Virus record (IMG/VR): IMGVR_UViG_3300035661_001697
Location: 2,537-66,536 of that record
Length of the DNA stretch: 64,000 nt
Reading direction: 5' to 3' (one strand)
From: a virus
The position numbers and the translations under genes were made by a program. Positions 1 through 64,000 of the stretch are shown here, piece by piece; within the stretch, counting starts at the first letter, position 1, and each line of letters starts with the position of its first letter. The notes beneath the pieces are model-generated. The model was not told the DNA's origin. It searched no databases and saw only the letters and a list, made by a program, of their open reading frames with translations.

Positions 1-1
1 A

Positions 2-145
2 ACTAAAGTTAGACAAGAAACTTTGGAGAAAGACAAAAAAATAAAAGAATTGGAACTGACAATTCAAGAGATTCAAAAGTTCCAAGAAAATAAACAAGCC
101 GTCTATTTAAAAGGGTCAAACCTGGACGATAAATTATACAAATAA
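2..145 (+). CDS. 3' end of coiled-coil hypothetical protein (partial)
   Basis: Open frame from window edge to TAA at 143-145 (..QENKQAVYLKGSNLDDKLYK*). Confidence 0.6.
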   Translation, partial: TKVRQETLEKDKKIKELELTIQEIQKFQENKQAVYLKGSNLDDKLYK

Positions 146-151
146 AAAAAT

Positions 152-505
152 ATGACACAATTAATATTATGGATGATTATTGCTTATGGATTAAGTAATA
201 TCGTTGTTTACGGTAGCATTTTTAATGGACCAAGAAATGCAATCAACCGATGGTCGGCAGATGAATTTATACCCTTTAATGGGTTTTGGGTCTTTATATC
301 CAATATGATTAAATGTATGATGTGTTTTGGATTTCATTGCGGATGGTTTTTATCCATTTCAATTTATTCACCAGTACACGAAATACTTGGAGTTACTCCA
401 TGGGTATCATGGTTTTTTGACGCTATGTTAGCTTCAGGTTCCGTATGGGCAATCAATGCAATAATTGAGTGGTTTGAAATGAATCGACCATCATCTAATG
501 AATAA
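152..505 (+). CDS. membrane protein (DUF1360-like)
   Basis: Hydrophobic helices with a CxxC (KCMMCFGF) motif. Confidence 0.55.
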   Translation: MTQLILWMIIAYGLSNIVVYGSIFNGPRNAINRWSADEFIPFNGFWVFISNMIKCMMCFGFHCGWFLSISIYSPVHEILGVTPWVSWFFDAMLASGSVWAINAIIEWFEMNRPSSNE

Positions 506-521
506 TTAAAAACAAAAACAA

Positions 522-692
522 ATGGGAAAAAAAGACAAAGAACACAGAAAAAAAATTCAAGAGAGAAATCAAAAAATGAAAGCGGCGGACAGTGCAATGC
601 AAAAATTATTCCAAGAGTCAATGAAAAGACAAGTTGCGGAATTAACAAAACAACGTGAGACGGAAATGTCAGGAGAAACACAAAACCAATAA
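522..692 (+). CDS. small basic hypothetical protein (56 aa)
   Basis: MGKKDKEHRKKIQERNQ..., fills the gap and its stop abuts the next ATG. Confidence 0.6.
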   Translation: MGKKDKEHRKKIQERNQKMKAADSAMQKLFQESMKRQVAELTKQRETEMSGETQNQ

Positions 693-693
693 A

Positions 694-3072
694 ATGAAAT
701 GGGATTTATTCAATCCACAACCAAAATTTAATTACAAACAAATGTCGACAAAATTAGACGTAGAATTGTTGGAGAATCCTTATATACAAGTGGTATGGGA
801 AGACACACCAGAGAACTTCACACAAGAAAGAATCAAATCTGTCAAACAATATTTTCAAAAGAAATATAATTCAACCAACACCAATGTCATAACGAAGGTT
901 AAGACCACAGATAACACACAACAAACAATTGATGTATCAGTTAACATCATGGATAAGAATTACCAAAAAGAACTTATCAAGTCAATGTTGGAGTCTAAAG
1001 GTCAAGAACAATATTATGACCAAGTGATGGGAATTGATTCTGCGGTTGAAAATAGACTGACAGCCAACGATGTTGAAGTTACCGCATTTAAGAAATGGCA
1101 TATCAAGAAAATTGAGTTTAGTAACTTCTTATCTTATGGTGAGAACCAAGTCATTGACTTTGACCAATGTAGTGGTATTACAGTTGTTGAATCAGACCCA
1201 CCAAATTTTGGAGGTAAAACGGTATTGACTGTGGACTTGTTATTGTTCTTATTCTTTAACACAACAACAAAAACACAGAAAGCTGAAGAAATCTTCAATC
1301 GATTTACCGAGAAAAACACGGTAGTTGTTAAGGGTGACATTATTATTGACGGTGAAGAGTATATCATTGCTCGTAAGATTGAAAGAAAAAAATCTAAAAT
1401 TGGTGAATGGAATGTTAAAACTGAGTTGGAGTTCTTCAAGAAATTAGATGACGGACAACTTCAGAACTTTACTGGTGAACAACGTAGAGAGACCGAAAAT
1501 TTCATGAAAACATCTATTGGTAGTATGGATGACTTCTTGATGACAATTGTAACAACGGCATCAAATCTTGAAGATTTGTTGGATGCAAAACCAACTGCTC
1601 GTGGGCAGGTGTTAAGTAGGTTTTTGGGGCTTGAGTTCTTAAAAAAGAAAGAAGAGACTGGTAAAGAAATCTATTCTGAATTCTCAAAGGGTATGTTATC
1701 CAATGTGTATAATACCGAATCTTTGAAACAAGATAATGATAGCTCAACGGAACAAATCCAAAAACTTAAAACTGAGATTGAAGAATCTGATTTAAAAATT
1801 AAAGATGTTGATTTGAGATTACAGAAAGGTCAGGATTACAAAGATAACTTGTTGAAATCAAAGTATAGTGACATAGACCAAGAACTTATTGTCTTAAACC
1901 CACTTAAATTACAATCAGACATCACAGATTTTGAAGGTTCTTGTGAAACACTTAAAGGTCAAATCAAAGAGGTTAAGATTGTGGAACCAAAAGATTTTTA
2001 TCATGAAGACAAACATGATGAGGTTAAAGAACAATATAATGAAGTTTATAAAGAGACTATTAAACTTGATACTGAAATTGAATCAATAAATAAATTAAAA
2101 TCTGAAGTAGAGGGTGGAATTAAATGTTCTCATTGTGGAATTGAGTTAATGAATGCCGCAATCACCAACACAAAAATTACAGAACTTGATGGTTTAATTA
2201 TGCAAAAAAACACAAAAACCACACTTATGCATGTTTTATCAAGCAAAGAACAAAGTTTTGTACAACTTAAAAAAGACTTTGATGAGTATGAAAGAAACAA
2301 ACTTATTAAAGAAAAATACGAGGTTCAATTGGAATCAAGTGAATTAAAATTAGGTCAAGCAAAAGACAAACTTAAACGATACAAAGAAGTTCAAGACAAG
2401 ATTAAGAAGAACAATGAGATTGATACTCAATCGGTTAAAGCCGGATTAAGAATTGATGAATTGATTAACGAAAAACGTGGATACGAAAAAGTTCAATCCA
2501 ACAATCAAAACCAAATTGAAAATTTTTATTCTCGTATTGAAAAAAACAATGGGATAATCTTAAAGATTGCCGAAGAGTTTGAACGTGAAAAGATTTACAA
2601 GATGTATGTTGAGGTATTTGGTAAGAATGGAATTACAAAGGTGATTATGAAAACCATGATGCCGTTGATTAACTCTGAACTTCAAAGACTTCTTCAGGAC
2701 TCTTGTTTCTTTAACTTGGAGATTCGTATTAACGACAAGAATGAGGTTGACTTTATCATGATTGATAACGGTACAGGGATTGAAAAACCAATGACTGCTG
2801 GTTCAGGATATGAAAAGACAATTGGAGCTCTTGCAATCCGAGCGGTATTATCAAAGGTATGTTCACTTCCAAAACCTAACATTTCGGTTTACGATGAGAC
2901 TTGGGGTAAGGTTTCTAATGAAAACTTAGAAATGGTTGGGGACTTCTTTATGAAGTTGAAGGATTACTTTGAGAAAATCTTTGTAATATCTCATAACCCG
3001 CTTATATCAAATTGGGCGGATAATATTGTTAAAATCACAAAAACCGATAATATTTCAAAAGTTTCACAATAA
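694..3072 (+). CDS. SbcC/Rad50-like (T4 gp46-like) recombination ATPase
   Basis: FSNFLSYG, Walker A NFGGKT, long coiled coil with CSHC zinc hook, signature SGYEK, Walker B VYDE, ISHN; start probably 694 or 742. Confidence 0.9.
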   Translation: MKWDLFNPQPKFNYKQMSTKLDVELLENPYIQVVWEDTPENFTQERIKSVKQYFQKKYNSTNTNVITKVKTTDNTQQTIDVSVNIMDKNYQKELIKSMLESKGQEQYYDQVMGIDSAVENRLTANDVEVTAFKKWHIKKIEFSNFLSYGENQVIDFDQCSGITVVESDPPNFGGKTVLTVDLLLFLFFNTTTKTQKAEEIFNRFTEKNTVVVKGDIIIDGEEYIIARKIERKKSKIGEWNVKTELEFFKKLDDGQLQNFTGEQRRETENFMKTSIGSMDDFLMTIVTTASNLEDLLDAKPTARGQVLSRFLGLEFLKKKEETGKEIYSEFSKGMLSNVYNTESLKQDNDSSTEQIQKLKTEIEESDLKIKDVDLRLQKGQDYKDNLLKSKYSDIDQELIVLNPLKLQSDITDFEGSCETLKGQIKEVKIVEPKDFYHEDKHDEVKEQYNEVYKETIKLDTEIESINKLKSEVEGGIKCSHCGIELMNAAITNTKITELDGLIMQKNTKTTLMHVLSSKEQSFVQLKKDFDEYERNKLIKEKYEVQLESSELKLGQAKDKLKRYKEVQDKIKKNNEIDTQSVKAGLRIDELINEKRGYEKVQSNNQNQIENFYSRIEKNNGIILKIAEEFEREKIYKMYVEVFGKNGITKVIMKTMMPLINSELQRLLQDSCFFNLEIRINDKNEVDFIMIDNGTGIEKPMTAGSGYEKTIGALAIRAVLSKVCSLPKPNISVYDETWGKVSNENLEMVGDFFMKLKDYFEKIFVISHNPLISNWADNIVKITKTDNISKVSQ

Positions 3073-3123
3073 AAATATTTTTTTATTGTTTTTTCCGTAT
3101 ATTTGTTGGATAACGATACTACC

Positions 3124-3591
3124 ATGACACTAAACCAAAACCAATTATTTAATGCACAAGAAACTTTAGAAGATTTTAAAGTGTTAGTGACCCGATACAA
3201 CCAAGTTAAAAATGATGAAACTAAGTTGAGAGCTTTTTTTGTTAGAAACAGAAATCCACTTTGGGATTTAACTGGTTGTAAATTTTATAAAACAGGATTA
3301 TTATCTGAAGGAGCTAAAAAATTAGATAAAACAGATTTGGTTGACGACCACTATATACAAAGAAGTAAAGGTCTTAAGTTTGTCTTTGCAGAACTTGAAA
3401 AAAACCCTGAAATGAGTTTGGATATGTTCATTAATATTGTTAAAAAATATTCTTCAACGGTTAAACTATCTAAAGAAGAACATTCAAAAGTCACTTCTTT
3501 TGCGAAAAAGAATCCAACTTATTTAAACTATGAAACTTATTTGGCGTGTGGAATTAAGGTTGAGGGATTATCTGATATCATTTTAAAATAA
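3124..3591 (+). CDS. hypothetical protein
   Basis: ORF behind TATATTTG (3098-3105); ATG at 3124 preferred over TTG at 3103. Confidence 0.65.
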   Translation: MTLNQNQLFNAQETLEDFKVLVTRYNQVKNDETKLRAFFVRNRNPLWDLTGCKFYKTGLLSEGAKKLDKTDLVDDHYIQRSKGLKFVFAELEKNPEMSLDMFINIVKKYSSTVKLSKEEHSKVTSFAKKNPTYLNYETYLACGIKVEGLSDIILK

Positions 3592-3594
3592 CTT

Positions 3595-4122
3595 ATGAAA
3601 GAATTATGTTTTAACAAGAAGGGAGTTAACCATAAACCCCTCCAATATTGGACAACTGATAATGATACCAAAGTCGCCATTTATCAAGGAAATCGTGGGG
3701 AGAATCCTGACCTTGATTTTATTGTAAAGTACAAAGAGAAGGGTAAAAGATTACGTACACCTTCACATACCCATTGGATTGTTGATTTGTTGGTTAAGGC
3801 GGAATATAATAAAGTTTTAGTATCATCTTATATTGAAGATTTGATTGAGTTTTATGATAATACTAAACCATTTATTACAATCGAAGAAAGAAATAACTAT
3901 GAATTAGAGATTCTTGAGTTAATGGAAGATAAATACGGAAGATTAAATGGAAGTGGATATTATAGTATTAAAACTTTAACTTCTTTGGTAGAGTTGTTCT
4001 CAAAGTGTGAAAAACAATCTACAGGGGCGTTCATGTTTAAAAATCTACTCCAATTAGTAAAAGAATACTGTGATGGTAAAAAAGATTTTTATCAAATTAT
4101 TGGATATTCTAAAAGAGTTTAA
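3595..4122 (+). CDS. hypothetical protein
   Basis: 175-aa ORF tightly packed in the operon. Confidence 0.7.
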   Translation: MKELCFNKKGVNHKPLQYWTTDNDTKVAIYQGNRGENPDLDFIVKYKEKGKRLRTPSHTHWIVDLLVKAEYNKVLVSSYIEDLIEFYDNTKPFITIEERNNYELEILELMEDKYGRLNGSGYYSIKTLTSLVELFSKCEKQSTGAFMFKNLLQLVKEYCDGKKDFYQIIGYSKRV

Positions 4123-4139
4123 AAAAAAAATAAAAAAAT

Positions 4140-4652
4140 ATGAAAAAATATTTGTTAACTGTATTCGGTGATTTTGAATCAAAAGATTGTGAAGAGATTG
4201 CTAATTGTTTAGAACCAATAGTTGATTCAACACATTTAAAATTTCAATACCGTAGTGGTGTTATTATCTTTCATTTTGCATCCGAATTTGAAATATCTGA
4301 TATTAATGATTTTTTAACATTACTATCTTACGATTTTTATAATTCGTTTATATTATTAGAAAATACTAAAGATGTTTTAGTATTCATGGAAGATGACATG
4401 AAACAACATTTATTTGACTTAGATAATGATTCAGAGTGTTCGTTTAAGATTAATATTACTCCTAATAATAGGTTTGATACTGATTATGACGATAATGAAT
4501 TTTATGACAAAGTAACAACTTTATTAAATGAAGTGAAGAAAAATTTACAAGAACCAACTTTAGACCAATTGTTGGATAAAATTAATGAACACGGAGTTAA
4601 ATTGCTTACTCCATATGAAATAGCAATATTAAATAACTATAGTAAAAAATAA
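4140..4652 (+). CDS. hypothetical protein
   Basis: 170-aa ORF with C-terminal LDQLLDKI..G...LT.YE motif, directly upstream of sigma. Confidence 0.7.
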   Translation: MKKYLLTVFGDFESKDCEEIANCLEPIVDSTHLKFQYRSGVIIFHFASEFEISDINDFLTLLSYDFYNSFILLENTKDVLVFMEDDMKQHLFDLDNDSECSFKINITPNNRFDTDYDDNEFYDKVTTLLNEVKKNLQEPTLDQLLDKINEHGVKLLTPYEIAILNNYSKK

Positions 4653-4653
4653 A

Positions 4654-5451
4654 ATGAAAGAAAAATCATCAATTCCAATTAACCAAGAAGAGATTGCAGG
4701 ATATCTTAAAGATATTAGACGAATTCGAGTTATGACTCCTGACAGAGAAAAAGAACTTGCAAAAAAAATCTTATCCCCTGATATAACAGAACAAGAAAAG
4801 AAAAAAATTCACAAAGAATTATTAGAAGGTAATCTTCGATTTGTAATTACGGTTAGTAAACAATATCAAAATCAAGGGTTAGATTTGTCTGACTTGATTG
4901 CAGAAGGAAACTACGGCCTTATGAAGGCGATTGAAAACTTTGATTGGACTAAAGGGTTAAGGTTTATCTCTTATGCTGTGTGGTGGGTTCGTCAATCTAT
5001 ATTACAATCTTTAAACGAAAATGCAAGAACCATTCGTCTTCCAGTTAATGTGGTTCAAGAGTTACATAGAGCAAAAAAAGATTTGGAATCTACAGGAGCG
5101 CCATTATCTGATAAATTTGCAACTTTACCATATACAATTAACTTAGATAATCCATTAAATGAAGATGGGGATACTTTATTGGACATATTGACTAATCCAA
5201 ACGCTGAACTTGCTGACGCAGGATTATCAACTGAGGATACTTTAAAAAAGAAACTTATTGAGATGATGGATGTTTTAGATAATCGTGAAAGAATAATTAT
5301 TGAAGATTATTTTGGATTATCAGGAAATAATAGAACATTAGAAGATATCGGGACAGATTTTGGACTTACAAAAGAAAGAGTACGTCAAATAAAAGAAAAA
5401 TCATTAAGAAAATTACGAAACGAATCGTCAACATTGTTTGATTATATATAA
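4654..5451 (+). CDS. RNA polymerase sigma-70 factor (RpoD/RpoS family, Bacteroidota type lacking region 1.1)
   Basis: NLRFV, DLIAEGNYGL, RFISYAVWWVRQSI (region 2), RTLEDIG..FGLTKERVRQI (region 4.2). Confidence 0.95.
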   Translation: MKEKSSIPINQEEIAGYLKDIRRIRVMTPDREKELAKKILSPDITEQEKKKIHKELLEGNLRFVITVSKQYQNQGLDLSDLIAEGNYGLMKAIENFDWTKGLRFISYAVWWVRQSILQSLNENARTIRLPVNVVQELHRAKKDLESTGAPLSDKFATLPYTINLDNPLNEDGDTLLDILTNPNAELADAGLSTEDTLKKKLIEMMDVLDNRERIIIEDYFGLSGNNRTLEDIGTDFGLTKERVRQIKEKSLRKLRNESSTLFDYI

Positions 5452-5515
5452 AGGGTGTATTTATAAAGTATATTAATTATATTTAGAGTAATAAAAAATA
5501 AAAAAATAAAGAATT

Positions 5516-5797
5516 ATGAAAAATTTTATACAAAAAAATTTTACAACTATTGTCTTGGTAATTACATTATTGTCCTTCTTTAAAGGATGTGGGGATGGTA
5601 GAGAACTTACTAAAATTAGAAAAGAAATTCAAATAATTAAAGATTCTACTTATACCAAACAAGAAATGAATGTAGAATTAACTATTATGGGTTTAGAATC
5701 TGAAAAAAGAATGATTCAGGCTACGGACCGAAAATTATTAGATGTTCATCGTCAAACTCAAATTGACCAGGAAATTAAAAAGTTAAAGTCAAATTAA
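5516..5797 (+). CDS. membrane-anchored or lipoprotein-like hypothetical protein
   Basis: N-terminal hydrophobic helix ending FFKGC, then coiled coil. Confidence 0.6.
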   Translation: MKNFIQKNFTTIVLVITLLSFFKGCGDGRELTKIRKEIQIIKDSTYTKQEMNVELTIMGLESEKRMIQATDRKLLDVHRQTQIDQEIKKLKSN

Positions 5798-5798
5798 A

Positions 5799-6506
5799 AT
5801 GAATTGGATACGAAAAAATTTTAAAAAACTAATTTATATTGCATTTTTGGTTCCAATTTTTGCCGTTGCAATAGTTTCAATATCTCACGTAACTAAATGG
5901 TATGGATTATCAAATCCTTTAAGTTGGGCAATATATCTATCAATTGGTGTGGAGTTTGCGGCATTATCCGCAGTTGCTGCCATATCGGCAAAGATGGGTA
6001 AAAAAGTTTATATACCATTTGGAATTGTGACTTTAATTCAGTTTATCGGTAATGTTTTTTTTGCATATCAATACATTGACGTTGATTTACAAGAGTTTAA
6101 AGATTGGGTTGAATTAGTTGACCCAGTTGTTAGTTATCTTGGTGTAGAATCAGGAGATTTAATTGGTCATAAAAGATTTTTGGCTTTATTTGGGGGAGGA
6201 ATGTTACCAATAATTTCGTTATCTTTTTTACATATGTTAGTTAAGTTTGAAGAAGAAGAAAAAATTGAAGTTAATAACACCAACGTAAATGTTGATGAAT
6301 TAAGTATTGAGGCAGGTAAAAAAGAAGCTGAAATTGAAAAAGAAAATGAAAACAAAAAATTTACACCAACACAAGAACAGTTGGAAATGATTGAAAAAAT
6401 ATTAACAGATAAATCTGAAAAACAACAAATTGAAAATATCTCACAAGAAGAATTAACGGAAGACCCTGAAATTAAAAGATTGAGTTACACAAGGAGAAAT
6501 GTTTGA
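5799..6506 (+). CDS. multi-pass membrane protein (holin candidate)
   Basis: About 4 TM segments plus an acidic tail; overlaps the amidase start. Confidence 0.55.
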   Translation: MNWIRKNFKKLIYIAFLVPIFAVAIVSISHVTKWYGLSNPLSWAIYLSIGVEFAALSAVAAISAKMGKKVYIPFGIVTLIQFIGNVFFAYQYIDVDLQEFKDWVELVDPVVSYLGVESGDLIGHKRFLALFGGGMLPIISLSFLHMLVKFEEEEKIEVNNTNVNVDELSIEAGKKEAEIEKENENKKFTPTQEQLEMIEKILTDKSEKQQIENISQEELTEDPEIKRLSYTRRNV

Positions 6507-7107
6507 TATTGAAAAATACGGAAATTTTAAAATAACAGGTAAACAAAAAAAGAAAAAACAAATAATTTTATGCCATACATCAAGGGAGATTGAGGAATAC
6601 TTAGTCTCCCTTAAATTTAGATACAATTCTAAGTATGATAAAATACCTAACTACGTAATTGCCAAAAACGGTAAAATCATTAAGTTACTTCCTGACGAAG
6701 GACACACAAATTTTTTCACAAAAGACAATATTAATCGAAACTCAATTATTGTTTGTTTAGAAAATTTAGGTTGGTTAGAAAAGAAACCATTAACTAACTA
6801 TCACATTAACTGGAAAGGAAGTATTTATAAACAGGAAGTTTATGAAAAAAAATGGAGAGATTTCTTTTTTTGGGAACCGTACTCTGAGGAACAAGTTAAA
6901 TCTGCCGCAGAATTATGTTTACATTTAACAGAAACATTCAAGATTAAAAGGAATTGTATAGGTCATAATACTAAGTTTGAAGGAACTGAACATTTTGAGG
7001 GGATTGTCTCAAAAAGTAATTTTGACGGAAAGTACACAGATTTAAATCCATCTTTTGATTTTAAAAACTTTATTAAATTAATAGAAAATGGGAAATATAC
7101 ACAATGA
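6499..7107 (+). CDS. N-acetylmuramoyl-L-alanine amidase-like (Amidase_2) protein
   Basis: IILCHT, NYVIAKNGKI, NSIIVCLE, YSEEQ, IGH pattern. Confidence 0.7.
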   Translation: MFDIEKYGNFKITGKQKKKKQIILCHTSREIEEYLVSLKFRYNSKYDKIPNYVIAKNGKIIKLLPDEGHTNFFTKDNINRNSIIVCLENLGWLEKKPLTNYHINWKGSIYKQEVYEKKWRDFFFWEPYSEEQVKSAAELCLHLTETFKIKRNCIGHNTKFEGTEHFEGIVSKSNFDGKYTDLNPSFDFKNFIKLIENGKYTQ

Positions 7108-7645
7108 TAGATATGACGAGATTAAATCGTTATTAAAAAAATCAAGAATTTTACTTGAACAAGAGACTCAAGATAATATTGGCGCGAGTATTGAAAACAG
7201 AATTTCTCAAGACCAAGAATACGAAACTGCTATTAGTGATGGCGAAGATGGAGAAACAACACCAAAAGATAAAACACAGAAGTATAGAATTTCTGGTGGT
7301 ATCTTATCATTACACGGTAAAAATAAAGATGAATTAGGTATTACCTCTGACGAAAAAATAGCGTTCCAAGAAAGTATGGACGAGTTTGTTAATGAGGTTT
7401 CTGATTTAGTTGATTTTGGAATATTAAATGTTTATCAAAACAATGTTGATTGGTCAGGTAAAATTATTGACCAAGATATTGAATTTACATTTAACATTGG
7501 AGAGGATAGTGGAATTTATATAAATGGTACTATGGTTAAGGTTGATGAAGATTTTTTGAGTATGATTAATAAATTACAACAGTTCTACCAAAAATTTAAA
7601 TCCAAGTGGGGTAAAGTTATTGCAAGTAGAAAAAAAACAAAATAA
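7088..7645 (+). CDS. hypothetical protein (possible head-associated)
   Basis: 185-aa ORF with LLEQ site after a basic N-terminus. Confidence 0.65.
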   Translation: MGNIHNDRYDEIKSLLKKSRILLEQETQDNIGASIENRISQDQEYETAISDGEDGETTPKDKTQKYRISGGILSLHGKNKDELGITSDEKIAFQESMDEFVNEVSDLVDFGILNVYQNNVDWSGKIIDQDIEFTFNIGEDSGIYINGTMVKVDEDFLSMINKLQQFYQKFKSKWGKVIASRKKTK

Positions 7646-7658
7646 TTACGAAATTAAT

Positions 7659-8024
7659 ATGATAACTACAGTTAAAAATTTTTTTGTTAAATATTATAAA
7701 ATAATTCTTGCGGGTTTATTTGGATTGTTTTTATTGTATTGGTTTATTTTTATTCTTACACCTAATAACACAATGTTGCGTGAAGACAGAAAACAAATTA
7801 AATTTTTAAATAATAAGATTGAGGAAATAAATAAAGAACAAAATAGTTTAGAACTCCAAATTATTGAACTTAATAAACAGGTCACACAAATTGAAACAAA
7901 AGTTATCAGAATAAAAAAAGATAAAATTAAAGTAGCAAAAAAATATCATGAAGAAATTAAACGTGTTGATAACTATACTGAGCTTGAACTCGATAGTTTT
8001 TTCGCAAATAGGTACAAAAAATGA
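7659..8024 (+). CDS. TM plus coiled-coil protein (i-spanin-like)
   Basis: N-terminal TM, long heptad coiled coil, overlaps next ORF. Confidence 0.5.
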   Translation: MITTVKNFFVKYYKIILAGLFGLFLLYWFIFILTPNNTMLREDRKQIKFLNNKIEEINKEQNSLELQIIELNKQVTQIETKVIRIKKDKIKVAKKYHEEIKRVDNYTELELDSFFANRYKK

Positions 8025-8361
8025 ACCAGTTAAATGTTTTCCAATAACAGTTGTAAAACAAATTGCAAAAGATTTATTGAGTGGGGACTCAGCTAAAATT
8101 CAATTAGAATTAACTGAGAAACAACTTATTGAAACCGAAAAAATTGTTGATAAGAAAGACAGTATAATTTCTATAATGAGTATTCAGGAGACAAACTATA
8201 AAACAATTATTAATAGTGAGAATGAAAAATATTCAATTTTAGGGTCACACACAAAACAACTTGAATGGGATTTAAAAAAGTTGAAAGTTAAAAATAAATT
8301 TACTTCAATAATATCCGGCACTGCCGTAATAGTATTAAGTACACTTTTAATTATAAAATAA
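7948..8361 (+). CDS. signal peptide plus coiled coil plus C-terminal TM (spanin-like partner)
   Basis: MKKLNVLITILSLNSIVFSQ signal, C-terminal hydrophobic anchor, 77-nt overlap with upstream ORF. Confidence 0.5.
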   Translation: MKKLNVLITILSLNSIVFSQIGTKNEPVKCFPITVVKQIAKDLLSGDSAKIQLELTEKQLIETEKIVDKKDSIISIMSIQETNYKTIINSENEKYSILGSHTKQLEWDLKKLKVKNKFTSIISGTAVIVLSTLLIIK

Positions 8362-8606
8362 TGGCACTTACAGTAACAGACAAAAAAGAAATTGAAACGA
8401 TGATTCGTAAGGAAATTAGAAGCTTTATGGATAATAATACTCTTAAACAATTCGAAGAAAAATTAATGGATAGAATTTCAAAAGAAATTAAAAGAGGAAC
8501 ACTTCAAGGAGATGTTAAAGATATAACATTGAGAATGTTCCGAGAATTTTATCAATTTATGTGGATGAATCGTAGTTATTGGGAACCAAGACTTAGAAAC
8601 GCATAA
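8361..8606 (+). CDS. hypothetical protein
   Basis: 81-aa ORF, TAATG coupling. Confidence 0.65.
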   Translation: MALTVTDKKEIETMIRKEIRSFMDNNTLKQFEEKLMDRISKEIKRGTLQGDVKDITLRMFREFYQFMWMNRSYWEPRLRNA

Positions 8607-8608
8607 TT

Positions 8609-9526
8609 ATGGAAACCTCATCACAAATATTTAAATCTGCAATTGATAAAGCATATAGCACTCAACCTAATGTTAAATTAAACAAAAATACTATGGGAGA
8701 CGCTTTAAAATATAAATCAAGTTTTACTGAAGAAAAAGGTGATAATTTTTCTAAAAATAATCAAAAAGAAATGGTTGACGGTATTGTTAACATTGTTAAA
8801 AAAGTTAAAGACATTAACAATCGAATGTCAATTGCTAAGGACATGATTAACAAATTTAAACGGGAAAACATTAAAACTGATTATAATAAATTTATGAAGG
8901 ATTGCGGACTTAGTGATACCAAAAAGATAGAAACAAAAGAAGTTAATGACAATCAGTATAAATATGAAACTTTCTTAGAAAAAAATAAAAAATCAAATAG
9001 TGGGATAGGTAAAAAAAAAGAAACAAAGGAAGCCACAGGTTCAGGTTCTTCAGGAGCATATTCAGGACCAGTATTTGGAGGTAATGATGAGTTTTGGCAA
9101 AGAAGTAAATCTGAAACACCTAACTTAAAAGAGAGTGTTTGTGCTATTTGTGGTATGAAAAAATGTGACTGTAAAGATAAAAAACACGGTAATGCACCAA
9201 TAAAAACAGAGACAAAAGAAGCAACCACTTCAGGTTCTGTTGGTGCATACGAAACACCTGCAATGTGGGCTAAATCAACTAATAAAAAAGATTGGGGGCC
9301 AAGTAGAAAAACCCAATACCCTGGCGGAGGTTTTGTTAAAATTAAAAATAAATGTAACAAGTTTCCATATTGTAATCAAGGAGATATTAATAATTTAACA
9401 ATTGTTAAAAATAAAACAGTTAAAGAATCAATTATAAATGTCGCTAAAAAAATGGGGATAAATCCCAATGTTGTAATAACAATTTTAGAACATGAGTACG
9501 AAACATTAAATAAAAGAATAAAATAG
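8609..9526 (+). CDS. hypothetical protein with repeated ETKEATxSGSxGAYxxP motif
   Basis: Two copies of the motif plus Cys clusters (CAICGMKKCDC; KCNKFPYC). Confidence 0.7.
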   Translation: METSSQIFKSAIDKAYSTQPNVKLNKNTMGDALKYKSSFTEEKGDNFSKNNQKEMVDGIVNIVKKVKDINNRMSIAKDMINKFKRENIKTDYNKFMKDCGLSDTKKIETKEVNDNQYKYETFLEKNKKSNSGIGKKKETKEATGSGSSGAYSGPVFGGNDEFWQRSKSETPNLKESVCAICGMKKCDCKDKKHGNAPIKTETKEATTSGSVGAYETPAMWAKSTNKKDWGPSRKTQYPGGGFVKIKNKCNKFPYCNQGDINNLTIVKNKTVKESIINVAKKMGINPNVVITILEHEYETLNKRIK

Positions 9527-9549
9527 TATATTTATATTAAAAACGTAAT

Positions 9550-10821
9550 ATGAAAACTTTTCAAACCAACATTGATAAATTAGTTTCAAAAATTCTTAAT
9601 GAAGAAATTGATTCTAAATTTGAAGAAAAATTTAATAATAAAAGTGAAAATTTTGAAGAACTTATTGGTAATCAATCTAAAATTGACGTTGCTGACCCTA
9701 AAGGTAAAATTACTGCGGCTGATTTTAAAAAGTTAAGAAATTCAAAATATAATAAAAAAGAAGTTGAAGAGTATTTTGATAATGAAGATGACTTTGATTA
9801 TGAAGATGATAATGATGACTATGATGACTTTGATGATGAAGATGATACTAGAATTGATTATAGTATGGGTAAAACTGGAGATAACCAGATGCCAAAACCA
9901 CCAAAATATATAAAACTTGATATTGATAATGAATATGAAGACAACAATGAGGATGATTATGAAAATAATGATAGTGAATTTGATGAACTTGATTTAGATG
10001 ACGAAACGGATTGGACTCAATTAAAAGAAAGAAAATTGACAGGTAATGATAATATTTTGTCATTAGGAGAAAATGAATTAATTGACATGATTGAAAAAAT
10101 TGTACTTGAACAAAAAGTTAAAGATAGAGCAGAAACTTCAAATATTGCTAAAAAAGAAGCTGAAGGTCTTAAAAAAACTAATAAGGTTTTAGAGTTAGAC
10201 AAGAAAGAGAATGATGATTACGCAAAAGAAGTAGTTATAAAAATGAAAGATTATATGAAGGATATGTTTATGGGTGGTAAAGGATATGATGAAAATCCTG
10301 ACGATTTTCCTCAAAGTAATTACGACATGGAAAAAGACCACAATGAAATGAAGAAGTACAATCCATCAGACGCTGTTGACGAATATATTGAAGCTTTCTC
10401 ATACCCTGGTATGACAAACTTAGTATACGATGAAATTAAACCTGATGATGAAATGATTTCAAATCAAATTAAGGGTAATTCTAAAAATGGTAATGCGGTC
10501 ACAAGTAAAGATGGTAAAGCATTAGGGAATGTTTCTAAAAGAAGTGAAAAAACTGGAGATAGATTCAAGAAGAATTTTGACGAGAACTTATATGGTGCAG
10601 AACAAATGAATGTTTCTTATAATAGACAATCACAACCAGTTGATATTGCGGGGTCTAAAACACAAAAGGGTTCCCTTAAAAGTATTAAATCAAACTCAAC
10701 AGATAAAGCAGAAAACATATTAAATCAATTAGAATCTTCTGAAGTTAAAACAACAAAAATAATTAATGAGGATTTACAAAAAATGAAAGATTTAATTTCT
10801 TACAATAGAAAAACTCAATAA
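9550..10821 (+). CDS. acidic protein, putative prohead core/internal protein
   Basis: TATTTAT at 9529, ILNE leader, EF-hand-like DVADPKGKITAADFKKLR, D/E-rich tract, C-terminal INEDLQKMKDLISY. Confidence 0.55.
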   Translation: MKTFQTNIDKLVSKILNEEIDSKFEEKFNNKSENFEELIGNQSKIDVADPKGKITAADFKKLRNSKYNKKEVEEYFDNEDDFDYEDDNDDYDDFDDEDDTRIDYSMGKTGDNQMPKPPKYIKLDIDNEYEDNNEDDYENNDSEFDELDLDDETDWTQLKERKLTGNDNILSLGENELIDMIEKIVLEQKVKDRAETSNIAKKEAEGLKKTNKVLELDKKENDDYAKEVVIKMKDYMKDMFMGGKGYDENPDDFPQSNYDMEKDHNEMKKYNPSDAVDEYIEAFSYPGMTNLVYDEIKPDDEMISNQIKGNSKNGNAVTSKDGKALGNVSKRSEKTGDRFKKNFDENLYGAEQMNVSYNRQSQPVDIAGSKTQKGSLKSIKSNSTDKAENILNQLESSEVKTTKIINEDLQKMKDLISYNRKTQ

Positions 10822-10871
10822 AAATTCACATTTATTAAAATTGTGTTACATTCTCCATAGATTTATACTTT

Positions 10872-11330
10872 ATGGAGAATTTTTTTAATTGGATGGCAAA
10901 ACCTTTACCTAAAGATGAAATAATAATATGGCTCAATATTCATAACATGACTTATGAAAAGATTGAGTTATATGGTGATTTTTTTAAATCATTAAATCAA
11001 ACTATTATAGACACCTATTTAGGTGATAATACTTCAGAAACTAAAATATTATTATCACTTAACGACAATCTTTCTCATTTTGAATGGTGTTGGAATAAAA
11101 CAATCGAAAATTTTAAAAAAGAAAATATTATAATTAATTCTAATGGGGTACATAAGGATTATTTCAAATCTTTTTTTATGGATACTTTTTATAACCAAAA
11201 AGAAACTGATATTAAAAAATCAATCACAAAATTTTTAAAAGATATTTTTGATATTGGTATAACTTATTATAAATCTGATTTAGATTTACTTACAGAACTT
11301 TATAAATTAATTGAAAAAAACTCAGAATAA
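10872..11330 (+). CDS. hypothetical protein
   Basis: 152-aa ORF. Confidence 0.7.
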   Translation: MENFFNWMAKPLPKDEIIIWLNIHNMTYEKIELYGDFFKSLNQTIIDTYLGDNTSETKILLSLNDNLSHFEWCWNKTIENFKKENIIINSNGVHKDYFKSFFMDTFYNQKETDIKKSITKFLKDIFDIGITYYKSDLDLLTELYKLIEKNSE

Positions 11331-11403
11331 ATGTTGATTCTATTTACACCAAAATAGAAAACCTTATTATTTTGATTATAAATAAACTATTATACATTAA
11401 AAA

Positions 11404-11586
11404 ATGGAAACATTAGAACAAATTAAAGTATTGGCTGAGTTATTATCGGTTGATACAACAAAATTTTTTGGAGGAAATAAAAGCGCTGGTACCAGAGCAA
11501 GAAAATCCGCACAAGAGTTAAAAGCTTTGACTCAAAAGTTAAGAGTCGAAATTTTAGAACATAATAAGTTAGATAAGAATGCATAA
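11404..11586 (+). CDS. histone H1-like (Hc1 family) nucleoid protein
   Basis: GNKSAGTRARKSAQELK matches the Bacteroidota Hc1 GNKAAGTRARK motif. Confidence 0.8.
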   Translation: METLEQIKVLAELLSVDTTKFFGGNKSAGTRARKSAQELKALTQKLRVEILEHNKLDKNA

Positions 11587-11767
11587 TATTAATACAATAT
11601 ATTTTTTTATATTTGTTTTTACAATATTAGTGACATTATCTAATGTCTTAAAATTTTTAAGAGCCCTGTTACAAAAAGAACCAAAACCATTAGTTCTTAG
11701 TAACAGGGAACTCTTACTCTTAGGAGTATCAATTAGTTATTTTATAACATATATCATACAAAAATGA
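11579..11767 (+). CDS. small two-TM membrane protein
   Basis: Two hydrophobic segments. Confidence 0.6.
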   Translation: MHNINTIYFFIFVFTILVTLSNVLKFLRALLQKEPKPLVLSNRELLLLGVSISYFITYIIQK

Positions 11768-12213
11768 GTTTTTATAAAGAAATAGAGCCATTCGTTGAAT
11801 ACATTCATTCAATTAGAAAATTAGAAACATATCTAAGTTTTGATATGAAATTTCAAAAAAAGTGGTCAATACCAAAAAATATTATTGACGAAGGAAAAGT
11901 TATTGGATTTGAGGTTGAGGACCAAAATATGAAAGGAGTTACTTTTGTTTGTGAAATAAATGAAAAAGAGGTTTCATTAATCATGGTTAAAATTGGTAAG
12001 ATTATTAACTTGAATAAAGAAAGAGAATTAAAAGAAAAATTATTTAAACAAACTGTTGAACAGTTAAAACAAACTTTTGAAAAAACTGATTTGGATAAAT
12101 TACAAAATCTTTATTTTGATTTTGATATGGAGGAAATTTCTAGTGAGTTAGAAAGTGAAATAAATTTAGATGATGAATACGGAGAAGAGTCAAAAGTTAC
12201 TGAATTGGTTTAA
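11764..12213 (+). CDS. hypothetical protein
   Basis: 149-aa ORF, ATGA coupling. Confidence 0.65.
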   Translation: MSFYKEIEPFVEYIHSIRKLETYLSFDMKFQKKWSIPKNIIDEGKVIGFEVEDQNMKGVTFVCEINEKEVSLIMVKIGKIINLNKERELKEKLFKQTVEQLKQTFEKTDLDKLQNLYFDFDMEEISSELESEINLDDEYGEESKVTELV

Positions 12214-12361
12214 TGGTGAAAAATTAAAAGACCAAAACGAACTTAAAAATAGTAAAGACAAGTTGATTACAGAAATTAAAAAACTTGATAAGGAAAGTTT
12301 ATTTCCCAAACCTAAAAAAATAAGTATATGGAAGAAAATCAAGATAGTTCTATTAGGATAA
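12170..12361 (+). CDS. hypothetical protein
   Basis: Short overlapping ORF. Confidence 0.5.
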   Translation: MMNTEKSQKLLNWFNGEKLKDQNELKNSKDKLITEIKKLDKESLFPKPKKISIWKKIKIVLLG

Positions 12362-12561
12362 TCGAGAAACTAGCATTGATTGCCGAATCGGTTCAAACTT
12401 TATTTAGCGGAAAAGGCACAATTATATTTGAATTACCTAAAGGAGAATATAACAGCGTAATTAATCATTTTAGAGAAGTTGATAGACAACACAAACAATT
12501 TACAATAGACATATCAGGGACGGATTTCCATTTTATTTTAGACGAGAAGGATAAGTTGTAA
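12328..12561 (+). CDS. hypothetical protein
   Basis: 77-aa ORF. Confidence 0.55.
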   Translation: MEENQDSSIRIIEKLALIAESVQTLFSGKGTIIFELPKGEYNSVINHFREVDRQHKQFTIDISGTDFHFILDEKDKL

Positions 12562-13180
12562 ACTTTCTATAAAGTATTTTTTTATCAAATCCATTAGATT
12601 CCAATAAACTATACAAATATTTTCTTTGAGGTGATGAATAGTCTTTAATGAAAAGACAATCGCTACGGTTTATTTTAAAAAAATATAAAGACAGACAATC
12701 TATAAATCTGGAAGACTCCTTTTCATTTTTTAAAGAAAATAATTTAATATCTTCATCTTTTTGTAGTACAATTTTATTGTTCAAAACTGATATCATTTTT
12801 AACCCATCACTCTTAAGATAAGTTTTAATTAAATCTTTTGTTGTTATTTTTTTCTTCTTTTGAATATCAAAAATCAATTCTTCTTCACGATAAGGTTTTA
12901 TTTTTAAAATTGACATACCACTATCTTCTAACTTAACTCTAACATTTCTACCATACTCATCCGTAATGTAAACTGGTGATGATTGATTGGTGGATAACTC
13001 AACTAAACTTAACTCTAATTTACAATCTTTTGTGTTTTTAACAAGAACATTAAATATTACCTCATCTGATTCACTGATTAACGTATTAAAAAACGATTCT
13101 GCACGAGATAAAGTGATAAACTTCTTTATTATTCGTTTTCTTTTTTTATTTTTGAACAAGACTACTAAATAGTTTTCCAT
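12533..13180 (-). CDS. hypothetical protein
   Basis: 215-aa ORF, head-to-head with dnaJ (2 nt apart). Confidence 0.7.
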
Positions 13181-13182
13181 AT

Positions 13183-14106
13183 ATGAATAATTATTACGAA
13201 ACTTTAGGCGTAAGTAAAGATGCCACTCAAGATGAAATCAAAAAAGCCTACAGGAAATTAAGCAAACAGTACCATCCTGATGTAAATCCTAATGAAGGAG
13301 AGAAGTTTAAAGAAATTTCAGTGGCATATGACATTGTTGGAAATGAAACTAAAAGGGCTCAATATAATAATAAATTAAATAACCCATTCAATGGTAGTAA
13401 TCCAACATCATATGAGGATTTGTTTAATCAAATGTTTGCTTCCCAAAGAAATGGACAAAGACAAAAAACTGCTCCTGATAAAATAATAAAAGTTCAAGTT
13501 ACTCCAATCGAATCGTTTAATGGTGTTGATAAGACGATTCATTATATGAGAGACAATCACTGCAATATTTGTTCTGGTGCTGGAGGAGAACAACAATCCT
13601 GTGGAACTTGTGGGGGTTCTGGGTTCCAAATTAAAACATTTGGTACTGGATTCATGGTTCAACAGATTAGAACCGCTTGTGAGACTTGTGCGGGTAAAGG
13701 ATATAATTTAACACACAGATGTTATCATTGTGACGGTAAAGGGGTCAAATCACAAACTCATGAAGTTAGCGTTAAATTACCAATTGGTGTTGATAATGGT
13801 CAATATCTTAAGGTTGGTAATTTAGGTGACTTTAAAAATGGGTCTTATGGAGATTTAGTAATTCAAATTGAGTTAGTTAATCAAGATGGATATGAAAAAA
13901 TAAATAATGATTTAATTTATAATTTATTTTTAAATTTAGAAGAAATACAAAAAGATAGGTTTACTGTTCCACATCCTAATGGTGAATTAGTTTTAAATGC
14001 CCTACCAATATTTGACACATTTAAACCTTTAAGATTAAAAGGGAAGGGTTATTTAGGTGGTGATATGTATGTTAAACTAAATGTTAGGTTTAATAGACAT
14101 GTTTAA
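13183..14106 (+). CDS. dnaJ: DnaJ-family co-chaperone
   Basis: J domain with HPD, four CxxCxGxG repeats, C-terminal GDL/GDM motifs. Confidence 0.92.
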
Positions 14107-14311
14107 AATATGATATTATATCTTTAATAAGTTCGACTGTTCCATATATTGCGGAGATTAATATATATAAGCCTAAAATTACTGAACCTTTTTGAAAATT
14201 AGTTAATCCTGATTGTTTACATGTTTTACATTCTTTTTTTGGTTGTTCGGGGGTTTTTGGTCCATTAATAATGTCCTTTTCTTCGATAATTTGTCCTTCA
14301 ACTGTTTTCAT
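14090..14311 (-). CDS. small membrane protein with CxxC
   Basis: CKTCK plus a TM helix; TATTTAT on minus strand at 14327-14333. Confidence 0.55.
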
Positions 14312-14393
14312 AGTATTAAATTTAAAATAAATATAGTAAAAATTATGTAATTGTAAAACTGTTTTTATACAACCTTATACTATATTTATAAGT

Positions 14394-14558
14394 ATGTTAA
14401 GTGAACAAATTCGTAGAATTCTTTATATGTACCTTGATGAAAAGGAACAAAAAAAACCTCGTAAATATAGTAAGTCATATTGTGAATCTACTTCATGTAA
14501 AGATATGGGGTTCACTCAGAAGGCATCTTGCCGACCTTACAAAAATTGTTACAAATAA
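14394..14558 (+). CDS. small Cys-rich protein (54 aa) with leader-like N-terminus
   Basis: MLSEQIRRIL...YCESTSCKDMGFTQKASCRPYKNCYK; TATTTAT at 14383; missing from the ORF track. Confidence 0.65.
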   Translation: MLSEQIRRILYMYLDEKEQKKPRKYSKSYCESTSCKDMGFTQKASCRPYKNCYK

Positions 14559-14604
14559 TTTTCTTTTTGATATTTTTTTCCTATAATTATTTAAAAGGAA
14601 AATT

Positions 14605-15444
14605 ATGCTATCATACATTGGAGGTAAAAGTAAAATTGGAAAGTGGATTGTCCCTTTCTATGATAAAGATATGGAGACTTATGTTGAGGCTTTTAGCGGA
14701 ATGTTTTGGTGTTTCTTTAACATGGACTTAAAACAATTTCCCAACCTAAAGAAAGTTGTTTACAACGACTTTAATCCGTTAAATTATAACCTATTTAAGT
14801 GTATTCAAAACCCAACGGAGTTATTGAAGGTAATCAACTCAATTGATTGTCAACAATTTGGTGAAGAAATCACACCACCATTATATAAAGAACAATTTAT
14901 CAGGTTCCAAGCTGAAATATTTGCTGAAGGTTTCAGCGTAGAACCTGGCGATTACGAAGTTGCTGCAAAATACGTTTATGTTTTAACCCAAGTGTTCAGT
15001 GGGTCAAAACCTGAAACAAGTTCATTTATTGACCTTAAAGGTAAGTACAAATCAAAATATTTAACATTTAGAGACAAACTATCAAAACCGGATTGGATAG
15101 AACATTTCTTAAAGATAACTCACGTTGAGAATATGGATTTTGCTGACGTACTTGCAAAGTATGACTCACCAACAACATACATCTATTTGGACCCACCTTA
15201 CTGGAAAACGGAAAATTATTACAATAACCATGACTTTGACAGAGAAGACCATGAAAGACTTGCAAATGTTTTACATGGTATTCAAGGTAAATTCAGTTTA
15301 TCTTATTACGATTTTGAGTTATTACATGAATGGTTTCCTGAAACACAATACAGATGGGAAAAAAAATTATTTGCAAAAGCTGCCGCGGCTAAAAAAGGTA
15401 AGACCCAAAACATGGGGGAAGAACTTTTAATTATGAATTATTAA
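14605..15444 (+). CDS. DNA adenine methyltransferase (Dam/D12 class)
   Basis: YIGGKS, YVEAFSG, YNDFN, YLDPPY. Confidence 0.92.
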   Translation: MLSYIGGKSKIGKWIVPFYDKDMETYVEAFSGMFWCFFNMDLKQFPNLKKVVYNDFNPLNYNLFKCIQNPTELLKVINSIDCQQFGEEITPPLYKEQFIRFQAEIFAEGFSVEPGDYEVAAKYVYVLTQVFSGSKPETSSFIDLKGKYKSKYLTFRDKLSKPDWIEHFLKITHVENMDFADVLAKYDSPTTYIYLDPPYWKTENYYNNHDFDREDHERLANVLHGIQGKFSLSYYDFELLHEWFPETQYRWEKKLFAKAAAAKKGKTQNMGEELLIMNY

Positions 15445-15489
15445 AATATTTAATACATATAATATATTTATAGTAATAAAATAACATAA

Positions 15490-16809
15490 ATGAAATTTAC
15501 TTCGATATTAAAAAAAGTCATTTTAGAAGATTCAAGATTTGAGTTATTATCTGATGCACTTACTAAACCATTTAAAAATAAAGATGGTAAACCCGTAAAG
15601 GCTCAACTAACTAAAAACGAGTTTAATGCATTAGTTGCCGCTGACCCAACAACAAGGTTAAATGATGTAGACTTAAACAATGCCAAACCAAACGATTTAA
15701 GTAAGGTTAAAGCCGGTAAATATGTCCAATGGTTAATTAAACAATATCTAAAAGTACCTACAGAAATTCAACCTGGTGAAAATGGTTATGACCGTGAATT
15801 AGCACAAGTAAAAGGTACATTTATTGAAGATTTATATAAAGTTAAAGAAGACCTTCTTAAATACGAAAAGTTTAAAGGAAGACTTAGTCAAGACATGAGG
15901 GATATTAATAAATTAACTACCGACTCATTATATGATGCAGTTAAAGATTTTGATTTAACTTTAGCGACAACCACAAAATCAGAAAGAAAAACTTCGTCTG
16001 TTCACCCTGGAGCAAAATTAGCATTTGATGGTCCAACGTGGAAAGTAATTGAAATTGAAAACAAAGGGGCTATTGGAAAAGAAGCCGCTTGTTTTTACGG
16101 TGGTAATAACAAAGAGACAAGATGGTGTACATCAACACCTGGCACTGACCAATGGTTCAATAGATATATTAAAGATGGTTCTTTATACGTTGTTTACAAA
16201 CAAAACGATACTGATGTTTCACCTGAAACAGGATTACCAAAAGAAAGATACCAGTTTCACTTTCAGTCAAATCAATTTATGGATAAGGATGACCGTCAAC
16301 AAGATTTGGTTAAATTATTGAACGGACCAATGAGTGAGTTAAAAGATTTTTTCAAACCTGAATTTGCTAAAGGTTTAACAGTAAATGGTGAAAAATTAGT
16401 TATTGATAGTTTTAGTACTGGAGTGATTGGAAAATTTATTGGATTATATGGGTTAGAAGATTTAATTGGTAGTTTACCTGACACATTAAAAGAGTTCCAA
16501 ATTCAAAATAAAGATAAAAATAATGTGACTATCCAAATTCCTAATGAAATTGGAAGATTTAAAGATTTGACAATGATATTATTTGATAATTGTATTGAAA
16601 ATGTTCCTGAATCAATTTGTGATTTACCTAAATTAAGGTTTTTAGCGTTACTTAACAACGAAAAACTAACACAAATTCCTGAATGTATTGTAAATTTACC
16701 TAGTTTATATTTTTTAAATCTTAAGGGTAGTACAAACGTACAAGTACCTGAAGTAATAAAAAATAGAGGAACTGATATGGGTGGAGGAATGTGGGACCTT
16801 CAAGATTAA
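15490..16809 (+). CDS. WCT-motif domain protein with C-terminal leucine-rich repeats
   Basis: ACFYG..ETRWCTS, YQFHF..QFMD..D, then LRRs (IPNEIGRFKDL, VPESICDLPKL, IPECIVNLPSL). Confidence 0.7.
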   Translation: MKFTSILKKVILEDSRFELLSDALTKPFKNKDGKPVKAQLTKNEFNALVAADPTTRLNDVDLNNAKPNDLSKVKAGKYVQWLIKQYLKVPTEIQPGENGYDRELAQVKGTFIEDLYKVKEDLLKYEKFKGRLSQDMRDINKLTTDSLYDAVKDFDLTLATTTKSERKTSSVHPGAKLAFDGPTWKVIEIENKGAIGKEAACFYGGNNKETRWCTSTPGTDQWFNRYIKDGSLYVVYKQNDTDVSPETGLPKERYQFHFQSNQFMDKDDRQQDLVKLLNGPMSELKDFFKPEFAKGLTVNGEKLVIDSFSTGVIGKFIGLYGLEDLIGSLPDTLKEFQIQNKDKNNVTIQIPNEIGRFKDLTMILFDNCIENVPESICDLPKLRFLALLNNEKLTQIPECIVNLPSLYFLNLKGSTNVQVPEVIKNRGTDMGGGMWDLQD

Positions 16810-16834
16810 TTATTGTACCTTTAAACCTTATATA

Positions 16835-17122
16835 ATGAATGTTGATGTTGAAATATACTTAAATGGTGTTATTAAATTTTTTAAAAGTAACCCCAAAGAC
16901 CTTTTTACTCTAATTCCTGAAGGAAAAGAACTTGATTTTTATGATAAAATTAGGGAGGTATCACTCATTAATCTTGATAAAGGTGATGATGTATCTTTAA
17001 CTCAAAAACAAATTCTTGAAATCTGTTTAATATTAAACGGTAAAGACCCAAATACACCTAAAATTAAACCCGCCGATAATTATATTTTTGAAACAAAATT
17101 TGGGACAATTTTTTTAAATTAA
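16835..17122 (+). CDS. hypothetical protein
   Basis: ORF, probable start MNVDVEIY. Confidence 0.6.
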   Translation: MNVDVEIYLNGVIKFFKSNPKDLFTLIPEGKELDFYDKIREVSLINLDKGDDVSLTQKQILEICLILNGKDPNTPKIKPADNYIFETKFGTIFLN

Positions 17123-17157
17123 TTAGTATAAATAACTTTACCATTTTTTTTATATTA

Positions 17158-17188
17158 TTTGATTATTACAAGCAATTTATTATCTTTG
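17158..17188 (+). promoter_or_regulatory. Bacteroidota sigma-A type promoter
   Basis: TTTG (17158) N19 TATCTTTG (17181), 4 nt before the ATG. Confidence 0.6.
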
Positions 17189-17192
17189 TAAT

Positions 17193-18869
17193 ATGAGAGA
17201 GGTGTTATTTAAAAAAGAGTTTGTGAAGTATGAAACTATTGAACACGAACTATTCAGTCCATATAAGGTAGAACAAACTGATACTGTATCCTCCATTTTT
17301 GGTAGTGATAATTTTATTTTATCTCCACCAACAAAAAAACATCCATTATTTATAAAAAAACAAATTTATGTAACAGAAGAAGAATTTGTCGATAAATTTG
17401 CTAATCAAATGTATTCAGTTAAAAGAGACAATACTACTATAGTTGTTGAGAAGTATGACGACAAGGTTGCTATTAAATTTTTTACAAGTCATAAAAGTAG
17501 AAGACCTGGAGTTGTATGGTTTAAGACTGTAAAAAATGTTGAGTTTATTAGTGTAAACTTAAAAACTGGTGATGTCTATAATGGGTCCATTCTTGGGTAT
17601 AATTTAAAAAAAAATGCAATCAAGTTTATTAGAAGAAATATGTTTTGTAGTAGTCCTTTGAGTTCATTGGTTGCAAAAATTAAAAATAACATTGACATCA
17701 TTTCAAATAATAAATTAGACTCCAATTTTATTCAGGAAATGTTAAAAATATTTACTGAAACAATCGACAACTTTAATAGTTTTGATAATTTAACGTCTAG
17801 CCAAAAGTTATTTAAATTTTATTTAAATAAACGTGGAGTAAAGTTTCCAAATAATTTTTACGTTTATAAAGGTTATTGGGTTGGTAAAGAAATTAAAAAA
17901 TCCGTTAAAAAGAATGATAATCGAATGGTTGATGCGTTTATGAGTTTACATCAGTTATATGGTAAACAAATTAAGAAAGCGTTACACAACTGTGAAAATT
18001 TAAACATTGACATACTTAAATGGGCTTATGATACTTTTGATTCTGAATGGGTTAATCAAGACTATAAATTAATCTTGGGATGTTTAAATTTTAATACTTC
18101 ATCTTATCCTCCACTAAATGAAAACTTTAATCAACATATTACAACCCAAGAATTAAGACGAGTTTTTAATTTATTCAAACAAGTTATTATTGATGGTACA
18201 TTGGACTATTATACATTCTTTGACCACATAAGATTTTATTGTGATTTAAAATTGTATGAACCAAATATTAAATGGATTTCATCTGACGATAATAAAAATA
18301 AATTCAGAGAGGAACACTTGGATTGGGCAGATAAAATACAATCATACAAGGAAGGTACTTACTATCGAGAGTACCCAAAATATAGTTATGAATTTATATC
18401 TGAACCAATTGAAGATAATGAAGATATTTATTATCCACAGTTATTAGATAATAGTGCGAATTATAATGAAGAAAGTTATGTTCAATCTAATTGTGTTAAA
18501 ACTTATGTTAATTATTGTGACTCAATTATTATTTCTTTACGTAGGGGTGGTGATAATTCAAATGATAGGGCGACCATCCAATATAAATTAACTAAAAATT
18601 TAACAAATAAAAGTATTTCTATTAATAGAGTTCAAACATTAGGTAGATTTAATAAACAATTATCGGAAAAATGGAATAATGTTTTATTTAAATTAGACCA
18701 ACGTATGTTATATTATATACAGAATGAAAAATTTGATACAGTTAAACTTAAAACAGTTTATAAATCCGGATTAGAACTTGAATCTAATTCCATTTGGGAA
18801 AATAATGGTTATTTGACATGGGAAAACTTAATAAATAAAAAATGCGAATCAAACCTGAATTTATTTTAA
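17193..18869 (+). CDS. PcfJ-like domain protein
   Basis: C-terminal EESYVQSNCVKTY...IISLR...RATI...QTLGRFN. Confidence 0.7.
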   Translation: MREVLFKKEFVKYETIEHELFSPYKVEQTDTVSSIFGSDNFILSPPTKKHPLFIKKQIYVTEEEFVDKFANQMYSVKRDNTTIVVEKYDDKVAIKFFTSHKSRRPGVVWFKTVKNVEFISVNLKTGDVYNGSILGYNLKKNAIKFIRRNMFCSSPLSSLVAKIKNNIDIISNNKLDSNFIQEMLKIFTETIDNFNSFDNLTSSQKLFKFYLNKRGVKFPNNFYVYKGYWVGKEIKKSVKKNDNRMVDAFMSLHQLYGKQIKKALHNCENLNIDILKWAYDTFDSEWVNQDYKLILGCLNFNTSSYPPLNENFNQHITTQELRRVFNLFKQVIIDGTLDYYTFFDHIRFYCDLKLYEPNIKWISSDDNKNKFREEHLDWADKIQSYKEGTYYREYPKYSYEFISEPIEDNEDIYYPQLLDNSANYNEESYVQSNCVKTYVNYCDSIIISLRRGGDNSNDRATIQYKLTKNLTNKSISINRVQTLGRFNKQLSEKWNNVLFKLDQRMLYYIQNEKFDTVKLKTVYKSGLELESNSIWENNGYLTWENLINKKCESNLNLF

Positions 18870-19165
18870 AATTTGAAAAAGATGGTATTTTTTCTACTAT
18901 GGAGATTGTTGTGCCAAAAAAATTTGATAATTTTTTAAAACAAAGTTCATTATTATTAGTTTTTAGTGAAACTTATTTAGATTTTGATAATGGGGAAATA
19001 TGTTATAAATCTAAAATTTATTCTAGTAAACAACCTTTTTATTTATATTTATTAATGAATAAAGATAATGATACCTTAGTCATATATTTTAAACAGGAAC
19101 AATTAAACGAGTTAACTATGTTCATTCAACAATTGTTAAAAACATTTAAAAAAAAAATAGATTAA
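18842..19165 (+). CDS. hypothetical protein
   Basis: 107-aa ORF. Confidence 0.6.
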   Translation: MRIKPEFILKFEKDGIFSTMEIVVPKKFDNFLKQSSLLLVFSETYLDFDNGEICYKSKIYSSKQPFYLYLLMNKDNDTLVIYFKQEQLNELTMFIQQLLKTFKKKID

Positions 19166-19175
19166 AATAAAACTT

Positions 19176-19493
19176 ATGGAAATTACAAGTGTAGAATTAG
19201 AACAAAAAATTAAGAATGGTGAAAAAGTATTGGTTGATTTTTTTACAAATTGGTGTGCACCTTGTAAAGTTATGAAACCTATGTTTGAAGAAGCTTCAAA
19301 AAAACTTATAGATGAAAATTCTGATATTAAACTCTACACTATGAATATAGAGAAAAATACTGATTACGCTATTGATGTACTGAAAATTAAAAATGTCCCA
19401 ACTATTAAAGGATTTTTTGGAGGTAAGGAAGTTTACCACAGTACGGGAATACTTAAAACAGAGCAAATAATTCAAGTTGCAAAAAAATTATAA
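19176..19493 (+). CDS. trxA: thioredoxin
   Basis: VDFFTNWCAPCK, VPT. Confidence 0.9.
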   Translation: MEITSVELEQKIKNGEKVLVDFFTNWCAPCKVMKPMFEEASKKLIDENSDIKLYTMNIEKNTDYAIDVLKIKNVPTIKGFFGGKEVYHSTGILKTEQIIQVAKKL

Positions 19494-19494
19494 T

Positions 19495-19794
19495 ATGGAA
19501 AGTTTAAGTATTGTTGTTTATACTATGAAGGGATGTCCTTTTTGTACTGACTTTAAAGAAATATTAACTAATGAGGGAATTGAATTTTTTGACCGAGATA
19601 TTGAAGAGTATAAGGATGAATATGATATTTTTGTTGAGGTAACAGAAAATGATATGATACCGGCAATGTTAATTATTGAGGGAGATAATAAAAAACATAA
19701 ATCTTTTTTATATGCGCCAGAAAGAAATTATAACGAATTAACTGAGGCGGTCACCATCATACAAGGACACCAAAAAAAACTTGGTTTAATTTAA
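19495..19794 (+). CDS. glutaredoxin-like protein
   Basis: VYTMKGCPFC, MIPA. Confidence 0.85.
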   Translation: MESLSIVVYTMKGCPFCTDFKEILTNEGIEFFDRDIEEYKDEYDIFVEVTENDMIPAMLIIEGDNKKHKSFLYAPERNYNELTEAVTIIQGHQKKLGLI

Positions 19795-20552
19795 AAAATT
19801 ACAAAATCTTTTACTTTATTTTTAAGAAAATCATATTCTTGAAGTGGGTTGGTTAATTCAACAGACCAATCTGTTTTTTTCATTTCTGTTTCTAACCAAG
19901 ACATATCAAAATCAAATACATCTAATATTGCCGACGTTAATGTTTCATCCTCTTTTTGGTTGGAGTTCTTAACTGAGAACTTGTTATCACCAAATTCGTC
20001 TTTTTTCACTGATATTTTAAATGTTAAAGTTGAATATGGATAATCATGTGGAATGTTATATAAAATATGTTTACCATAATAATACATTAGTCTTCCTTGC
20101 TTTAATGAATAACCATGAGGAAACTCAGAACAAAATATTAAATTGTTATCTTCCAAAATTGGTTTTACATGAAAAGTATAGTCGTAAGATTTAGTATTAT
20201 CTGTCAAATATTCATTACATTGGTTTTTATGATATGAACAATTACTTGAGTTGTTATGATATGAAAAAGTTATTTCATCGGATGGGGTTAATTTTGAATT
20301 ATAATCAATCAAATCAATCGTATGGGTCAATTTTAAGTCAAATAGTTGTTCTTTAAACTTTAATGTAAATTCATCTTTTATTTTTGCGATGTCTAAAGTT
20401 TCTTCATACGTTGTTTTACCTTTAATAACATAAAAGTTCATACAATCAACAACTTGTATAATACTTTCCTCGTCCTTTGGAATTTTATTTAAAATATAAT
20501 CCGCTAATAAATTAACTATTGATAGTTTACTTGTTGGTGATTTTAATATCAT
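19791..20552 (-). CDS. truncated/degenerate S-adenosylmethionine synthetase (MetK)-like protein
   Basis: N-terminal LADYIL...IKGKTT and C-terminal GRLMYYYGKHI...AILDVFDF resemble MetK N- and C-domains; catalytic GHPDK is absent. Confidence 0.45.
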   Translation of the reverse strand: MILKSPTSKLSIVNLLADYILNKIPKDEESIIQVVDCMNFYVIKGKTTYEETLDIAKIKDEFTLKFKEQLFDLKLTHTIDLIDYNSKLTPSDEITFSYHNNSSNCSYHKNQCNEYLTDNTKSYDYTFHVKPILEDNNLIFCSEFPHGYSLKQGRLMYYYGKHILYNIPHDYPYSTLTFKISVKKDEFGDNKFSVKNSNQKEDETLTSAILDVFDFDMSWLETEMKKTDWSVELTNPLQEYDFLKNKVKDFVIF

Positions 20553-20609
20553 TGGTTTTTATTTGAATAAATTTAATTTTGTTTAATTATAAACAATTTA
20601 ATTCATAAA

Positions 20610-20633
20610 AAAGGACAATTTTCATTGTCCTTT
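20610..20633 (-). terminator. intrinsic terminator
   Basis: AAAGGACAAT-TTTC-ATTGTCCTTT hairpin with a U-run on the minus strand. Confidence 0.6.
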
Positions 20634-20658
20634 ATTTAATTTTTTAAAATATGTTAAA

Positions 20659-20820
20659 TTACTTATTCGTTTTGTTAACGTTGTAGTACTTCTCAACGGT
20701 TTTTTTAATCGCCGATTTAACACTTTCGTTTGTTTGTTGTTTTTGAGCAGCAGCCTGTTGAACCTGTTGAGGTGAAGGCTGTTGTGATTGGTTTCCGTTA
20801 TTTTTGCATCCGCATCCCAT
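20659..20820 (-). CDS. small MGCGCK protein (53 aa, Q-rich)
   Basis: MGCGCKNNGNQSQQPSPQQ...; own TATTTAT (20858-20864, minus) and terminator; missing from the ORF track. Confidence 0.7.
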   Translation of the reverse strand: MGCGCKNNGNQSQQPSPQQVQQAAAQKQQTNESVKSAIKKTVEKYYNVNKTNK

Positions 20821-20916
20821 GGTGTTGTATTTTAGTTAGTTTATTTGTTTACTGATAATAAATACTATCTTTATGGAAATATAAGAGTAAAAGAATATTT
20901 ATCAATTAAAGATATA

Positions 20917-22689
20917 ATGGATTTTTTAAAATTAATACAAGAAGGACGAGTTGACGACTTTAAGGCCAAGTACTCACAAAAGTTTGGCACTGATAATGCA
21001 AATAAAATTATTGTGGCGGTACCACAGAAATATTTGGATTGGGCAGGTAAACATTTAGATATGGTTAATTTTGAGGAAAACCTTTCAAAGGTTGCTCAAG
21101 CACTACAAAAGTTTGAAAAAATATCAAGTAATCTTCCAATCACTGATTTATTTCAATATAAAAATATAGGACAATTGTTATCCGCATTATCGGAATATTA
21201 TAACCGACAAAGACGAGTTGTTAATAAAGTTGAAGGTGGCAATGTTGTTTATGATGACGGTAGATACTTCGTTGTTAATCCATTAACACATGATTCGTCT
21301 TGTTATTATGGTAAGGGTACTAAATGGTGTACAAGTGCAGATACTGACCATCAGTTTAAAAAATATAATGAAGACGGTAAGTTATTTTACATCTTAGATA
21401 AGAATGCAACAACTAATGACAAGTTTTATAAAGTTGCTCTTCTTCAAAAATTTGATGGAGACAGAACATATTATGATGCTTTGGATGAAACCGTAAAAAA
21501 TGGTTGGATTTTAAATACCAACAAATTAAATCAGATATTATCATCGGTTGATGAATACATTAAATTGGAATACCCTGAACAGGTTAAAATATATACTGAT
21601 AAGGAGTTGGCAAAAAAAGAAAAACAACGACTTGCTAATTTAAGAATTCAACAAATATTAAAAGAAAGACAAGACGAAGCTCAAGAGAGAAGGTTGGATG
21701 GTGAGTGGACTTTAGATGACAATTGCCCTGAGATTGGATTAAAGGCTCATGCTCTACTTATTAATTTGTCTGAAAATTTTGATGTAGATATAATAACCAA
21801 TCAAGACATAGGTGAAATTGCAAGAATTCAAAATGAGATTGACAGACTTCAATTAGAATATGATAATGATGAAGAGGTAAGAGGTGATTTACTGGATGAG
21901 ATAAGTGAGTTGGAGGACGAGATAACAGAATTTGAAAACAAAATAGATGTTTATAATATAATCCCAACCGGAAGTTTTTATGCCACATCTCAGTTTGAGG
22001 TAATTGGAGTTCCTAACTTAGAAGACCGTACATATGCTGTTGGTGATGAAACTGAGATGCAGAGAAGTGCTTATGAATATGTTGACCAATTAATTGACGA
22101 CATTGGATATCGAGGATTTAATCCTACATTTGCCAAAGAGTTTATTGATGAGAAAGCAATAATTTCATATGCTGAGGATTTATTTAACGATGATGTTTAT
22201 AATAATACTGAAAATTATCTGGATATTTCAGAAAAAAATTTATCTGACGAACAAGAAGAAAAAATTGGTATTTTAAATAGTAAAATAGAAAAATATAAAA
22301 GTTTAATTTCAAGTTTTGAAGATGAGATAGATAACGATGAAATGGAAAGTGAAAATAATGATGAAATTATAGAAAAAATTGATGAGTTAAATGATGAGAT
22401 TACTGAAATGGAAACAGAAATTCAGGACGAAATAGAAAACCCTGAAGGTTCTTTCCCTGATGACTTAATTGAAGATATAATTGAAAAACAACTTAAAGAA
22501 GTAAGATATGATGTTACTTCTTTCATGGATGAATGGGGACTTGATTGGGAAGAATATGTTGACAAAGACGAATTTATTAATGGAGTTGTAGATGCCGATG
22601 GTTATGGTCATACCTTGAATGGATACGATGGTACCGCAGAAGAAATAACAGTTTTAGGTGATTTATATTATGTGATGAGAATTGATTAA
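20917..22689 (+). CDS. WCT-motif domain plus acidic coiled-coil protein
   Basis: SCYYGKGTKWCTS domain related to the 15490 ORF; TATTTAT at 20896; LIQE leader. Confidence 0.7.
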   Translation: MDFLKLIQEGRVDDFKAKYSQKFGTDNANKIIVAVPQKYLDWAGKHLDMVNFEENLSKVAQALQKFEKISSNLPITDLFQYKNIGQLLSALSEYYNRQRRVVNKVEGGNVVYDDGRYFVVNPLTHDSSCYYGKGTKWCTSADTDHQFKKYNEDGKLFYILDKNATTNDKFYKVALLQKFDGDRTYYDALDETVKNGWILNTNKLNQILSSVDEYIKLEYPEQVKIYTDKELAKKEKQRLANLRIQQILKERQDEAQERRLDGEWTLDDNCPEIGLKAHALLINLSENFDVDIITNQDIGEIARIQNEIDRLQLEYDNDEEVRGDLLDEISELEDEITEFENKIDVYNIIPTGSFYATSQFEVIGVPNLEDRTYAVGDETEMQRSAYEYVDQLIDDIGYRGFNPTFAKEFIDEKAIISYAEDLFNDDVYNNTENYLDISEKNLSDEQEEKIGILNSKIEKYKSLISSFEDEIDNDEMESENNDEIIEKIDELNDEITEMETEIQDEIENPEGSFPDDLIEDIIEKQLKEVRYDVTSFMDEWGLDWEEYVDKDEFINGVVDADGYGHTLNGYDGTAEEITVLGDLYYVMRID

Positions 22690-22715
22690 GATTTTTATTT
22701 AGTTATAATTGTTGT

Positions 22716-23495
22716 ATGGGAAGAAAAAAAAAATTGGAGTTTAAGTTAAACCCCGAGTGGATGTTGAAAGAACCTTTAGATTTTGAATACAACAAATATA
22801 CTCTGTTAAATTACATTCAAAAATGTGAAGAAAGATTAAATAAGTTTGAAATTTATCCTGATTTTGTTGAGTTATCTTTGCACATGGCAAATATTCAATC
22901 ATTATCTAATGAAAACATTTTACTTTTAACTAATAAAAAATTTAATTCATGTGATGATGAAATTGTGTTAAAAGATTTATATCCAAAAACCCCAAGAGAA
23001 TTATCGGACGAAGAAAAAAATGAGTTAAATAAAACAATCTTGTATTCAAATGATAAATTATTTGACACATTTAATACCGCCAAATCAATTTGGAATATTG
23101 TTTTTGATAGTATCGATGTTTCCGTAAAAAAAAATAAAAAAAATTTAGGTTCAGTTTATGGGTATATTTTTTACTATAAAAAGTTAGAAAATAAAATTTA
23201 TGTTTGGGAATATAAAATAAAAAAAGAACGGGACAGTAAAAATAACACTCAAACACAGATAACCAAAATATATGAAAATGAGGCGGATAGTACCACACTA
23301 TTATCAATTATTGAGACTTATTCAAAATTCAATAAAACGGAGTATTATAAAGATTTCCCGGTTTTTGAAATAACTTGTGAACAAGATTTTCCAATAGAAC
23401 AATCTATTGTTCCAATTATGAAAAGAAAAATAATGTCATATATTTTTCAAACATTTAACATTGAAAAATTAAAAATAATTGACAATAAAATATAA
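22716..23495 (+). CDS. hypothetical protein (Bacteroidota-like family)
   Basis: PLDFEYNKYTLLNYIQ...IYPDF motif. Confidence 0.65.
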   Translation: MGRKKKLEFKLNPEWMLKEPLDFEYNKYTLLNYIQKCEERLNKFEIYPDFVELSLHMANIQSLSNENILLLTNKKFNSCDDEIVLKDLYPKTPRELSDEEKNELNKTILYSNDKLFDTFNTAKSIWNIVFDSIDVSVKKNKKNLGSVYGYIFYYKKLENKIYVWEYKIKKERDSKNNTQTQITKIYENEADSTTLLSIIETYSKFNKTEYYKDFPVFEITCEQDFPIEQSIVPIMKRKIMSYIFQTFNIEKLKIIDNKI

Positions 23496-23550
23496 ATAAA
23501 TTATATTTTATCGTACGTTTTATTAATTCTAAAATAAAAAAAAATAATAT

Positions 23551-24729
23551 ATGAAAGTTCGATTAGAATATGTGTGGTTAGATGGATATACTCCAGAACC
23601 AAATCTTAGAAGTAAAATAAAAATCGTTGATTATCCAATAAATTTTATTAAAGACATACCTGAATGGGGGTTTGACGGGTCCTCAACAAAACAAGCTGAA
23701 GGATATTCTTCTGATTGTTATCTCAAACCAGTTAGACTGTATAAATCATATGATAGAATCTATGTTTTTTGTGAAGTCATGGATAATAAAAATAATGCAC
23801 ATGAAACAAATGATAGGGCAAAGTTAGGTAAAGAAGACGAATCTTTTTGGGTTGGGTTTGAACAAGAATATTTTATACGTTCAGCTCATAACCAAAACAT
23901 TTTAGGTTTTGATTCAGGTACAATGATTGACCCGCAAGGAAAATATTATTGTGGTGTTGGAGGACAAATTGTTGGAAGAAATATTGTTGAAGAACATTTG
24001 GATATGTGTTTAGAATGTGGGATTGGTATTGAAGGAATCAATGCTGAGGTTGCATTAGGACAATGGGAGTATCAAATATTTGCAAAAGGTAAATTATTGG
24101 CTGCGGATGATTTGTGGATGTCTCGTTACTTTCTTTACAAAATTGCTGAGAAATACGGATATCAGATTGAATTACACCCAAAACCATTAGTTATTGGTGA
24201 ATGGAACGGTTCAGGACTACATACAAATTTTTCAAATAAAATAATGAGAGAAGTTGGTGGAGAACAATATTTTAAATCAATTTTTAATGTTTTTGAATCA
24301 AGAAAAAACGTACATATGAAAAATTACGGTTCAGATAATGAACTTAGATTAACTGGAAAATATGAAACACAATCAATTAATAAATTTAGTTGGGGTATTA
24401 GTGATAGAGGAGCTTCTATCCGAGTACCTATGTCAACCGCAAAGGAATGGAAAGGATATGTTGAGGATAGACGACCAGCGTCAAATGCAAATCCATATAA
24501 AATACTTAATGTTATTTGTGAATCATTAGTGTCCGCAAAACAATTGGAATCAACGTTAAGTATTATGTATGAAGATATTGATACCGATAAGTTAAGTGAA
24601 AAATACGGAACAATGTCTAATGATGATTTGTTGAAAGAATATCGAAATGATGATGATTATGAATTATCTGAAAAAATAATGGAGTCTGAAGAAAATGTTA
24701 AACCAGAGTTTATTAATAACAAGAACTAA
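23551..24729 (+). CDS. glnA: glutamine synthetase (type II)
   Basis: EYVWLDG, FDGSST, GFEQEY, NAEVALGQWE, WNGSGLHTNFS, RLTGKYET, DRGASIR, EDRRPASN. Confidence 0.95.
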   Translation: MKVRLEYVWLDGYTPEPNLRSKIKIVDYPINFIKDIPEWGFDGSSTKQAEGYSSDCYLKPVRLYKSYDRIYVFCEVMDNKNNAHETNDRAKLGKEDESFWVGFEQEYFIRSAHNQNILGFDSGTMIDPQGKYYCGVGGQIVGRNIVEEHLDMCLECGIGIEGINAEVALGQWEYQIFAKGKLLAADDLWMSRYFLYKIAEKYGYQIELHPKPLVIGEWNGSGLHTNFSNKIMREVGGEQYFKSIFNVFESRKNVHMKNYGSDNELRLTGKYETQSINKFSWGISDRGASIRVPMSTAKEWKGYVEDRRPASNANPYKILNVICESLVSAKQLESTLSIMYEDIDTDKLSEKYGTMSNDDLLKEYRNDDDYELSEKIMESEENVKPEFINNKN

Positions 24730-24737
24730 TAAGATAA

Positions 24738-25037
24738 ATGAAAGATAATTGTGCGTGTAACCCAATAAATGGGGGAGATGGTAATTGCCAGTGTGTAAAT
24801 TCGTCTAAGGTTAACATAGAAAAAGAAATGGTAAATCATCCTGACCATTACCAATTTGGTAAAAATAATGAATATGAAGCAATCAAGGTAATTGACGCTT
24901 GGGATTTAGGGTTTAGTTTAGGAAATGCAATAAAATATATTAGTCGTGCAGGAAAAAAAAGAAAAGACACAGAACTTGAAGACCTCAGAAAAGCCCTTTG
25001 GTACCTCCAACACCACATCGAAAACATCGAAAAATAA
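24738..25037 (+). CDS. DUF3310 family (T7 gp1.7-like nucleotide kinase) protein
   Basis: VNHPDHY...GNAIKYISRAGKK...EDLRKALWYL. Confidence 0.85.
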   Translation: MKDNCACNPINGGDGNCQCVNSSKVNIEKEMVNHPDHYQFGKNNEYEAIKVIDAWDLGFSLGNAIKYISRAGKKRKDTELEDLRKALWYLQHHIENIEK

Positions 25038-25341
25038 AACAGGACTTAGTAAAGAAATTTCAGTTTTAGATGCAATCACAACACCAAGTGAATTACTACG
25101 AGAAACTTTTATAAATTTTATGTGGGGGTTTTTAGGTAATTCTATTGTTGTGTTTGTTGCAAAAGAATTGGACTTTTTAGTTTTAATAAATTATATTTTG
25201 TATTACGTTTTAATTTCGTACATTGTCAACAGAAAAAAATATGACACAATTTTAGGTAAGTTTATAGTCCTCCCTGGTTCAGCCGCGGGAGGAGCATTTG
25301 CGGGATATAAATTAGCTCAAATAATTACAGAAATAGTTTAA
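24946..25341 (+). CDS. membrane protein (start uncertain)
   Basis: Three hydrophobic segments in the C-terminal two-thirds. Confidence 0.55.
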   Translation: MQEKKEKTQNLKTSEKPFGTSNTTSKTSKNKTGLSKEISVLDAITTPSELLRETFINFMWGFLGNSIVVFVAKELDFLVLINYILYYVLISYIVNRKKYDTILGKFIVLPGSAAGGAFAGYKLAQIITEIV

Positions 25342-25592
25342 TTAAAAAAAAATAAGATATGATAGGTAGTTTAGTGTATGTAAGTTTGTTATTGAATGTA
25401 GTATTAATTTTAAAATTGATAAGTAAATGATGATAGTAATGGGAATTTTAATTAGTGTGACAATAGTGTTAACGTCCGATGATAAACAATCGTTTTAATG
25501 TTGTTTATCATTTGTTATAACCAGTACGGTTAATTTAAGATAAAACTTGATTAATTGGAATATAATTAGTAAATTTATAAAAAAAATAGATT

Positions 25593-25950
25593 ATGGAAAC
25601 TAAAATGGAGATTATTATTACGGATAAAGAAGGTCTTAGACAAGTAGCTTCTTTTTCAGAAAACAAAATTAAACATATAACTGAAACCAATCAATGGGAA
25701 TATGTTATTAAAGAAATACTAAAACATATAAATAATAATCACTGATATTAATACTTTCATACCATCATTTGGTGATTTTATGAGTTATTGTAGTGAAAGT
25801 GATATTGAAAAAGAGTTATTTCAAGAAATTCTTTTTGAGTTTTTGGATAACCCAAAAAAATACAATAATTCAGAAATAATAAAAAAATATTTATCTGAAA
25901 AACTACCGATTAACTCATATGTCCAATTAATCAATAAAATAAATTTATAA
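25593..25950 (+). pseudogene. frameshifted hypothetical gene
   Basis: METKMEIIITDKE... stops at 25743-25745; another frame runs open from about 25731 to TAA at 25950. Confidence 0.45.
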
Positions 25951-25953
25951 AAT

Positions 25954-26319
25954 ATGGAAAACAAATACAAAGAATTTATTGTAAGTAGATTATATGGATT
26001 AATGGAAGGTTCCCCACAATCAATAGAATCCATGATAAAAGATGATTTTAAAGTCATATTCAAACACGAAATATGTTCAGTTAACGTAACATCAACCAAT
26101 AGGGTTATTGAAGATGAATATATGAAAGGTATGTGGATTGGCACCATGACAGTTACTTTAATTGTTAACAATGAGGTGTATTCATTAACAAGAGATTTTG
26201 GTGAAGAATACGATAACGACAAAACAGATTCAAATTTTAAAACTGATGATTGGTTTTATGAGGGTGAAGATTGCTTTTCTTTTAAGAAATCTCAAGAAAT
26301 TTTAAAAAGTTTTAACTAA
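25954..26319 (+). CDS. hypothetical protein
   Basis: 121-aa ORF. Confidence 0.6.
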   Translation: MENKYKEFIVSRLYGLMEGSPQSIESMIKDDFKVIFKHEICSVNVTSTNRVIEDEYMKGMWIGTMTVTLIVNNEVYSLTRDFGEEYDNDKTDSNFKTDDWFYEGEDCFSFKKSQEILKSFN

Positions 26320-26377
26320 AAATACTTTTCAAATCAAAATAGATTGTATAAGAAATTAAAAAATAAAAAAGTAGAAT

Positions 26378-26653
26378 ATGAAAACACTATTAGTAAAATT
26401 ACAATTTAAATTAGCAAGTTGGTTATATAATAAAGGTATTATAGCACCACAATTATTAGAACATAAAAAAATTAGAATTATGAATGACGAAGATATGGAA
26501 GATAGACAAAAGGCGTTAAATTTTTGGGATGGGTTATCAATGGATATGAAATTAGAATATTTAACATCTATGAAAAAAAATGGTGCATTTGATGTGACAC
26601 CAAAAAATATTACTGACGAACAAATTATCCAATTATGGATTTATGCGGTGTGA
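26378..26653 (+). CDS. hypothetical protein
   Basis: 91-aa ORF. Confidence 0.6.
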   Translation: MKTLLVKLQFKLASWLYNKGIIAPQLLEHKKIRIMNDEDMEDRQKALNFWDGLSMDMKLEYLTSMKKNGAFDVTPKNITDEQIIQLWIYAV

Positions 26654-26715
26654 TAGATAAAAATATTGTGTATAACAACTGTGTTAGTGATGGACATTTT
26701 AATTGATATAATAAT

Positions 26716-27246
26716 ATGAAATACTACAAAATAATTTTGGCAGGTAAAGGAGCAGAACTTTACCCATTTGAATTAAACACAAAACAATACGAAACTTTTC
26801 GTGATAACGGGGTAGAACAAGATGAGATGGAATGCGATGATATATGTGAAATATTAGAAGTTGAAAGTTTCCTTGATTCGACAAACGAATCTATTATGGG
26901 GCCTTTTGCTGATTCATTTATTTTAAGAGTTGAAGATGAGGATGGTAAAGTTGTTTATGAAACAGAATTTTTGGATATAGAAAAAATTGATTACGAAGAA
27001 AAATATTGTAGTAATAAAGCTTTTTTAATTGTTGAAAACTATTGTAAAGGTGAACAAGTAATTTATGATATACCACTTGAAGAAGATTTTGATATTGATA
27101 AATTAAGATTAAAGGTTTATGATGTTGGTTGTAGAGTCGAAGTAGTAAACGAAATTATATATGATGAAAAATCATATGAAATTTATAAATCATACGGTGA
27201 TACAACCAGTAAAGGATTTAGTTATCATTTAACGGCAGGAATTTAA
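26716..27246 (+). CDS. acidic hypothetical protein
   Basis: 176-aa ORF. Confidence 0.65.
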   Translation: MKYYKIILAGKGAELYPFELNTKQYETFRDNGVEQDEMECDDICEILEVESFLDSTNESIMGPFADSFILRVEDEDGKVVYETEFLDIEKIDYEEKYCSNKAFLIVENYCKGEQVIYDIPLEEDFDIDKLRLKVYDVGCRVEVVNEIIYDEKSYEIYKSYGDTTSKGFSYHLTAGI

Positions 27247-27251
27247 AAATT

Positions 27252-28100
27252 ATGGAAACAGGAAAAATAATAAATGGTGATTGTATCAAGGTAATGAAAA
27301 CATTATCTGAAGGGTGTATTGATTTGGTGGTTACAAGTCCTCCATATAATTGCGGAATTAAATATGATACCCACATAGATAACTTACCTATGGATGAATA
27401 TTGGAGTTGGACAAGAGAATGGTTAACAGAAACTTACCGATTGATTAAAGATGACGGTAGAGTTTCAATTAACATTCCTTACGAAGTGAATGTTCAAGAT
27501 AGAGGAGGTAGAGTATTTTTTGTTTCAGAATTTTATCAAATAATGAAAGAGGTTGGATTTAAATTCTTTGGAATTGTGGATTTAGAAGAAGATTCTCCCC
27601 ACAGAAGTAAGACAACCGCATGGGGTTCTTGGATGAGTCCCAGTTCTCCATATATTTATAATCCAAAAGAATGTGTAATATTAGCATATAAAAAACAACA
27701 CATTAAAAAAGTTAAAGGTGAACCAGAGTGGAAAGGAGTCCCAACTGATATTGAACAGGAAGACGGGACATTAAAGAAAAAAATTGTATATGAGGAAAAA
27801 GATAAGAAAGAGTTTATGGAACTTGTATTTGGTCAGTGGAATTACTTTGCAGATACTAAATCACTCACCAAGGCAACTTTCTCAATGGACATACCAACAA
27901 AGGCGATTAAGATATTGTCCTACAAAAACGATGTAGTTCTTGACCCATTTGCGGGTTCAGGTACTAGTTTGGTAGCGGCAGAGATATTAGATAGAAGATG
28001 GTTAGGTATAGAATTAAGTGAAAATTATACTAAAGTTGCTCAAAAAAGAGTACAAGACTTTGTTGACCGAAAAAAACAAATTAAAATAGAATTCAAATAA
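27252..28100 (+). CDS. DNA N4-cytosine/N6-adenine methyltransferase (beta class)
   Basis: DLVVTSPPY ... VLDPFAGSGT ... GIEL. Confidence 0.92.
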   Translation: METGKIINGDCIKVMKTLSEGCIDLVVTSPPYNCGIKYDTHIDNLPMDEYWSWTREWLTETYRLIKDDGRVSINIPYEVNVQDRGGRVFFVSEFYQIMKEVGFKFFGIVDLEEDSPHRSKTTAWGSWMSPSSPYIYNPKECVILAYKKQHIKKVKGEPEWKGVPTDIEQEDGTLKKKIVYEEKDKKEFMELVFGQWNYFADTKSLTKATFSMDIPTKAIKILSYKNDVVLDPFAGSGTSLVAAEILDRRWLGIELSENYTKVAQKRVQDFVDRKKQIKIEFK

Positions 28101-28157
28101 AAAAGTTATTACGACCTTTTTATTTGTTTTATAGATATTTATTAATAAAATAAAAAA

Positions 28158-29192
28158 ATGGTTAACATCTTAATAACTGAAAGACAACTTGCTTTAATTA
28201 CTAAAAACCAATCATTAAAAAATATTGATTATATTAACGAAGCAACAGGATGGAATACTGCACTCGATTTTATTGGTATTGTTGACCCCTCAGGTATTTC
28301 AGATTTTGTTAATGCGATGTCTTATTTTTATCAGGGAGACCGTTTATTTGGAATGTTGAGTTTAATATCCGCCATCCCATATGCTGGTGATGTTGTGGCT
28401 AAACCTGTAATGGGAGCTTTAAAAATGGGTAGTACTGCCACTAAAGAATTAAAAGGGGCTATGAGATTAGCGGACTTAGGAAAAACCGCTGAAGCAAGTG
28501 TTGTTTTAGCTAAATTAGCGGAAAAACCTGGAGTTGTTGGTACATTTTTACAAAAAGCTCAAAATTGGGCGCCAAAAGTGGCTTCTAAAGTTAACATGTT
28601 ACCAGGAGGATTACTTAAAGGATTTAAAGAAACAATATTAGATTATTTAAAATTATTTGAAAACGCTGCGGTTAAAAGTACTAAATTTCAAAAAACGGCA
28701 GGACATTTAGCCGCAAATTTATCTAAAGTTGCAAAACCTGCGGAAAGTATTAAAGCGTTAAAAGACATATTAAAAAACGAAAAAATTTTAAAATCATTAC
28801 CTAAGAAAGGCCTTTTGGCTCGAGTCTTTATAGGCGGAGCGTGGCGATTACAAAATAATATGGCTGGTAGAATTTTAATGAGAAGAACAAAGTGGTGGTT
28901 AGGTTTATTAGATTATATGGGTTTTGGAAATTTTGTTGGACCTGAAGAACTTGAAAATTTAGTTGGTAGTGAAACATTAATGAGACAAATGAATGAATAT
29001 AATCAAACCGACGCAGCTATACAAAATGCTGAATACGATTTTCCTGGAAATGTTGAACAAGTACAAACACAACCAACCGTTACTAATCCAAGTGTGGGAA
29101 TGTTAACCCCATCAACTGGAGACCCAATACAAGGATGGTTATCAAGTATATTTAGCTCAAATGTTGGTAAAGCCGCATTATTGGCTATTTAA
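28158..29192 (+). CDS. leader-bearing protein with pre-toxin TG (PT-TG)-like domain
   Basis: MVNILITERQL..INE, then LDFIGIVDPSGISDFVNA..Y..GD..GMLSLISAIPYAGD. Confidence 0.6.
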   Translation: MVNILITERQLALITKNQSLKNIDYINEATGWNTALDFIGIVDPSGISDFVNAMSYFYQGDRLFGMLSLISAIPYAGDVVAKPVMGALKMGSTATKELKGAMRLADLGKTAEASVVLAKLAEKPGVVGTFLQKAQNWAPKVASKVNMLPGGLLKGFKETILDYLKLFENAAVKSTKFQKTAGHLAANLSKVAKPAESIKALKDILKNEKILKSLPKKGLLARVFIGGAWRLQNNMAGRILMRRTKWWLGLLDYMGFGNFVGPEELENLVGSETLMRQMNEYNQTDAAIQNAEYDFPGNVEQVQTQPTVTNPSVGMLTPSTGDPIQGWLSSIFSSNVGKAALLAI

Positions 29193-29202
29193 TCTATAAC
29201 AT

Positions 29203-29574
29203 ATGAAAGAAGAAATAATATTAAAATTAGTCCAAATACAAAATCAATTTAGATTTTTACACTGGCAAACATTTGGTGATGCCAAACATAGGTCATATGG
29301 TAAAATATACGATTTATTAGGTGACCTAACGGACAATTTTGTTGAATCCATGATGGGTAAATATGGTAGACCTGAATTTGAATCAGAGTTTTCTATAATG
29401 TTTCAGGATATTAAAACGATTAACATTCAAAATTTTTTAGATGGTATAACAGAGTTTTTGGTTGATATGACAGACCAATTAGATTCAAAATACGATACAG
29501 ATTTATTAAATTTAAGAGATGAAATGTTAGCTAAAATTAACCAATTAAAATATTTGTTAACATTAAAGTCATAA
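29203..29574 (+). CDS. ferritin/Dps-like four-helix protein (DUF5856-like)
   Basis: LHWQT...H...YD...D.FVE..MGKYGR...NLRDEML..INQLKYLLTL. Confidence 0.75.
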   Translation: MKEEIILKLVQIQNQFRFLHWQTFGDAKHRSYGKIYDLLGDLTDNFVESMMGKYGRPEFESEFSIMFQDIKTINIQNFLDGITEFLVDMTDQLDSKYDTDLLNLRDEMLAKINQLKYLLTLKS

Positions 29575-29575
29575 C

Positions 29576-29692
29576 ATGGAACAAAAAGTTATGAGATTAA
29601 CAGAATCATATTTAACTAAAATTGTTAAATTAGTAATCACAAAACAAGAGGATGGTAAGTATCATAAATCAACTCAATTTGAGATTAATTAA
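29576..29692 (+). pseudogene. orphan leader peptide / truncated gene (38 aa)
   Basis: MEQKVMRLTESYLTKIVKLVI... resembles the MKKIIRLTEQDL leader without any cargo. Confidence 0.5.
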
Positions 29693-29694
29693 GT

Positions 29695-31092
29695 ATGAAA
29701 AATTTACTCAAAGAGACAGGATTACAAGACATTAACAATTTAGCTAAAAGATATCCAAAATCTGAAATATATTTTCATCAAGATTTGGATGGAGTGACAA
29801 CCGCAATTGCAATGAAAAAATACCTTGAAGACAATGGTATTGATGTGGTAGGGGCTCACATAATCCAATACGGTGACAAAGAATTCGCAGTTAAAAAGAA
29901 CGACGCACAGGGAGATGTGATGCCGGTTCTTGTGGACTTTGCTCACGGTAAGCCAATGTTTGTAATTCATACGGACCACCACGATAAACAAGTTGGGGTT
30001 GAAAAAAACACATCAACACAATTTAGAGGGGCTCGTTCAAATGTAGAAACAATATCTCAAGTAGTGTCTCCAAAAGACTTGTTTCCGTCTTCAGATATCT
30101 TATTAATTAATACTGTTGACTCAGCAGATTACGCTAAATATAATATCACACCTGATGAAGTTGTTAATTATATTTACCGTTTGGATAAAGAAAAACCACT
30201 CCAACAAAACAAAATGTTATTAGGATTGGTTATTAATAAATTGTTGTTAGCGTTTAAAAACAAACCAGGTTTTTTAGAAGGATTGGTTATGGATTCTGAA
30301 CCATCTTTAATGTCTATTTTAAATAACATTAAAAATTGGATGAAAAAAACAAATGCCGCAAATCCAGAAGAATTACAAAAAAATGCTGAGGGATATAAAG
30401 ATAATATGAAAAACTTTCCAAGAGTTAGTGATAGTATTATTTTTCAATATGGTGGTGGTAGTATGTTTAAACCTGGTTCTTATGATAGATACACACCATT
30501 TAGAAATAATCCTGACGCCGACTTTTTAATTATGGCTTGGCCTATGGGATTGGTTCAAGCTTCTTGTAACCCTTTTAAGAAAGACAGAGAACTTAAAGGT
30601 GTTAATCTTGGTGAAATAGCTCAAGAAGTATTATCAAAATGGGAGGGACAACTAAAACAAAGAACAATTCCTTTATCAACTATTAAATGGGTTAGTGAAA
30701 CTTCTGTAGGTCCTGAAAGTATTGGATTTACATTCAACGATTTTGAAGCACTATATGGCGATAAATTTACAACTATGGAAGGTGGTGAAAAAGTTTTAGA
30801 CCATATTCAAGATATGATGGAAACATCATTCAAAGATTTAACCGAAGAACATAAAGATATGTTAGATAAAATTGGAATCAACGCTTGGGATTTAATTCAA
30901 TCAAATTCAGGTGGACACAAATGTATTACAAACATTTCTGGTTTAAATTATTTAGGTAGAGGTAAAAGACCACCTCAAGGACAATATAAGTATGATTCTG
31001 AGAAAGATGATTCACCTTCAGTTAAGTTTACAAAGATGATTGCGAATGAGTTTGAAAGAAAACTTAAAGAAAAAATCGCAGAATCAAAGTAA
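29695..31092 (+). CDS. DHH-family phosphoesterase-like protein
   Basis: HQDLDG, VDFAH, TDHH, C-terminal GGH. Confidence 0.75.
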   Translation: MKNLLKETGLQDINNLAKRYPKSEIYFHQDLDGVTTAIAMKKYLEDNGIDVVGAHIIQYGDKEFAVKKNDAQGDVMPVLVDFAHGKPMFVIHTDHHDKQVGVEKNTSTQFRGARSNVETISQVVSPKDLFPSSDILLINTVDSADYAKYNITPDEVVNYIYRLDKEKPLQQNKMLLGLVINKLLLAFKNKPGFLEGLVMDSEPSLMSILNNIKNWMKKTNAANPEELQKNAEGYKDNMKNFPRVSDSIIFQYGGGSMFKPGSYDRYTPFRNNPDADFLIMAWPMGLVQASCNPFKKDRELKGVNLGEIAQEVLSKWEGQLKQRTIPLSTIKWVSETSVGPESIGFTFNDFEALYGDKFTTMEGGEKVLDHIQDMMETSFKDLTEEHKDMLDKIGINAWDLIQSNSGGHKCITNISGLNYLGRGKRPPQGQYKYDSEKDDSPSVKFTKMIANEFERKLKEKIAESK

Positions 31093-31431
31093 GTATTCAA
31101 CGGTATCACCTGGTTCAATATTCAAATATTCACAGGTTCCACCTTCAAGTTCCAAAACAATATTTCCGTTTCCACCATAACTAGGACATTTATTTCCACG
31201 ACACGGAGGACAATCATGGTGTATATTAACGATTACGTTATTACGGATAATGATAATGTCTAAGTTAATTATACAATTCTTCATCCAAAAAGATTGTTTG
31301 TCTCCACCGATTAAAAATAATAGACCGTCAAAAGTATTATCAAATGTTCTACCCATCATTCCAATAGATTGAGATTCTTTATCTACCAAAGTTTTAACAT
31401 TAAAAATATTGTCGTTGATTCTAACTTCCAT
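31084..31431 (-). CDS. DUF192 family protein
   Basis: GMMGR..GLLF..FWMKNC..LDII..PPC..Y..VLELEGG....I.PGD. Confidence 0.85.
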   Translation of the reverse strand: MEVRINDNIFNVKTLVDKESQSIGMMGRTFDNTFDGLLFLIGGDKQSFWMKNCIINLDIIIIRNNVIVNIHHDCPPCRGNKCPSYGGNGNIVLELEGGTCEYLNIEPGDTVEYLL

Positions 31432-31489
31432 ACATATAAATACAAATAATTGTGGAAGATATGTTAATTTGAACTTTTTTTGAAAAAAA

Positions 31490-31895
31490 TTTGACTTTTA
31501 TGTATAAATGTAGTACTTTTGAAATTGTTGGGCATATTTATAGTTTCCGTGAGAAATGACGGACATCCCCAAAACGTTTCACAATATATATTTGGCAAAA
31601 TGAGAATTTTGTTTTAACTTTGTGAAACAATTGAGATGAGAGTCTCGAAAAAAAAAATGTCCCATAGGCATTTGATTATTTGAAAAAATAATTTTATCTT
31701 TGTGGGACATTACTTTAAAAGTTCTTTAAACTAATATATTGTAGGGTAGAAGATTGGTGGTTCATATGTATAACTATAAGTCTGAGGTTCAAATTCTCCC
31801 TTTGTAAATAAAGAAAAAAAAAAGTTTAAAAAAGATTTGGAAAATTGAAAAAGTCTACTTATCTTTGTGAAACAATTAAGAAAACGTTCTTTGAA
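31490..31895 (+). promoter_or_regulatory. array of four tandem Bacteroidota promoters plus two boxA-like sites
   Basis: TTTG-N20-TAnnTTTG at 31490/31514, 31591/31615, 31671/31695, 31836/31860; GTTCTTTAAA at 31721 and GTTCTTTGAA at 31886. Confidence 0.75.
31740..31807 (+). pseudogene. degenerate tRNA (possibly Met-derived)
   Basis: TGTAGGG-TAGA..TTGGT D-arm remnant, GGTTCAAAT T-loop, CCCTTTGTAA acceptor remnant; anticodon arm eroded. Confidence 0.5.
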
Positions 31896-31900
31896 TTAAA

Positions 31901-32712
31901 GATATTGGGCGGTCTATAGTCCATAAAATAAACCATGAAAGTGGTATAAAGTGAATCATTTGGTTAAGTGGTTTGCGGCTTCCGAAAGGGAGCTCGAGTA
32001 GACAAGCGAGATATCGTTAGACCTTGAGTACCGAGGGTGACACTGTAGGGAAACTGGTTTAATGACCAAGCGATGTGGGTCGTTTGGTTGAGGTGGGAAC
32101 ACCAATAAGAATAACTCGTAGAATTATTGTAAGACACATGGTTATCCAACCATACTATTGCGTGATTCAATATTAGAGTAGGTTTAAAACCGAAAGGTAA
32201 GAAGTCGTACAGGTGGTGCTGGTGATTCCTTCTTAAAATTTCTACCAAGAAATTTAAGATGAAACAAACTTGAAATATGAAGATAGGGATATCTTAGGGA
32301 GTAGTTAAGTATCGTGTTGTTCAAAAAATGACATGGCTTGGTCGGCGAACCGCTACTTTCATCATCCACAACCGCAAACTTTGTTAATTAAGGTTTATAA
32401 ACAACTAAAAGACAAGGAAAAGCGTTCGCCAGTCGTGATTGACAGGTCACTACATAGTCATGAAATGTTCATGGCCGTAAAGGGTCCCAAACCCAATACG
32501 ATTGTTGTGAAAGTTCTCTAAGTTCGCAAGACATAATCAGGGTGGCAACCTTGAAGAGCAACGAGTAAAAACAGAGTAGATTACGACTTAAGGATTGGTT
32601 AATCTAATTGACCGTGACTGAGAGGTACTTTTCAAAAGAAAGTGGAAATCGGAGGAAAAAATAATCTCCTGTAAAGTCTCTCGTAAGAAGGTGTATTCTC
32701 AACCTGAAGCCA
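31901..32712 (+). ncRNA. large (~810 nt) structured non-coding RNA, GOLLD-like candidate
   Basis: GC-richer region without credible ORFs, many hairpins with GNRA loops (GCTTCC-GAAA-GGGAGC, ACC-GAAA-GGT, GCAA-capped hairpins), bounded by promoter/boxA and a terminator, next to a tRNA remnant. Confidence 0.75.
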
Positions 32713-32714
32713 AG

Positions 32715-32744
32715 AACCCCGACAAGAAATTGTTGGGGTTTTTT
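32715..32744 (+). terminator. intrinsic terminator of the ncRNA
   Basis: AACCCCGACAA-GAAA-TTGTTGGGGTT plus T-run. Confidence 0.8.
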
Positions 32745-32766
32745 GTTTTATCATATATTTATTAAT

Positions 32767-33333
32767 ATGAAAATAGTAATAACTGAACAACAATTCAAAA
32801 ACATATTTGAGAATAATTCAAAAGAACAACTGACAGAAAAATGTTGGAGCGGTTATAAGCAAAAAGGAATGAAGACAATGTTTGGTAAGCGATATCCAAA
32901 TTGTGTTAAGAATGAATCTGAAGAAACAAATGAGGCTTCAAGTCCAGCACAACAAGCAGCAATTGCCATCAATATGAAGAAGAAGGGTATTGCACCCAAA
33001 AATAAAACTTTACATGAAGATGAATATGGTTCAGTTGAGGAGACCAACTTTGTTGTTGGTGATTTATTAACCGAAGCTGAATATCAGGGAAGGAAAGTTC
33101 AGTTAGGTAAGATAATGCAAGGTGACATTAAAAAGTCCAAAGTATATGTTAAAAATGATAAAGGTAAGGTTGTTAAGGTAAACTTTGGTTTTGGTGGAAA
33201 ATCGGCCAAAGGTAAAATAATGAGGATTAAGAAGAATAATCCTGAAAGAAGAAAATCATTTAGAGCAAGACACAATTGTGATACTCCTGGTCCAAGATGG
33301 AAACCAAAATATTGGGCATGTCGAACATGGTAA
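32767..33333 (+). CDS. leader-bearing protein with modules seen in T4-like phage proteins
   Basis: MKIVITEQQF; CWSGY...PNCV; EAEYQGRKV...KVNFG...RARHNC...YWACRTW; modules separated by LTE/TNE/LHE. Confidence 0.75.
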   Translation: MKIVITEQQFKNIFENNSKEQLTEKCWSGYKQKGMKTMFGKRYPNCVKNESEETNEASSPAQQAAIAINMKKKGIAPKNKTLHEDEYGSVEETNFVVGDLLTEAEYQGRKVQLGKIMQGDIKKSKVYVKNDKGKVVKVNFGFGGKSAKGKIMRIKKNNPERRKSFRARHNCDTPGPRWKPKYWACRTW

Positions 33334-33337
33334 TGTT

Positions 33338-33366
33338 AATCCCTCACAGAAATGTGGGGGTTTTTT
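33338..33366 (+). terminator. intrinsic terminator
   Basis: AATCCCTCACA-GAAA-TGTGGGGGTT plus T-run; related copy at 40787-40814. Confidence 0.7.
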
Positions 33367-33435
33367 ATATTTAAACATTAAAATAATTTTTTAAATATAT
33401 ATTTTTTACTATCTTTGTATTCTAAATCAAAGGAT

Positions 33436-33717
33436 ATGAACATGGCATCACACAACATCAAGATTCAACACGAGACTTTTGGACTATTATTGAACGAGAC
33501 ATTTGTTAACAATACCCAATTCAAGTTATTCTTGAAGATGGTACAAGGATGTATTGAGTTAAAGAATGATTTGACATTTTTCAACGGAATGGATTTCCTT
33601 GTTCATATTCCTCACAAACACTTGGTGAGTTCAATTATTACAACTAACGTGGATGCTTATACATTGGCAGAGCATTTGGTTGCCAAATCTAAATTGGAGG
33701 CACTAGAAACAAAATGA
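33436..33717 (+). CDS. hypothetical protein
   Basis: ORF behind TATCTTTG (33410). Confidence 0.65.
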   Translation: MNMASHNIKIQHETFGLLLNETFVNNTQFKLFLKMVQGCIELKNDLTFFNGMDFLVHIPHKHLVSSIITTNVDAYTLAEHLVAKSKLEALETK

Positions 33718-33971
33718 GTTTATTAGTTAAATTAATAAAAATTGCAATTGGAGTTGGAGTAGTATATGCTGCATACAAGATTGGTGAAAGTGATGGTAAA
33801 AACAAAGAAAAAGACAATTTGGCTGAGGTTAAAACTGATTTGGATGTGGAAATTAATTTCATTGAGGGGTTAATTGAAGAATATCAGGTTATGCCAAATA
33901 AAACTCAGAAAGAGTGGGATAATAAACAAATGTTAGAAATTAAATTGGAGCAGTTAAAACGAAAGTTATGA
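33714..33971 (+). CDS. membrane-anchored hypothetical protein
   Basis: N-terminal TM, ATGA coupling. Confidence 0.6.
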   Translation: MSLLVKLIKIAIGVGVVYAAYKIGESDGKNKEKDNLAEVKTDLDVEINFIEGLIEEYQVMPNKTQKEWDNKQMLEIKLEQLKRKL

Positions 33972-34282
33972 TAACTATTGACGACATAAAGAAATGGGCA
34001 AAACCACACCCAAACACAAAGTTTAGTGGTGGTACTGGTAAACAAACTCGATTTGGTAACAACAAAGTTGAATTTTCTATTGTAGGCGGGGATACTAGAC
34101 TTTATGGTAATTTTGAGAATACTTTTGAGGTCGCAATTTTTGATGTTGAGTCAAGAGATTTTATTACCCGATTTTTTTATCCTGAAGCAAGTGATGATGT
34201 AATTGGGTGGATGTCGAGTGAAGAAGTTGAAAAACTAGTTAACTCGGTAATTAAAAGAGAAGACCTTAGTATTGAGGTATAG
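33968..34282 (+). CDS. hypothetical phage protein
   Basis: SIVGG..LYG....FEVA...DVIGW motif. Confidence 0.65.
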   Translation: MITIDDIKKWAKPHPNTKFSGGTGKQTRFGNNKVEFSIVGGDTRLYGNFENTFEVAIFDVESRDFITRFFYPEASDDVIGWMSSEEVEKLVNSVIKREDLSIEV

Positions 34283-34336
34283 TTTACTTGTTTAGAAAAA
34301 CAAGGTGGTGGAAGTCTGACATATCCTGTCGGTCCC

Positions 34337-34364
34337 AAAAGAGAGGCTTCGGTCTCTCTTTTTT
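34337..34364. terminator. bidirectional terminator
   Basis: AAAAGAGAGG-C(TTCG)G-TCTCTCTTTT between convergent genes. Confidence 0.75.
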
Positions 34365-34884
34365 ATTGTTCGGAGTCAAAGTATATCATAAAACCAGTTT
34401 GTTTGTATACTTCTAATTTGACATCATCTTGAATTAAATCTATTAACTCATCCCATTCACCTATTTCACCTAAACCTACTTCGTCATATGCGTCTTCAAT
34501 AGTAATACGTTCATTATCCTCACCCCAAACTATTCCACTATCACCCCAACTATAATCTACCTCAACAGACCATGGTAATCTGTATGGATTTCTAAAAGAA
34601 TTCTTATCAAATTCAACAATATCAAACGAATTTATTATCAGGTAAACATAATCACCATTTCCATAATTTAACATAACTTTAAATCCTGGACTTGACATCA
34701 GACCCAATTTAGAAAAAGTTTGTTGAATAAAATTGGTGGTACCAGATACTCCCAAGTTTAATACTAAATCCTTTTGAAACTCGTGAGGTGTGTAATCAAC
34801 ATACTTGGACACACTCAATAAGTTTTCTGTTTGATTTGGATAATCAATTGATTTAAGAAATTTCAAATATTGTTTAAACTCCAT
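34363..34884 (-). CDS. hypothetical protein
   Basis: 173-aa ORF. Confidence 0.65.
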   Translation of the reverse strand: MEFKQYLKFLKSIDYPNQTENLLSVSKYVDYTPHEFQKDLVLNLGVSGTTNFIQQTFSKLGLMSSPGFKVMLNYGNGDYVYLIINSFDIVEFDKNSFRNPYRLPWSVEVDYSWGDSGIVWGEDNERITIEDAYDEVGLGEIGEWDELIDLIQDDVKLEVYKQTGFMIYFDSEQ

Positions 34885-34886
34885 AA

Positions 34887-35675
34887 TTAAAGTTTATAAG
34901 ATAAAAAATCTTCATAATCTGACCAATATATATTTAAAGATGAGCTGTCAGATACTATTAGGTTTATTTCATTTAAATAGGAAATACAATAAACTTGATT
35001 AATCTCAACAAAATTTCTTAATTCGGAGTTATTTTCTGTACTCATTAAAACAATATATTCATCACCTAAACGGTCAAAGTCATATTCAGACATTGCCGGT
35101 TCATTTGTTTTTTCATTTAATTTAAATTGAGTTTTTACTTCGTTGTCCCAAGTACAAATGTAATGGTGTATATATGTTAATTCGTCTGTTTCGAATTCAC
35201 CATCACCATCACATTCACTACATTCTACCTCACCAACACCATTACATTCACCACATGTTTCTGTTCCATTACCACTACATCTACGGCAAGTATTACCATC
35301 AATACCTTCACCATCACCACCACAGCCATCACAATCTTCATAACCATTACTATCACATTTCCCACAACCCTCAATTCCACTTCCCTCACAAAAGTCACAT
35401 TCAATATTTGTATAATATCCTGTAGTGTAAAATACAGATGCGAATGATAATTTATTTATCATATCATCACCCATTTTGAAATCACCAGTTTTTTTAAGTG
35501 AAAAAATGTATAGGACTATTTTAATTATTGAATCACCACCAAGAGCATTAAAATATGCTTGTTGGGATTTATATATTTGTGAGTTAAATATATCAAATAC
35601 CTGTTGAGGACTTCTTACCTTATTTGAAAATAATTCAGATACGTTCTTGGATAACCTTTTTAATTTATCGTTCAT
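34887..35675 (-). CDS. protein with DnaJ-type CxxCxGxG zinc-finger repeats and no J domain
   Basis: Six CxxCxGxG-like repeats. Confidence 0.7.
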   Translation of the reverse strand: MNDKLKRLSKNVSELFSNKVRSPQQVFDIFNSQIYKSQQAYFNALGGDSIIKIVLYIFSLKKTGDFKMGDDMINKLSFASVFYTTGYYTNIECDFCEGSGIEGCGKCDSNGYEDCDGCGGDGEGIDGNTCRRCSGNGTETCGECNGVGEVECSECDGDGEFETDELTYIHHYICTWDNEVKTQFKLNEKTNEPAMSEYDFDRLGDEYIVLMSTENNSELRNFVEINQVYCISYLNEINLIVSDSSSLNIYWSDYEDFLSYKL

Positions 35676-36112
35676 TAGTCAGGATATGTAATAAATGTTG
35701 CCAATGATAAAGTGTGTGTGTCCTCATAAACATAGTTCATTCTATAAATAAATGGGTCTGAAACATAACAATGTGAGTCACCTGAAACAATTTTACCTTC
35801 TTGGGTTGGGGTATATTGTTTGATTACAGAAATAAATTCATTACACATAATCTTTAAGTCACGGGTAAAGGTATATACATCATCCCCATCAAGAGCTCCT
35901 TCGTATTCAAAATCCACTTGGATATTAACTCTTTCAATAATCCACACACCATCTGTATTTTTCATTTTTTCCAACTCAATGTCTATATCACTGGAAATAA
36001 ACCCTTTTTGTTCAAACTCCATTTTGTATAAGTATTTCAACTTATCCGTCAAACGTTCTAATTTACTTAAAAAATCCGTCAAAATTTCTAATTTATTTTC
36101 ATTATCTCTCAT
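35675..36112 (-). CDS. hypothetical protein
   Basis: 145-aa ORF; TATTTAT (minus) at 36117-36123. Confidence 0.65.
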   Translation of the reverse strand: MRDNENKLEILTDFLSKLERLTDKLKYLYKMEFEQKGFISSDIDIELEKMKNTDGVWIIERVNIQVDFEYEGALDGDDVYTFTRDLKIMCNEFISVIKQYTPTQEGKIVSGDSHCYVSDPFIYRMNYVYEDTHTLSLATFITYPD

Positions 36113-36177
36113 AACAATAAATAGGTTTATTTTTTAAAAATTAACTATTATATTTATAATATAAAAAAACTATTATT

Positions 36178-36333
36178 ATGTCTGAATATATTATAATTGA
36201 AAAACAAGAAATTTTAGATAATCCAAATGATTCTGAATTGGGTAAACTTATTAGATTAAAATACCTTAAATCAGCTAAAAACGAAGAATGTCCAATATGT
36301 GGGGAAGAAAAAAAATGTTGTGATAATAAATAA
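36178..36333 (+). CDS. small protein with CPICG..CC motif (51 aa)
   Basis: MSEYIIIEKQE...; TATTTAT at 36151. Confidence 0.55.
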   Translation: MSEYIIIEKQEILDNPNDSELGKLIRLKYLKSAKNEECPICGEEKKCCDNK

Positions 36334-36394
36334 AAATGTTTTAAATTTTATAATAAACACAATTATAAACTAATTATATATAAAATATAACACA

Positions 36395-37777
36395 ATGGGA
36401 TATAAAAGATTATTATTAAACGAATTAGAAAAAAAAGAAATCCGAGGAATGTACGGGTTATTAACTGAACAAAGATTATTAACAGAACAAAGATTTGTTG
36501 CTGGAAAGGGAGGTAGTGTAAGAATACCATGTTTATATGGACCTGGATATCAGTCATTAAAACATACAGATAAATCGGGGAAGGAATATGATAACGAAAT
36601 TTTATTAAATCCTGTTATTGAAGAGGCTGCGGAATTTTTAAGAAATAACGTAGGATGGATTCCTAAAGTTACTGTTACTTCGGGAGAATCTATTATCCCT
36701 AATTATGACTCAGAATACCAAACCGGGTCTAAACCCTCCGGATGGTTAAGTGAGGCAAGAAAAAACAAAATTAAAGCTTATGTTGACCGTCAATTAAAAA
36801 CTTTAAAAGTTAGTAAACCTGCTCAAGTTGTGTATTTTTTTCAAGAAGCCAAACTACTTAAAGAACCAAGTGGAGGTTGGCCGGACTATAGTAAATGGAA
36901 AAAATCAACTCAAGAAGAAAAAAATGTAAATCCAAAAAACAGAGAATATACTAATTTAAAAATGGGATATGACAAAGACCAATTTACTGAGGTAAATTTT
37001 AGTGTTGTTCCCGATTTAGGACCTTATCAATGTACACTTAATGTTAGAATTGGTGTTCATTATGACGATATAAGAATACGTCATACCTGCGATGACGCAA
37101 GATTTCAAATATTAGCAAATGGGATTCCATTAAAGACATCCCAAGGAACAACTTGTGGCGCTGGGTTAGGTTACGCCGATATGAATAATGGTGGAGGTCA
37201 GTTAGATTGTAAAGGAAATAAAGATAGTGGTGGTTTAAGATTTAATTATTTCAAGTTAGATAATAAATCATTAATTGATTCAATCATGGCTGCGGATAAG
37301 ACTAAGCTGGGGCATATAAGACTAACCACTAAATGTATTCCTAATACTGTTAATAATAGTAAAGGTGGGGGATGTCACACAGATGTCCCACATATCACAG
37401 TTAATGACACCGATGGTAAACTAACGGTTGACACATATCCAAAGGCAAACGACGCATATTTAGTTACATTAGATAAGTGTGGTAAATTGATTTCTGGTGG
37501 TGGTGGTAGTGTAAAAGTAAGTGATGATGTTAAGGGTAAACCCACAGAAACAAACAAATCTGTAGGCCGAAAACTTCCTTTTGCCGCAGCAAAAACAGGA
37601 ACTTTAACTACAGACCAATCTATTAATAATTTGGTTAATAATGGTAGTATACAAAAAAATAAAGATGGTACTTATACGGTATTAAAAACTTTTGGGGTAA
37701 GTCCAAACATTTATAAACCAAATGACATCATTGCAAAGATATTACCAAAAGGTAGTGAAATAATCTTTCCAAGTTAG
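36395..37777 (+). CDS. leader-bearing Cys/Gly-rich hypothetical protein
   Basis: RLLLNE...LLTEQRLLTEQ N-terminus; 460 aa. Confidence 0.7.
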   Translation: MGYKRLLLNELEKKEIRGMYGLLTEQRLLTEQRFVAGKGGSVRIPCLYGPGYQSLKHTDKSGKEYDNEILLNPVIEEAAEFLRNNVGWIPKVTVTSGESIIPNYDSEYQTGSKPSGWLSEARKNKIKAYVDRQLKTLKVSKPAQVVYFFQEAKLLKEPSGGWPDYSKWKKSTQEEKNVNPKNREYTNLKMGYDKDQFTEVNFSVVPDLGPYQCTLNVRIGVHYDDIRIRHTCDDARFQILANGIPLKTSQGTTCGAGLGYADMNNGGGQLDCKGNKDSGGLRFNYFKLDNKSLIDSIMAADKTKLGHIRLTTKCIPNTVNNSKGGGCHTDVPHITVNDTDGKLTVDTYPKANDAYLVTLDKCGKLISGGGGSVKVSDDVKGKPTETNKSVGRKLPFAAAKTGTLTTDQSINNLVNNGSIQKNKDGTYTVLKTFGVSPNIYKPNDIIAKILPKGSEIIFPS

Positions 37778-37812
37778 TAGAAAATAAAATGGGGGTTAAT
37801 GACCCCCAATTC

Positions 37813-38208
37813 CTATTCAATATCACCATAATAGTGGTAAGAATCTTTATCATCATCAACAATAATTGTAATTGATGTGTTATCTATACACGGTGATGTA
37901 AAGTAAGTTACGACATATGTTTTATTAGATTTCAATTCCATAGAGTAAAAAGAATTTATACCAGGGTTTGACTCTTTTGAACCTAAGAATTTGTACACCA
38001 TCTCAGTACCTTCACTTTTAATTATTAAAGAATCTCCACCAATTAAAACGGTTGGTGAACTTAACAACACTGGATAAACCCATGTTGATGTGCTATCAGT
38101 GACTGAGTGGCCAATACCCAAATATTTAACTTTTATTTTATAGGTGTCTTGAGACAAACAAAATATTGTTGTTAAAGACAATAACGAGGTAATAATTAGT
38201 TTTTTCAT
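37813..38208 (-). CDS. secreted hypothetical protein
   Basis: Sec signal MKKLIITSLLSLTTIFCLSQ; TATATTTG promoter (minus) at 38227-38234. Confidence 0.65.
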   Translation of the reverse strand: MKKLIITSLLSLTTIFCLSQDTYKIKVKYLGIGHSVTDSTSTWVYPVLLSSPTVLIGGDSLIIKSEGTEMVYKFLGSKESNPGINSFYSMELKSNKTYVVTYFTSPCIDNTSITIIVDDDKDSYHYYGDIE

Positions 38209-38339
38209 AATGTTTTTATTTTAATACAAATATAAAATAAAGTTTGGTATAAAAAAAATAAAATCTATTTATAATTTAAAATATTTTAAATATATTTAGT
38301 TTTAAGTTAAAAATAAAAATAACTGAGTAAAATATTAAT

Positions 38340-39242
38340 ATGGAAGTAATAGTTACGGGGGCTTATGGATTTATAGGTTCTCATTTTGTGAATAAGTTAA
38401 AAGAGTTAAACCCTGAGTGTAAGGTAACAATAATTGATAAGTTAACATACGCGGCAAATATTGAAAACATTAAATGTGATGTCAACTTTATCCACGAAGA
38501 TATTTGGGATATTAAGTATCTTCATGATTGTGATTATATTGTACATTTTGCGGCTGAAACGCATGTAGATAATTCTATTAAAGACGGACGACCATTTATA
38601 AAAACAAATGTTGAAGGAACTTTTAATTTAGTTGAGTTGGCAAAAAATTTAAAAAGATTAAAAAAATTCATTCACGTATCAACTGATGAGGTTTATGGAG
38701 ACCGGTTAATTGATAGAAAAATGATATTAGCAACAGAAGAATCCAATCTTCACGGAAGTTCTTATTATTCATCTTCAAAAATTGGTTCTGATATGATTGT
38801 TGAAGCCGCAGGAAAAACATTTGGATTACCGTATATTATAACAAGAACATGTAATAACTTTGGAGAGAACCAACACCCTGAGAAAATGTTATCAAAAATT
38901 ATTCAATGTGTTAAGAACGGAGAAACAATCCCTGTTTATGGTGATGGAGAACAAGTAAGAGAATGGATTCATGCGGATGACAATTCAGTGGCAATTTATA
39001 ATTTGTTAATGTCTGATGTAAAAAATGAAGTGTTTAATATAGGGAGTGGTTATAGAATTACAAACAACCAACTTATTGCAAAAGTTGGGGAGGTGATTGG
39101 AAAAACTCCTGAATACAAATATGTGACGGATAGATTGGGGCACGACAAGATGTACGGATTACATTGTGAGAAGTACATTGAAAAATTTGGACCAATTAAA
39201 ACCATCGCATTAGAAGAGTGGTTAAAAAAAATGTTAAAATAA
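38340..39242 (+). CDS. rmlB: dTDP-glucose 4,6-dehydratase
   Basis: GAYGFIGS, DKLTYA, HFAAETHVD, STDEVYG, YSSSK, DRLGHD. Confidence 0.9.
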   Translation: MEVIVTGAYGFIGSHFVNKLKELNPECKVTIIDKLTYAANIENIKCDVNFIHEDIWDIKYLHDCDYIVHFAAETHVDNSIKDGRPFIKTNVEGTFNLVELAKNLKRLKKFIHVSTDEVYGDRLIDRKMILATEESNLHGSSYYSSSKIGSDMIVEAAGKTFGLPYIITRTCNNFGENQHPEKMLSKIIQCVKNGETIPVYGDGEQVREWIHADDNSVAIYNLLMSDVKNEVFNIGSGYRITNNQLIAKVGEVIGKTPEYKYVTDRLGHDKMYGLHCEKYIEKFGPIKTIALEEWLKKMLK

Positions 39243-39307
39243 TTTTAAAATGTTTTGGCAATACTAATATATTAATTATCTTTGTATGAACAAAACCACT
39301 ACAACAT

Positions 39308-39886
39308 ATGACAACTACAACCACCACAATCGAAAAAGTACAGAATTACAAAGGAACAAACTCTTTCATTATCAAAATGAAAGATACAATCAAAAAGTAT
39401 AACAGATTAACACCAAAACAAGAAGAAGTTGTTCTTGGTATCTTTCAAAAAGAACATAATGAAAGAACCATTGAGATGAATTGGAGAACTCCTGGAGAAA
39501 CTTTAATTATTGGTCGTAATATTGGTCAAAAATTAAAAGAAACTTACGGATTGGAGTTCAATCCTACATTGATTGACATCACTCGATTATTAAGTGTTAG
39601 TCCAAAGGCGGTTAAGTTTTCTGGTAAAATGACAATCAAGAGAGGTAAAGTTTGTACATCTTGTATGAGAGATTTGACTGACGAGTTTTCAATGTTAACA
39701 GGTATGGGTAAGACATGTGCAAAACATATGAAAGTAGAATACATTAAAGACGCTTCAGAAGCTACTCGTTTCCGTGAGGACTACTTAAAAAGAGTTGATG
39801 AAATTGGAGAAATGACTTTTTGGATACCAAAAAAACAAATCAAAAAATGGGAAGGTATGACAGAGTCTATTGTGAAAACAATGTAA
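39308..39886 (+). CDS. DUF6011-like zinc-binding protein
   Basis: CTSCMRDLTDEFSMLTGMGKTC; promoter TTTG(39254)-N19-TATCTTTG(39277). Confidence 0.65.
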   Translation: MTTTTTTIEKVQNYKGTNSFIIKMKDTIKKYNRLTPKQEEVVLGIFQKEHNERTIEMNWRTPGETLIIGRNIGQKLKETYGLEFNPTLIDITRLLSVSPKAVKFSGKMTIKRGKVCTSCMRDLTDEFSMLTGMGKTCAKHMKVEYIKDASEATRFREDYLKRVDEIGEMTFWIPKKQIKKWEGMTESIVKTM

Positions 39887-40000
39887 ATTAAAAGGGAGTT
39901 TAACTCCCTTTTTTTATTTTATCAATTACCAAACCTATATATTGGTGTATTTACTATTAAGAATCTCTTGGGTTAAATATTCAGAGTAAATTTAATAATT

Positions 40001-40399
40001 ATGAAAGCATACTTTAAAGGTCTTAATAAATTTTCAAAACCTAAACAAATTCAAGCTGTTAAAGATTTTGTAAAATATTTACAAACTGAATTACCCCTTA
40101 AAGATAACGTTTACATTACATTTAAAGGCGGTAGAGATATTAAAATGACCACAGGGGTCAGAAGACCTGGAAGTCAAATATTTGTTTTAGCAGATAAAAG
40201 ATTAATGATAGATATTTTAAGAACCGTATCACATGAGTGGGTTCATGAATTCCAACATCAAAAGATGGGACTTAAAGGAAAAGTTCAAAATATTGGAGGT
40301 CCTGTTGAAAATATGGCAAATGTTTTATCAGGAATATTTATGAAAAAGTTTGATAAAATTTTTCCACATTATTCTCCAGTTATTTACGAAGAAGAATAA
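40001..40399 (+). CDS. HExxH zinc metallopeptidase-like protein
   Basis: DILRTVSHEWVHEFQH...E..AN. Confidence 0.7.
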   Translation: MKAYFKGLNKFSKPKQIQAVKDFVKYLQTELPLKDNVYITFKGGRDIKMTTGVRRPGSQIFVLADKRLMIDILRTVSHEWVHEFQHQKMGLKGKVQNIGGPVENMANVLSGIFMKKFDKIFPHYSPVIYEEE

Positions 40400-40401
40400 A
40401 A

Positions 40402-40435
40402 TTTTGAGAGAGGGACATCAATGTCCCTCTCAAAA
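40402..40435. repeat. dispersed hairpin / bidirectional terminator, copy 1
   Basis: TTTTGAGAGAGGGACAT-CA-ATGTCCCTCTCAAAA; copy 2 at 60191-60224. Confidence 0.65.
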
Positions 40436-40438
40436 GTA

Positions 40439-40657
40439 TTACAACATATTTGTGTCTTCCTCTTCGTAACTTTCTATTGTGTTTTTAACGTATTCACGTA
40501 TTTTGAACATACTAGATAAAAACTCCAATCTTAATTTGTGGAATTCTTCATCTTTGATTTCTTCGAATCGACTATAGTGCTCAAAACAATAATCAATTCC
40601 TTCGTTTCTCATTCGGTAATCAACCGCTTGCCAATTTTCTAATTCTTCTTCAGTCAT
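40439..40657 (-). CDS. hypothetical protein
   Basis: 72-aa ORF. Confidence 0.6.
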   Translation of the reverse strand: MTEEELENWQAVDYRMRNEGIDYCFEHYSRFEEIKDEEFHKLRLEFLSSMFKIREYVKNTIESYEEEDTNML

Positions 40658-40836
40658 ATTTTTAATTTTTATAAAGATAAGTATAAATATGGATATTACA
40701 AAAAAAACAAAAATATTTATTTTTAATGAACAACCAAACCACTAAAATTTTTTGAGGTTTTCAATTTATGTTATATAAAAAGATAAATCCTAACAGAAAT
40801 GTGGGGGGTTTTTTATTATACTTATATTTATAAGTT

Positions 40837-41409
40837 ATGAGAATAATAATCACAGAAGAACAATTCAACAGATTCAACAGAAGTAGCAATGTTTTACAGA
40901 ATGGGATTATTAAATATCTAAACCTTTATATTTCAGAGGGTAAAAGAACTTTCAGAACAAAAAACAATAATTTTGGGAATCTTAGTGAAGATTGGTGTGT
41001 TGATAATGTTCATTCAATAACCGCAATTTATTACTTTGAAGACGGCAAGTTTGATTCGGGACATTTAATTGTAACTAACAATTTTGTTAATAAAATTAGT
41101 GAAATATTCAGTGTTAAAAAATCATATGTTTTACATGTTATTGAAGAATGGTATGATGAGGTTATGGTTCCAAAATTTGAAGAGTTGGTTAATGAATCGG
41201 GGTTAAATATTGATGAAATTGGTTCTGTTGAAAAAGAATCCGGTTGTATACCTGAATTTGTTAAACCTGAGGGAATAACAGATGACGAAATGATTGATTA
41301 TATTGCTGACCACACTTTATTCAAAAGACAAGATGTAATAAAACAAATTGAGGGTGGTAGAGACCTTGATATTTTTTATTTTGATATTAAACGTAGGGAA
41401 AACAATTGA
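40837..41409 (+). CDS. leader-bearing hypothetical protein
   Basis: MRIIITEEQF; TATTTAT at 40825. Confidence 0.7.
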   Translation: MRIIITEEQFNRFNRSSNVLQNGIIKYLNLYISEGKRTFRTKNNNFGNLSEDWCVDNVHSITAIYYFEDGKFDSGHLIVTNNFVNKISEIFSVKKSYVLHVIEEWYDEVMVPKFEELVNESGLNIDEIGSVEKESGCIPEFVKPEGITDDEMIDYIADHTLFKRQDVIKQIEGGRDLDIFYFDIKRRENN

Positions 41410-41411
41410 TA

Positions 41412-42161
41412 ATGAAATACATTATAACTGAAGAACAATTAAAAACTACGATTAAAAAATTCAATAAAATAAATTTTGATAGTAGTCAGTTTGGTAAAAT
41501 TATTGAAGAACTTGTTTTAAATTTTTTTAAAAGTCCTGTTTGTGATGTTGCAGCAATAAAAATACCTGAATTAGATGAATATATTGTGTTAGTTTTAACA
41601 CCTACTTATCATAGTAATCTAACCGAACATAAACTTGCCAACTATATTAAAAACTTCATTGGGGTTAAATTAACGGTTTTACTTAACCAATCCGACAACT
41701 GTACAGAAAATATCGTAGAACAACAATACGGAAAATTATTAGAAATGATTAAACTTGACATCAAGGTTGGAGATACAATCATGGGGGGTAAGTTTAAAAA
41801 TAAGAAAGTTGTTGTTAAAACTATTGGTAAAAATGATAAGGGTGATATTACAATTAATGGTAAACCATTATTACGATTTAGAATATTAAAAGAAAATAAT
41901 ATTCATTTGAAAAGAAGAGAATATATAATGAAAAAAAAATTGGATTCAATAATTCAAAATAATTTTAATGATGAAGAACTTAAATTTACTCCTTTTGAAC
42001 ATTTTAGATTACATATATCTGATTATGTTGGTACCGAAATGGCAAACGAACTTAATTTAACAGGAGACAAAAAAGTTACATTTAGAAATCAAATAATCCA
42101 ATATGTTCGTAATTATTTTTATGAATATTTAAAAGAAGTTTGGGAATCAAAACAAAATTAA
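41412..42161 (+). CDS. leader-bearing multi-module hypothetical protein
   Basis: MKYIITEEQL; internal SH3/KOW-like module (IKVGDTIMGGKFKNK) bounded by LLE and LKE. Confidence 0.65.
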   Translation: MKYIITEEQLKTTIKKFNKINFDSSQFGKIIEELVLNFFKSPVCDVAAIKIPELDEYIVLVLTPTYHSNLTEHKLANYIKNFIGVKLTVLLNQSDNCTENIVEQQYGKLLEMIKLDIKVGDTIMGGKFKNKKVVVKTIGKNDKGDITINGKPLLRFRILKENNIHLKRREYIMKKKLDSIIQNNFNDEELKFTPFEHFRLHISDYVGTEMANELNLTGDKKVTFRNQIIQYVRNYFYEYLKEVWESKQN

Positions 42162-42220
42162 TTGATAAATAAACTATTATTTCTTATTTTTATAAAATAA
42201 TAATCGTAAAAAATTTAAAT

Positions 42221-42616
42221 ATGAAAATAGGAATAACAGCCAGTTCTTGCGATTTGTTGCATGCTGGACATATTTTAATGTTAAAGGAGGCCAAATCTGT
42301 TTGTGATTATCTTATTGTTGCATTACAGATTGACCCAACTTTAGACAGACCTGATAAGAATATGCCAATCCAATCATTCTATGAAAGATGGACACAGTTG
42401 TCCGCTGTGAAATATGTTGATAAGATAATTCCATATTCGACTGAGATGGAACTTATGACCATCCTTCAAAATAACAGTATTGACATTAGAATACTTGGAG
42501 ATGAATATAAAAACAAAGTATTCACAGGATGTGATTTAGAAATGGAATATTATTTCAATAAAAGAACACACAAATATAGTTCAACAGAGTTACGAAAACG
42601 TATCGGAGGTATTTAA
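42221..42616 (+). CDS. cytidylyltransferase (TagD-like)
   Basis: DLLHAGH, ER...AVKYVD, RILGDEY, R...YSSTELR. Confidence 0.85.
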   Translation: MKIGITASSCDLLHAGHILMLKEAKSVCDYLIVALQIDPTLDRPDKNMPIQSFYERWTQLSAVKYVDKIIPYSTEMELMTILQNNSIDIRILGDEYKNKVFTGCDLEMEYYFNKRTHKYSSTELRKRIGGI

Positions 42617-42633
42617 TTATAAAAGAATAATAT

Positions 42634-43356
42634 ATGGATTTAAGTGATTTATTAACAATTGTTATTCCTTGTAAAAATGAAAAAAACATTATATCTAAGA
42701 CATTAGATTTATTAAACCATCAAACAAATATTCACGGAGTTAAAGTTGTTGTGTGCGATTCGTCAAATGATGGGATGACTAAATTATCGTTATTGAATAG
42801 ATTAGAATATAATTTGATTACAGATAATTTCAACTTAAATTTGATTGAAGGCGGATTACCTGCAACTGCAAGAAATAACGGTTTTAAATTAGTTTCTACA
42901 CCATATGTTTTATTCATGGATGCCGATATATTCCTATTGGACAGTGAATTGTTAAATAATGCTGTTTTAAAAATACAAAACGAAAACTTAGATTTGGTTA
43001 GTGTTAGGTTCAGAACTGACAACGGAGACTATAATTATGTCTATAAGGTTTTTGATGTTCTACAAAAACTCTCAAGGTTAATATCACCATTCTGTTTGGG
43101 TGGATTTATGTTAACAAAGACATCAAAGTTTAAAGAAATTGGCGGGTTTGATGAAGAAGTTAAAGTTGCTGAAGATTATGTTTATTCCAAACAAATAAAA
43201 AGGAATATGTTTAAAATACATAATGCTTTTGTGTATACACCACCAAGAAGATTCCACAACAAAGGTTTATGGTACATGACTAAATTAATGATTGGGTCGG
43301 TCCTAAATAAAAACAATAAAGAATATTTTAAAGACAGTAAAAGTTATTGGTCATGA
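42634..43356 (+). CDS. glycosyltransferase family 2
   Basis: TIVIPCKNE, ARNNG, FMDAD, GGFDE...AED. Confidence 0.88.
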   Translation: MDLSDLLTIVIPCKNEKNIISKTLDLLNHQTNIHGVKVVVCDSSNDGMTKLSLLNRLEYNLITDNFNLNLIEGGLPATARNNGFKLVSTPYVLFMDADIFLLDSELLNNAVLKIQNENLDLVSVRFRTDNGDYNYVYKVFDVLQKLSRLISPFCLGGFMLTKTSKFKEIGGFDEEVKVAEDYVYSKQIKRNMFKIHNAFVYTPPRRFHNKGLWYMTKLMIGSVLNKNNKEYFKDSKSYWS

Positions 43357-44069
43357 AAACATGGAGAACAATAATAATGAGTGATTTACATCTTGGTGCA
43401 AGACAATCACAAACAGACAATATTATTAAATTCTTGGAAGAGAATGAGTCTTTAATATTAATTTTAAATGGTGACATCATTGATGGATGGGCACTTAAAA
43501 GCGGGGGGAAATGGAAAAAAGAATGTTCCAAGATATTCCGAAGATTTATGAAAAGAAGTGAGACAGGAACAAAAGTGGTTTATATCAGAGGCAATCATGA
43601 CGATTTCTTAAAACCATTCGTACCTTTCTTTATGAATAACATTCAAATCGTTAGGAAGTATATACACATTGGGGCTGATGGTAGAAAGTATTATTGTTTT
43701 CATGGTGATGTTCTTGACTTTGTTATTATGAAAGTAAGATGGTTGGCAGTACTTGGAGGTATATCTTATGACTTAGTAATCAAATTGAATACGTTATATA
43801 ATTTGATTAGGAGAAAGTTTAATCTACCTTATTATTCATTGGCGAATCATATCAAACAAAGTGTAAAGGGAGCAATCAATTTTGTGTCTGACTTTGAAGA
43901 AAACGCCAAAGGATTAACAAAAAGTAAAGATTGTGATGTTGCAGTATGTGGACATATCCACCAACCAAAATTAACTGAAGACTATATGAATTCAGGTGAT
44001 TTTTGTGAGAATTCAACTTGTTTAGTTGAAGACTTTAACGGTAAGTGGTCAATAATTAATATGGGTTAA
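43353..44069 (+). CDS. LpxH-like metallophosphoesterase (UDP-2,3-diacylglucosamine hydrolase family)
   Basis: SDLHLG, GDIIDGW, GNHD, HGD, CGHIH, YMNSGD. Confidence 0.85.
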   Translation: MKTWRTIIMSDLHLGARQSQTDNIIKFLEENESLILILNGDIIDGWALKSGGKWKKECSKIFRRFMKRSETGTKVVYIRGNHDDFLKPFVPFFMNNIQIVRKYIHIGADGRKYYCFHGDVLDFVIMKVRWLAVLGGISYDLVIKLNTLYNLIRRKFNLPYYSLANHIKQSVKGAINFVSDFEENAKGLTKSKDCDVAVCGHIHQPKLTEDYMNSGDFCENSTCLVEDFNGKWSIINMG

Positions 44070-44126
44070 TGTTTGTACCCGTATTCAGTACTAAAAACAA
44101 ATACCCATATTATGAATACTATTCAA

Positions 44127-44390
44127 TCACACTATTTCTCGAATTTTGAGTTTATACATTTTACTAAACCAAGCATTTACTACCGTCAACATAATTTTCT
44201 CTATAAATTCTTCACCAAACTTTTGATTTAAAGTTGATTTAACCTCATCACCAACATACATGGTTGATGTTTTTATATCAAACAGAAAAAACTCATTTGC
44301 CCACGTCTGTTCTACTTTATTATAATAAAGATATGGAAAACTAAATTTATCCTCAATAAATTTTGATATATATTCTTCGAGTTTTGACAT
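44127..44390 (-). CDS. hypothetical protein (distant relative of the 59393-60555 family)
   Basis: Similar C-terminal WF..MY.LKI. Confidence 0.55.
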   Translation of the reverse strand: MSKLEEYISKFIEDKFSFPYLYYNKVEQTWANEFFLFDIKTSTMYVGDEVKSTLNQKFGEEFIEKIMLTVVNAWFSKMYKLKIREIV

Positions 44391-44420
44391 TAATTTAAAT
44401 ATAACAAATATTTACATAAT

Positions 44421-45626
44421 ATGAACCTACAAGAAGAAATATTAAGAATAAAATCAATGATAATTGTTGCTGAAGAAATGGATTTAAATTCAGACAAAAA
44501 CCAAAAAATGATTGAATTAGTGGATGTTTTTAATGAAGGTGAATTTGAAACTAAAATCAAGCCATATTTTAATGACACAATGACTTTTTTAAAAGTTATT
44601 AATAATTACGGTCTTTTATATGAACTTGATATAAATAATATTCCTTCTAATGATATTAGTAATGAAGTGTTTGATTATTTGGACAATAATGGTATAATAT
44701 CTAATTTTGATTATGATTCTATTCCTGAGGCGTTTAAAAACAATTATCTAATACATGGTTTAGAACATAACTACGAAGATACTATTAAGTATATTACAAG
44801 CGACCTTTTACAAGATGTTAAAATTAGACCTGATGGGTTCTATTTATATTTAGGTAATGATAGAGATGAATTGGCTTCTTTTTTCTGCGGTTCCTCCCGT
44901 CGTGACGTTTCTCCTGAAGATGTTGCAAAACAAGTATTTAGCGAAGAGGGTTTAGGTAACGATTGGTATTTTGATGTTGGTACAACACCATCTGAAGTTA
45001 TTGACGATTTAAACGAAAACAATACCATTCATTTAAAAGATGTTATTTTTAAAGAAATTGGTAATGTTGAATTATCTTTAGAAGATTATGATTCTGATTT
45101 TTTTGAAAGTTTATCACAAGAACAGGGAACTGAAGGTTATTTTAAAATTGAACCTGAAGACTTAAATGAATTAATTAAAGATTCCGACGCAATCAACGAA
45201 CTATGTAAAAAAGATTTAAGTGAGTTAGGTCAAGAATTACAAAGTGTTTATTGGAATGCTTATAATACGGCATATGAAGATGAAATATATAAATTAGTAT
45301 ATGATGGTTTAGATGATTACTTTGAAGGAAAAATTGATGAAGTCCCAAAAGAAATTATCAAATCGGATGGTAAAAAAGAAACCAGATATGTAAATTATAT
45401 TAAAATTAGGGATTTTGTTGGAGACATTACAAAATTTTTAGAAATGAATAAAGGTCAAAATACATATTCAGATTCATATTTAGAATATTTTGGTGGTTAT
45501 ATGACTTTGATGAAAGAACTAATTAACAATGGTGATTTTGAATGTATAGATTTTAGAATTTCAGATTATCCAGATTGGTCTACTATTCAAAAATATACAA
45601 ACGAAATGTTTAATGATTATATTTAA
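44421..45626 (+). CDS. leader-bearing acidic hypothetical protein
   Basis: MNLQEEILRIKSM; TATTTAC variant upstream. Confidence 0.7.
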   Translation: MNLQEEILRIKSMIIVAEEMDLNSDKNQKMIELVDVFNEGEFETKIKPYFNDTMTFLKVINNYGLLYELDINNIPSNDISNEVFDYLDNNGIISNFDYDSIPEAFKNNYLIHGLEHNYEDTIKYITSDLLQDVKIRPDGFYLYLGNDRDELASFFCGSSRRDVSPEDVAKQVFSEEGLGNDWYFDVGTTPSEVIDDLNENNTIHLKDVIFKEIGNVELSLEDYDSDFFESLSQEQGTEGYFKIEPEDLNELIKDSDAINELCKKDLSELGQELQSVYWNAYNTAYEDEIYKLVYDGLDDYFEGKIDEVPKEIIKSDGKKETRYVNYIKIRDFVGDITKFLEMNKGQNTYSDSYLEYFGGYMTLMKELINNGDFECIDFRISDYPDWSTIQKYTNEMFNDYI

Positions 45627-45663
45627 ATAAATTGTGTCACAATTATTCACATATCTATTTGTT

Positions 45664-45942
45664 TTATTTGTTTAAATCTTCATACTCCAACATGATACCT
45701 TTTCTTAACATCATATTATCTGATTCTAAAAATTTTACATATTCATTACATTGTTGTAACTCTACAACTTTACCGTCTAATTTAATCTGTAGTGAATCTA
45801 TTGTATAAGTGTAATCGATATGTTCCTGAGTTATCACATTACTTTTATATTCTGTATCACAAGAAAATAAAATATATCCTAACGTAATTCCCGCTAGTAA
45901 GTGTAAAATTGAGTAATAAATTATTTTGTTCATATTTTTCAT
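45664..45942 (-). CDS. membrane-anchored coiled-coil protein
   Basis: N-terminal TM ending LFSC. Confidence 0.55.
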   Translation of the reverse strand: MKNMNKIIYYSILHLLAGITLGYILFSCDTEYKSNVITQEHIDYTYTIDSLQIKLDGKVVELQQCNEYVKFLESDNMMLRKGIMLEYEDLNK

Positions 45943-45956
45943 TGGTTTTATAAATT

Positions 45957-47129
45957 TTAATTTGATAATTGCATTTTTATTGTCGGGTGACTTTGATAAT
46001 TCTCTAAAATAATATCATCCAAAGTATATTCCGAAATGTCATTAACAACACTATTAGATATTTTTACTGTTGGTAATTCATATGGTTCTCTTGTTAATTG
46101 TTCTTTAATTGGTTCAATGTGATTAAGATATAAATGAACGTCTCCTCCATTGTAAATCAATTCTTCAGGAACCATATTAACTTGTTTAGCAATCATCATC
46201 AATAATAATCCGTATGATGATAAATTGAAACTCAACCCCAATCCTACGTCGGTACTTCGCATATTAAACATTAAAGAGATTGCTCTGGTTGGTACCCCAT
46301 GAGTATCTAAATGAACATTAGGGTCAAATTGATTTTTTTGTTCTTCATTTGTAAATCCAAACTTGATATTCCATACTTGCAATCTTTCCTCTAAACTCAA
46401 CTCTCTTGTATAAACTTGAAATCCATAATGACAGGGTGGAAGAACCATTTGGTCTAATTCAGATGGGTTCCACGCTGACAAGAGTAGCCTGCGACTATCA
46501 GGATTTTCTTTGAGTTGTTTAATCAAATCCGATATTTGGTCTATGTTGTCGTTCCAACTTCTCCATTGCTTTCCATACACAGGTCCAAGGTCACCCCACT
46601 TCTTAGCAAACTCATCATCTGTTTTGATTTTGTTGATGAAGTCTTCTTGTGATAAGTGTCGGGTTGGGTGTGGAGATACCATAGAACGCCCATTCAACAT
46701 ACACCAACCTTTATCTCTATTTTGATAAAGAATATTTGTATGATGGTCGTGTATTGTTGCTAATGGATAATTTGTGTAGTTCTTATACGCATCTCCGTTC
46801 CAAATATGACAATTATTATCAACAAGGAACTTGATGTTTGTATCACCTCGTAAAAACCATAATAATTCAACTACCATAGTTTTCCATGCCATCTTCTTAG
46901 TTGTAAGTAATGGAAACCCCTCACTCATTTTATGTCTAATCTGTCTACCAAAAACACTGATGGTACCAGTTCCTGTTCTATCTTTTTTTGATACACCATT
47001 ATCAAGGATGTCTTGTAAGAGTGATTGGTATTGTTTATCCAAGGTATTATTTTTTATATCTATATCTTTCATTAGTTCTTTACGTTTTTCAGGATGTCTC
47101 CACTTGCCATAGTTAGACCATTTGTTCAT
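45957..47129 (-). CDS. thyA: thymidylate synthase (start 47129 or 47072)
   Basis: DRTGTGT, FPLLTTKK, ELLWFL, LGPVYGKQWR, SRR, LPPCH, RSTD..LG..FN, DVHLY. Confidence 0.95.
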   Translation of the reverse strand: MNKWSNYGKWRHPEKRKELMKDIDIKNNTLDKQYQSLLQDILDNGVSKKDRTGTGTISVFGRQIRHKMSEGFPLLTTKKMAWKTMVVELLWFLRGDTNIKFLVDNNCHIWNGDAYKNYTNYPLATIHDHHTNILYQNRDKGWCMLNGRSMVSPHPTRHLSQEDFINKIKTDDEFAKKWGDLGPVYGKQWRSWNDNIDQISDLIKQLKENPDSRRLLLSAWNPSELDQMVLPPCHYGFQVYTRELSLEERLQVWNIKFGFTNEEQKNQFDPNVHLDTHGVPTRAISLMFNMRSTDVGLGLSFNLSSYGLLLMMIAKQVNMVPEELIYNGGDVHLYLNHIEPIKEQLTREPYELPTVKISNSVVNDISEYTLDDIILENYQSHPTIKMQLSN

Positions 47130-47331
47130 AACTTTCCAATTGATTTTCGTTGAAGATGTGTAATAGTCCATATTCGTCCATTTCACCTATCACTCGGATT
47201 TCACCACCGATTGTTTCAAATACACCTACGATTGTGCAAGGAAATTTATAACCTTTTGGTTTGTGTGCCTTATCACCAACCTTAAATTTTGGTTCTGTTT
47301 TAAAAATATTGTTTGTTTTTTCTTGTGTCAT
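47113..47331 (-). CDS. type II dihydrofolate reductase (DfrB/R67)-like SH3-fold protein
   Basis: FKVGDKAHKPKGYKFPCTIVGVFET...GLLHIFNENQLE parallels R67 [23 protein letters not shown]...GSVQIYPVAALE. Confidence 0.55.
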   Translation of the reverse strand: MTQEKTNNIFKTEPKFKVGDKAHKPKGYKFPCTIVGVFETIGGEIRVIGEMDEYGLLHIFNENQLESYEQMV

Positions 47332-47576
47332 GATTCTAAGTTTAAATTATAATCATTTAATATATTTCTGATTTCATTACGTATTTTTTCTGCAACGGCA
47401 AACTCTTCGTCAGTTGCTTCTTTTGATTTATCAAGCATACTTGTTCCATGCTTTGTTGTGCCTCTAAGCAATTGGTCTAAGTCCCACATAGCTAACTTCC
47501 ATTTATATCCATCTAATGATACTCTTGCGTCATCTTGTTCTTCTACTGAGTCAAACTCTAATATTATTTTTCCCAT
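47328..47576 (-). CDS. hypothetical phage protein
   Basis: ILEFD...W..AMWDLDQ.LR motif. Confidence 0.65.
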   Translation of the reverse strand: MGKIILEFDSVEEQDDARVSLDGYKWKLAMWDLDQLLRGTTKHGTSMLDKSKEATDEEFAVAEKIRNEIRNILNDYNLNLES

Positions 47577-47578
47577 TT

Positions 47579-47821
47579 TTATTGTTCTTTAAATTTTTCA
47601 TATAACCATTCTTCATAAGTGGTGGCATCAGATATTTCATAGCATCCACACTCCATTGTTTTTTGTCCTGCTTTATATGCCTCTTTTGCTGATTGGTTTA
47701 ACGCCAAAAATATCTGTTTTTTTTCCATTTCTTTAGCCGCTTCAAGCATTGCATACCAAGTTACTTCATCCTTGTCTGTATTCCATAGCCTTTCAAATAA
47801 TAATTCTACCGCTGTTTTCAT
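47579..47821 (-). CDS. MK(Q)TAVE-family hypothetical phage protein
   Basis: MKTAVELL...AKEMEKKQI. Confidence 0.65.
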   Translation of the reverse strand: MKTAVELLFERLWNTDKDEVTWYAMLEAAKEMEKKQIFLALNQSAKEAYKAGQKTMECGCYEISDATTYEEWLYEKFKEQ

Positions 47822-47907
47822 TCTTCTGATTTAAAATCCTCGTTGACAATATGTCATTGCATTTATTTTTTCTTTTTGTAACCATAATAGGTATCTGAAT
47901 AGTTTTT

Positions 47908-48081
47908 TCATGGGCTCTCTATTGTGTAATTTTCGTATTGAAATATTAAATCTTTAAGTAATTTGTTTTCTTGAATAACTCCTTCACATTGTTTATTGTC
48001 CCTAAACATTGTTATACCTATAAAAATCCCAATAACAAATCCTATAAGTAACCCTATTACTAATTTATCTGTTGTTTTCAT
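47908..48081 (-). CDS. small membrane protein (57 aa)
   Basis: MKTTDKLVIGLLIGFVIGIFIG...; missing from the ORF track. Confidence 0.55.
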   Translation of the reverse strand: MKTTDKLVIGLLIGFVIGIFIGITMFRDNKQCEGVIQENKLLKDLIFQYENYTIESP

Positions 48082-48308
48082 TCTTCTAATTTATTTTTTA
48101 ATAATTCTGTTGCTCCATGCCATAATGGAGCCATATAATGATACACGTTTTCAATTATCTCTTCTTCTAAAAAAGTTTCAAGTTCTTTAATTCTTGCATC
48201 TTTCTTTTTTTCAATTTGTTTAGATTCTTCAATAATTTCTTTAATACCTAACATATTTTGGTTGTAATCTAAGCTATCTAATAAACACTCTACTGCTGTC
48301 TGTTTCAT
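48078..48308 (-). CDS. MKQTAVE-family hypothetical phage protein
   Basis: Paralog of 47579-47821. Confidence 0.6.
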   Translation of the reverse strand: MKQTAVECLLDSLDYNQNMLGIKEIIEESKQIEKKKDARIKELETFLEEEIIENVYHYMAPLWHGATELLKNKLEE

Positions 48309-48385
48309 ATCATTTTTATTTTATTAATTTGTCCCATATATTAGTTAGATTTGGGACGAATAGTTGTAAATTGCTAATATATTAG

Positions 48386-48763
48386 TTATATTCCTCTTGC
48401 TATCATGTTTAATATTTCTAATCTCTCTTCATCTGTTAGTTTTTTGGGTAGTTCATACTCTTTCGTATTCTCCAACCTACATTTCTCCACCTCTTCCCAC
48501 AAAGACTTATCATCATAACAAATTGCATTACCATCTTTGTCTGTTGCTTGGTATTGGTCACCATCTTTATCTCTCTCCCATAGATACCAATAAATCCAAT
48601 CTGCTCCTTCCTTACCATAGTAAACCTCTAATAAAATATTAATTACTGAGGTATAGTCATCTGAAAAATTAACAAGGTCTATTTCTAATTTATACAATGC
48701 ATCCTGCTTGTCTGACTGTTTCCTAATTTTATTAAGGATTTCTGTAAATACTTCTAATTTCAT
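48386..48763 (-). CDS. hypothetical protein
   Basis: 125-aa ORF. Confidence 0.65.
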   Translation of the reverse strand: MKLEVFTEILNKIRKQSDKQDALYKLEIDLVNFSDDYTSVINILLEVYYGKEGADWIYWYLWERDKDGDQYQATDKDGNAICYDDKSLWEEVEKCRLENTKEYELPKKLTDEERLEILNMIARGI

Positions 48764-48764
48764 A

Positions 48765-49118
48765 TTATTTTTTTAGTTTCCATAACTCGTAATTACTATT
48801 TTTTGTCTTAAATTTAATATAGTCATCTTGCTCCTCAACAATTTCGGTTATTGGAGTTGTTTGCCAAGTAAAGAATTGATTAAATGGAGACATAATTAAT
48901 GAAAGACCAACAGCTGGTTTATCATGTCTTGATTTAAACCTACCTTCCTCATTCCATTCCAACCACCTTACTTCTTTAGATTGATTAGTTAATCCATCAT
49001 GTTCACGAAGCATTTTCCAATTGAATTCGTTTTCAATTACTCCTTGCTCAACAGCAACCTTTAATACATTATCTTCTGTTAATGTCATTGGTATTTTATT
49101 TTGTTTAATCTTGTTCAT
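48765..49118 (-). CDS. hypothetical phage protein
   Basis: WQTT.IT...FKTKNS.Y motif. Confidence 0.65.
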   Translation of the reverse strand: MNKIKQNKIPMTLTEDNVLKVAVEQGVIENEFNWKMLREHDGLTNQSKEVRWLEWNEEGRFKSRHDKPAVGLSLIMSPFNQFFTWQTTPITEIVEEQDDYIKFKTKNSNYELWKLKK

Positions 49119-49130
49119 TTTCTAATTTAT

Positions 49131-49871
49131 CTAATTGTTTTTGTAATCTATTGTACGACCATTTTGAATGTCAGCTTCACTCATTTCAAGCATCAACTTT
49201 TGCTCTTTGGTCAATTCAATTTTATTTTCCTGAACCGCACTATTATCAACCAAACTTAACAAATTCTGATTATTTTCTAATTCATCTAATTGTTTTTGTA
49301 ATCTATCTATACTACCTAAAATAATACTAGCGTTTGGGTCTATTACTTTAATTTGTTCAACTAACTCTTCTTGTCGTCCTTTATCATAAAATCCTTGTTC
49401 AATCCAATCAGCCAAGTCCTGTATGTGCTTTGGTGCATGAACACTAATTCGTAAGTCATACGATTCCCATTTAGTTTTCCAATCAATGAAAGCGATTCCC
49501 TTAGTTAATTTCCTAAGTAGATTATGTAGAGTCCAATTACGAACTCGAACAATTGAACGGTCACTACCAAATACATCTAAAAAACGTAAAAACCATCTTG
49601 GGCACCATTTTGGTTTTGCTTCATAGTCCATTGCCAATACTAATGGGTAAAGGGATTTAAAATAAACACCATCTTCATTCCATAGTTGTGTACCTAAATA
49701 ACCATACTTTTCAAATCCTTTAGGAAAAAATATGTAACGAAAATCATCCAACTCAATATTACGAGTTTGTATCATACCTTTCTTACGACCTTTCCAAAAC
49801 AGGATGGAATACTTAAGACTGTCCATACGTTCTTTAAACGTTGGTGCTTTATAAAATTTACTTCTTTTCAT
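49131..49871 (-). CDS. hypothetical protein
   Basis: 246-aa ORF; TATATTTG (minus) at 49876-49883. Confidence 0.65.
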   Translation of the reverse strand: MKRSKFYKAPTFKERMDSLKYSILFWKGRKKGMIQTRNIELDDFRYIFFPKGFEKYGYLGTQLWNEDGVYFKSLYPLVLAMDYEAKPKWCPRWFLRFLDVFGSDRSIVRVRNWTLHNLLRKLTKGIAFIDWKTKWESYDLRISVHAPKHIQDLADWIEQGFYDKGRQEELVEQIKVIDPNASIILGSIDRLQKQLDELENNQNLLSLVDNSAVQENKIELTKEQKLMLEMSEADIQNGRTIDYKNN

Positions 49872-49934
49872 AGTACAAATATAATAATTTTTTTTTTATA
49901 ATAACAAATAAATTTTAATATAGTTACGCAATAT

Positions 49935-50636
49935 CTATAACCATTTTATGTCATTTGTTATTGAATCCCATTCAATACTAACAGGTAGATTAGTATATAG
50001 GTATTGTTCATTTAATATTGAAGCATTAATAAAGTGGGTGTGTCCATTATAATAATATCCTGAACTTCCATGTATATGTCCAAATACATGAATCTTTGGT
50101 TTGATTTCATCTACTCGATGACGTAACATTTCACATCCTACTCGTATACTTTGTCCACCTGGAATATCTAAATGCCCAAATGGTGGTCCGTGTGTGATAA
50201 GTATATCAGTGTCTTTAGGTATTGCATCCCATTTTGTCTTCATTTCCTCACCATTTCGTGGTAAATTAAAGGCCCAATTAAAGAACTCAGGTTGCCAAGG
50301 TGAACCATATAACTTAACCGAAGAGTCATCCTCCATATCATAAATAGAGAAACCTTCATCTTGAAGATAAATTAGATTGTTATAATCTTTTATAGTTAAT
50401 GAACTCCAAGTAGGGTCATTCTCTAAAATACGGTCGTGATTTCCCGCAATAAAAATTTTCTTATCATAACCTTTTATTGCACTAAACCAATTAAGGAATT
50501 CAATTACTTCTTTTTTATGATATCCACTGTTCATAAAATCACCAGCATGTATTAGTATATCACCACCTGGTAAATCATTTTCACAATATTGGTGTTTTGA
50601 GTGAGTATCGCTAATAAATGTTATTATTTTTTTCAT
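49935..50636 (-). CDS. calcineurin-like metallophosphoesterase (MPPED/239FB-like)
   Basis: SDTH, HAGD, AGNHD, YGSPWQP, THGPP, FGHIH. Confidence 0.88.
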   Translation of the reverse strand: MKKIITFISDTHSKHQYCENDLPGGDILIHAGDFMNSGYHKKEVIEFLNWFSAIKGYDKKIFIAGNHDRILENDPTWSSLTIKDYNNLIYLQDEGFSIYDMEDDSSVKLYGSPWQPEFFNWAFNLPRNGEEMKTKWDAIPKDTDILITHGPPFGHLDIPGGQSIRVGCEMLRHRVDEIKPKIHVFGHIHGSSGYYYNGHTHFINASILNEQYLYTNLPVSIEWDSITNDIKWL

Positions 50637-50702
50637 CTAACAAATATAAGAAAAATAATTTAAACTTTAAAATAAAAGTACAAGAGTTTTTAACGGATTA
50701 GT

Positions 50703-51086
50703 TTATTCTTTAATTAATGGTTTTCTGCTTGGTAAGGTGCCTTGCAATACTACTTTATCTATTCTTGAATCAATATATGATTTTGTTTGTGTAATTTCCT
50801 TTTCAATTTCATCTTCTTTCCTGTGATGAAAATCATCCACATGTCTAACTTGATTCATTATTGTTTGTTCAACCATATTAATATCACGACGGGTAGATTG
50901 AAGTAATTCTTCCGTATGTCTTCTTTCGTGGTCAATTGATTGATATACTTCATCAATCATTTTTTTAATTTTTATTATTTGTTTTTCTAATTTGATTATC
51001 TTAACCATACCTATAACTAAAGCAATTAATAATAATATTGCTGAAATCGTAAGCATACCTAAAACATATGATGTTATTTCTATCAT
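50703..51086 (-). CDS. TM plus coiled-coil hypothetical protein
   Basis: N-terminal TM, ..SYIDSRIDK; flanked by inverted repeats. Confidence 0.65.
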   Translation of the reverse strand: MIEITSYVLGMLTISAILLLIALVIGMVKIIKLEKQIIKIKKMIDEVYQSIDHERRHTEELLQSTRRDINMVEQTIMNQVRHVDDFHHRKEDEIEKEITQTKSYIDSRIDKVVLQGTLPSRKPLIKE

Positions 51087-51191
51087 GTTTTTTAAATTTT
51101 ATTTATTTTTATGTCAAAGAACTCTTGTACTGTACCCATGTAGAATTTTAAATCTATATGGGTCTTAATAATTTTTATAGTTTTAATTTAG

Positions 51192-51524
51192 TTATTCTAT
51201 TATTTTTTCAACATAAGTTGATGTCTCTCCTTCAGTAAATCCTTTTTCAATTAATAATGGTAATGAACCTGGTTTACACCAAGCATATACTGTATACCCA
51301 CTGTAACGAGTTTTAACATATTCCCATCTAGTGTCCCATAACTTTCTAAAAATACCTTTTAGTCTATGTTCTTCATGTACCCAAGCGTCTAAGAATTTTA
51401 TTTTATTACTTTCTTCTCGTTCCATATATATGTGTCCTACAATCTCACCATTTAACATAGCAATCCATGTTTCAAGTTGTTGAGCATTACTCTTAAGGTG
51501 GATAACTTTAATATCTTCAATCAT
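51192..51524 (-). CDS. GNAT acetyltransferase
   Basis: VHEEHRLKGIFRKL motif A; C-terminal KGF. Confidence 0.75.
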   Translation of the reverse strand: MIEDIKVIHLKSNAQQLETWIAMLNGEIVGHIYMEREESNKIKFLDAWVHEEHRLKGIFRKLWDTRWEYVKTRYSGYTVYAWCKPGSLPLLIEKGFTEGETSTYVEKIIE

Positions 51525-51632
51525 TTTTACATTGTTTATATAAAATAATAGTAAGAATTTATAACTTAAACAATGTATTATTCATAATAATAATAAAAAA
51601 TGTTTTTTCTTTTAACTGGTATTTATTATTAT

Positions 51633-53546
51633 ATGTCAGAGGAACACAAATTATCACCATTCTTTAAAAGAAGGATTGACCATCATAAGTTTGAAAAACT
51701 GATGAGGAAAGGTATTATCTATATATATAATGAATCAAATTCTCTTGAAGAATTTAAATTTAAGTTAGTTAAAGCAACATTGAAAAATTATATTCATTAT
51801 AAATATAATATTAATATTGAAGATTTACCTCACGATAATGTGGATAATTTTATTGATTATATGGTTGATACTTATGAGCCCTTACTTAAGACGTATTATT
51901 ATAATGAAAGAAAAAATAGTGGTAATATAAATGAAAATTATAGTCCAGCTGGTAAAGAAATAATTCCAAACGAAATTGTTATACATAAATCTAATCCTAA
52001 GTTTAGAGACAAGATTATAGAACAAGGATTAAAAGTTCGTGCTGGTGAATGTTATAAAATATATGCAGGATATGGAACAAAATGTAAACCTGCAATATTT
52101 GCAACCAACTCAACAAATAAGAGGTCGTGGTTTGATTCTACTTATGATGATGATGTTTGGGAAATTGATACAACAATGATGCCCGAAATCAAATGGTATA
52201 AGGATAGACACTACGAATCAAGTAAAAAACATATAGTAACCTTTCAAGACATACCTAAAGAGGCAATCAAACTTATTTATGAAGGTTCAGGTAAAGATGG
52301 GGGAATAATGGAATCAGTTGACAAATCTGAAGACAAAAAACTTAAGTTGTTAACAAAAATGATTCATCAGTTTTTTGATGATGTTAGTTTTATTGTTATT
52401 AAAAAATATGAAAATAAACCAATGATAATAGTTTATTTTGATAACGATGAAGCAGGTAGGCAAGGAGAGACTTATTTTGCGGAACAAATACAACGTAAAA
52501 TATATGAATATACAGGTATTAAACTTATTCCGTATTGGCACACTATTCAGTATAACACTGATGCAGATTTTCGTTTAGATGCCATTAAACTAAAGAATAT
52601 GGATTTGATACCTCAGTACGAAAATGAAAGAAATGATATAAACGAATCTGAAGACAAAAAACTTAAATTGTTGACAAAAATTATGGACAATATTATTTTT
52701 CCTGAATATAAAAATATTATTTGTGGTTATGATGTAAAAAATGATGAGGCTTTTAATGAACCTGTAGTTAATGTTACTTTTATTGGTGGGTATGGAACAA
52801 AACTTTGGCCTACCACACAAGGAATTAAAAAAATGTATAGTGATGTTTTAAATAAAATTTGGAATACTATTTACAATTACATTAATGTTCCAGTTGGCGT
52901 TACTATGGAAACAACACCCAAATGTGATGAACAAGAAAACATTTATCTTAGAGAATCAGTTGACAAATCTGAAGACAAAAAACTTAAGTTTGTGACAAAA
53001 ATGATTCATGAGTTTTTTGATGAGGTTAGTTTTATTAAAATTAAAAAATATGGAAATAAACCATTGATAAGAGTTTATTTTGATAACGATGAAGAAGCGG
53101 CTAATGAAGAGACTTATTTTGCAGAACAAATACAAGATAAAATTTATAAATATACAGGTATTAAACTTATCCCGTATTGGCACATGATTCAGTATAACAC
53201 TGATGCAGATTTTCGTTTGGACGCCATTAAACTAAAATACGATAACTTGGGAAATGTTATAAACGAATCAGAAGAAAAACAACCTAAGTATCTTAACGCA
53301 ATAAAAAATCTTATTGAATCATTCAAAGACAAAGATTGTGTTTGCGATATTGACGTGTTGTTTGAAGACGATACGTATTGTATTTATTTGAAATTTGGTG
53401 TTGAAGACTTAAATGATAAATTTCTTAGTAATGGCGCACATCATTATGTGTCAAAATTAAAAAATAATGTTAAAGACACCATTAAAAATTATCTATCAAT
53501 AGATAATTTATATGTTGGGTCTTACGGAACAAAAAGATGCGGTTAA
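51633..53546 (+). CDS. multi-module putative polyprotein with an ADP-ribosyltransferase-like domain and internal duplication
   Basis: Modules separated by INE/IME/INE/LRE/INE; IHKS..IIEQGL..IF..VWEID..IPKEAI; near-identical repeat 52311-52594 vs 52953-53236; TATTTAT at 51620. Confidence 0.65.
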   Translation: MSEEHKLSPFFKRRIDHHKFEKLMRKGIIYIYNESNSLEEFKFKLVKATLKNYIHYKYNINIEDLPHDNVDNFIDYMVDTYEPLLKTYYYNERKNSGNINENYSPAGKEIIPNEIVIHKSNPKFRDKIIEQGLKVRAGECYKIYAGYGTKCKPAIFATNSTNKRSWFDSTYDDDVWEIDTTMMPEIKWYKDRHYESSKKHIVTFQDIPKEAIKLIYEGSGKDGGIMESVDKSEDKKLKLLTKMIHQFFDDVSFIVIKKYENKPMIIVYFDNDEAGRQGETYFAEQIQRKIYEYTGIKLIPYWHTIQYNTDADFRLDAIKLKNMDLIPQYENERNDINESEDKKLKLLTKIMDNIIFPEYKNIICGYDVKNDEAFNEPVVNVTFIGGYGTKLWPTTQGIKKMYSDVLNKIWNTIYNYINVPVGVTMETTPKCDEQENIYLRESVDKSEDKKLKFVTKMIHEFFDEVSFIKIKKYGNKPLIRVYFDNDEEAANEETYFAEQIQDKIYKYTGIKLIPYWHMIQYNTDADFRLDAIKLKYDNLGNVINESEEKQPKYLNAIKNLIESFKDKDCVCDIDVLFEDDTYCIYLKFGVEDLNDKFLSNGAHHYVSKLKNNVKDTIKNYLSIDNLYVGSYGTKRCG

Positions 53547-53674
53547 ACAACAAATTAAAATAACGTTTTACAACATTAATTAAAACTCTACAACATATTT
53601 ATAATAATATGTTTTATATAGACAAATAAAAAAACAAAGTATTTTAATTTATGGTATTAATTTAAAAAATTTAT

Positions 53675-54397
53675 ATGAAAAAAATAATAAGATTAACTGA
53701 ACAAGATTTGGCAACATTACTTAAAGGTATTGTTAATTTGGCAACAGGTATGGCGACAAACAACACTAATAAAAAAGAAACAACTTCTAATGATAAGTCA
53801 ACAAATACTACGTCAACAAATACTACGTCAACAAATACTACTTCAACAAATAGTGATTCAAAAGAAACTAAAAATACGGGTAAAAAATTACCCCCAAATA
53901 TTCAAAAATTAATTGATAAATTAAAAACATCTTATGGGATTAACATTACTCAACAACATATTAACAAAGAATATGAACAAGAAGGAGATATTCGATTAGA
54001 TGCTGGCGGCGTTAATTCAGAAGCCCTAAAACAAATAAAAAAATTAATAGAAGATTGTAAAAAAGCAAACCTTAAAGTTCGGTTTCCCAATGGTATTGTT
54101 TCTGATTATAGAAGTTATAACACCCAAGTAGATAATTTTGGAACCAAAGCTAAAACAAGAGGTATTGATGATACACAAGCTTACAACACCCTACCTGGAT
54201 TTTCTCAACATCATACAGGTAAGGCTTTTGATATATTTAGTACTGAGACTGATTGGTGGAATACAAACTCAGGGGTCAAAACTTGGGTGGCCAACAATTG
54301 TGGAAAATATGGGTTTGATGTAACTTATAAAACTAAGGGAAAAGTAAGACAGGCAGAACCTTGGCATTTATTTTTTAAGGGAGGCCAGACTAAATAA
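53675..54397 (+). CDS. leader plus linker plus M15B/VanY-like D-Ala-D-Ala peptidase
   Basis: SDYRSY..Q, PGFSQHHTGKAFD, EPWH. Confidence 0.85.
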   Translation: MKKIIRLTEQDLATLLKGIVNLATGMATNNTNKKETTSNDKSTNTTSTNTTSTNTTSTNSDSKETKNTGKKLPPNIQKLIDKLKTSYGINITQQHINKEYEQEGDIRLDAGGVNSEALKQIKKLIEDCKKANLKVRFPNGIVSDYRSYNTQVDNFGTKAKTRGIDDTQAYNTLPGFSQHHTGKAFDIFSTETDWWNTNSGVKTWVANNCGKYGFDVTYKTKGKVRQAEPWHLFFKGGQTK

Positions 54398-54412
54398 TAC
54401 TATACACATAAA

Positions 54413-55372
54413 ATGACAAACAAATTAGGTGAACCCGATAGTAAAATAATCATTAAATTGTTTAAATTATTAAATGAGGAGAAAAAAAAGAATAAAACAA
54501 GAGAATCCCTTTTAAATGCAATAAGAAATCTTTCAATATATTTGAGTATTCCTAAAGACCACGAACGATATCTTTTGGAGTTATATGTTTTAAACTTTAA
54601 AGAAGACGGAGACTACTCAAATTTAACAAAAGATAATTTTATTGACCCTAGACATCAAAAAGGTAAAGTTATTTCTAATTCAAATGCCCGTTTATATACC
54701 ATAGCACAATTACCATTTAAGGGTTCAAATTTAACCGCATATTGGACCATAGACCCAAAAGGTGTTCCATACTATAAAGTATCATCATACGAATGGTACC
54801 CTATATACATATACAAAAATGATAAGTGGTATCAGTCAACAAATTCTTATTCTAGTTCTACAGGTAGACAAATTAGTAATTCTAATCCCGTTGATTGGAA
54901 TAATGATTTAGAAACTGTATATACGTTGACCGCGGATGAAATGAAGATGATAGAAAGAGGAAATAGTCATGAAGAAGTTATGAAGAATAAACGGTCTAAA
55001 TTAAAAAGTATTGAGCCTGATTTGACAAAAAGACAAAAAACCGCAAAGATTGGTAATGCGTATCACGACAGAAATCTAACACCCACAAATATAAAATTTA
55101 AGGTTAATTCAATAGATATAGACGGTGATAAATCTATTGTAAATGTCGATGTATACGACGTAGTTAAAAGACAATCTGGTAGACAACAAGATACTCCCGA
55201 AAACTATTTAAATAATGAGATACCTAACCTTACAACAACTAATGTGGAAGACGCAATTAAAATTAAAATGAGACGAGAATTAATGGATTATATTGGTACA
55301 AGATTTAAAGATAATCTTGAAAATCCTGTAGGTGCAAAAATAGAGTTTAAATTTAACCATTTAAAAAAATAG
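54413..55372 (+). CDS. hypothetical protein
   Basis: 319-aa ORF. Confidence 0.7.
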   Translation: MTNKLGEPDSKIIIKLFKLLNEEKKKNKTRESLLNAIRNLSIYLSIPKDHERYLLELYVLNFKEDGDYSNLTKDNFIDPRHQKGKVISNSNARLYTIAQLPFKGSNLTAYWTIDPKGVPYYKVSSYEWYPIYIYKNDKWYQSTNSYSSSTGRQISNSNPVDWNNDLETVYTLTADEMKMIERGNSHEEVMKNKRSKLKSIEPDLTKRQKTAKIGNAYHDRNLTPTNIKFKVNSIDIDGDKSIVNVDVYDVVKRQSGRQQDTPENYLNNEIPNLTTTNVEDAIKIKMRRELMDYIGTRFKDNLENPVGAKIEFKFNHLKK

Positions 55373-55419
55373 GTTATTGATTGAACAAATACACAAAATT
55401 TTTTTTGTATATTTGTGTT

Positions 55420-55716
55420 ATGAAAAAACTACTAACATCTTTATTTTTACAAATGGTTTTTAAAAATGTTAACACTACTAAAAAACTTATGGACATTATA
55501 TTTGATGAAACAAAATCGCCTAAAGTAGTTAAAACTAAAATCGTTAAAACTCCTGTAAAATTTAAAAAAGAATTTGTAATAAATCAAACTGAACCTGTTA
55601 ATAGTAAAAAACAAGAATTAATAGACGCAATACAATTTCTTAAAAATAAAACTACCAAAACAAAAGTTGATAAAGATAAAATTCAAATGTTAGAGGTAAT
55701 TCTTAAATCAGTGTAG
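55420..55716 (+). CDS. basic hypothetical protein
   Basis: ATG 4 nt after TATATTTG (55408). Confidence 0.55.
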   Translation: MKKLLTSLFLQMVFKNVNTTKKLMDIIFDETKSPKVVKTKIVKTPVKFKKEFVINQTEPVNSKKQELIDAIQFLKNKTTKTKVDKDKIQMLEVILKSV

Positions 55717-55775
55717 AGGAATTGAACTTTAATATAATGTTTTAGTTTTATTTTATATTTATTATAAAATTGTTT

Positions 55776-56522
55776 ATGAAAAGAATTGTAAGGTTAACTG
55801 AACAAGACTTAACTGGGTTACTTAAAGGGATTGTTGACTTGGCTTTAGGTGGTACTGCTAATAGTAATAAAAAAGAACCAACTTCTAATGATGACTCAAA
55901 AGAACCAACTGATAACAATGACCCAAAAAAAGATGAAAAAGAAACTGAAAAAGATGTTAAGGAACTAACTGATAAAGTTACAAACGATAAGGAATATTCA
56001 ATTATTAAGTCAGACACTTATAAAGGTAAAAATGTTCATGTATTATTTGGTGGGTCACATACTTCAGACTATAGCAAAATTAAAAATTATGTTAAATATT
56101 TAGAACCATACAGTAGTAAAGCAATAATTGTTATTACGCATCATAAGAACACACTTGAAAACGTTAGTAAGTACGTTAAAGATAAGTTTGGTGGAGTTGT
56201 GACCTCAATCGCAGGATTTTCTCAAGGAGGTAAAGAAACTTGGAAACACGCCGGTAATTCATCATTAAAATTAGTTGGATTAATTGACCCATCAACTTAT
56301 AAAACTGATGTAACATTTGGGGCAAACACCTATTTAGTTTGTGACCCTAATAATTGGGGGTCTAGCGGGTTTTATGGTCAAGTTAAGGATAAACTAAAAT
56401 GGTATTGTAGTAAAAAAAATGAATCAAAGTATTCAGGGCATGTTGAATGTACAAAAGGTAAAGCTCACATGAATTTAGACATATTAAAATATTTTTATTT
56501 ACAATATGGAAATAAAATTTAA
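55776..56522 (+). CDS. leader plus linker plus alpha/beta hydrolase
   Basis: AGFSQGG nucleophile elbow, GLIDP, C-terminal His (AHM). Confidence 0.75.
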   Translation: MKRIVRLTEQDLTGLLKGIVDLALGGTANSNKKEPTSNDDSKEPTDNNDPKKDEKETEKDVKELTDKVTNDKEYSIIKSDTYKGKNVHVLFGGSHTSDYSKIKNYVKYLEPYSSKAIIVITHHKNTLENVSKYVKDKFGGVVTSIAGFSQGGKETWKHAGNSSLKLVGLIDPSTYKTDVTFGANTYLVCDPNNWGSSGFYGQVKDKLKWYCSKKNESKYSGHVECTKGKAHMNLDILKYFYLQYGNKI

Positions 56523-56554
56523 CATGATATTTATAGTTTAATAATGTTTTTATT

Positions 56555-57379
56555 ATGAAAAGAATTGTAAGGTTAACTGAACAAGACTTAACTGGGTTAC
56601 TTAAAGGGATTGTTGACTTGGTTTTAGGTGGTACTGATAATAATAAAAAAGAACCAACTTCTACTGATGAAAAAGAACCAACATCTAAAGATGAAAAAAA
56701 AACAACTTCTACTGATGATAAAAAATTGGATACTCCTAACTATAATGGAGATACAGGTAAAGTTTTTTTAAAGGGTAATTTTGACTCAACACAAAAAGCT
56801 AATATTGAGTTAATGATTAAATACATGAATAAATCAGGAATCAAAGACCCATTGGCTCAAATTGGCGTTTTATCTGTAATATCTAAAGAATCAAATTTTA
56901 GACCAAAATCTGAAGTATCTTATGCCAATACATCAAATTCAAGAATTAGAAAAATTTTTGGGTCTAGAGTTTCAAAATATTCAGATAGTGAAATGGACTC
57001 TCTTAAAAAAAACCCTGAAAAATTCTTCAACGTAGTGTATGCAAAGACAGTTGGAAACCAAGGTGGTGGTGATGGATGGAAATACCGAGGTAGAGGATTT
57101 AACCAACTAACAGGTAAAAAAAATTACGAAAAATATGGTAATATGATTGGTAGAAACTTAGTAGGAAATCCTGACTTAGTTAACGACCCAACAGTTGCTG
57201 CGGAAATTGCTGTTGCATTTTTTACTAAAGGTAAACCAGGTAATACATTTCCTAAATTTAAAAATAAAACTGAAGCCGCTACTCATTTTGCTGATATAAA
57301 TGCTGGTGGAGGAGTTAGTTCTCATAGGGCAAATGCGATTGCGGCAGTTGACAAATTTGACATTAAAGATATTACTTAG
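56555..57379 (+). CDS. leader plus linker plus GH19 lysozyme/chitinase-like muramidase
   Basis: KESNF, GN..GDGWKYRGRGFNQLTGKKNY, NPDLV. Confidence 0.88.
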   Translation: MKRIVRLTEQDLTGLLKGIVDLVLGGTDNNKKEPTSTDEKEPTSKDEKKTTSTDDKKLDTPNYNGDTGKVFLKGNFDSTQKANIELMIKYMNKSGIKDPLAQIGVLSVISKESNFRPKSEVSYANTSNSRIRKIFGSRVSKYSDSEMDSLKKNPEKFFNVVYAKTVGNQGGGDGWKYRGRGFNQLTGKKNYEKYGNMIGRNLVGNPDLVNDPTVAAEIAVAFFTKGKPGNTFPKFKNKTEAATHFADINAGGGVSSHRANAIAAVDKFDIKDIT

Positions 57380-57452
57380 ATTATCATTTAATAAAAAATT
57401 AAAAATAACCAAAAAGTTTTTTATAACATAATAAAATTCATATCTTTGTGGT

Positions 57453-57905
57453 ATGAAAGTTTTTGATATTATATGGGACTCAATGTGGGATTTCTTTTTT
57501 GGAAACCAAATTACCGTTCACACACCTTTAAGGAGAATTAATGATTTTGAACTTCAAAAAATTTTAAAATTAACAAAAAAATGGTGTATTAAAAACTTTG
57601 GTATTAGTCATAATAATCCAAAAGTTAAAATTTATATGACCAAACAAATTTATGGTCAAGTTTGTTACGGAGAATATAATCCCGATAGTAATATTATTTA
57701 CATTTACAGTAATAATTGTGAAGATATAAAATGTTTGATTAAAACATTTATTCACGAATATGTTCACCACTTACAACCTATCAAAAATTCATATAAAAAA
57801 CTTTTAGAAAGTCATGGTTATAAAAAACACCCAATGGAAATTGAAGCAAGAAACATGGAAAGTTATTACATTGATGTTTGGGAAGATATAAAAAATAAAT
57901 TATGA
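57453..57905 (+). CDS. HExxH metallopeptidase-like protein
   Basis: TFIHEYVHHLQ...Y..HPMEIEAR; TATCTTTG at 57441. Confidence 0.7.
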   Translation: MKVFDIIWDSMWDFFFGNQITVHTPLRRINDFELQKILKLTKKWCIKNFGISHNNPKVKIYMTKQIYGQVCYGEYNPDSNIIYIYSNNCEDIKCLIKTFIHEYVHHLQPIKNSYKKLLESHGYKKHPMEIEARNMESYYIDVWEDIKNKL

Positions 57906-58036
57906 GAAAGTTTTTATTATTTGGATTTTTAGTGTTTATATTAATTTGGATATTTAATATGGTGTTTAACGATAAAGATTAAACAAAAAACCTCCACCTA
58001 AAATGGGGGTTTTTTATTATTAAAGTATTTATTAAT

Positions 58037-58375
58037 GTGAAAGAACTAATTAGGAATATATTAAAAGAAGAAACAGAAGAAAATGAACAAAAAGTTATGA
58101 ATTTTCTTTTACGAAGATATCGTACTTCTGAAAGAGATTTTGGCGAAGAAGGACACCCAAGGATGTTTAAACAAATTACATTTGAAATTGATGAGGACTT
58201 CTACGTTATTAATAATTTTCAAAACAAAACAGAACAAGTCCATAAAATATTTAATATGTTAGTCGATAACGATGTTATTAAAAAACCAATAGAGTTTTAT
58301 GGAACAACTCTTGACCCATATAGACAAAAAGTTATTAGAACAATAAGGAAATTTTTAAATGACAAAATATCATAA
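58037..58375 (+). CDS. leader-bearing hypothetical protein
   Basis: GTG start, MKELIRNILKEE; TATTTAT at 58026. Confidence 0.65.
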   Translation: MKELIRNILKEETEENEQKVMNFLLRRYRTSERDFGEEGHPRMFKQITFEIDEDFYVINNFQNKTEQVHKIFNMLVDNDVIKKPIEFYGTTLDPYRQKVIRTIRKFLNDKIS

Positions 58376-58381
58376 TTTACT

Positions 58382-58687
58382 ATGGATTATATTATTACAC
58401 CTGAACAGTTAGACAAAATCACTAAACCTTTTTTTGATAAAGAATTTAAAGACGCTAAGTGGGGTGAACATGCCCAAGGGACAGATGATGTATGGTATGG
58501 GCTTATTAATCAGGACGATGTTCTGTTAGTTGGTCATCCCTCCTTTAATGTTGATAATTACTACACTAATGGTCACCACTTTGAAAACATGTGGCATTAT
58601 TTTAGTGTTAACCCTCAACAGTTTAATCAATCAATTGGTAGATACATTAAGAAAAAATATGGTTGTGAATTTAAACAGATATACTAA
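58382..58687 (+). CDS. leader-bearing hypothetical protein
   Basis: MDYIITPEQL. Confidence 0.6.
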   Translation: MDYIITPEQLDKITKPFFDKEFKDAKWGEHAQGTDDVWYGLINQDDVLLVGHPSFNVDNYYTNGHHFENMWHYFSVNPQQFNQSIGRYIKKKYGCEFKQIY

Positions 58688-58775
58688 AAAAAAAAATACC
58701 CAAATATAAAATAAAACAATGTATATGGGTACTTATAATGTACATTAAATACTAAACCATATAAATTAAAAAAAA

Positions 58776-59384
58776 ATGAGTATTAAAGAACAAAGATTAC
58801 AAGAATTAACTAACGTTGCTCCAACAGTATCAGTCAAAATGGATATGGAGTGGTTGAGTTCAACAACAAACACCGCAGACTTCCAAATTCGATTAACAAA
58901 CACTGGTACATCAGTAATTAAATTAAATGCTTTGATTATTCGTGGAGTTCATTCCCCAAAGATAACAACAGGAACTATAACATGGAAAGCATTAAATGAC
59001 AATACTATTCCAGAATGGTTAGGTTGGCCTAATAAAGGAACAACTAACTTACCATATATTTCAGGACAAAGGAAATTAAATTTCTCTTCAGCAACAAATA
59101 TTTTTACCAATGAAACATCTCCTATTATACCAAATGGAACAGGAGTAGTAGTTGGAACTTTTAGGGTTTCTACATCAACAACATGGAACCCAAATAGTAA
59201 CTTTGGTTTTGTATGGGAAATGACAACAGGTGGAGTAGTTGGTTATGTAAATTTTGAAACACAGTCTTCAACTACATCACTACCAGTTGGTTTTATGCAT
59301 TACGGACCAACAACAAATACAACGATAGGTAAATGTTTAACAGTAACCGCTCCAAGTGTACAACTATTAAACCCAAAGATATAA
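58776..59384 (+). CDS. Thr-rich beta-sandwich (cohesin/CBM-like) protein
   Basis: FQIRLTNTG, beta-rich composition. Confidence 0.5.
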   Translation: MSIKEQRLQELTNVAPTVSVKMDMEWLSSTTNTADFQIRLTNTGTSVIKLNALIIRGVHSPKITTGTITWKALNDNTIPEWLGWPNKGTTNLPYISGQRKLNFSSATNIFTNETSPIIPNGTGVVVGTFRVSTSTTWNPNSNFGFVWEMTTGGVVGYVNFETQSSTTSLPVGFMHYGPTTNTTIGKCLTVTAPSVQLLNPKI

Positions 59385-59392
59385 CAAGAATA

Positions 59393-59710
59393 TTAATCGG
59401 CTCCAAAGTCAGAATTATAGGATACAACATCAATACCAATTTTGGTTTCAACCCAATCAGATATAATACTAAGGGCATTATCAGGATGAAGGGAAAACAA
59501 AGAACATACATCACCAGCCAAAATGGAACTAATAAAACAATCTCCATCCATATCACATGATATTAGGAATTGACGACTACCAACATCTGAAACTAAAGGG
59601 TGGATATAAAAATTATAAGCGACAGAAGTCTTTAATAATTTTAGACCTTTCATATCAAGATACTTGTATATGAACGACTCTAATTGTGATTCGGAGATAA
59701 TGATTTTCAT
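59393..59710 (-). CDS. leader-bearing hypothetical protein
   Basis: MKIIISESQL..FIYKYLD...II.DWVE. Confidence 0.65.
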   Translation of the reverse strand: MKIIISESQLESFIYKYLDMKGLKLLKTSVAYNFYIHPLVSDVGSRQFLISCDMDGDCFISSILAGDVCSLFSLHPDNALSIISDWVETKIGIDVVSYNSDFGAD

Positions 59711-59712
59711 AT

Positions 59713-60027
59713 TTAATTAGTCACGTATTTTATTTTAACATTATACATATTCTCAAACCAATTCTTAATGAATTCTTTAATTTGTTCCATATCAAGGGGA
59801 AACCAAATGGAAAACTTATCCAAGAAATTTTTATCAATATACAATCTACCATTATTACTATCATATTCCATAACAATATCATCTATTGAATAAGGGTCAG
59901 GTATAGGATTATTATAGTCAATAACAATAAGCCTATCAATTTCAATAACATTAAACTGATTAAGTAAATCATTAAGATATTCAGTCATAAACTTACGTAA
60001 CTGAGGATGAGTAACAAGGTAATTCAT
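59713..60027 (-). CDS. hypothetical protein, tandem paralog A
   Basis: MNYLVTHPQLRKFM; near-identical to 60241-60555. Confidence 0.75.
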   Translation of the reverse strand: MNYLVTHPQLRKFMTEYLNDLLNQFNVIEIDRLIVIDYNNPIPDPYSIDDIVMEYDSNNGRLYIDKNFLDKFSIWFPLDMEQIKEFIKNWFENMYNVKIKYVTN

Positions 60028-60240
60028 ATTAATAAATATAAGGTTTTAGATTATAAGGTAATGTCGATTTTTTTATATTTTTTCGACACACATTAATCCT
60101 CTGTCGATTGTTTAAATATACAATTAGACAAATACCTGATTAAACTTTTATGTGGATTTTGCCATAGTGCTTAAATCAAATGTTTTACAATTTGAGAGAG
60201 GGACATGGATGTCCCTCTTTCAAATTCATTTCTTTCTTAC

Positions 60241-60555
60241 TTAATTATCAACGTATTTTATTTTAACGTTATATACACTCTCAAACCAATCCTTAATGAA
60301 TAATTTTGATTGTTCCATATCAAGGGGAAACCAAATGGAAAACTTATCCAAGAAATTTTTATCAATATATAATCTACCATCATCACTATCATATTCCATA
60401 GCAACATCATCAATTGAATACTCGTCAGGTTCATCGTAGTTATAGTTAATAACAATAAAACTATCAGGGTCACTAACACTACAATTATTAAGAAAATCAT
60501 TAAGATATTCAATCATAAACTTACGTAACTGAGGATGAGTAACAAGGTAATTCAT
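60241..60555 (-). CDS. hypothetical protein, tandem paralog B
   Basis: Shares upstream ~35 nt and most of the CDS with paralog A. Confidence 0.75.
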   Translation of the reverse strand: MNYLVTHPQLRKFMIEYLNDFLNNCSVSDPDSFIVINYNYDEPDEYSIDDVAMEYDSDDGRLYIDKNFLDKFSIWFPLDMEQSKLFIKDWFESVYNVKIKYVDN

Positions 60556-60640
60556 ATTAATAAATATAAGGTTTTAGATTATAAGGTAATATTGATTTTA
60601 CAGAAGTTATTATGTATTATTATTAAAAAATATAAAACTT

Positions 60641-61657
60641 ATGAAAAAACTAAAACTATTATTACTTACGTTACTAAGCGTATTATCTTTTAACTTGTTC
60701 TCACAGACACAAGTATACACAACAAACACAACGGGACCAAACATTTGTGATGGTACTGCGGTATTGGACACAACCAATATTAATATGACATCAATCTATT
60801 GGCAAGGAATGGGGATGATTATTAATCAGGGAAGTTACATTGTAACAAACCTTTGTCCTGGCACATACGGTGTTACATTCATCAGTAACGGAACTTCGGT
60901 TACATTAACGTTTATCGTCATGGCAGGAAACTTTAATCCATGTTTAAACTTCGGTGGGTTTATAACACCAACAAACTCTGTTGACTCCACAACTTGTGAT
61001 GGTATTGTAACGGCAACAGTAACAGGAGGACAAGCACCATACACATATCTATGGAGTAATGGTAATATGCTTCAGACAATCGATAACTTATGTCCTGGCA
61101 CATATTGTTGTTATGTTTCAGATATGAATGGATGTTGGGCAAATATATGTGATACAATAGGAGTTCAATCTTCAAACTACGGAGATACATTATATATAAC
61201 AAATGCGGGGATGTGCAATCTTCCTATTGGTACATTAGTTTCAACAATAGAAGATTGTAAATTAAATTATAATTCTATTGGTGGTGCATTTATTTCAGAT
61301 GTCACACCAATATCAGATACTCTTAATATTGTAATGGTTACTTGGATACTTGTAGATACTAATGGTTTTAATGTGTCTACACCTCAGTATCAAACATATA
61401 CATATATTCCTACAGTAGGATGTTATAACTTACAATTGATTATATTTTGTTATCAAAAATCTATGAACTATAACACTATCGTTATAAATCAAAATTGGTA
61501 CGTAGGGTTCGCAGGTATTAATGAACTATCAGGTAATGGTAAACAACTTATCAGTGTGGTAGATTTAATGGGTAAAGAAACAAATATACAACCAAACAAA
61601 CATTTAATCTATACATACAGTGATGGTTCTAAAGATATAAGATACATTAAAGAATAA
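60641..61657 (+). CDS. secreted SprB-repeat protein with T9SS-type C-terminal domain
   Basis: Sec signal; GGQAPYTYLWSNG..IDNLCPGTY...SDMNGC; C-terminal INEL..KQLISVVDLMGKE..LIYTYSDG. Confidence 0.7.
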   Translation: MKKLKLLLLTLLSVLSFNLFSQTQVYTTNTTGPNICDGTAVLDTTNINMTSIYWQGMGMIINQGSYIVTNLCPGTYGVTFISNGTSVTLTFIVMAGNFNPCLNFGGFITPTNSVDSTTCDGIVTATVTGGQAPYTYLWSNGNMLQTIDNLCPGTYCCYVSDMNGCWANICDTIGVQSSNYGDTLYITNAGMCNLPIGTLVSTIEDCKLNYNSIGGAFISDVTPISDTLNIVMVTWILVDTNGFNVSTPQYQTYTYIPTVGCYNLQLIIFCYQKSMNYNTIVINQNWYVGFAGINELSGNGKQLISVVDLMGKETNIQPNKHLIYTYSDGSKDIRYIKE

Positions 61658-61678
61658 TACATTCCATTCACTCACTAC

Positions 61679-61708
61679 AAAGGGAGACTCCATTCGGGTC
61701 TCCTTTTT
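61679..61708 (+). terminator. intrinsic terminator
   Basis: AAAGGGAGAC..GTCTCCTTTTT. Confidence 0.6.
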
Positions 61709-62021
61709 CGTTCATTCATGTATTGTATTATTTTAATATTATAATCGGAATATATCCGATTATCTATAAGGTTGTTTACATAATAACAGAGCCTCACTGA
61801 TGACACTCTGTGGAATTGTTGTTTACAGTAAACTACTTAGTGTAATCTTTACCTTCGTATTAAAAACAAGAGTAATCTTTACCTTTGTATAAAGGATATG
61901 TGGTAATTATTGGGGCATATCACAAACAGTAATGTAAAGATTTTATACCTGATTAGACTATCATGATAAGATACTGATATAATTTAATTCTTCAAACTAA
62001 ATAAACGGTATATTTATTAAT

Positions 62022-62390
62022 ATGAACCTACAAGAATCTATAAAAAGAGTATTAAGAGAGGAAACTCAGATACCTTCATCAATTAGAAGAAGGGTAAGCT
62101 ATTCGGATATCGAAGAGGCGTTTCTAAATGCGTTAGATTCAATTGATTATTCTCGATTACATAATCAATTCTCACCAATAAAGAATATATCGTTAAAGAC
62201 ATTTGCTAAACTTGTTATAGATGAACTGAATATGTATTTAGAGCAAGACTATTTTAGTGACGAGAATAGGATTTATTTTGATGACGAAACATATCACGAA
62301 AAAATTAGAGTTCCACTTATGAAGTATTTTGGTAATAGAATTAAAAAAAGATATAATAGTGGTGAATCAGAAGAAGAAGAATTAATATGA
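62022..62390 (+). CDS. leader-bearing hypothetical protein
   Basis: MNLQESIKRVLREE; TATTTAT at 62011. Confidence 0.7.
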   Translation: MNLQESIKRVLREETQIPSSIRRRVSYSDIEEAFLNALDSIDYSRLHNQFSPIKNISLKTFAKLVIDELNMYLEQDYFSDENRIYFDDETYHEKIRVPLMKYFGNRIKKRYNSGESEEEELI

Positions 62391-63211
62391 ACCTACAAGA
62401 GAACATACAAAGGATAAAACAAATGATGGGACTTCTTATAGAAGAAGAAATAAAACAAGAAATACCTTATGGTATTATAAAGTTTAGTGATGATAAAATA
62501 TTGGTTGGTGATATGCACCAAACACCTTTAGAACTACCTGATGAATGGGTTAAAAAAATTGTTAGTGTTGCAAACGATAAAGGATATTACGGTGAAGGTA
62601 TTGGTCTTAAACATAATGACGCGATTACAAAATCAAGTTTTTATCATTTATTAGACCCAAATATGGAAATTGGTTCTTGGGATAAAAAATTAATTGAAAG
62701 TGGTGTAGTTCCAAAAGATAAAGAATATATTTTTTTATATGCGTTATTCTCTAATCCAAAAGAGAATCATAGATTAGAAAAGTTATTAAATAATATTGAT
62801 GAGGGTGATACCATATTTAATGTTCTTTTAAAAACAATACCTGATTGGTCGGCGGATATGGGTAAATTTAATTTGGGTGAGAGAGAATTAACAAAGTTTC
62901 TTGAAGAAATTAGTGAAGGAAATCATAATTTTATTGAAATGTCCAAACAAGATGCAACTGAAGAGAATTTAACTAATTTTTTAGATGTAGGTGAAAAATT
63001 ACAATGGCCGTCAACAGAAAAAAATCCAAATTTATGGCAACAATATCCTCATATGGCAGGTAAGTTTGCAAGAATAGCGACAACCATCAGAGACCAATTT
63101 TTAATAAATACGGGGCCTGGTGTTTATTTTGTTGGTGCGGGACATTTGAAAGATATTGTAGAAATGCCCGAAGGTAACAAATTAGAATTAATCGGAGGAG
63201 AAAACATATGA
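62387..63211 (+). CDS. leader plus TraB/TIKI/ChaN-like fold protein
   Basis: MNLQENIQRIKQMM; VGDMH, YGEG, IRD, VGAGH. Confidence 0.55.
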   Translation: MNLQENIQRIKQMMGLLIEEEIKQEIPYGIIKFSDDKILVGDMHQTPLELPDEWVKKIVSVANDKGYYGEGIGLKHNDAITKSSFYHLLDPNMEIGSWDKKLIESGVVPKDKEYIFLYALFSNPKENHRLEKLLNNIDEGDTIFNVLLKTIPDWSADMGKFNLGERELTKFLEEISEGNHNFIEMSKQDATEENLTNFLDVGEKLQWPSTEKNPNLWQQYPHMAGKFARIATTIRDQFLINTGPGVYFVGAGHLKDIVEMPEGNKLELIGGENI

Positions 63212-64000
63212 ACTTACAAGAACAGACAAACAGGATAAAACAAATGATGGGGATTAACGAACAGTTATTACCTACTACAGGAATGACAGATGATACCTCA
63301 ACCTCAGAAACAAATGTGGAGCCAAAAAATATTGATGCTAGAGGAAAAAAATTAGGGGACGGCATTAAAAAATTGTTTAGTAATCTAAAAACAGGAATTT
63401 TTAAAGGTGTTGAAAACGTTCAAGAATTTTTAAAAAAAATAAAAGGTAATAAAAAAACTGATTTAATTCCTACAGAGGTAGAATATGGTCAAGAAGAACC
63501 ACCTGTTGAATCTAAAACTAATGATAATAATCAAATTAATGAAAAATACGAAAATATTACCTCAATTATACTTAATTTATTAAATAATAATATTGATAAA
63601 ATAAAAAACACTATAAATTATGTTATTCCAAATTTTGTAATACCAAAAGTTAACGATTTGTTAAAAGCAGAGGTTAATAAAGGATATGGTAATTCATTTA
63701 TGGCTGGTATTTGCCCATTTTGTTATAATGTTTGGTATAATGTAAATGTTAAGGTATTTTTTGAAAGTTTTACTGTCACCAAAATATCTAAAATAGAAAT
63801 GTATACTAAAAATAGTAACATTGTTAAATTTACTATTTTTGGAAATCTAAAAATTTTAAGTAAATTTAATGTGTGGGAAAACGATTGGATTGACAATAAA
63901 TCTTCATGTAACATTTCAGTAACAGTTTATATTGACCCAATAGAAAGAAATATACAAATCTGTACACCTAATGTTAAAGTTTTTAGTAATTCTATAGGAC
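63208..64000 (+). CDS. leader-bearing hypothetical protein (3' partial)
   Basis: MNLQEQTNRIKQMMGINEQ..., open to the window end; ATGA-coupled to the upstream gene. Confidence 0.7.
   Translation, partial: MNLQEQTNRIKQMMGINEQLLPTTGMTDDTSTSETNVEPKNIDARGKKLGDGIKKLFSNLKTGIFKGVENVQEFLKKIKGNKKTDLIPTEVEYGQEEPPVESKTNDNNQINEKYENITSIILNLLNNNIDKIKNTINYVIPNFVIPKVNDLLKAEVNKGYGNSFMAGICPFCYNVWYNVNVKVFFESFTVTKISKIEMYTKNSNIVKFTIFGNLKILSKFNVWENDWIDNKSSCNISVTVYIDPIERNIQICTPNVKVFSNSIG

Follow-up and report, generated by a model that had tools for sequence, protein, structure and literature searches.

Very few natural RNAs have been shown to assemble into a closed, protein-free cage, and GOLLD is among them. According to the accessible text of the structural report (bioRxiv 2024.12.08.627333), env-38 GOLLD is 833 nt long, has a Met-tRNA upstream of it and assembles into a 380-Å, D7 14-mer cage that is stable down to 12.5 nM; the RNA comes from a marine metagenome, and the cryo-EM entry of its 14-mer is 9MEE, as listed in the available part of PMC12990946. 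The 700-nt GOLLD of Streptococcus agalactiae (Sag) is listed in the same source as a cryo-EM 12-mer (9L0R). The portions of that article at hand describe the Sag RNA as devoid of P9, P11a–c and P21b, with P7 and P10 partly missing, and link the loss of P9, P11a–c and P21b to the 12-mer. As to cargo, the excerpts of both reports suggest tRNAs, ribosomal particles or other contents (bioRxiv 2024.12.08.627333, PMC12990946), and an ‘inhibited storage’ idea, cited in the accessible text of PMC12990946, concerns tRNAs embedded in J13/15 of Mycolicibacterium GOLLD. ROOL is likewise large, ornate and phage- or prophage-borne, is often found near tRNAs and forms an RNA-only cage, but its sequence and fold are unrelated to those of GOLLD.

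The stretch of DNA analysed here, 64,000 nt long and hereafter called the window, belongs to a 66,536-bp IMG/VR virus fragment that CheckV rates as 23% complete. A complete GOLLD RNA gene of a large freshwater phage is the overall best explanation of the locus described below, and we hold it with very high confidence. The window RNA belongs to the same family as env-38 by covariance model, is of similar length (799 vs 833 nt) and has the same plan of two domains and a variable linker; env-38 is of marine and the window phage of freshwater origin, and the two are likened through the model and the accessible published descriptions. As far as stems can be mapped from those descriptions, both RNAs appear to have an invariant GAAA at L11a, P9, P11a–c and P21a/b. 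The position of env-38 downstream of a Met-tRNA is shared by many relatives of the window RNA, whereas the window's own tRNA has decayed. Sag GOLLD, as its available description has it, is of the same family and shares the conserved 3′ domain (P14–P27); the window RNA exceeds it by about 100 nt and, by the same text-based mapping, appears to have the elements that Sag lacks. The window shows no match to ROOL at E values up to 1.

Identity and boundaries of the GOLLD gene

A cmscan search against Rfam 15 matched GOLLD (RF02032) at 32297–32705 on the plus strand with a score of 318 bits, compared to a gathering score of 150, and an E value of 3.1e-90. The match covers model positions 1–416 of 416 and is not truncated, its mean posterior accuracy is 0.98, and four of its pairs are flagged as non-standard. 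GOLLD is the sole Rfam family above its gathering score in the whole 64-kb window, and none of the other giant or catalytic RNA families reaches that level there. A permissive search of 31000–33200 against all 4227 Rfam families returned GOLLD and three matches with E values of 0.5–0.7, a tRNA-like one among them, all of which sit outside the GOLLD RNA or at its edge; ROOL, OLE, group I and group II introns, RNase P and tmRNA gave no match at E ≤ 1 in this interval. Size and ornate structure alone would be compatible with a large ribozyme or another giant RNA class in place of GOLLD, but as the permissive search yields only GOLLD and chance-level matches, the probability of such an alternative is negligible. 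The sequence-only reading had left the choice between a GOLLD-class and a new giant RNA and had set aside RNase P and tmRNA by eye. The cmscan comparison that it proposed confirms GOLLD and both exclusions, while the idea of a new class falls, because the full RF02032 model is matched so far above its gathering score.

As the RF02032 model spans only the conserved 3′ domain of GOLLD, the 5′ domain was tested separately through relatives. The conserved RNA that results from the two analyses is 799 nt long (31907–32705, plus strand) and is composed of a 390-nt 5′ domain, a 64-nt hairpin, a 70-nt A-rich linker and a 275-nt 3′ core (Table 1). That it is a GOLLD RNA gene is, in our judgment, practically certain. 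The gene is bounded by a promoter-like site and an intrinsic terminator. A length of about 810 nt, the interval 31901–32744, a GC content above that of the surroundings and a clean terminator had all been read from the letters, and each agrees with the present delineation: the GC fraction is 0.37–0.41 over 31850–32750 vs 0.25–0.34 in the flanks, and the terminator search recovered the 14-pair stem followed by its T run. The single sequence folds with a minimum free energy of −214 kcal/mol (z = −2.8), a value that none of 20 shuffles attains. The leader that precedes the conserved RNA cannot be aligned in distant relatives. In L184 and L174, an insertion of ~60–90 nt is found directly before the GGGCGG that opens the 5′ domain.

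Table 1 Features of the GOLLD locus and its upstream neighbours, in window coordinates
Feature	Position	Strand	Basis
465-aa DHH-like protein	29695–31092		Pfam DHH below cut-off, 21.9 vs 28.1 bits
DUF192 protein	31084–31431	−	
Promoter-like site before the tRNA remnant: TTTG, 20 nt, TAtcTTTG	31671–31702	+	Pattern match; putative function
Decayed tRNA, left over from the tRNA that precedes GOLLD in relatives	31740–31807	+	Rfam tRNA, 19.8 bits vs cut-off 29
Promoter-like site of the GOLLD gene: TTTG, 20 nt, TAtcTTTG	31836–31867	+	Pattern match
Leader, from promoter-like site to conserved RNA	31868–31906	+	Alignment; nearly invariant in 7 close relatives
GOLLD 5′ domain, beginning with invariant GGGCGG; 21 helix segments	31907–32296	+	40-sequence alignment, RNAalifold
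5′ domain: junction with three hairpins	31912–32003	+	
5′ domain: second junction	32006–32119	+	
5′ domain: long bulged hairpin	32121–32168	+	
5′ domain: junction enclosing three inner hairpins	32170–32278	+	
5′ domain: short hairpin	32280–32295	+	
Long hairpin with CAAAA loop, opening the RF02032 model (positions 1–64)	32297–32360	+	cmscan
A-rich, poorly conserved linker; unpaired model positions ~65–136	32361–32430	+	cmscan
Conserved GOLLD 3′ core	32431–32705	+	RF02032
3′ core: long-range helix	32431–32440 / 32579–32588	+	
3′ core: two hairpins, tentatively P21a and P21b	32521–32533, 32537–32553	+	
Intrinsic terminator: 14-pair stem, 4-nt loop, T run	32712–32743	+	Terminator search

The gene occupies ~1.3 kb of DNA without a conserved ORF between the minus-strand DUF192 gene and a plus-strand ORF that starts at 32767. 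Within 31432–32742 the only ORF of at least 90 aa is a non-conserved, 94-aa antisense ORF, in keeping with the long coding gap described earlier. The gap is, as had also been claimed, the only one of its kind in the window, since the one other similar-sized interval devoid of ORFs of at least 90 aa, at 47186–48386, is filled by five back-to-back minus-strand ORFs of 57–82 aa. Four ORFs of 49, 61, 62 and 94 aa overlap the RNA, including the antisense one at 31964–32248 and the 62-aa ORF at 32333–32521, and on their account the region could be imagined to encode one or more small proteins, with the RNA structure being incidental. These ORFs are intact at the aligned positions in just 2–7 of 40 relatives (4, 2, 7 and 6 for the ORFs of 94, 62, 61 and 49 aa, respectively), solely in the closest ones (≥91% identity), and the distant relatives have 1–8 stops or frame shifts in them. 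Protein-coding conservation, which the earlier reading had named as a sign against its proposal, is thus found in none of the four. Furthermore, substitutions in the region track base-pairing and not codons, and we regard the small-protein explanation as virtually dismissed.

Covariation in the 5′ domain and beyond

Relatives of the window RNA were gathered by blastn against phage records and then by scanning two short 5′-domain motifs through IMG/VR. A nhmmer profile run over 238 fetched loci gave at least 70 hit rows, at least 48 of them full length and at least 40 distinct; among the matches listed, the distinct relatives are 58.4–99.9% identical to the window RNA and 787–846 nt long. The stretch 31907–32362 was aligned in 40 sequences (the window and 39 distinct phage relatives), and RNAalifold derived a consensus of 125 pairs from this alignment, 90 of which show both-sided, compensatory changes, bearing out the covariation among homologs that had been put forward as a check. 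Standard pairs fill 98.6% of 4737 cells vs 82.7 ± 0.3% in shuffled alignments, none of 500 shuffles reaching the observed value; prediction and scoring of the structure drew on one alignment, which favours it somewhat, although the margin is very large. When pairing partners are slid by 1–3 columns, the fraction of paired cells drops to 37.2–43.9%. The covariation score is 0.550, compared to 0.230 in shuffles (0 of 500 reach it), and 22 of the 23 helices contain at least one compensatory pair.

The five stems named in the sequence-only reading are all present at the places given for them, and all fall in supported helices: GGCTT-CC-GAAA-GG-GAGCT (31977–31994) corresponds to helices 4 and 5, ACCAAGCGAT / GTCGTTTGGT (32065–32088) to helix 10, ATGG / CCAT (32138–32153) to helix 14 and ACC-GAAA-GGT (32189–32198) to helix 17, and TCAGGGT-GGCA-ACCTTGA (32540–32557) is a hairpin of the Rfam GOLLD model. 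Helices 22 and 23, which make up the hairpin that opens the RF02032 model, have compensatory changes in 15 of their 22 pairs.

Published stem numbers (P9, P11a–c, P13 and P21a/b) were assigned from the accessible text descriptions in bioRxiv 2024.12.08.627333 and PMC12990946. As far as these descriptions allow, the layout of the window RNA fits the published P1–P13 arrangement with P11a–c. The model-opening hairpin would be P13 in the numbering given in the available text of PMC12990946, and the linker that follows it would be J13/15; ARAGORN and Rfam detect no tRNA embedded in this linker. The GAAA loop at 32192–32195, which on the text-based mapping is L11a, is the same in all 40 sequences. 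The loop at 32525–32529, mapped in the same manner to L21a, reads GC in 30 of the 40 sequences and CG in the remaining 10. A GC/CG switch in L21a is the evidence that Kretsch et al. present, in the accessible part of their report, for a symmetric inter-chain kissing loop (bioRxiv 2024.12.08.627333).

A second sample was collected with a 3′-domain motif only. Among the matches listed, 86 further loci have at least 750 nt upstream of this motif, and 85 of them carry the same complete 5′ domain. The 5′ domain of the window RNA is not unusual within GOLLD. Altogether, near-full-length copies were found at a minimum of 134 loci and represent at least 109 distinct sequences in at least 30 clades at 85% identity, a set that offers deep covariation for the 5′ domain and includes genomes of 635 kb and 642 kb.

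Promoter-like sites and presence in RNA libraries

Both TTTG elements of the promoter-like site that precedes the GOLLD gene are invariant in seven of seven aligned close relatives, and the pattern of the site is one that we take to be the Bacteroidota-type consensus. The window contains 14 matches to TTTG-N18–22-TAnnTTTG vs 5.4 ± 2.4 in shuffled sequences, with none of 100 shuffles reaching 14, and four of the 14 fall within 31490–31867. No enrichment was seen for an extended motif, TAnnTTTGTGnnACA, which occurs 6 times in the window vs 4.3 expected. The position of the other promoter-like site in Table 1, which lies ahead of the tRNA remnant, is conserved in the alignment before the intact tRNA-Met of close relatives.

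Sequence words of the GOLLD gene were found in six metatranscriptome runs from six studies, which hold 75–87% of the words sampled. Four of the runs, from lake or other freshwater sources, contain contigs that show zero differences to the window over as many as 528 nt (32088–32615, X15) and 514 nt (32190–32703, X17); contigs of GOLLD sequence variants also occur in these four runs. These are assembled contigs, and the runs were picked for holding the sequence; they speak to its presence in RNA libraries, not to transcript ends, strand or level. With the protein-coding flanks intended as a silent control, depth in all four runs is zero in every bin outside 31841–32757 over the interval 30400–34300, which would suggest a discrete transcript. 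We rejected this argument and do not count the zero flank coverage as proof, because the runs are contig-only and were chosen for containing the query; for the same reason, it is not taken as excluding DNA carry-over. DNA runs in which the sequence occurs bear the labels freshwater, lake water, microbial mat and sediment. The window copy represents no new class of RNA; it is a clean and complete example of GOLLD with its own promoter-like site and terminator, and its phage lineage recurs in lake metagenomes and metatranscriptomes.

The phage that carries the gene

Genes that can be recognised in the window include those for an SbcC-like nuclease subunit, thymidylate synthase, two DNA methyltransferases, a nucleotide-sugar epimerase and an endolysin. 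The completeness estimate for the 66.5-kb fragment implies a full genome of roughly 290 kb. Among the IMG/VR matches listed, GOLLD relatives are found on contigs of 262,603, 282,192, 385,333 and 483,262 bp, and those of the second sample on contigs of 208,617–321,139 bp. In the blastn search of phage records, two uncultured phage genomes of 634,780 bp (LR745206.1) and 642,428 bp (LR756502.1) match the 31901–32225 part of the window at 73% and 68% identity, respectively, and in both of them a GOLLD match (287 and 275 bits, respectively) follows directly downstream of the 5′ domain. Their GOLLD RNAs align to that of the window over the full length with 59–61% identity and have the same 5′ domain. 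Unlike the window RNA, they contain extra insertions in a hairpin that the text-based mapping would make P11c, and intact tRNAs lie immediately beside them; both records lack annotation.

The jumbo phage proposed in the sequence-only reading is therefore plausible, if unproven, given the implied size of ~290 kb for a 23% complete record and the occurrence of relatives on 200–480-kb contigs and in the 635- and 642-kb genomes. LR745206.1 and LR756502.1 presumably belong to the huge-phage study of 2020. Five genomes larger than 634 kb are predicted in the accessible text of that work to infect Bacteroidetes (Nature 2020, PMC7162821). Together with the excess of the TTTG-N18–22-TAnnTTTG pattern (14 vs 5.4 expected), this host prediction lends indirect support to a Bacteroidota host, the other part of the earlier proposal.

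As a separate observation, GOLLD is present in the largest phage genomes on record. The word GOLLD is absent from the main text of the 2020 huge-phage paper in the form available to us (PMC7162821), and a search for literature that names both GOLLD and jumbo phages turned up work on a satellite of a Vibrio phage and on a phage of Staphylococcus only, with nothing on huge-phage genomes.

A tRNA-Met neighbour and its decay

ARAGORN predicts no tRNA in the 64-kb window, and a nhmmer profile built from 53 tRNA-Met sequences gives no hit there. In three relatives (L190, L127 and L128), the site that corresponds to the sub-threshold tRNA match of Table 1 is occupied by an intact tRNA-Met(CAT). The tRNA of L190, whose GOLLD is 96.7% identical to that of the window, scores 51.3 bits. 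In L135, with a GOLLD that is 99.9% identical, the tRNA is divergent at 35.4 bits, its anticodon being TAT when the register is set manually, and the window copy differs from it by 3-nt and 1-nt gaps in the anticodon arm and the variable region. The alignment of this site and the descending scores across L190, L135 and the window lead us to conclude that what the window holds next to its intact GOLLD is the remnant of a tRNA.

The fate of the tRNA, which is down to 19.8 bits from the 50–57 bits of intact copies in relatives, raises the question of whether GOLLD itself is a decaying, non-functional relic. Its score of 318 bits, however, is inside the 275–338-bit range of seven scanned relatives, the full RF02032 model is matched with just the four flagged pairs, and the mapped helices of the 5′ domain, read by eye, contain a single A–C mismatch. 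Furthermore, the window GOLLD is 99.9% identical to that of L135 and 96–97% identical to those of relatives that retain the tRNA, and contigs identical to it occur in RNA libraries. We consider a relic highly improbable.

The sequence-only reading had stated that GOLLD RNAs are often next to tRNAs, and this holds for the relatives but not for the window itself, where only the decayed copy is left. Leaving out two of the 39 distinct relatives that have less than 50 nt of upstream sequence, a tRNA-Met(CAT) is situated 78–480 nt upstream of GOLLD and on the same strand in 27 of 37 evaluable loci of the first sample, among the matches listed, and in one relative (L236) as many as 21 tRNAs and a tmRNA surround GOLLD. 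In the second sample, ARAGORN places any tRNA within 600 nt upstream in only 10 of 62 distinct loci among the matches listed, all ten being tRNA-Met, and the 53-sequence profile recovers the same 10 of 62. A universal linkage of GOLLD and tRNA, which the first sample alone would suggest, was therefore rejected, and the second sample indicates that the linkage is specific to some clades.

Nearly all tRNAs that are present directly upstream are tRNA-Met and have an initiator-like acceptor end. Bacterial initiator tRNA is classically marked by a mismatch at position 1:72. In 20 distinct tRNA-Met sequences, acceptor pairs 2–7 are all formed (6 of 6), and position 1:72 is C:A in 11, C:T in five, T:T in two and T:A in two. 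The position is thus mismatched in 18 of 20 distinct tRNA-Met sequences, compared to none of the 22 other tRNAs with a clear register. Among the 10 tRNA-Met sequences of the second sample, 1:72 is mismatched in six and weakly paired in four. A search for literature naming both GOLLD and initiator tRNA found unrelated plant papers only.

The tRNA neighbourhood bears on whether this genuine GOLLD acts in cis, that is, whether it is co-transcribed with neighbouring tRNAs and controls their maturation or storage without forming a free-standing cage. The same-strand tRNA-Met in 27 of 37 first-sample loci, the tRNA array of L236 and the ‘inhibited storage’ idea for the J13/15 tRNAs of Mycolicibacterium (in the available text of PMC12990946) would all agree with such a role. 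Set against them are (i) the window lineage, which keeps an intact GOLLD despite its decayed tRNA, (ii) the separate, conserved promoter-like sites behind which the tRNA and GOLLD each stand, (iii) the linker of the window RNA, which is free of tRNA, and (iv) the 52 of 62 second-sample loci, among the matches listed, that have no tRNA within 600 nt upstream. A role confined to processing in cis is thus doubtful, and we give it little credence. More generally, the decay of the window tRNA and the count of 10 in 62 weaken models in which the function of GOLLD is tied to a tRNA.

Proposed assembly and role

In the model that we favour, a transcript of ~800–875 nt would be made during infection from the gene's own Bacteroidota-type promoter and would fold in such a way that a flexible A-rich linker joins a 5′ ‘cap’ domain to a 3′ ‘ring’ domain. 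Copies of the RNA would then assemble without protein into a closed homo-oligomeric cage, as those of env-38 do. By analogy with the env-38 structure, the window RNA probably forms such a cage. We expect a 14-mer sooner than a 12-mer, since the hairpins absent from Sag GOLLD (P9, P11a–c and P21b) all appear to be present in the window RNA. The cage would hold or sequester translation components, either tRNA or ribosomal particles, during the phage takeover; this link to translation is our best guess, yet a tentative one that we rate as rather unlikely.

A narrower version, which we regard as a long shot, is that GOLLD and the initiator-type tRNA-Met form a two-promoter module in one large lineage of freshwater jumbo- and mega-phages, with the cage acting on translation initiation and the window phage being a natural ‘tRNA-minus’ variant. 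If this were true, the cage might serve during takeover to store or sequester initiator tRNA or small ribosomal particles, the module would adjoin genes for a DHH-family phosphoesterase, DUF192 and, in some relatives, NUDIX proteins, and GOLLD in the phage of the window would work without a tRNA neighbour in cis. GOLLD persists where the upstream tRNA has decayed. This decay, the initiator-like tRNA-Met partner and the occurrence of GOLLD in the largest phages may be leads on function, not answers.

Neighbouring protein genes

The DHH-like and DUF192 proteins are encoded upstream of GOLLD in 48 and 47, respectively, of 81 loci with enough upstream sequence among the matches listed, and these loci fall in 10 of 24 GOLLD clades. 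They were considered as conserved protein partners of GOLLD and rejected on the grounds of this restriction to 10 of 24 clades. The neighbourhood looks like synteny within one phage lineage and not like a family-wide partnership, and for this reason the two proteins have no place in the mechanism outlined above.

In some relatives, DUF192 and GOLLD are separated by a NUDIX gene, and all three such genes that were tested match PF00293; the window contains neither a NUDIX gene nor a remnant of one. A cluster of ‘136-aa’ ORFs was rejected as a single family, being a mixture of real NUDIX genes and antisense shadow ORFs of DUF192, and its locus counts are consequently unusable.

The best match of an eight-homologue profile of the 465-aa DHH-like protein among solved structures has an E value of 0.22 (a rhodanese-like protein), so that this search identified no solved relative, and an NCBIfam search with the protein found nothing. 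In the alignment of the eight homologues, H28, D30, D32, D81, D94-H95-H96, D142 and G406-G407-H408 are invariant, and we take these residues to be the DHH and DHHA1 motifs.

A tRNA remnant upstream of GOLLD

The stretch of the window in front of GOLLD contains a decayed tRNA, which is preceded by a conserved promoter-like site at 31671-31702. Relatives of the window carry better preserved genes at the same place: a locus whose GOLLD is 96.7% identical to that of the window (L190) has an intact tRNA-Met (51 bits), and one whose GOLLD is 99.9% identical (L135) has a 35-bit tRNA, the anticodon of which is TAT when the register is set manually.

We compared the acceptor ends of 20 distinct tRNA-Met genes located upstream of GOLLD in relatives (including L190:5540-5613). 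Positions 1 and 72 are mismatched in 18 of them (11 C:A, 5 C:T, and 2 T:T) and paired in all 22 other tRNAs of relative loci that have a clear register. The mismatch recurs in 6/10 GOLLD-upstream tRNA-Met genes from the second sample, fetched independently with a 3′-domain motif. It is an initiator-like feature.

Two phage genomes of 635 and 642 kb, the records of which are without annotation, each contain a full GOLLD gene (loci L002 and L003, respectively), and a weak tmRNA-like match (22.8 bits) lies about 500 nt upstream in L002. In one relative (L236:2180-8171), at least 21 tRNA genes form an island with GOLLD at its end, and a tmRNA gene (86.8 bits) comes after GOLLD.

Genes and promoter-like sites around GOLLD

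In about 48 of 81 loci, GOLLD is preceded by the genes for the 465-aa protein and the DUF192 protein; these loci are confined to 10 of the 24 GOLLD clades. No solved relative of the 465-aa protein was found. In some relatives a NUDIX hydrolase gene is also present; the window contains neither this gene nor a remnant of it.

Features of the window and of relative GOLLD loci
Feature	Location	Strand	Remark
465-aa protein	window 29695-31092	+	DHH/DHHA1-like invariant residues; Pfam DHH match below cut-off
DUF192 protein	window 31084-31431	-	
Promoter-like match, first of four	window 31490-31521	+	TTTG-N18-22-TAnnTTTG
Promoter-like match, second of four	window 31591-31622	+	TTTG-N18-22-TAnnTTTG
Decayed tRNA	window 31740-31807		19.8 bits
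NUDIX hydrolase gene	L183:7078-7548		between DUF192 and GOLLD
NUDIX hydrolase gene	L247:6446-6865		between DUF192 and GOLLD
NUDIX hydrolase gene	L194:5954-6361		between DUF192 and GOLLD
Locus containing the full GOLLD gene (L002)	LR745206.1 418929-422261		tRNAs on its flanks
Locus containing the full GOLLD gene (L003)	LR756502.1 432764-436092		tRNAs on its flanks

Four plus-strand matches to the promoter-like pattern TTTG-N18-22-TAnnTTTG fall within 380 nt of the window (31490-31867), and a downstream product was recognised for neither of the first two. The sequence at about 31634-31665 comprises a GAGA...TCTC hairpin and, behind it, a run of A.

Two close relatives of the window, L184 (at about 4000-4070) and L174 (at the equivalent place), carry an insertion of about 60-90 nt between the conserved leader and the GGGCGG start of GOLLD, flanked by a repeated AAAGATATT. 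In two metatranscriptome runs (X15 and X16), RNA contigs have loose ends similar to this insertion, so a variant bearing it appears to be present in RNA libraries.

The sole other stretch of the window that lacks an ORF of at least 90 aa is filled by five short ORFs lying back-to-back on the minus strand (47113-48308; 72, 82, 80, 57, and 76 aa).
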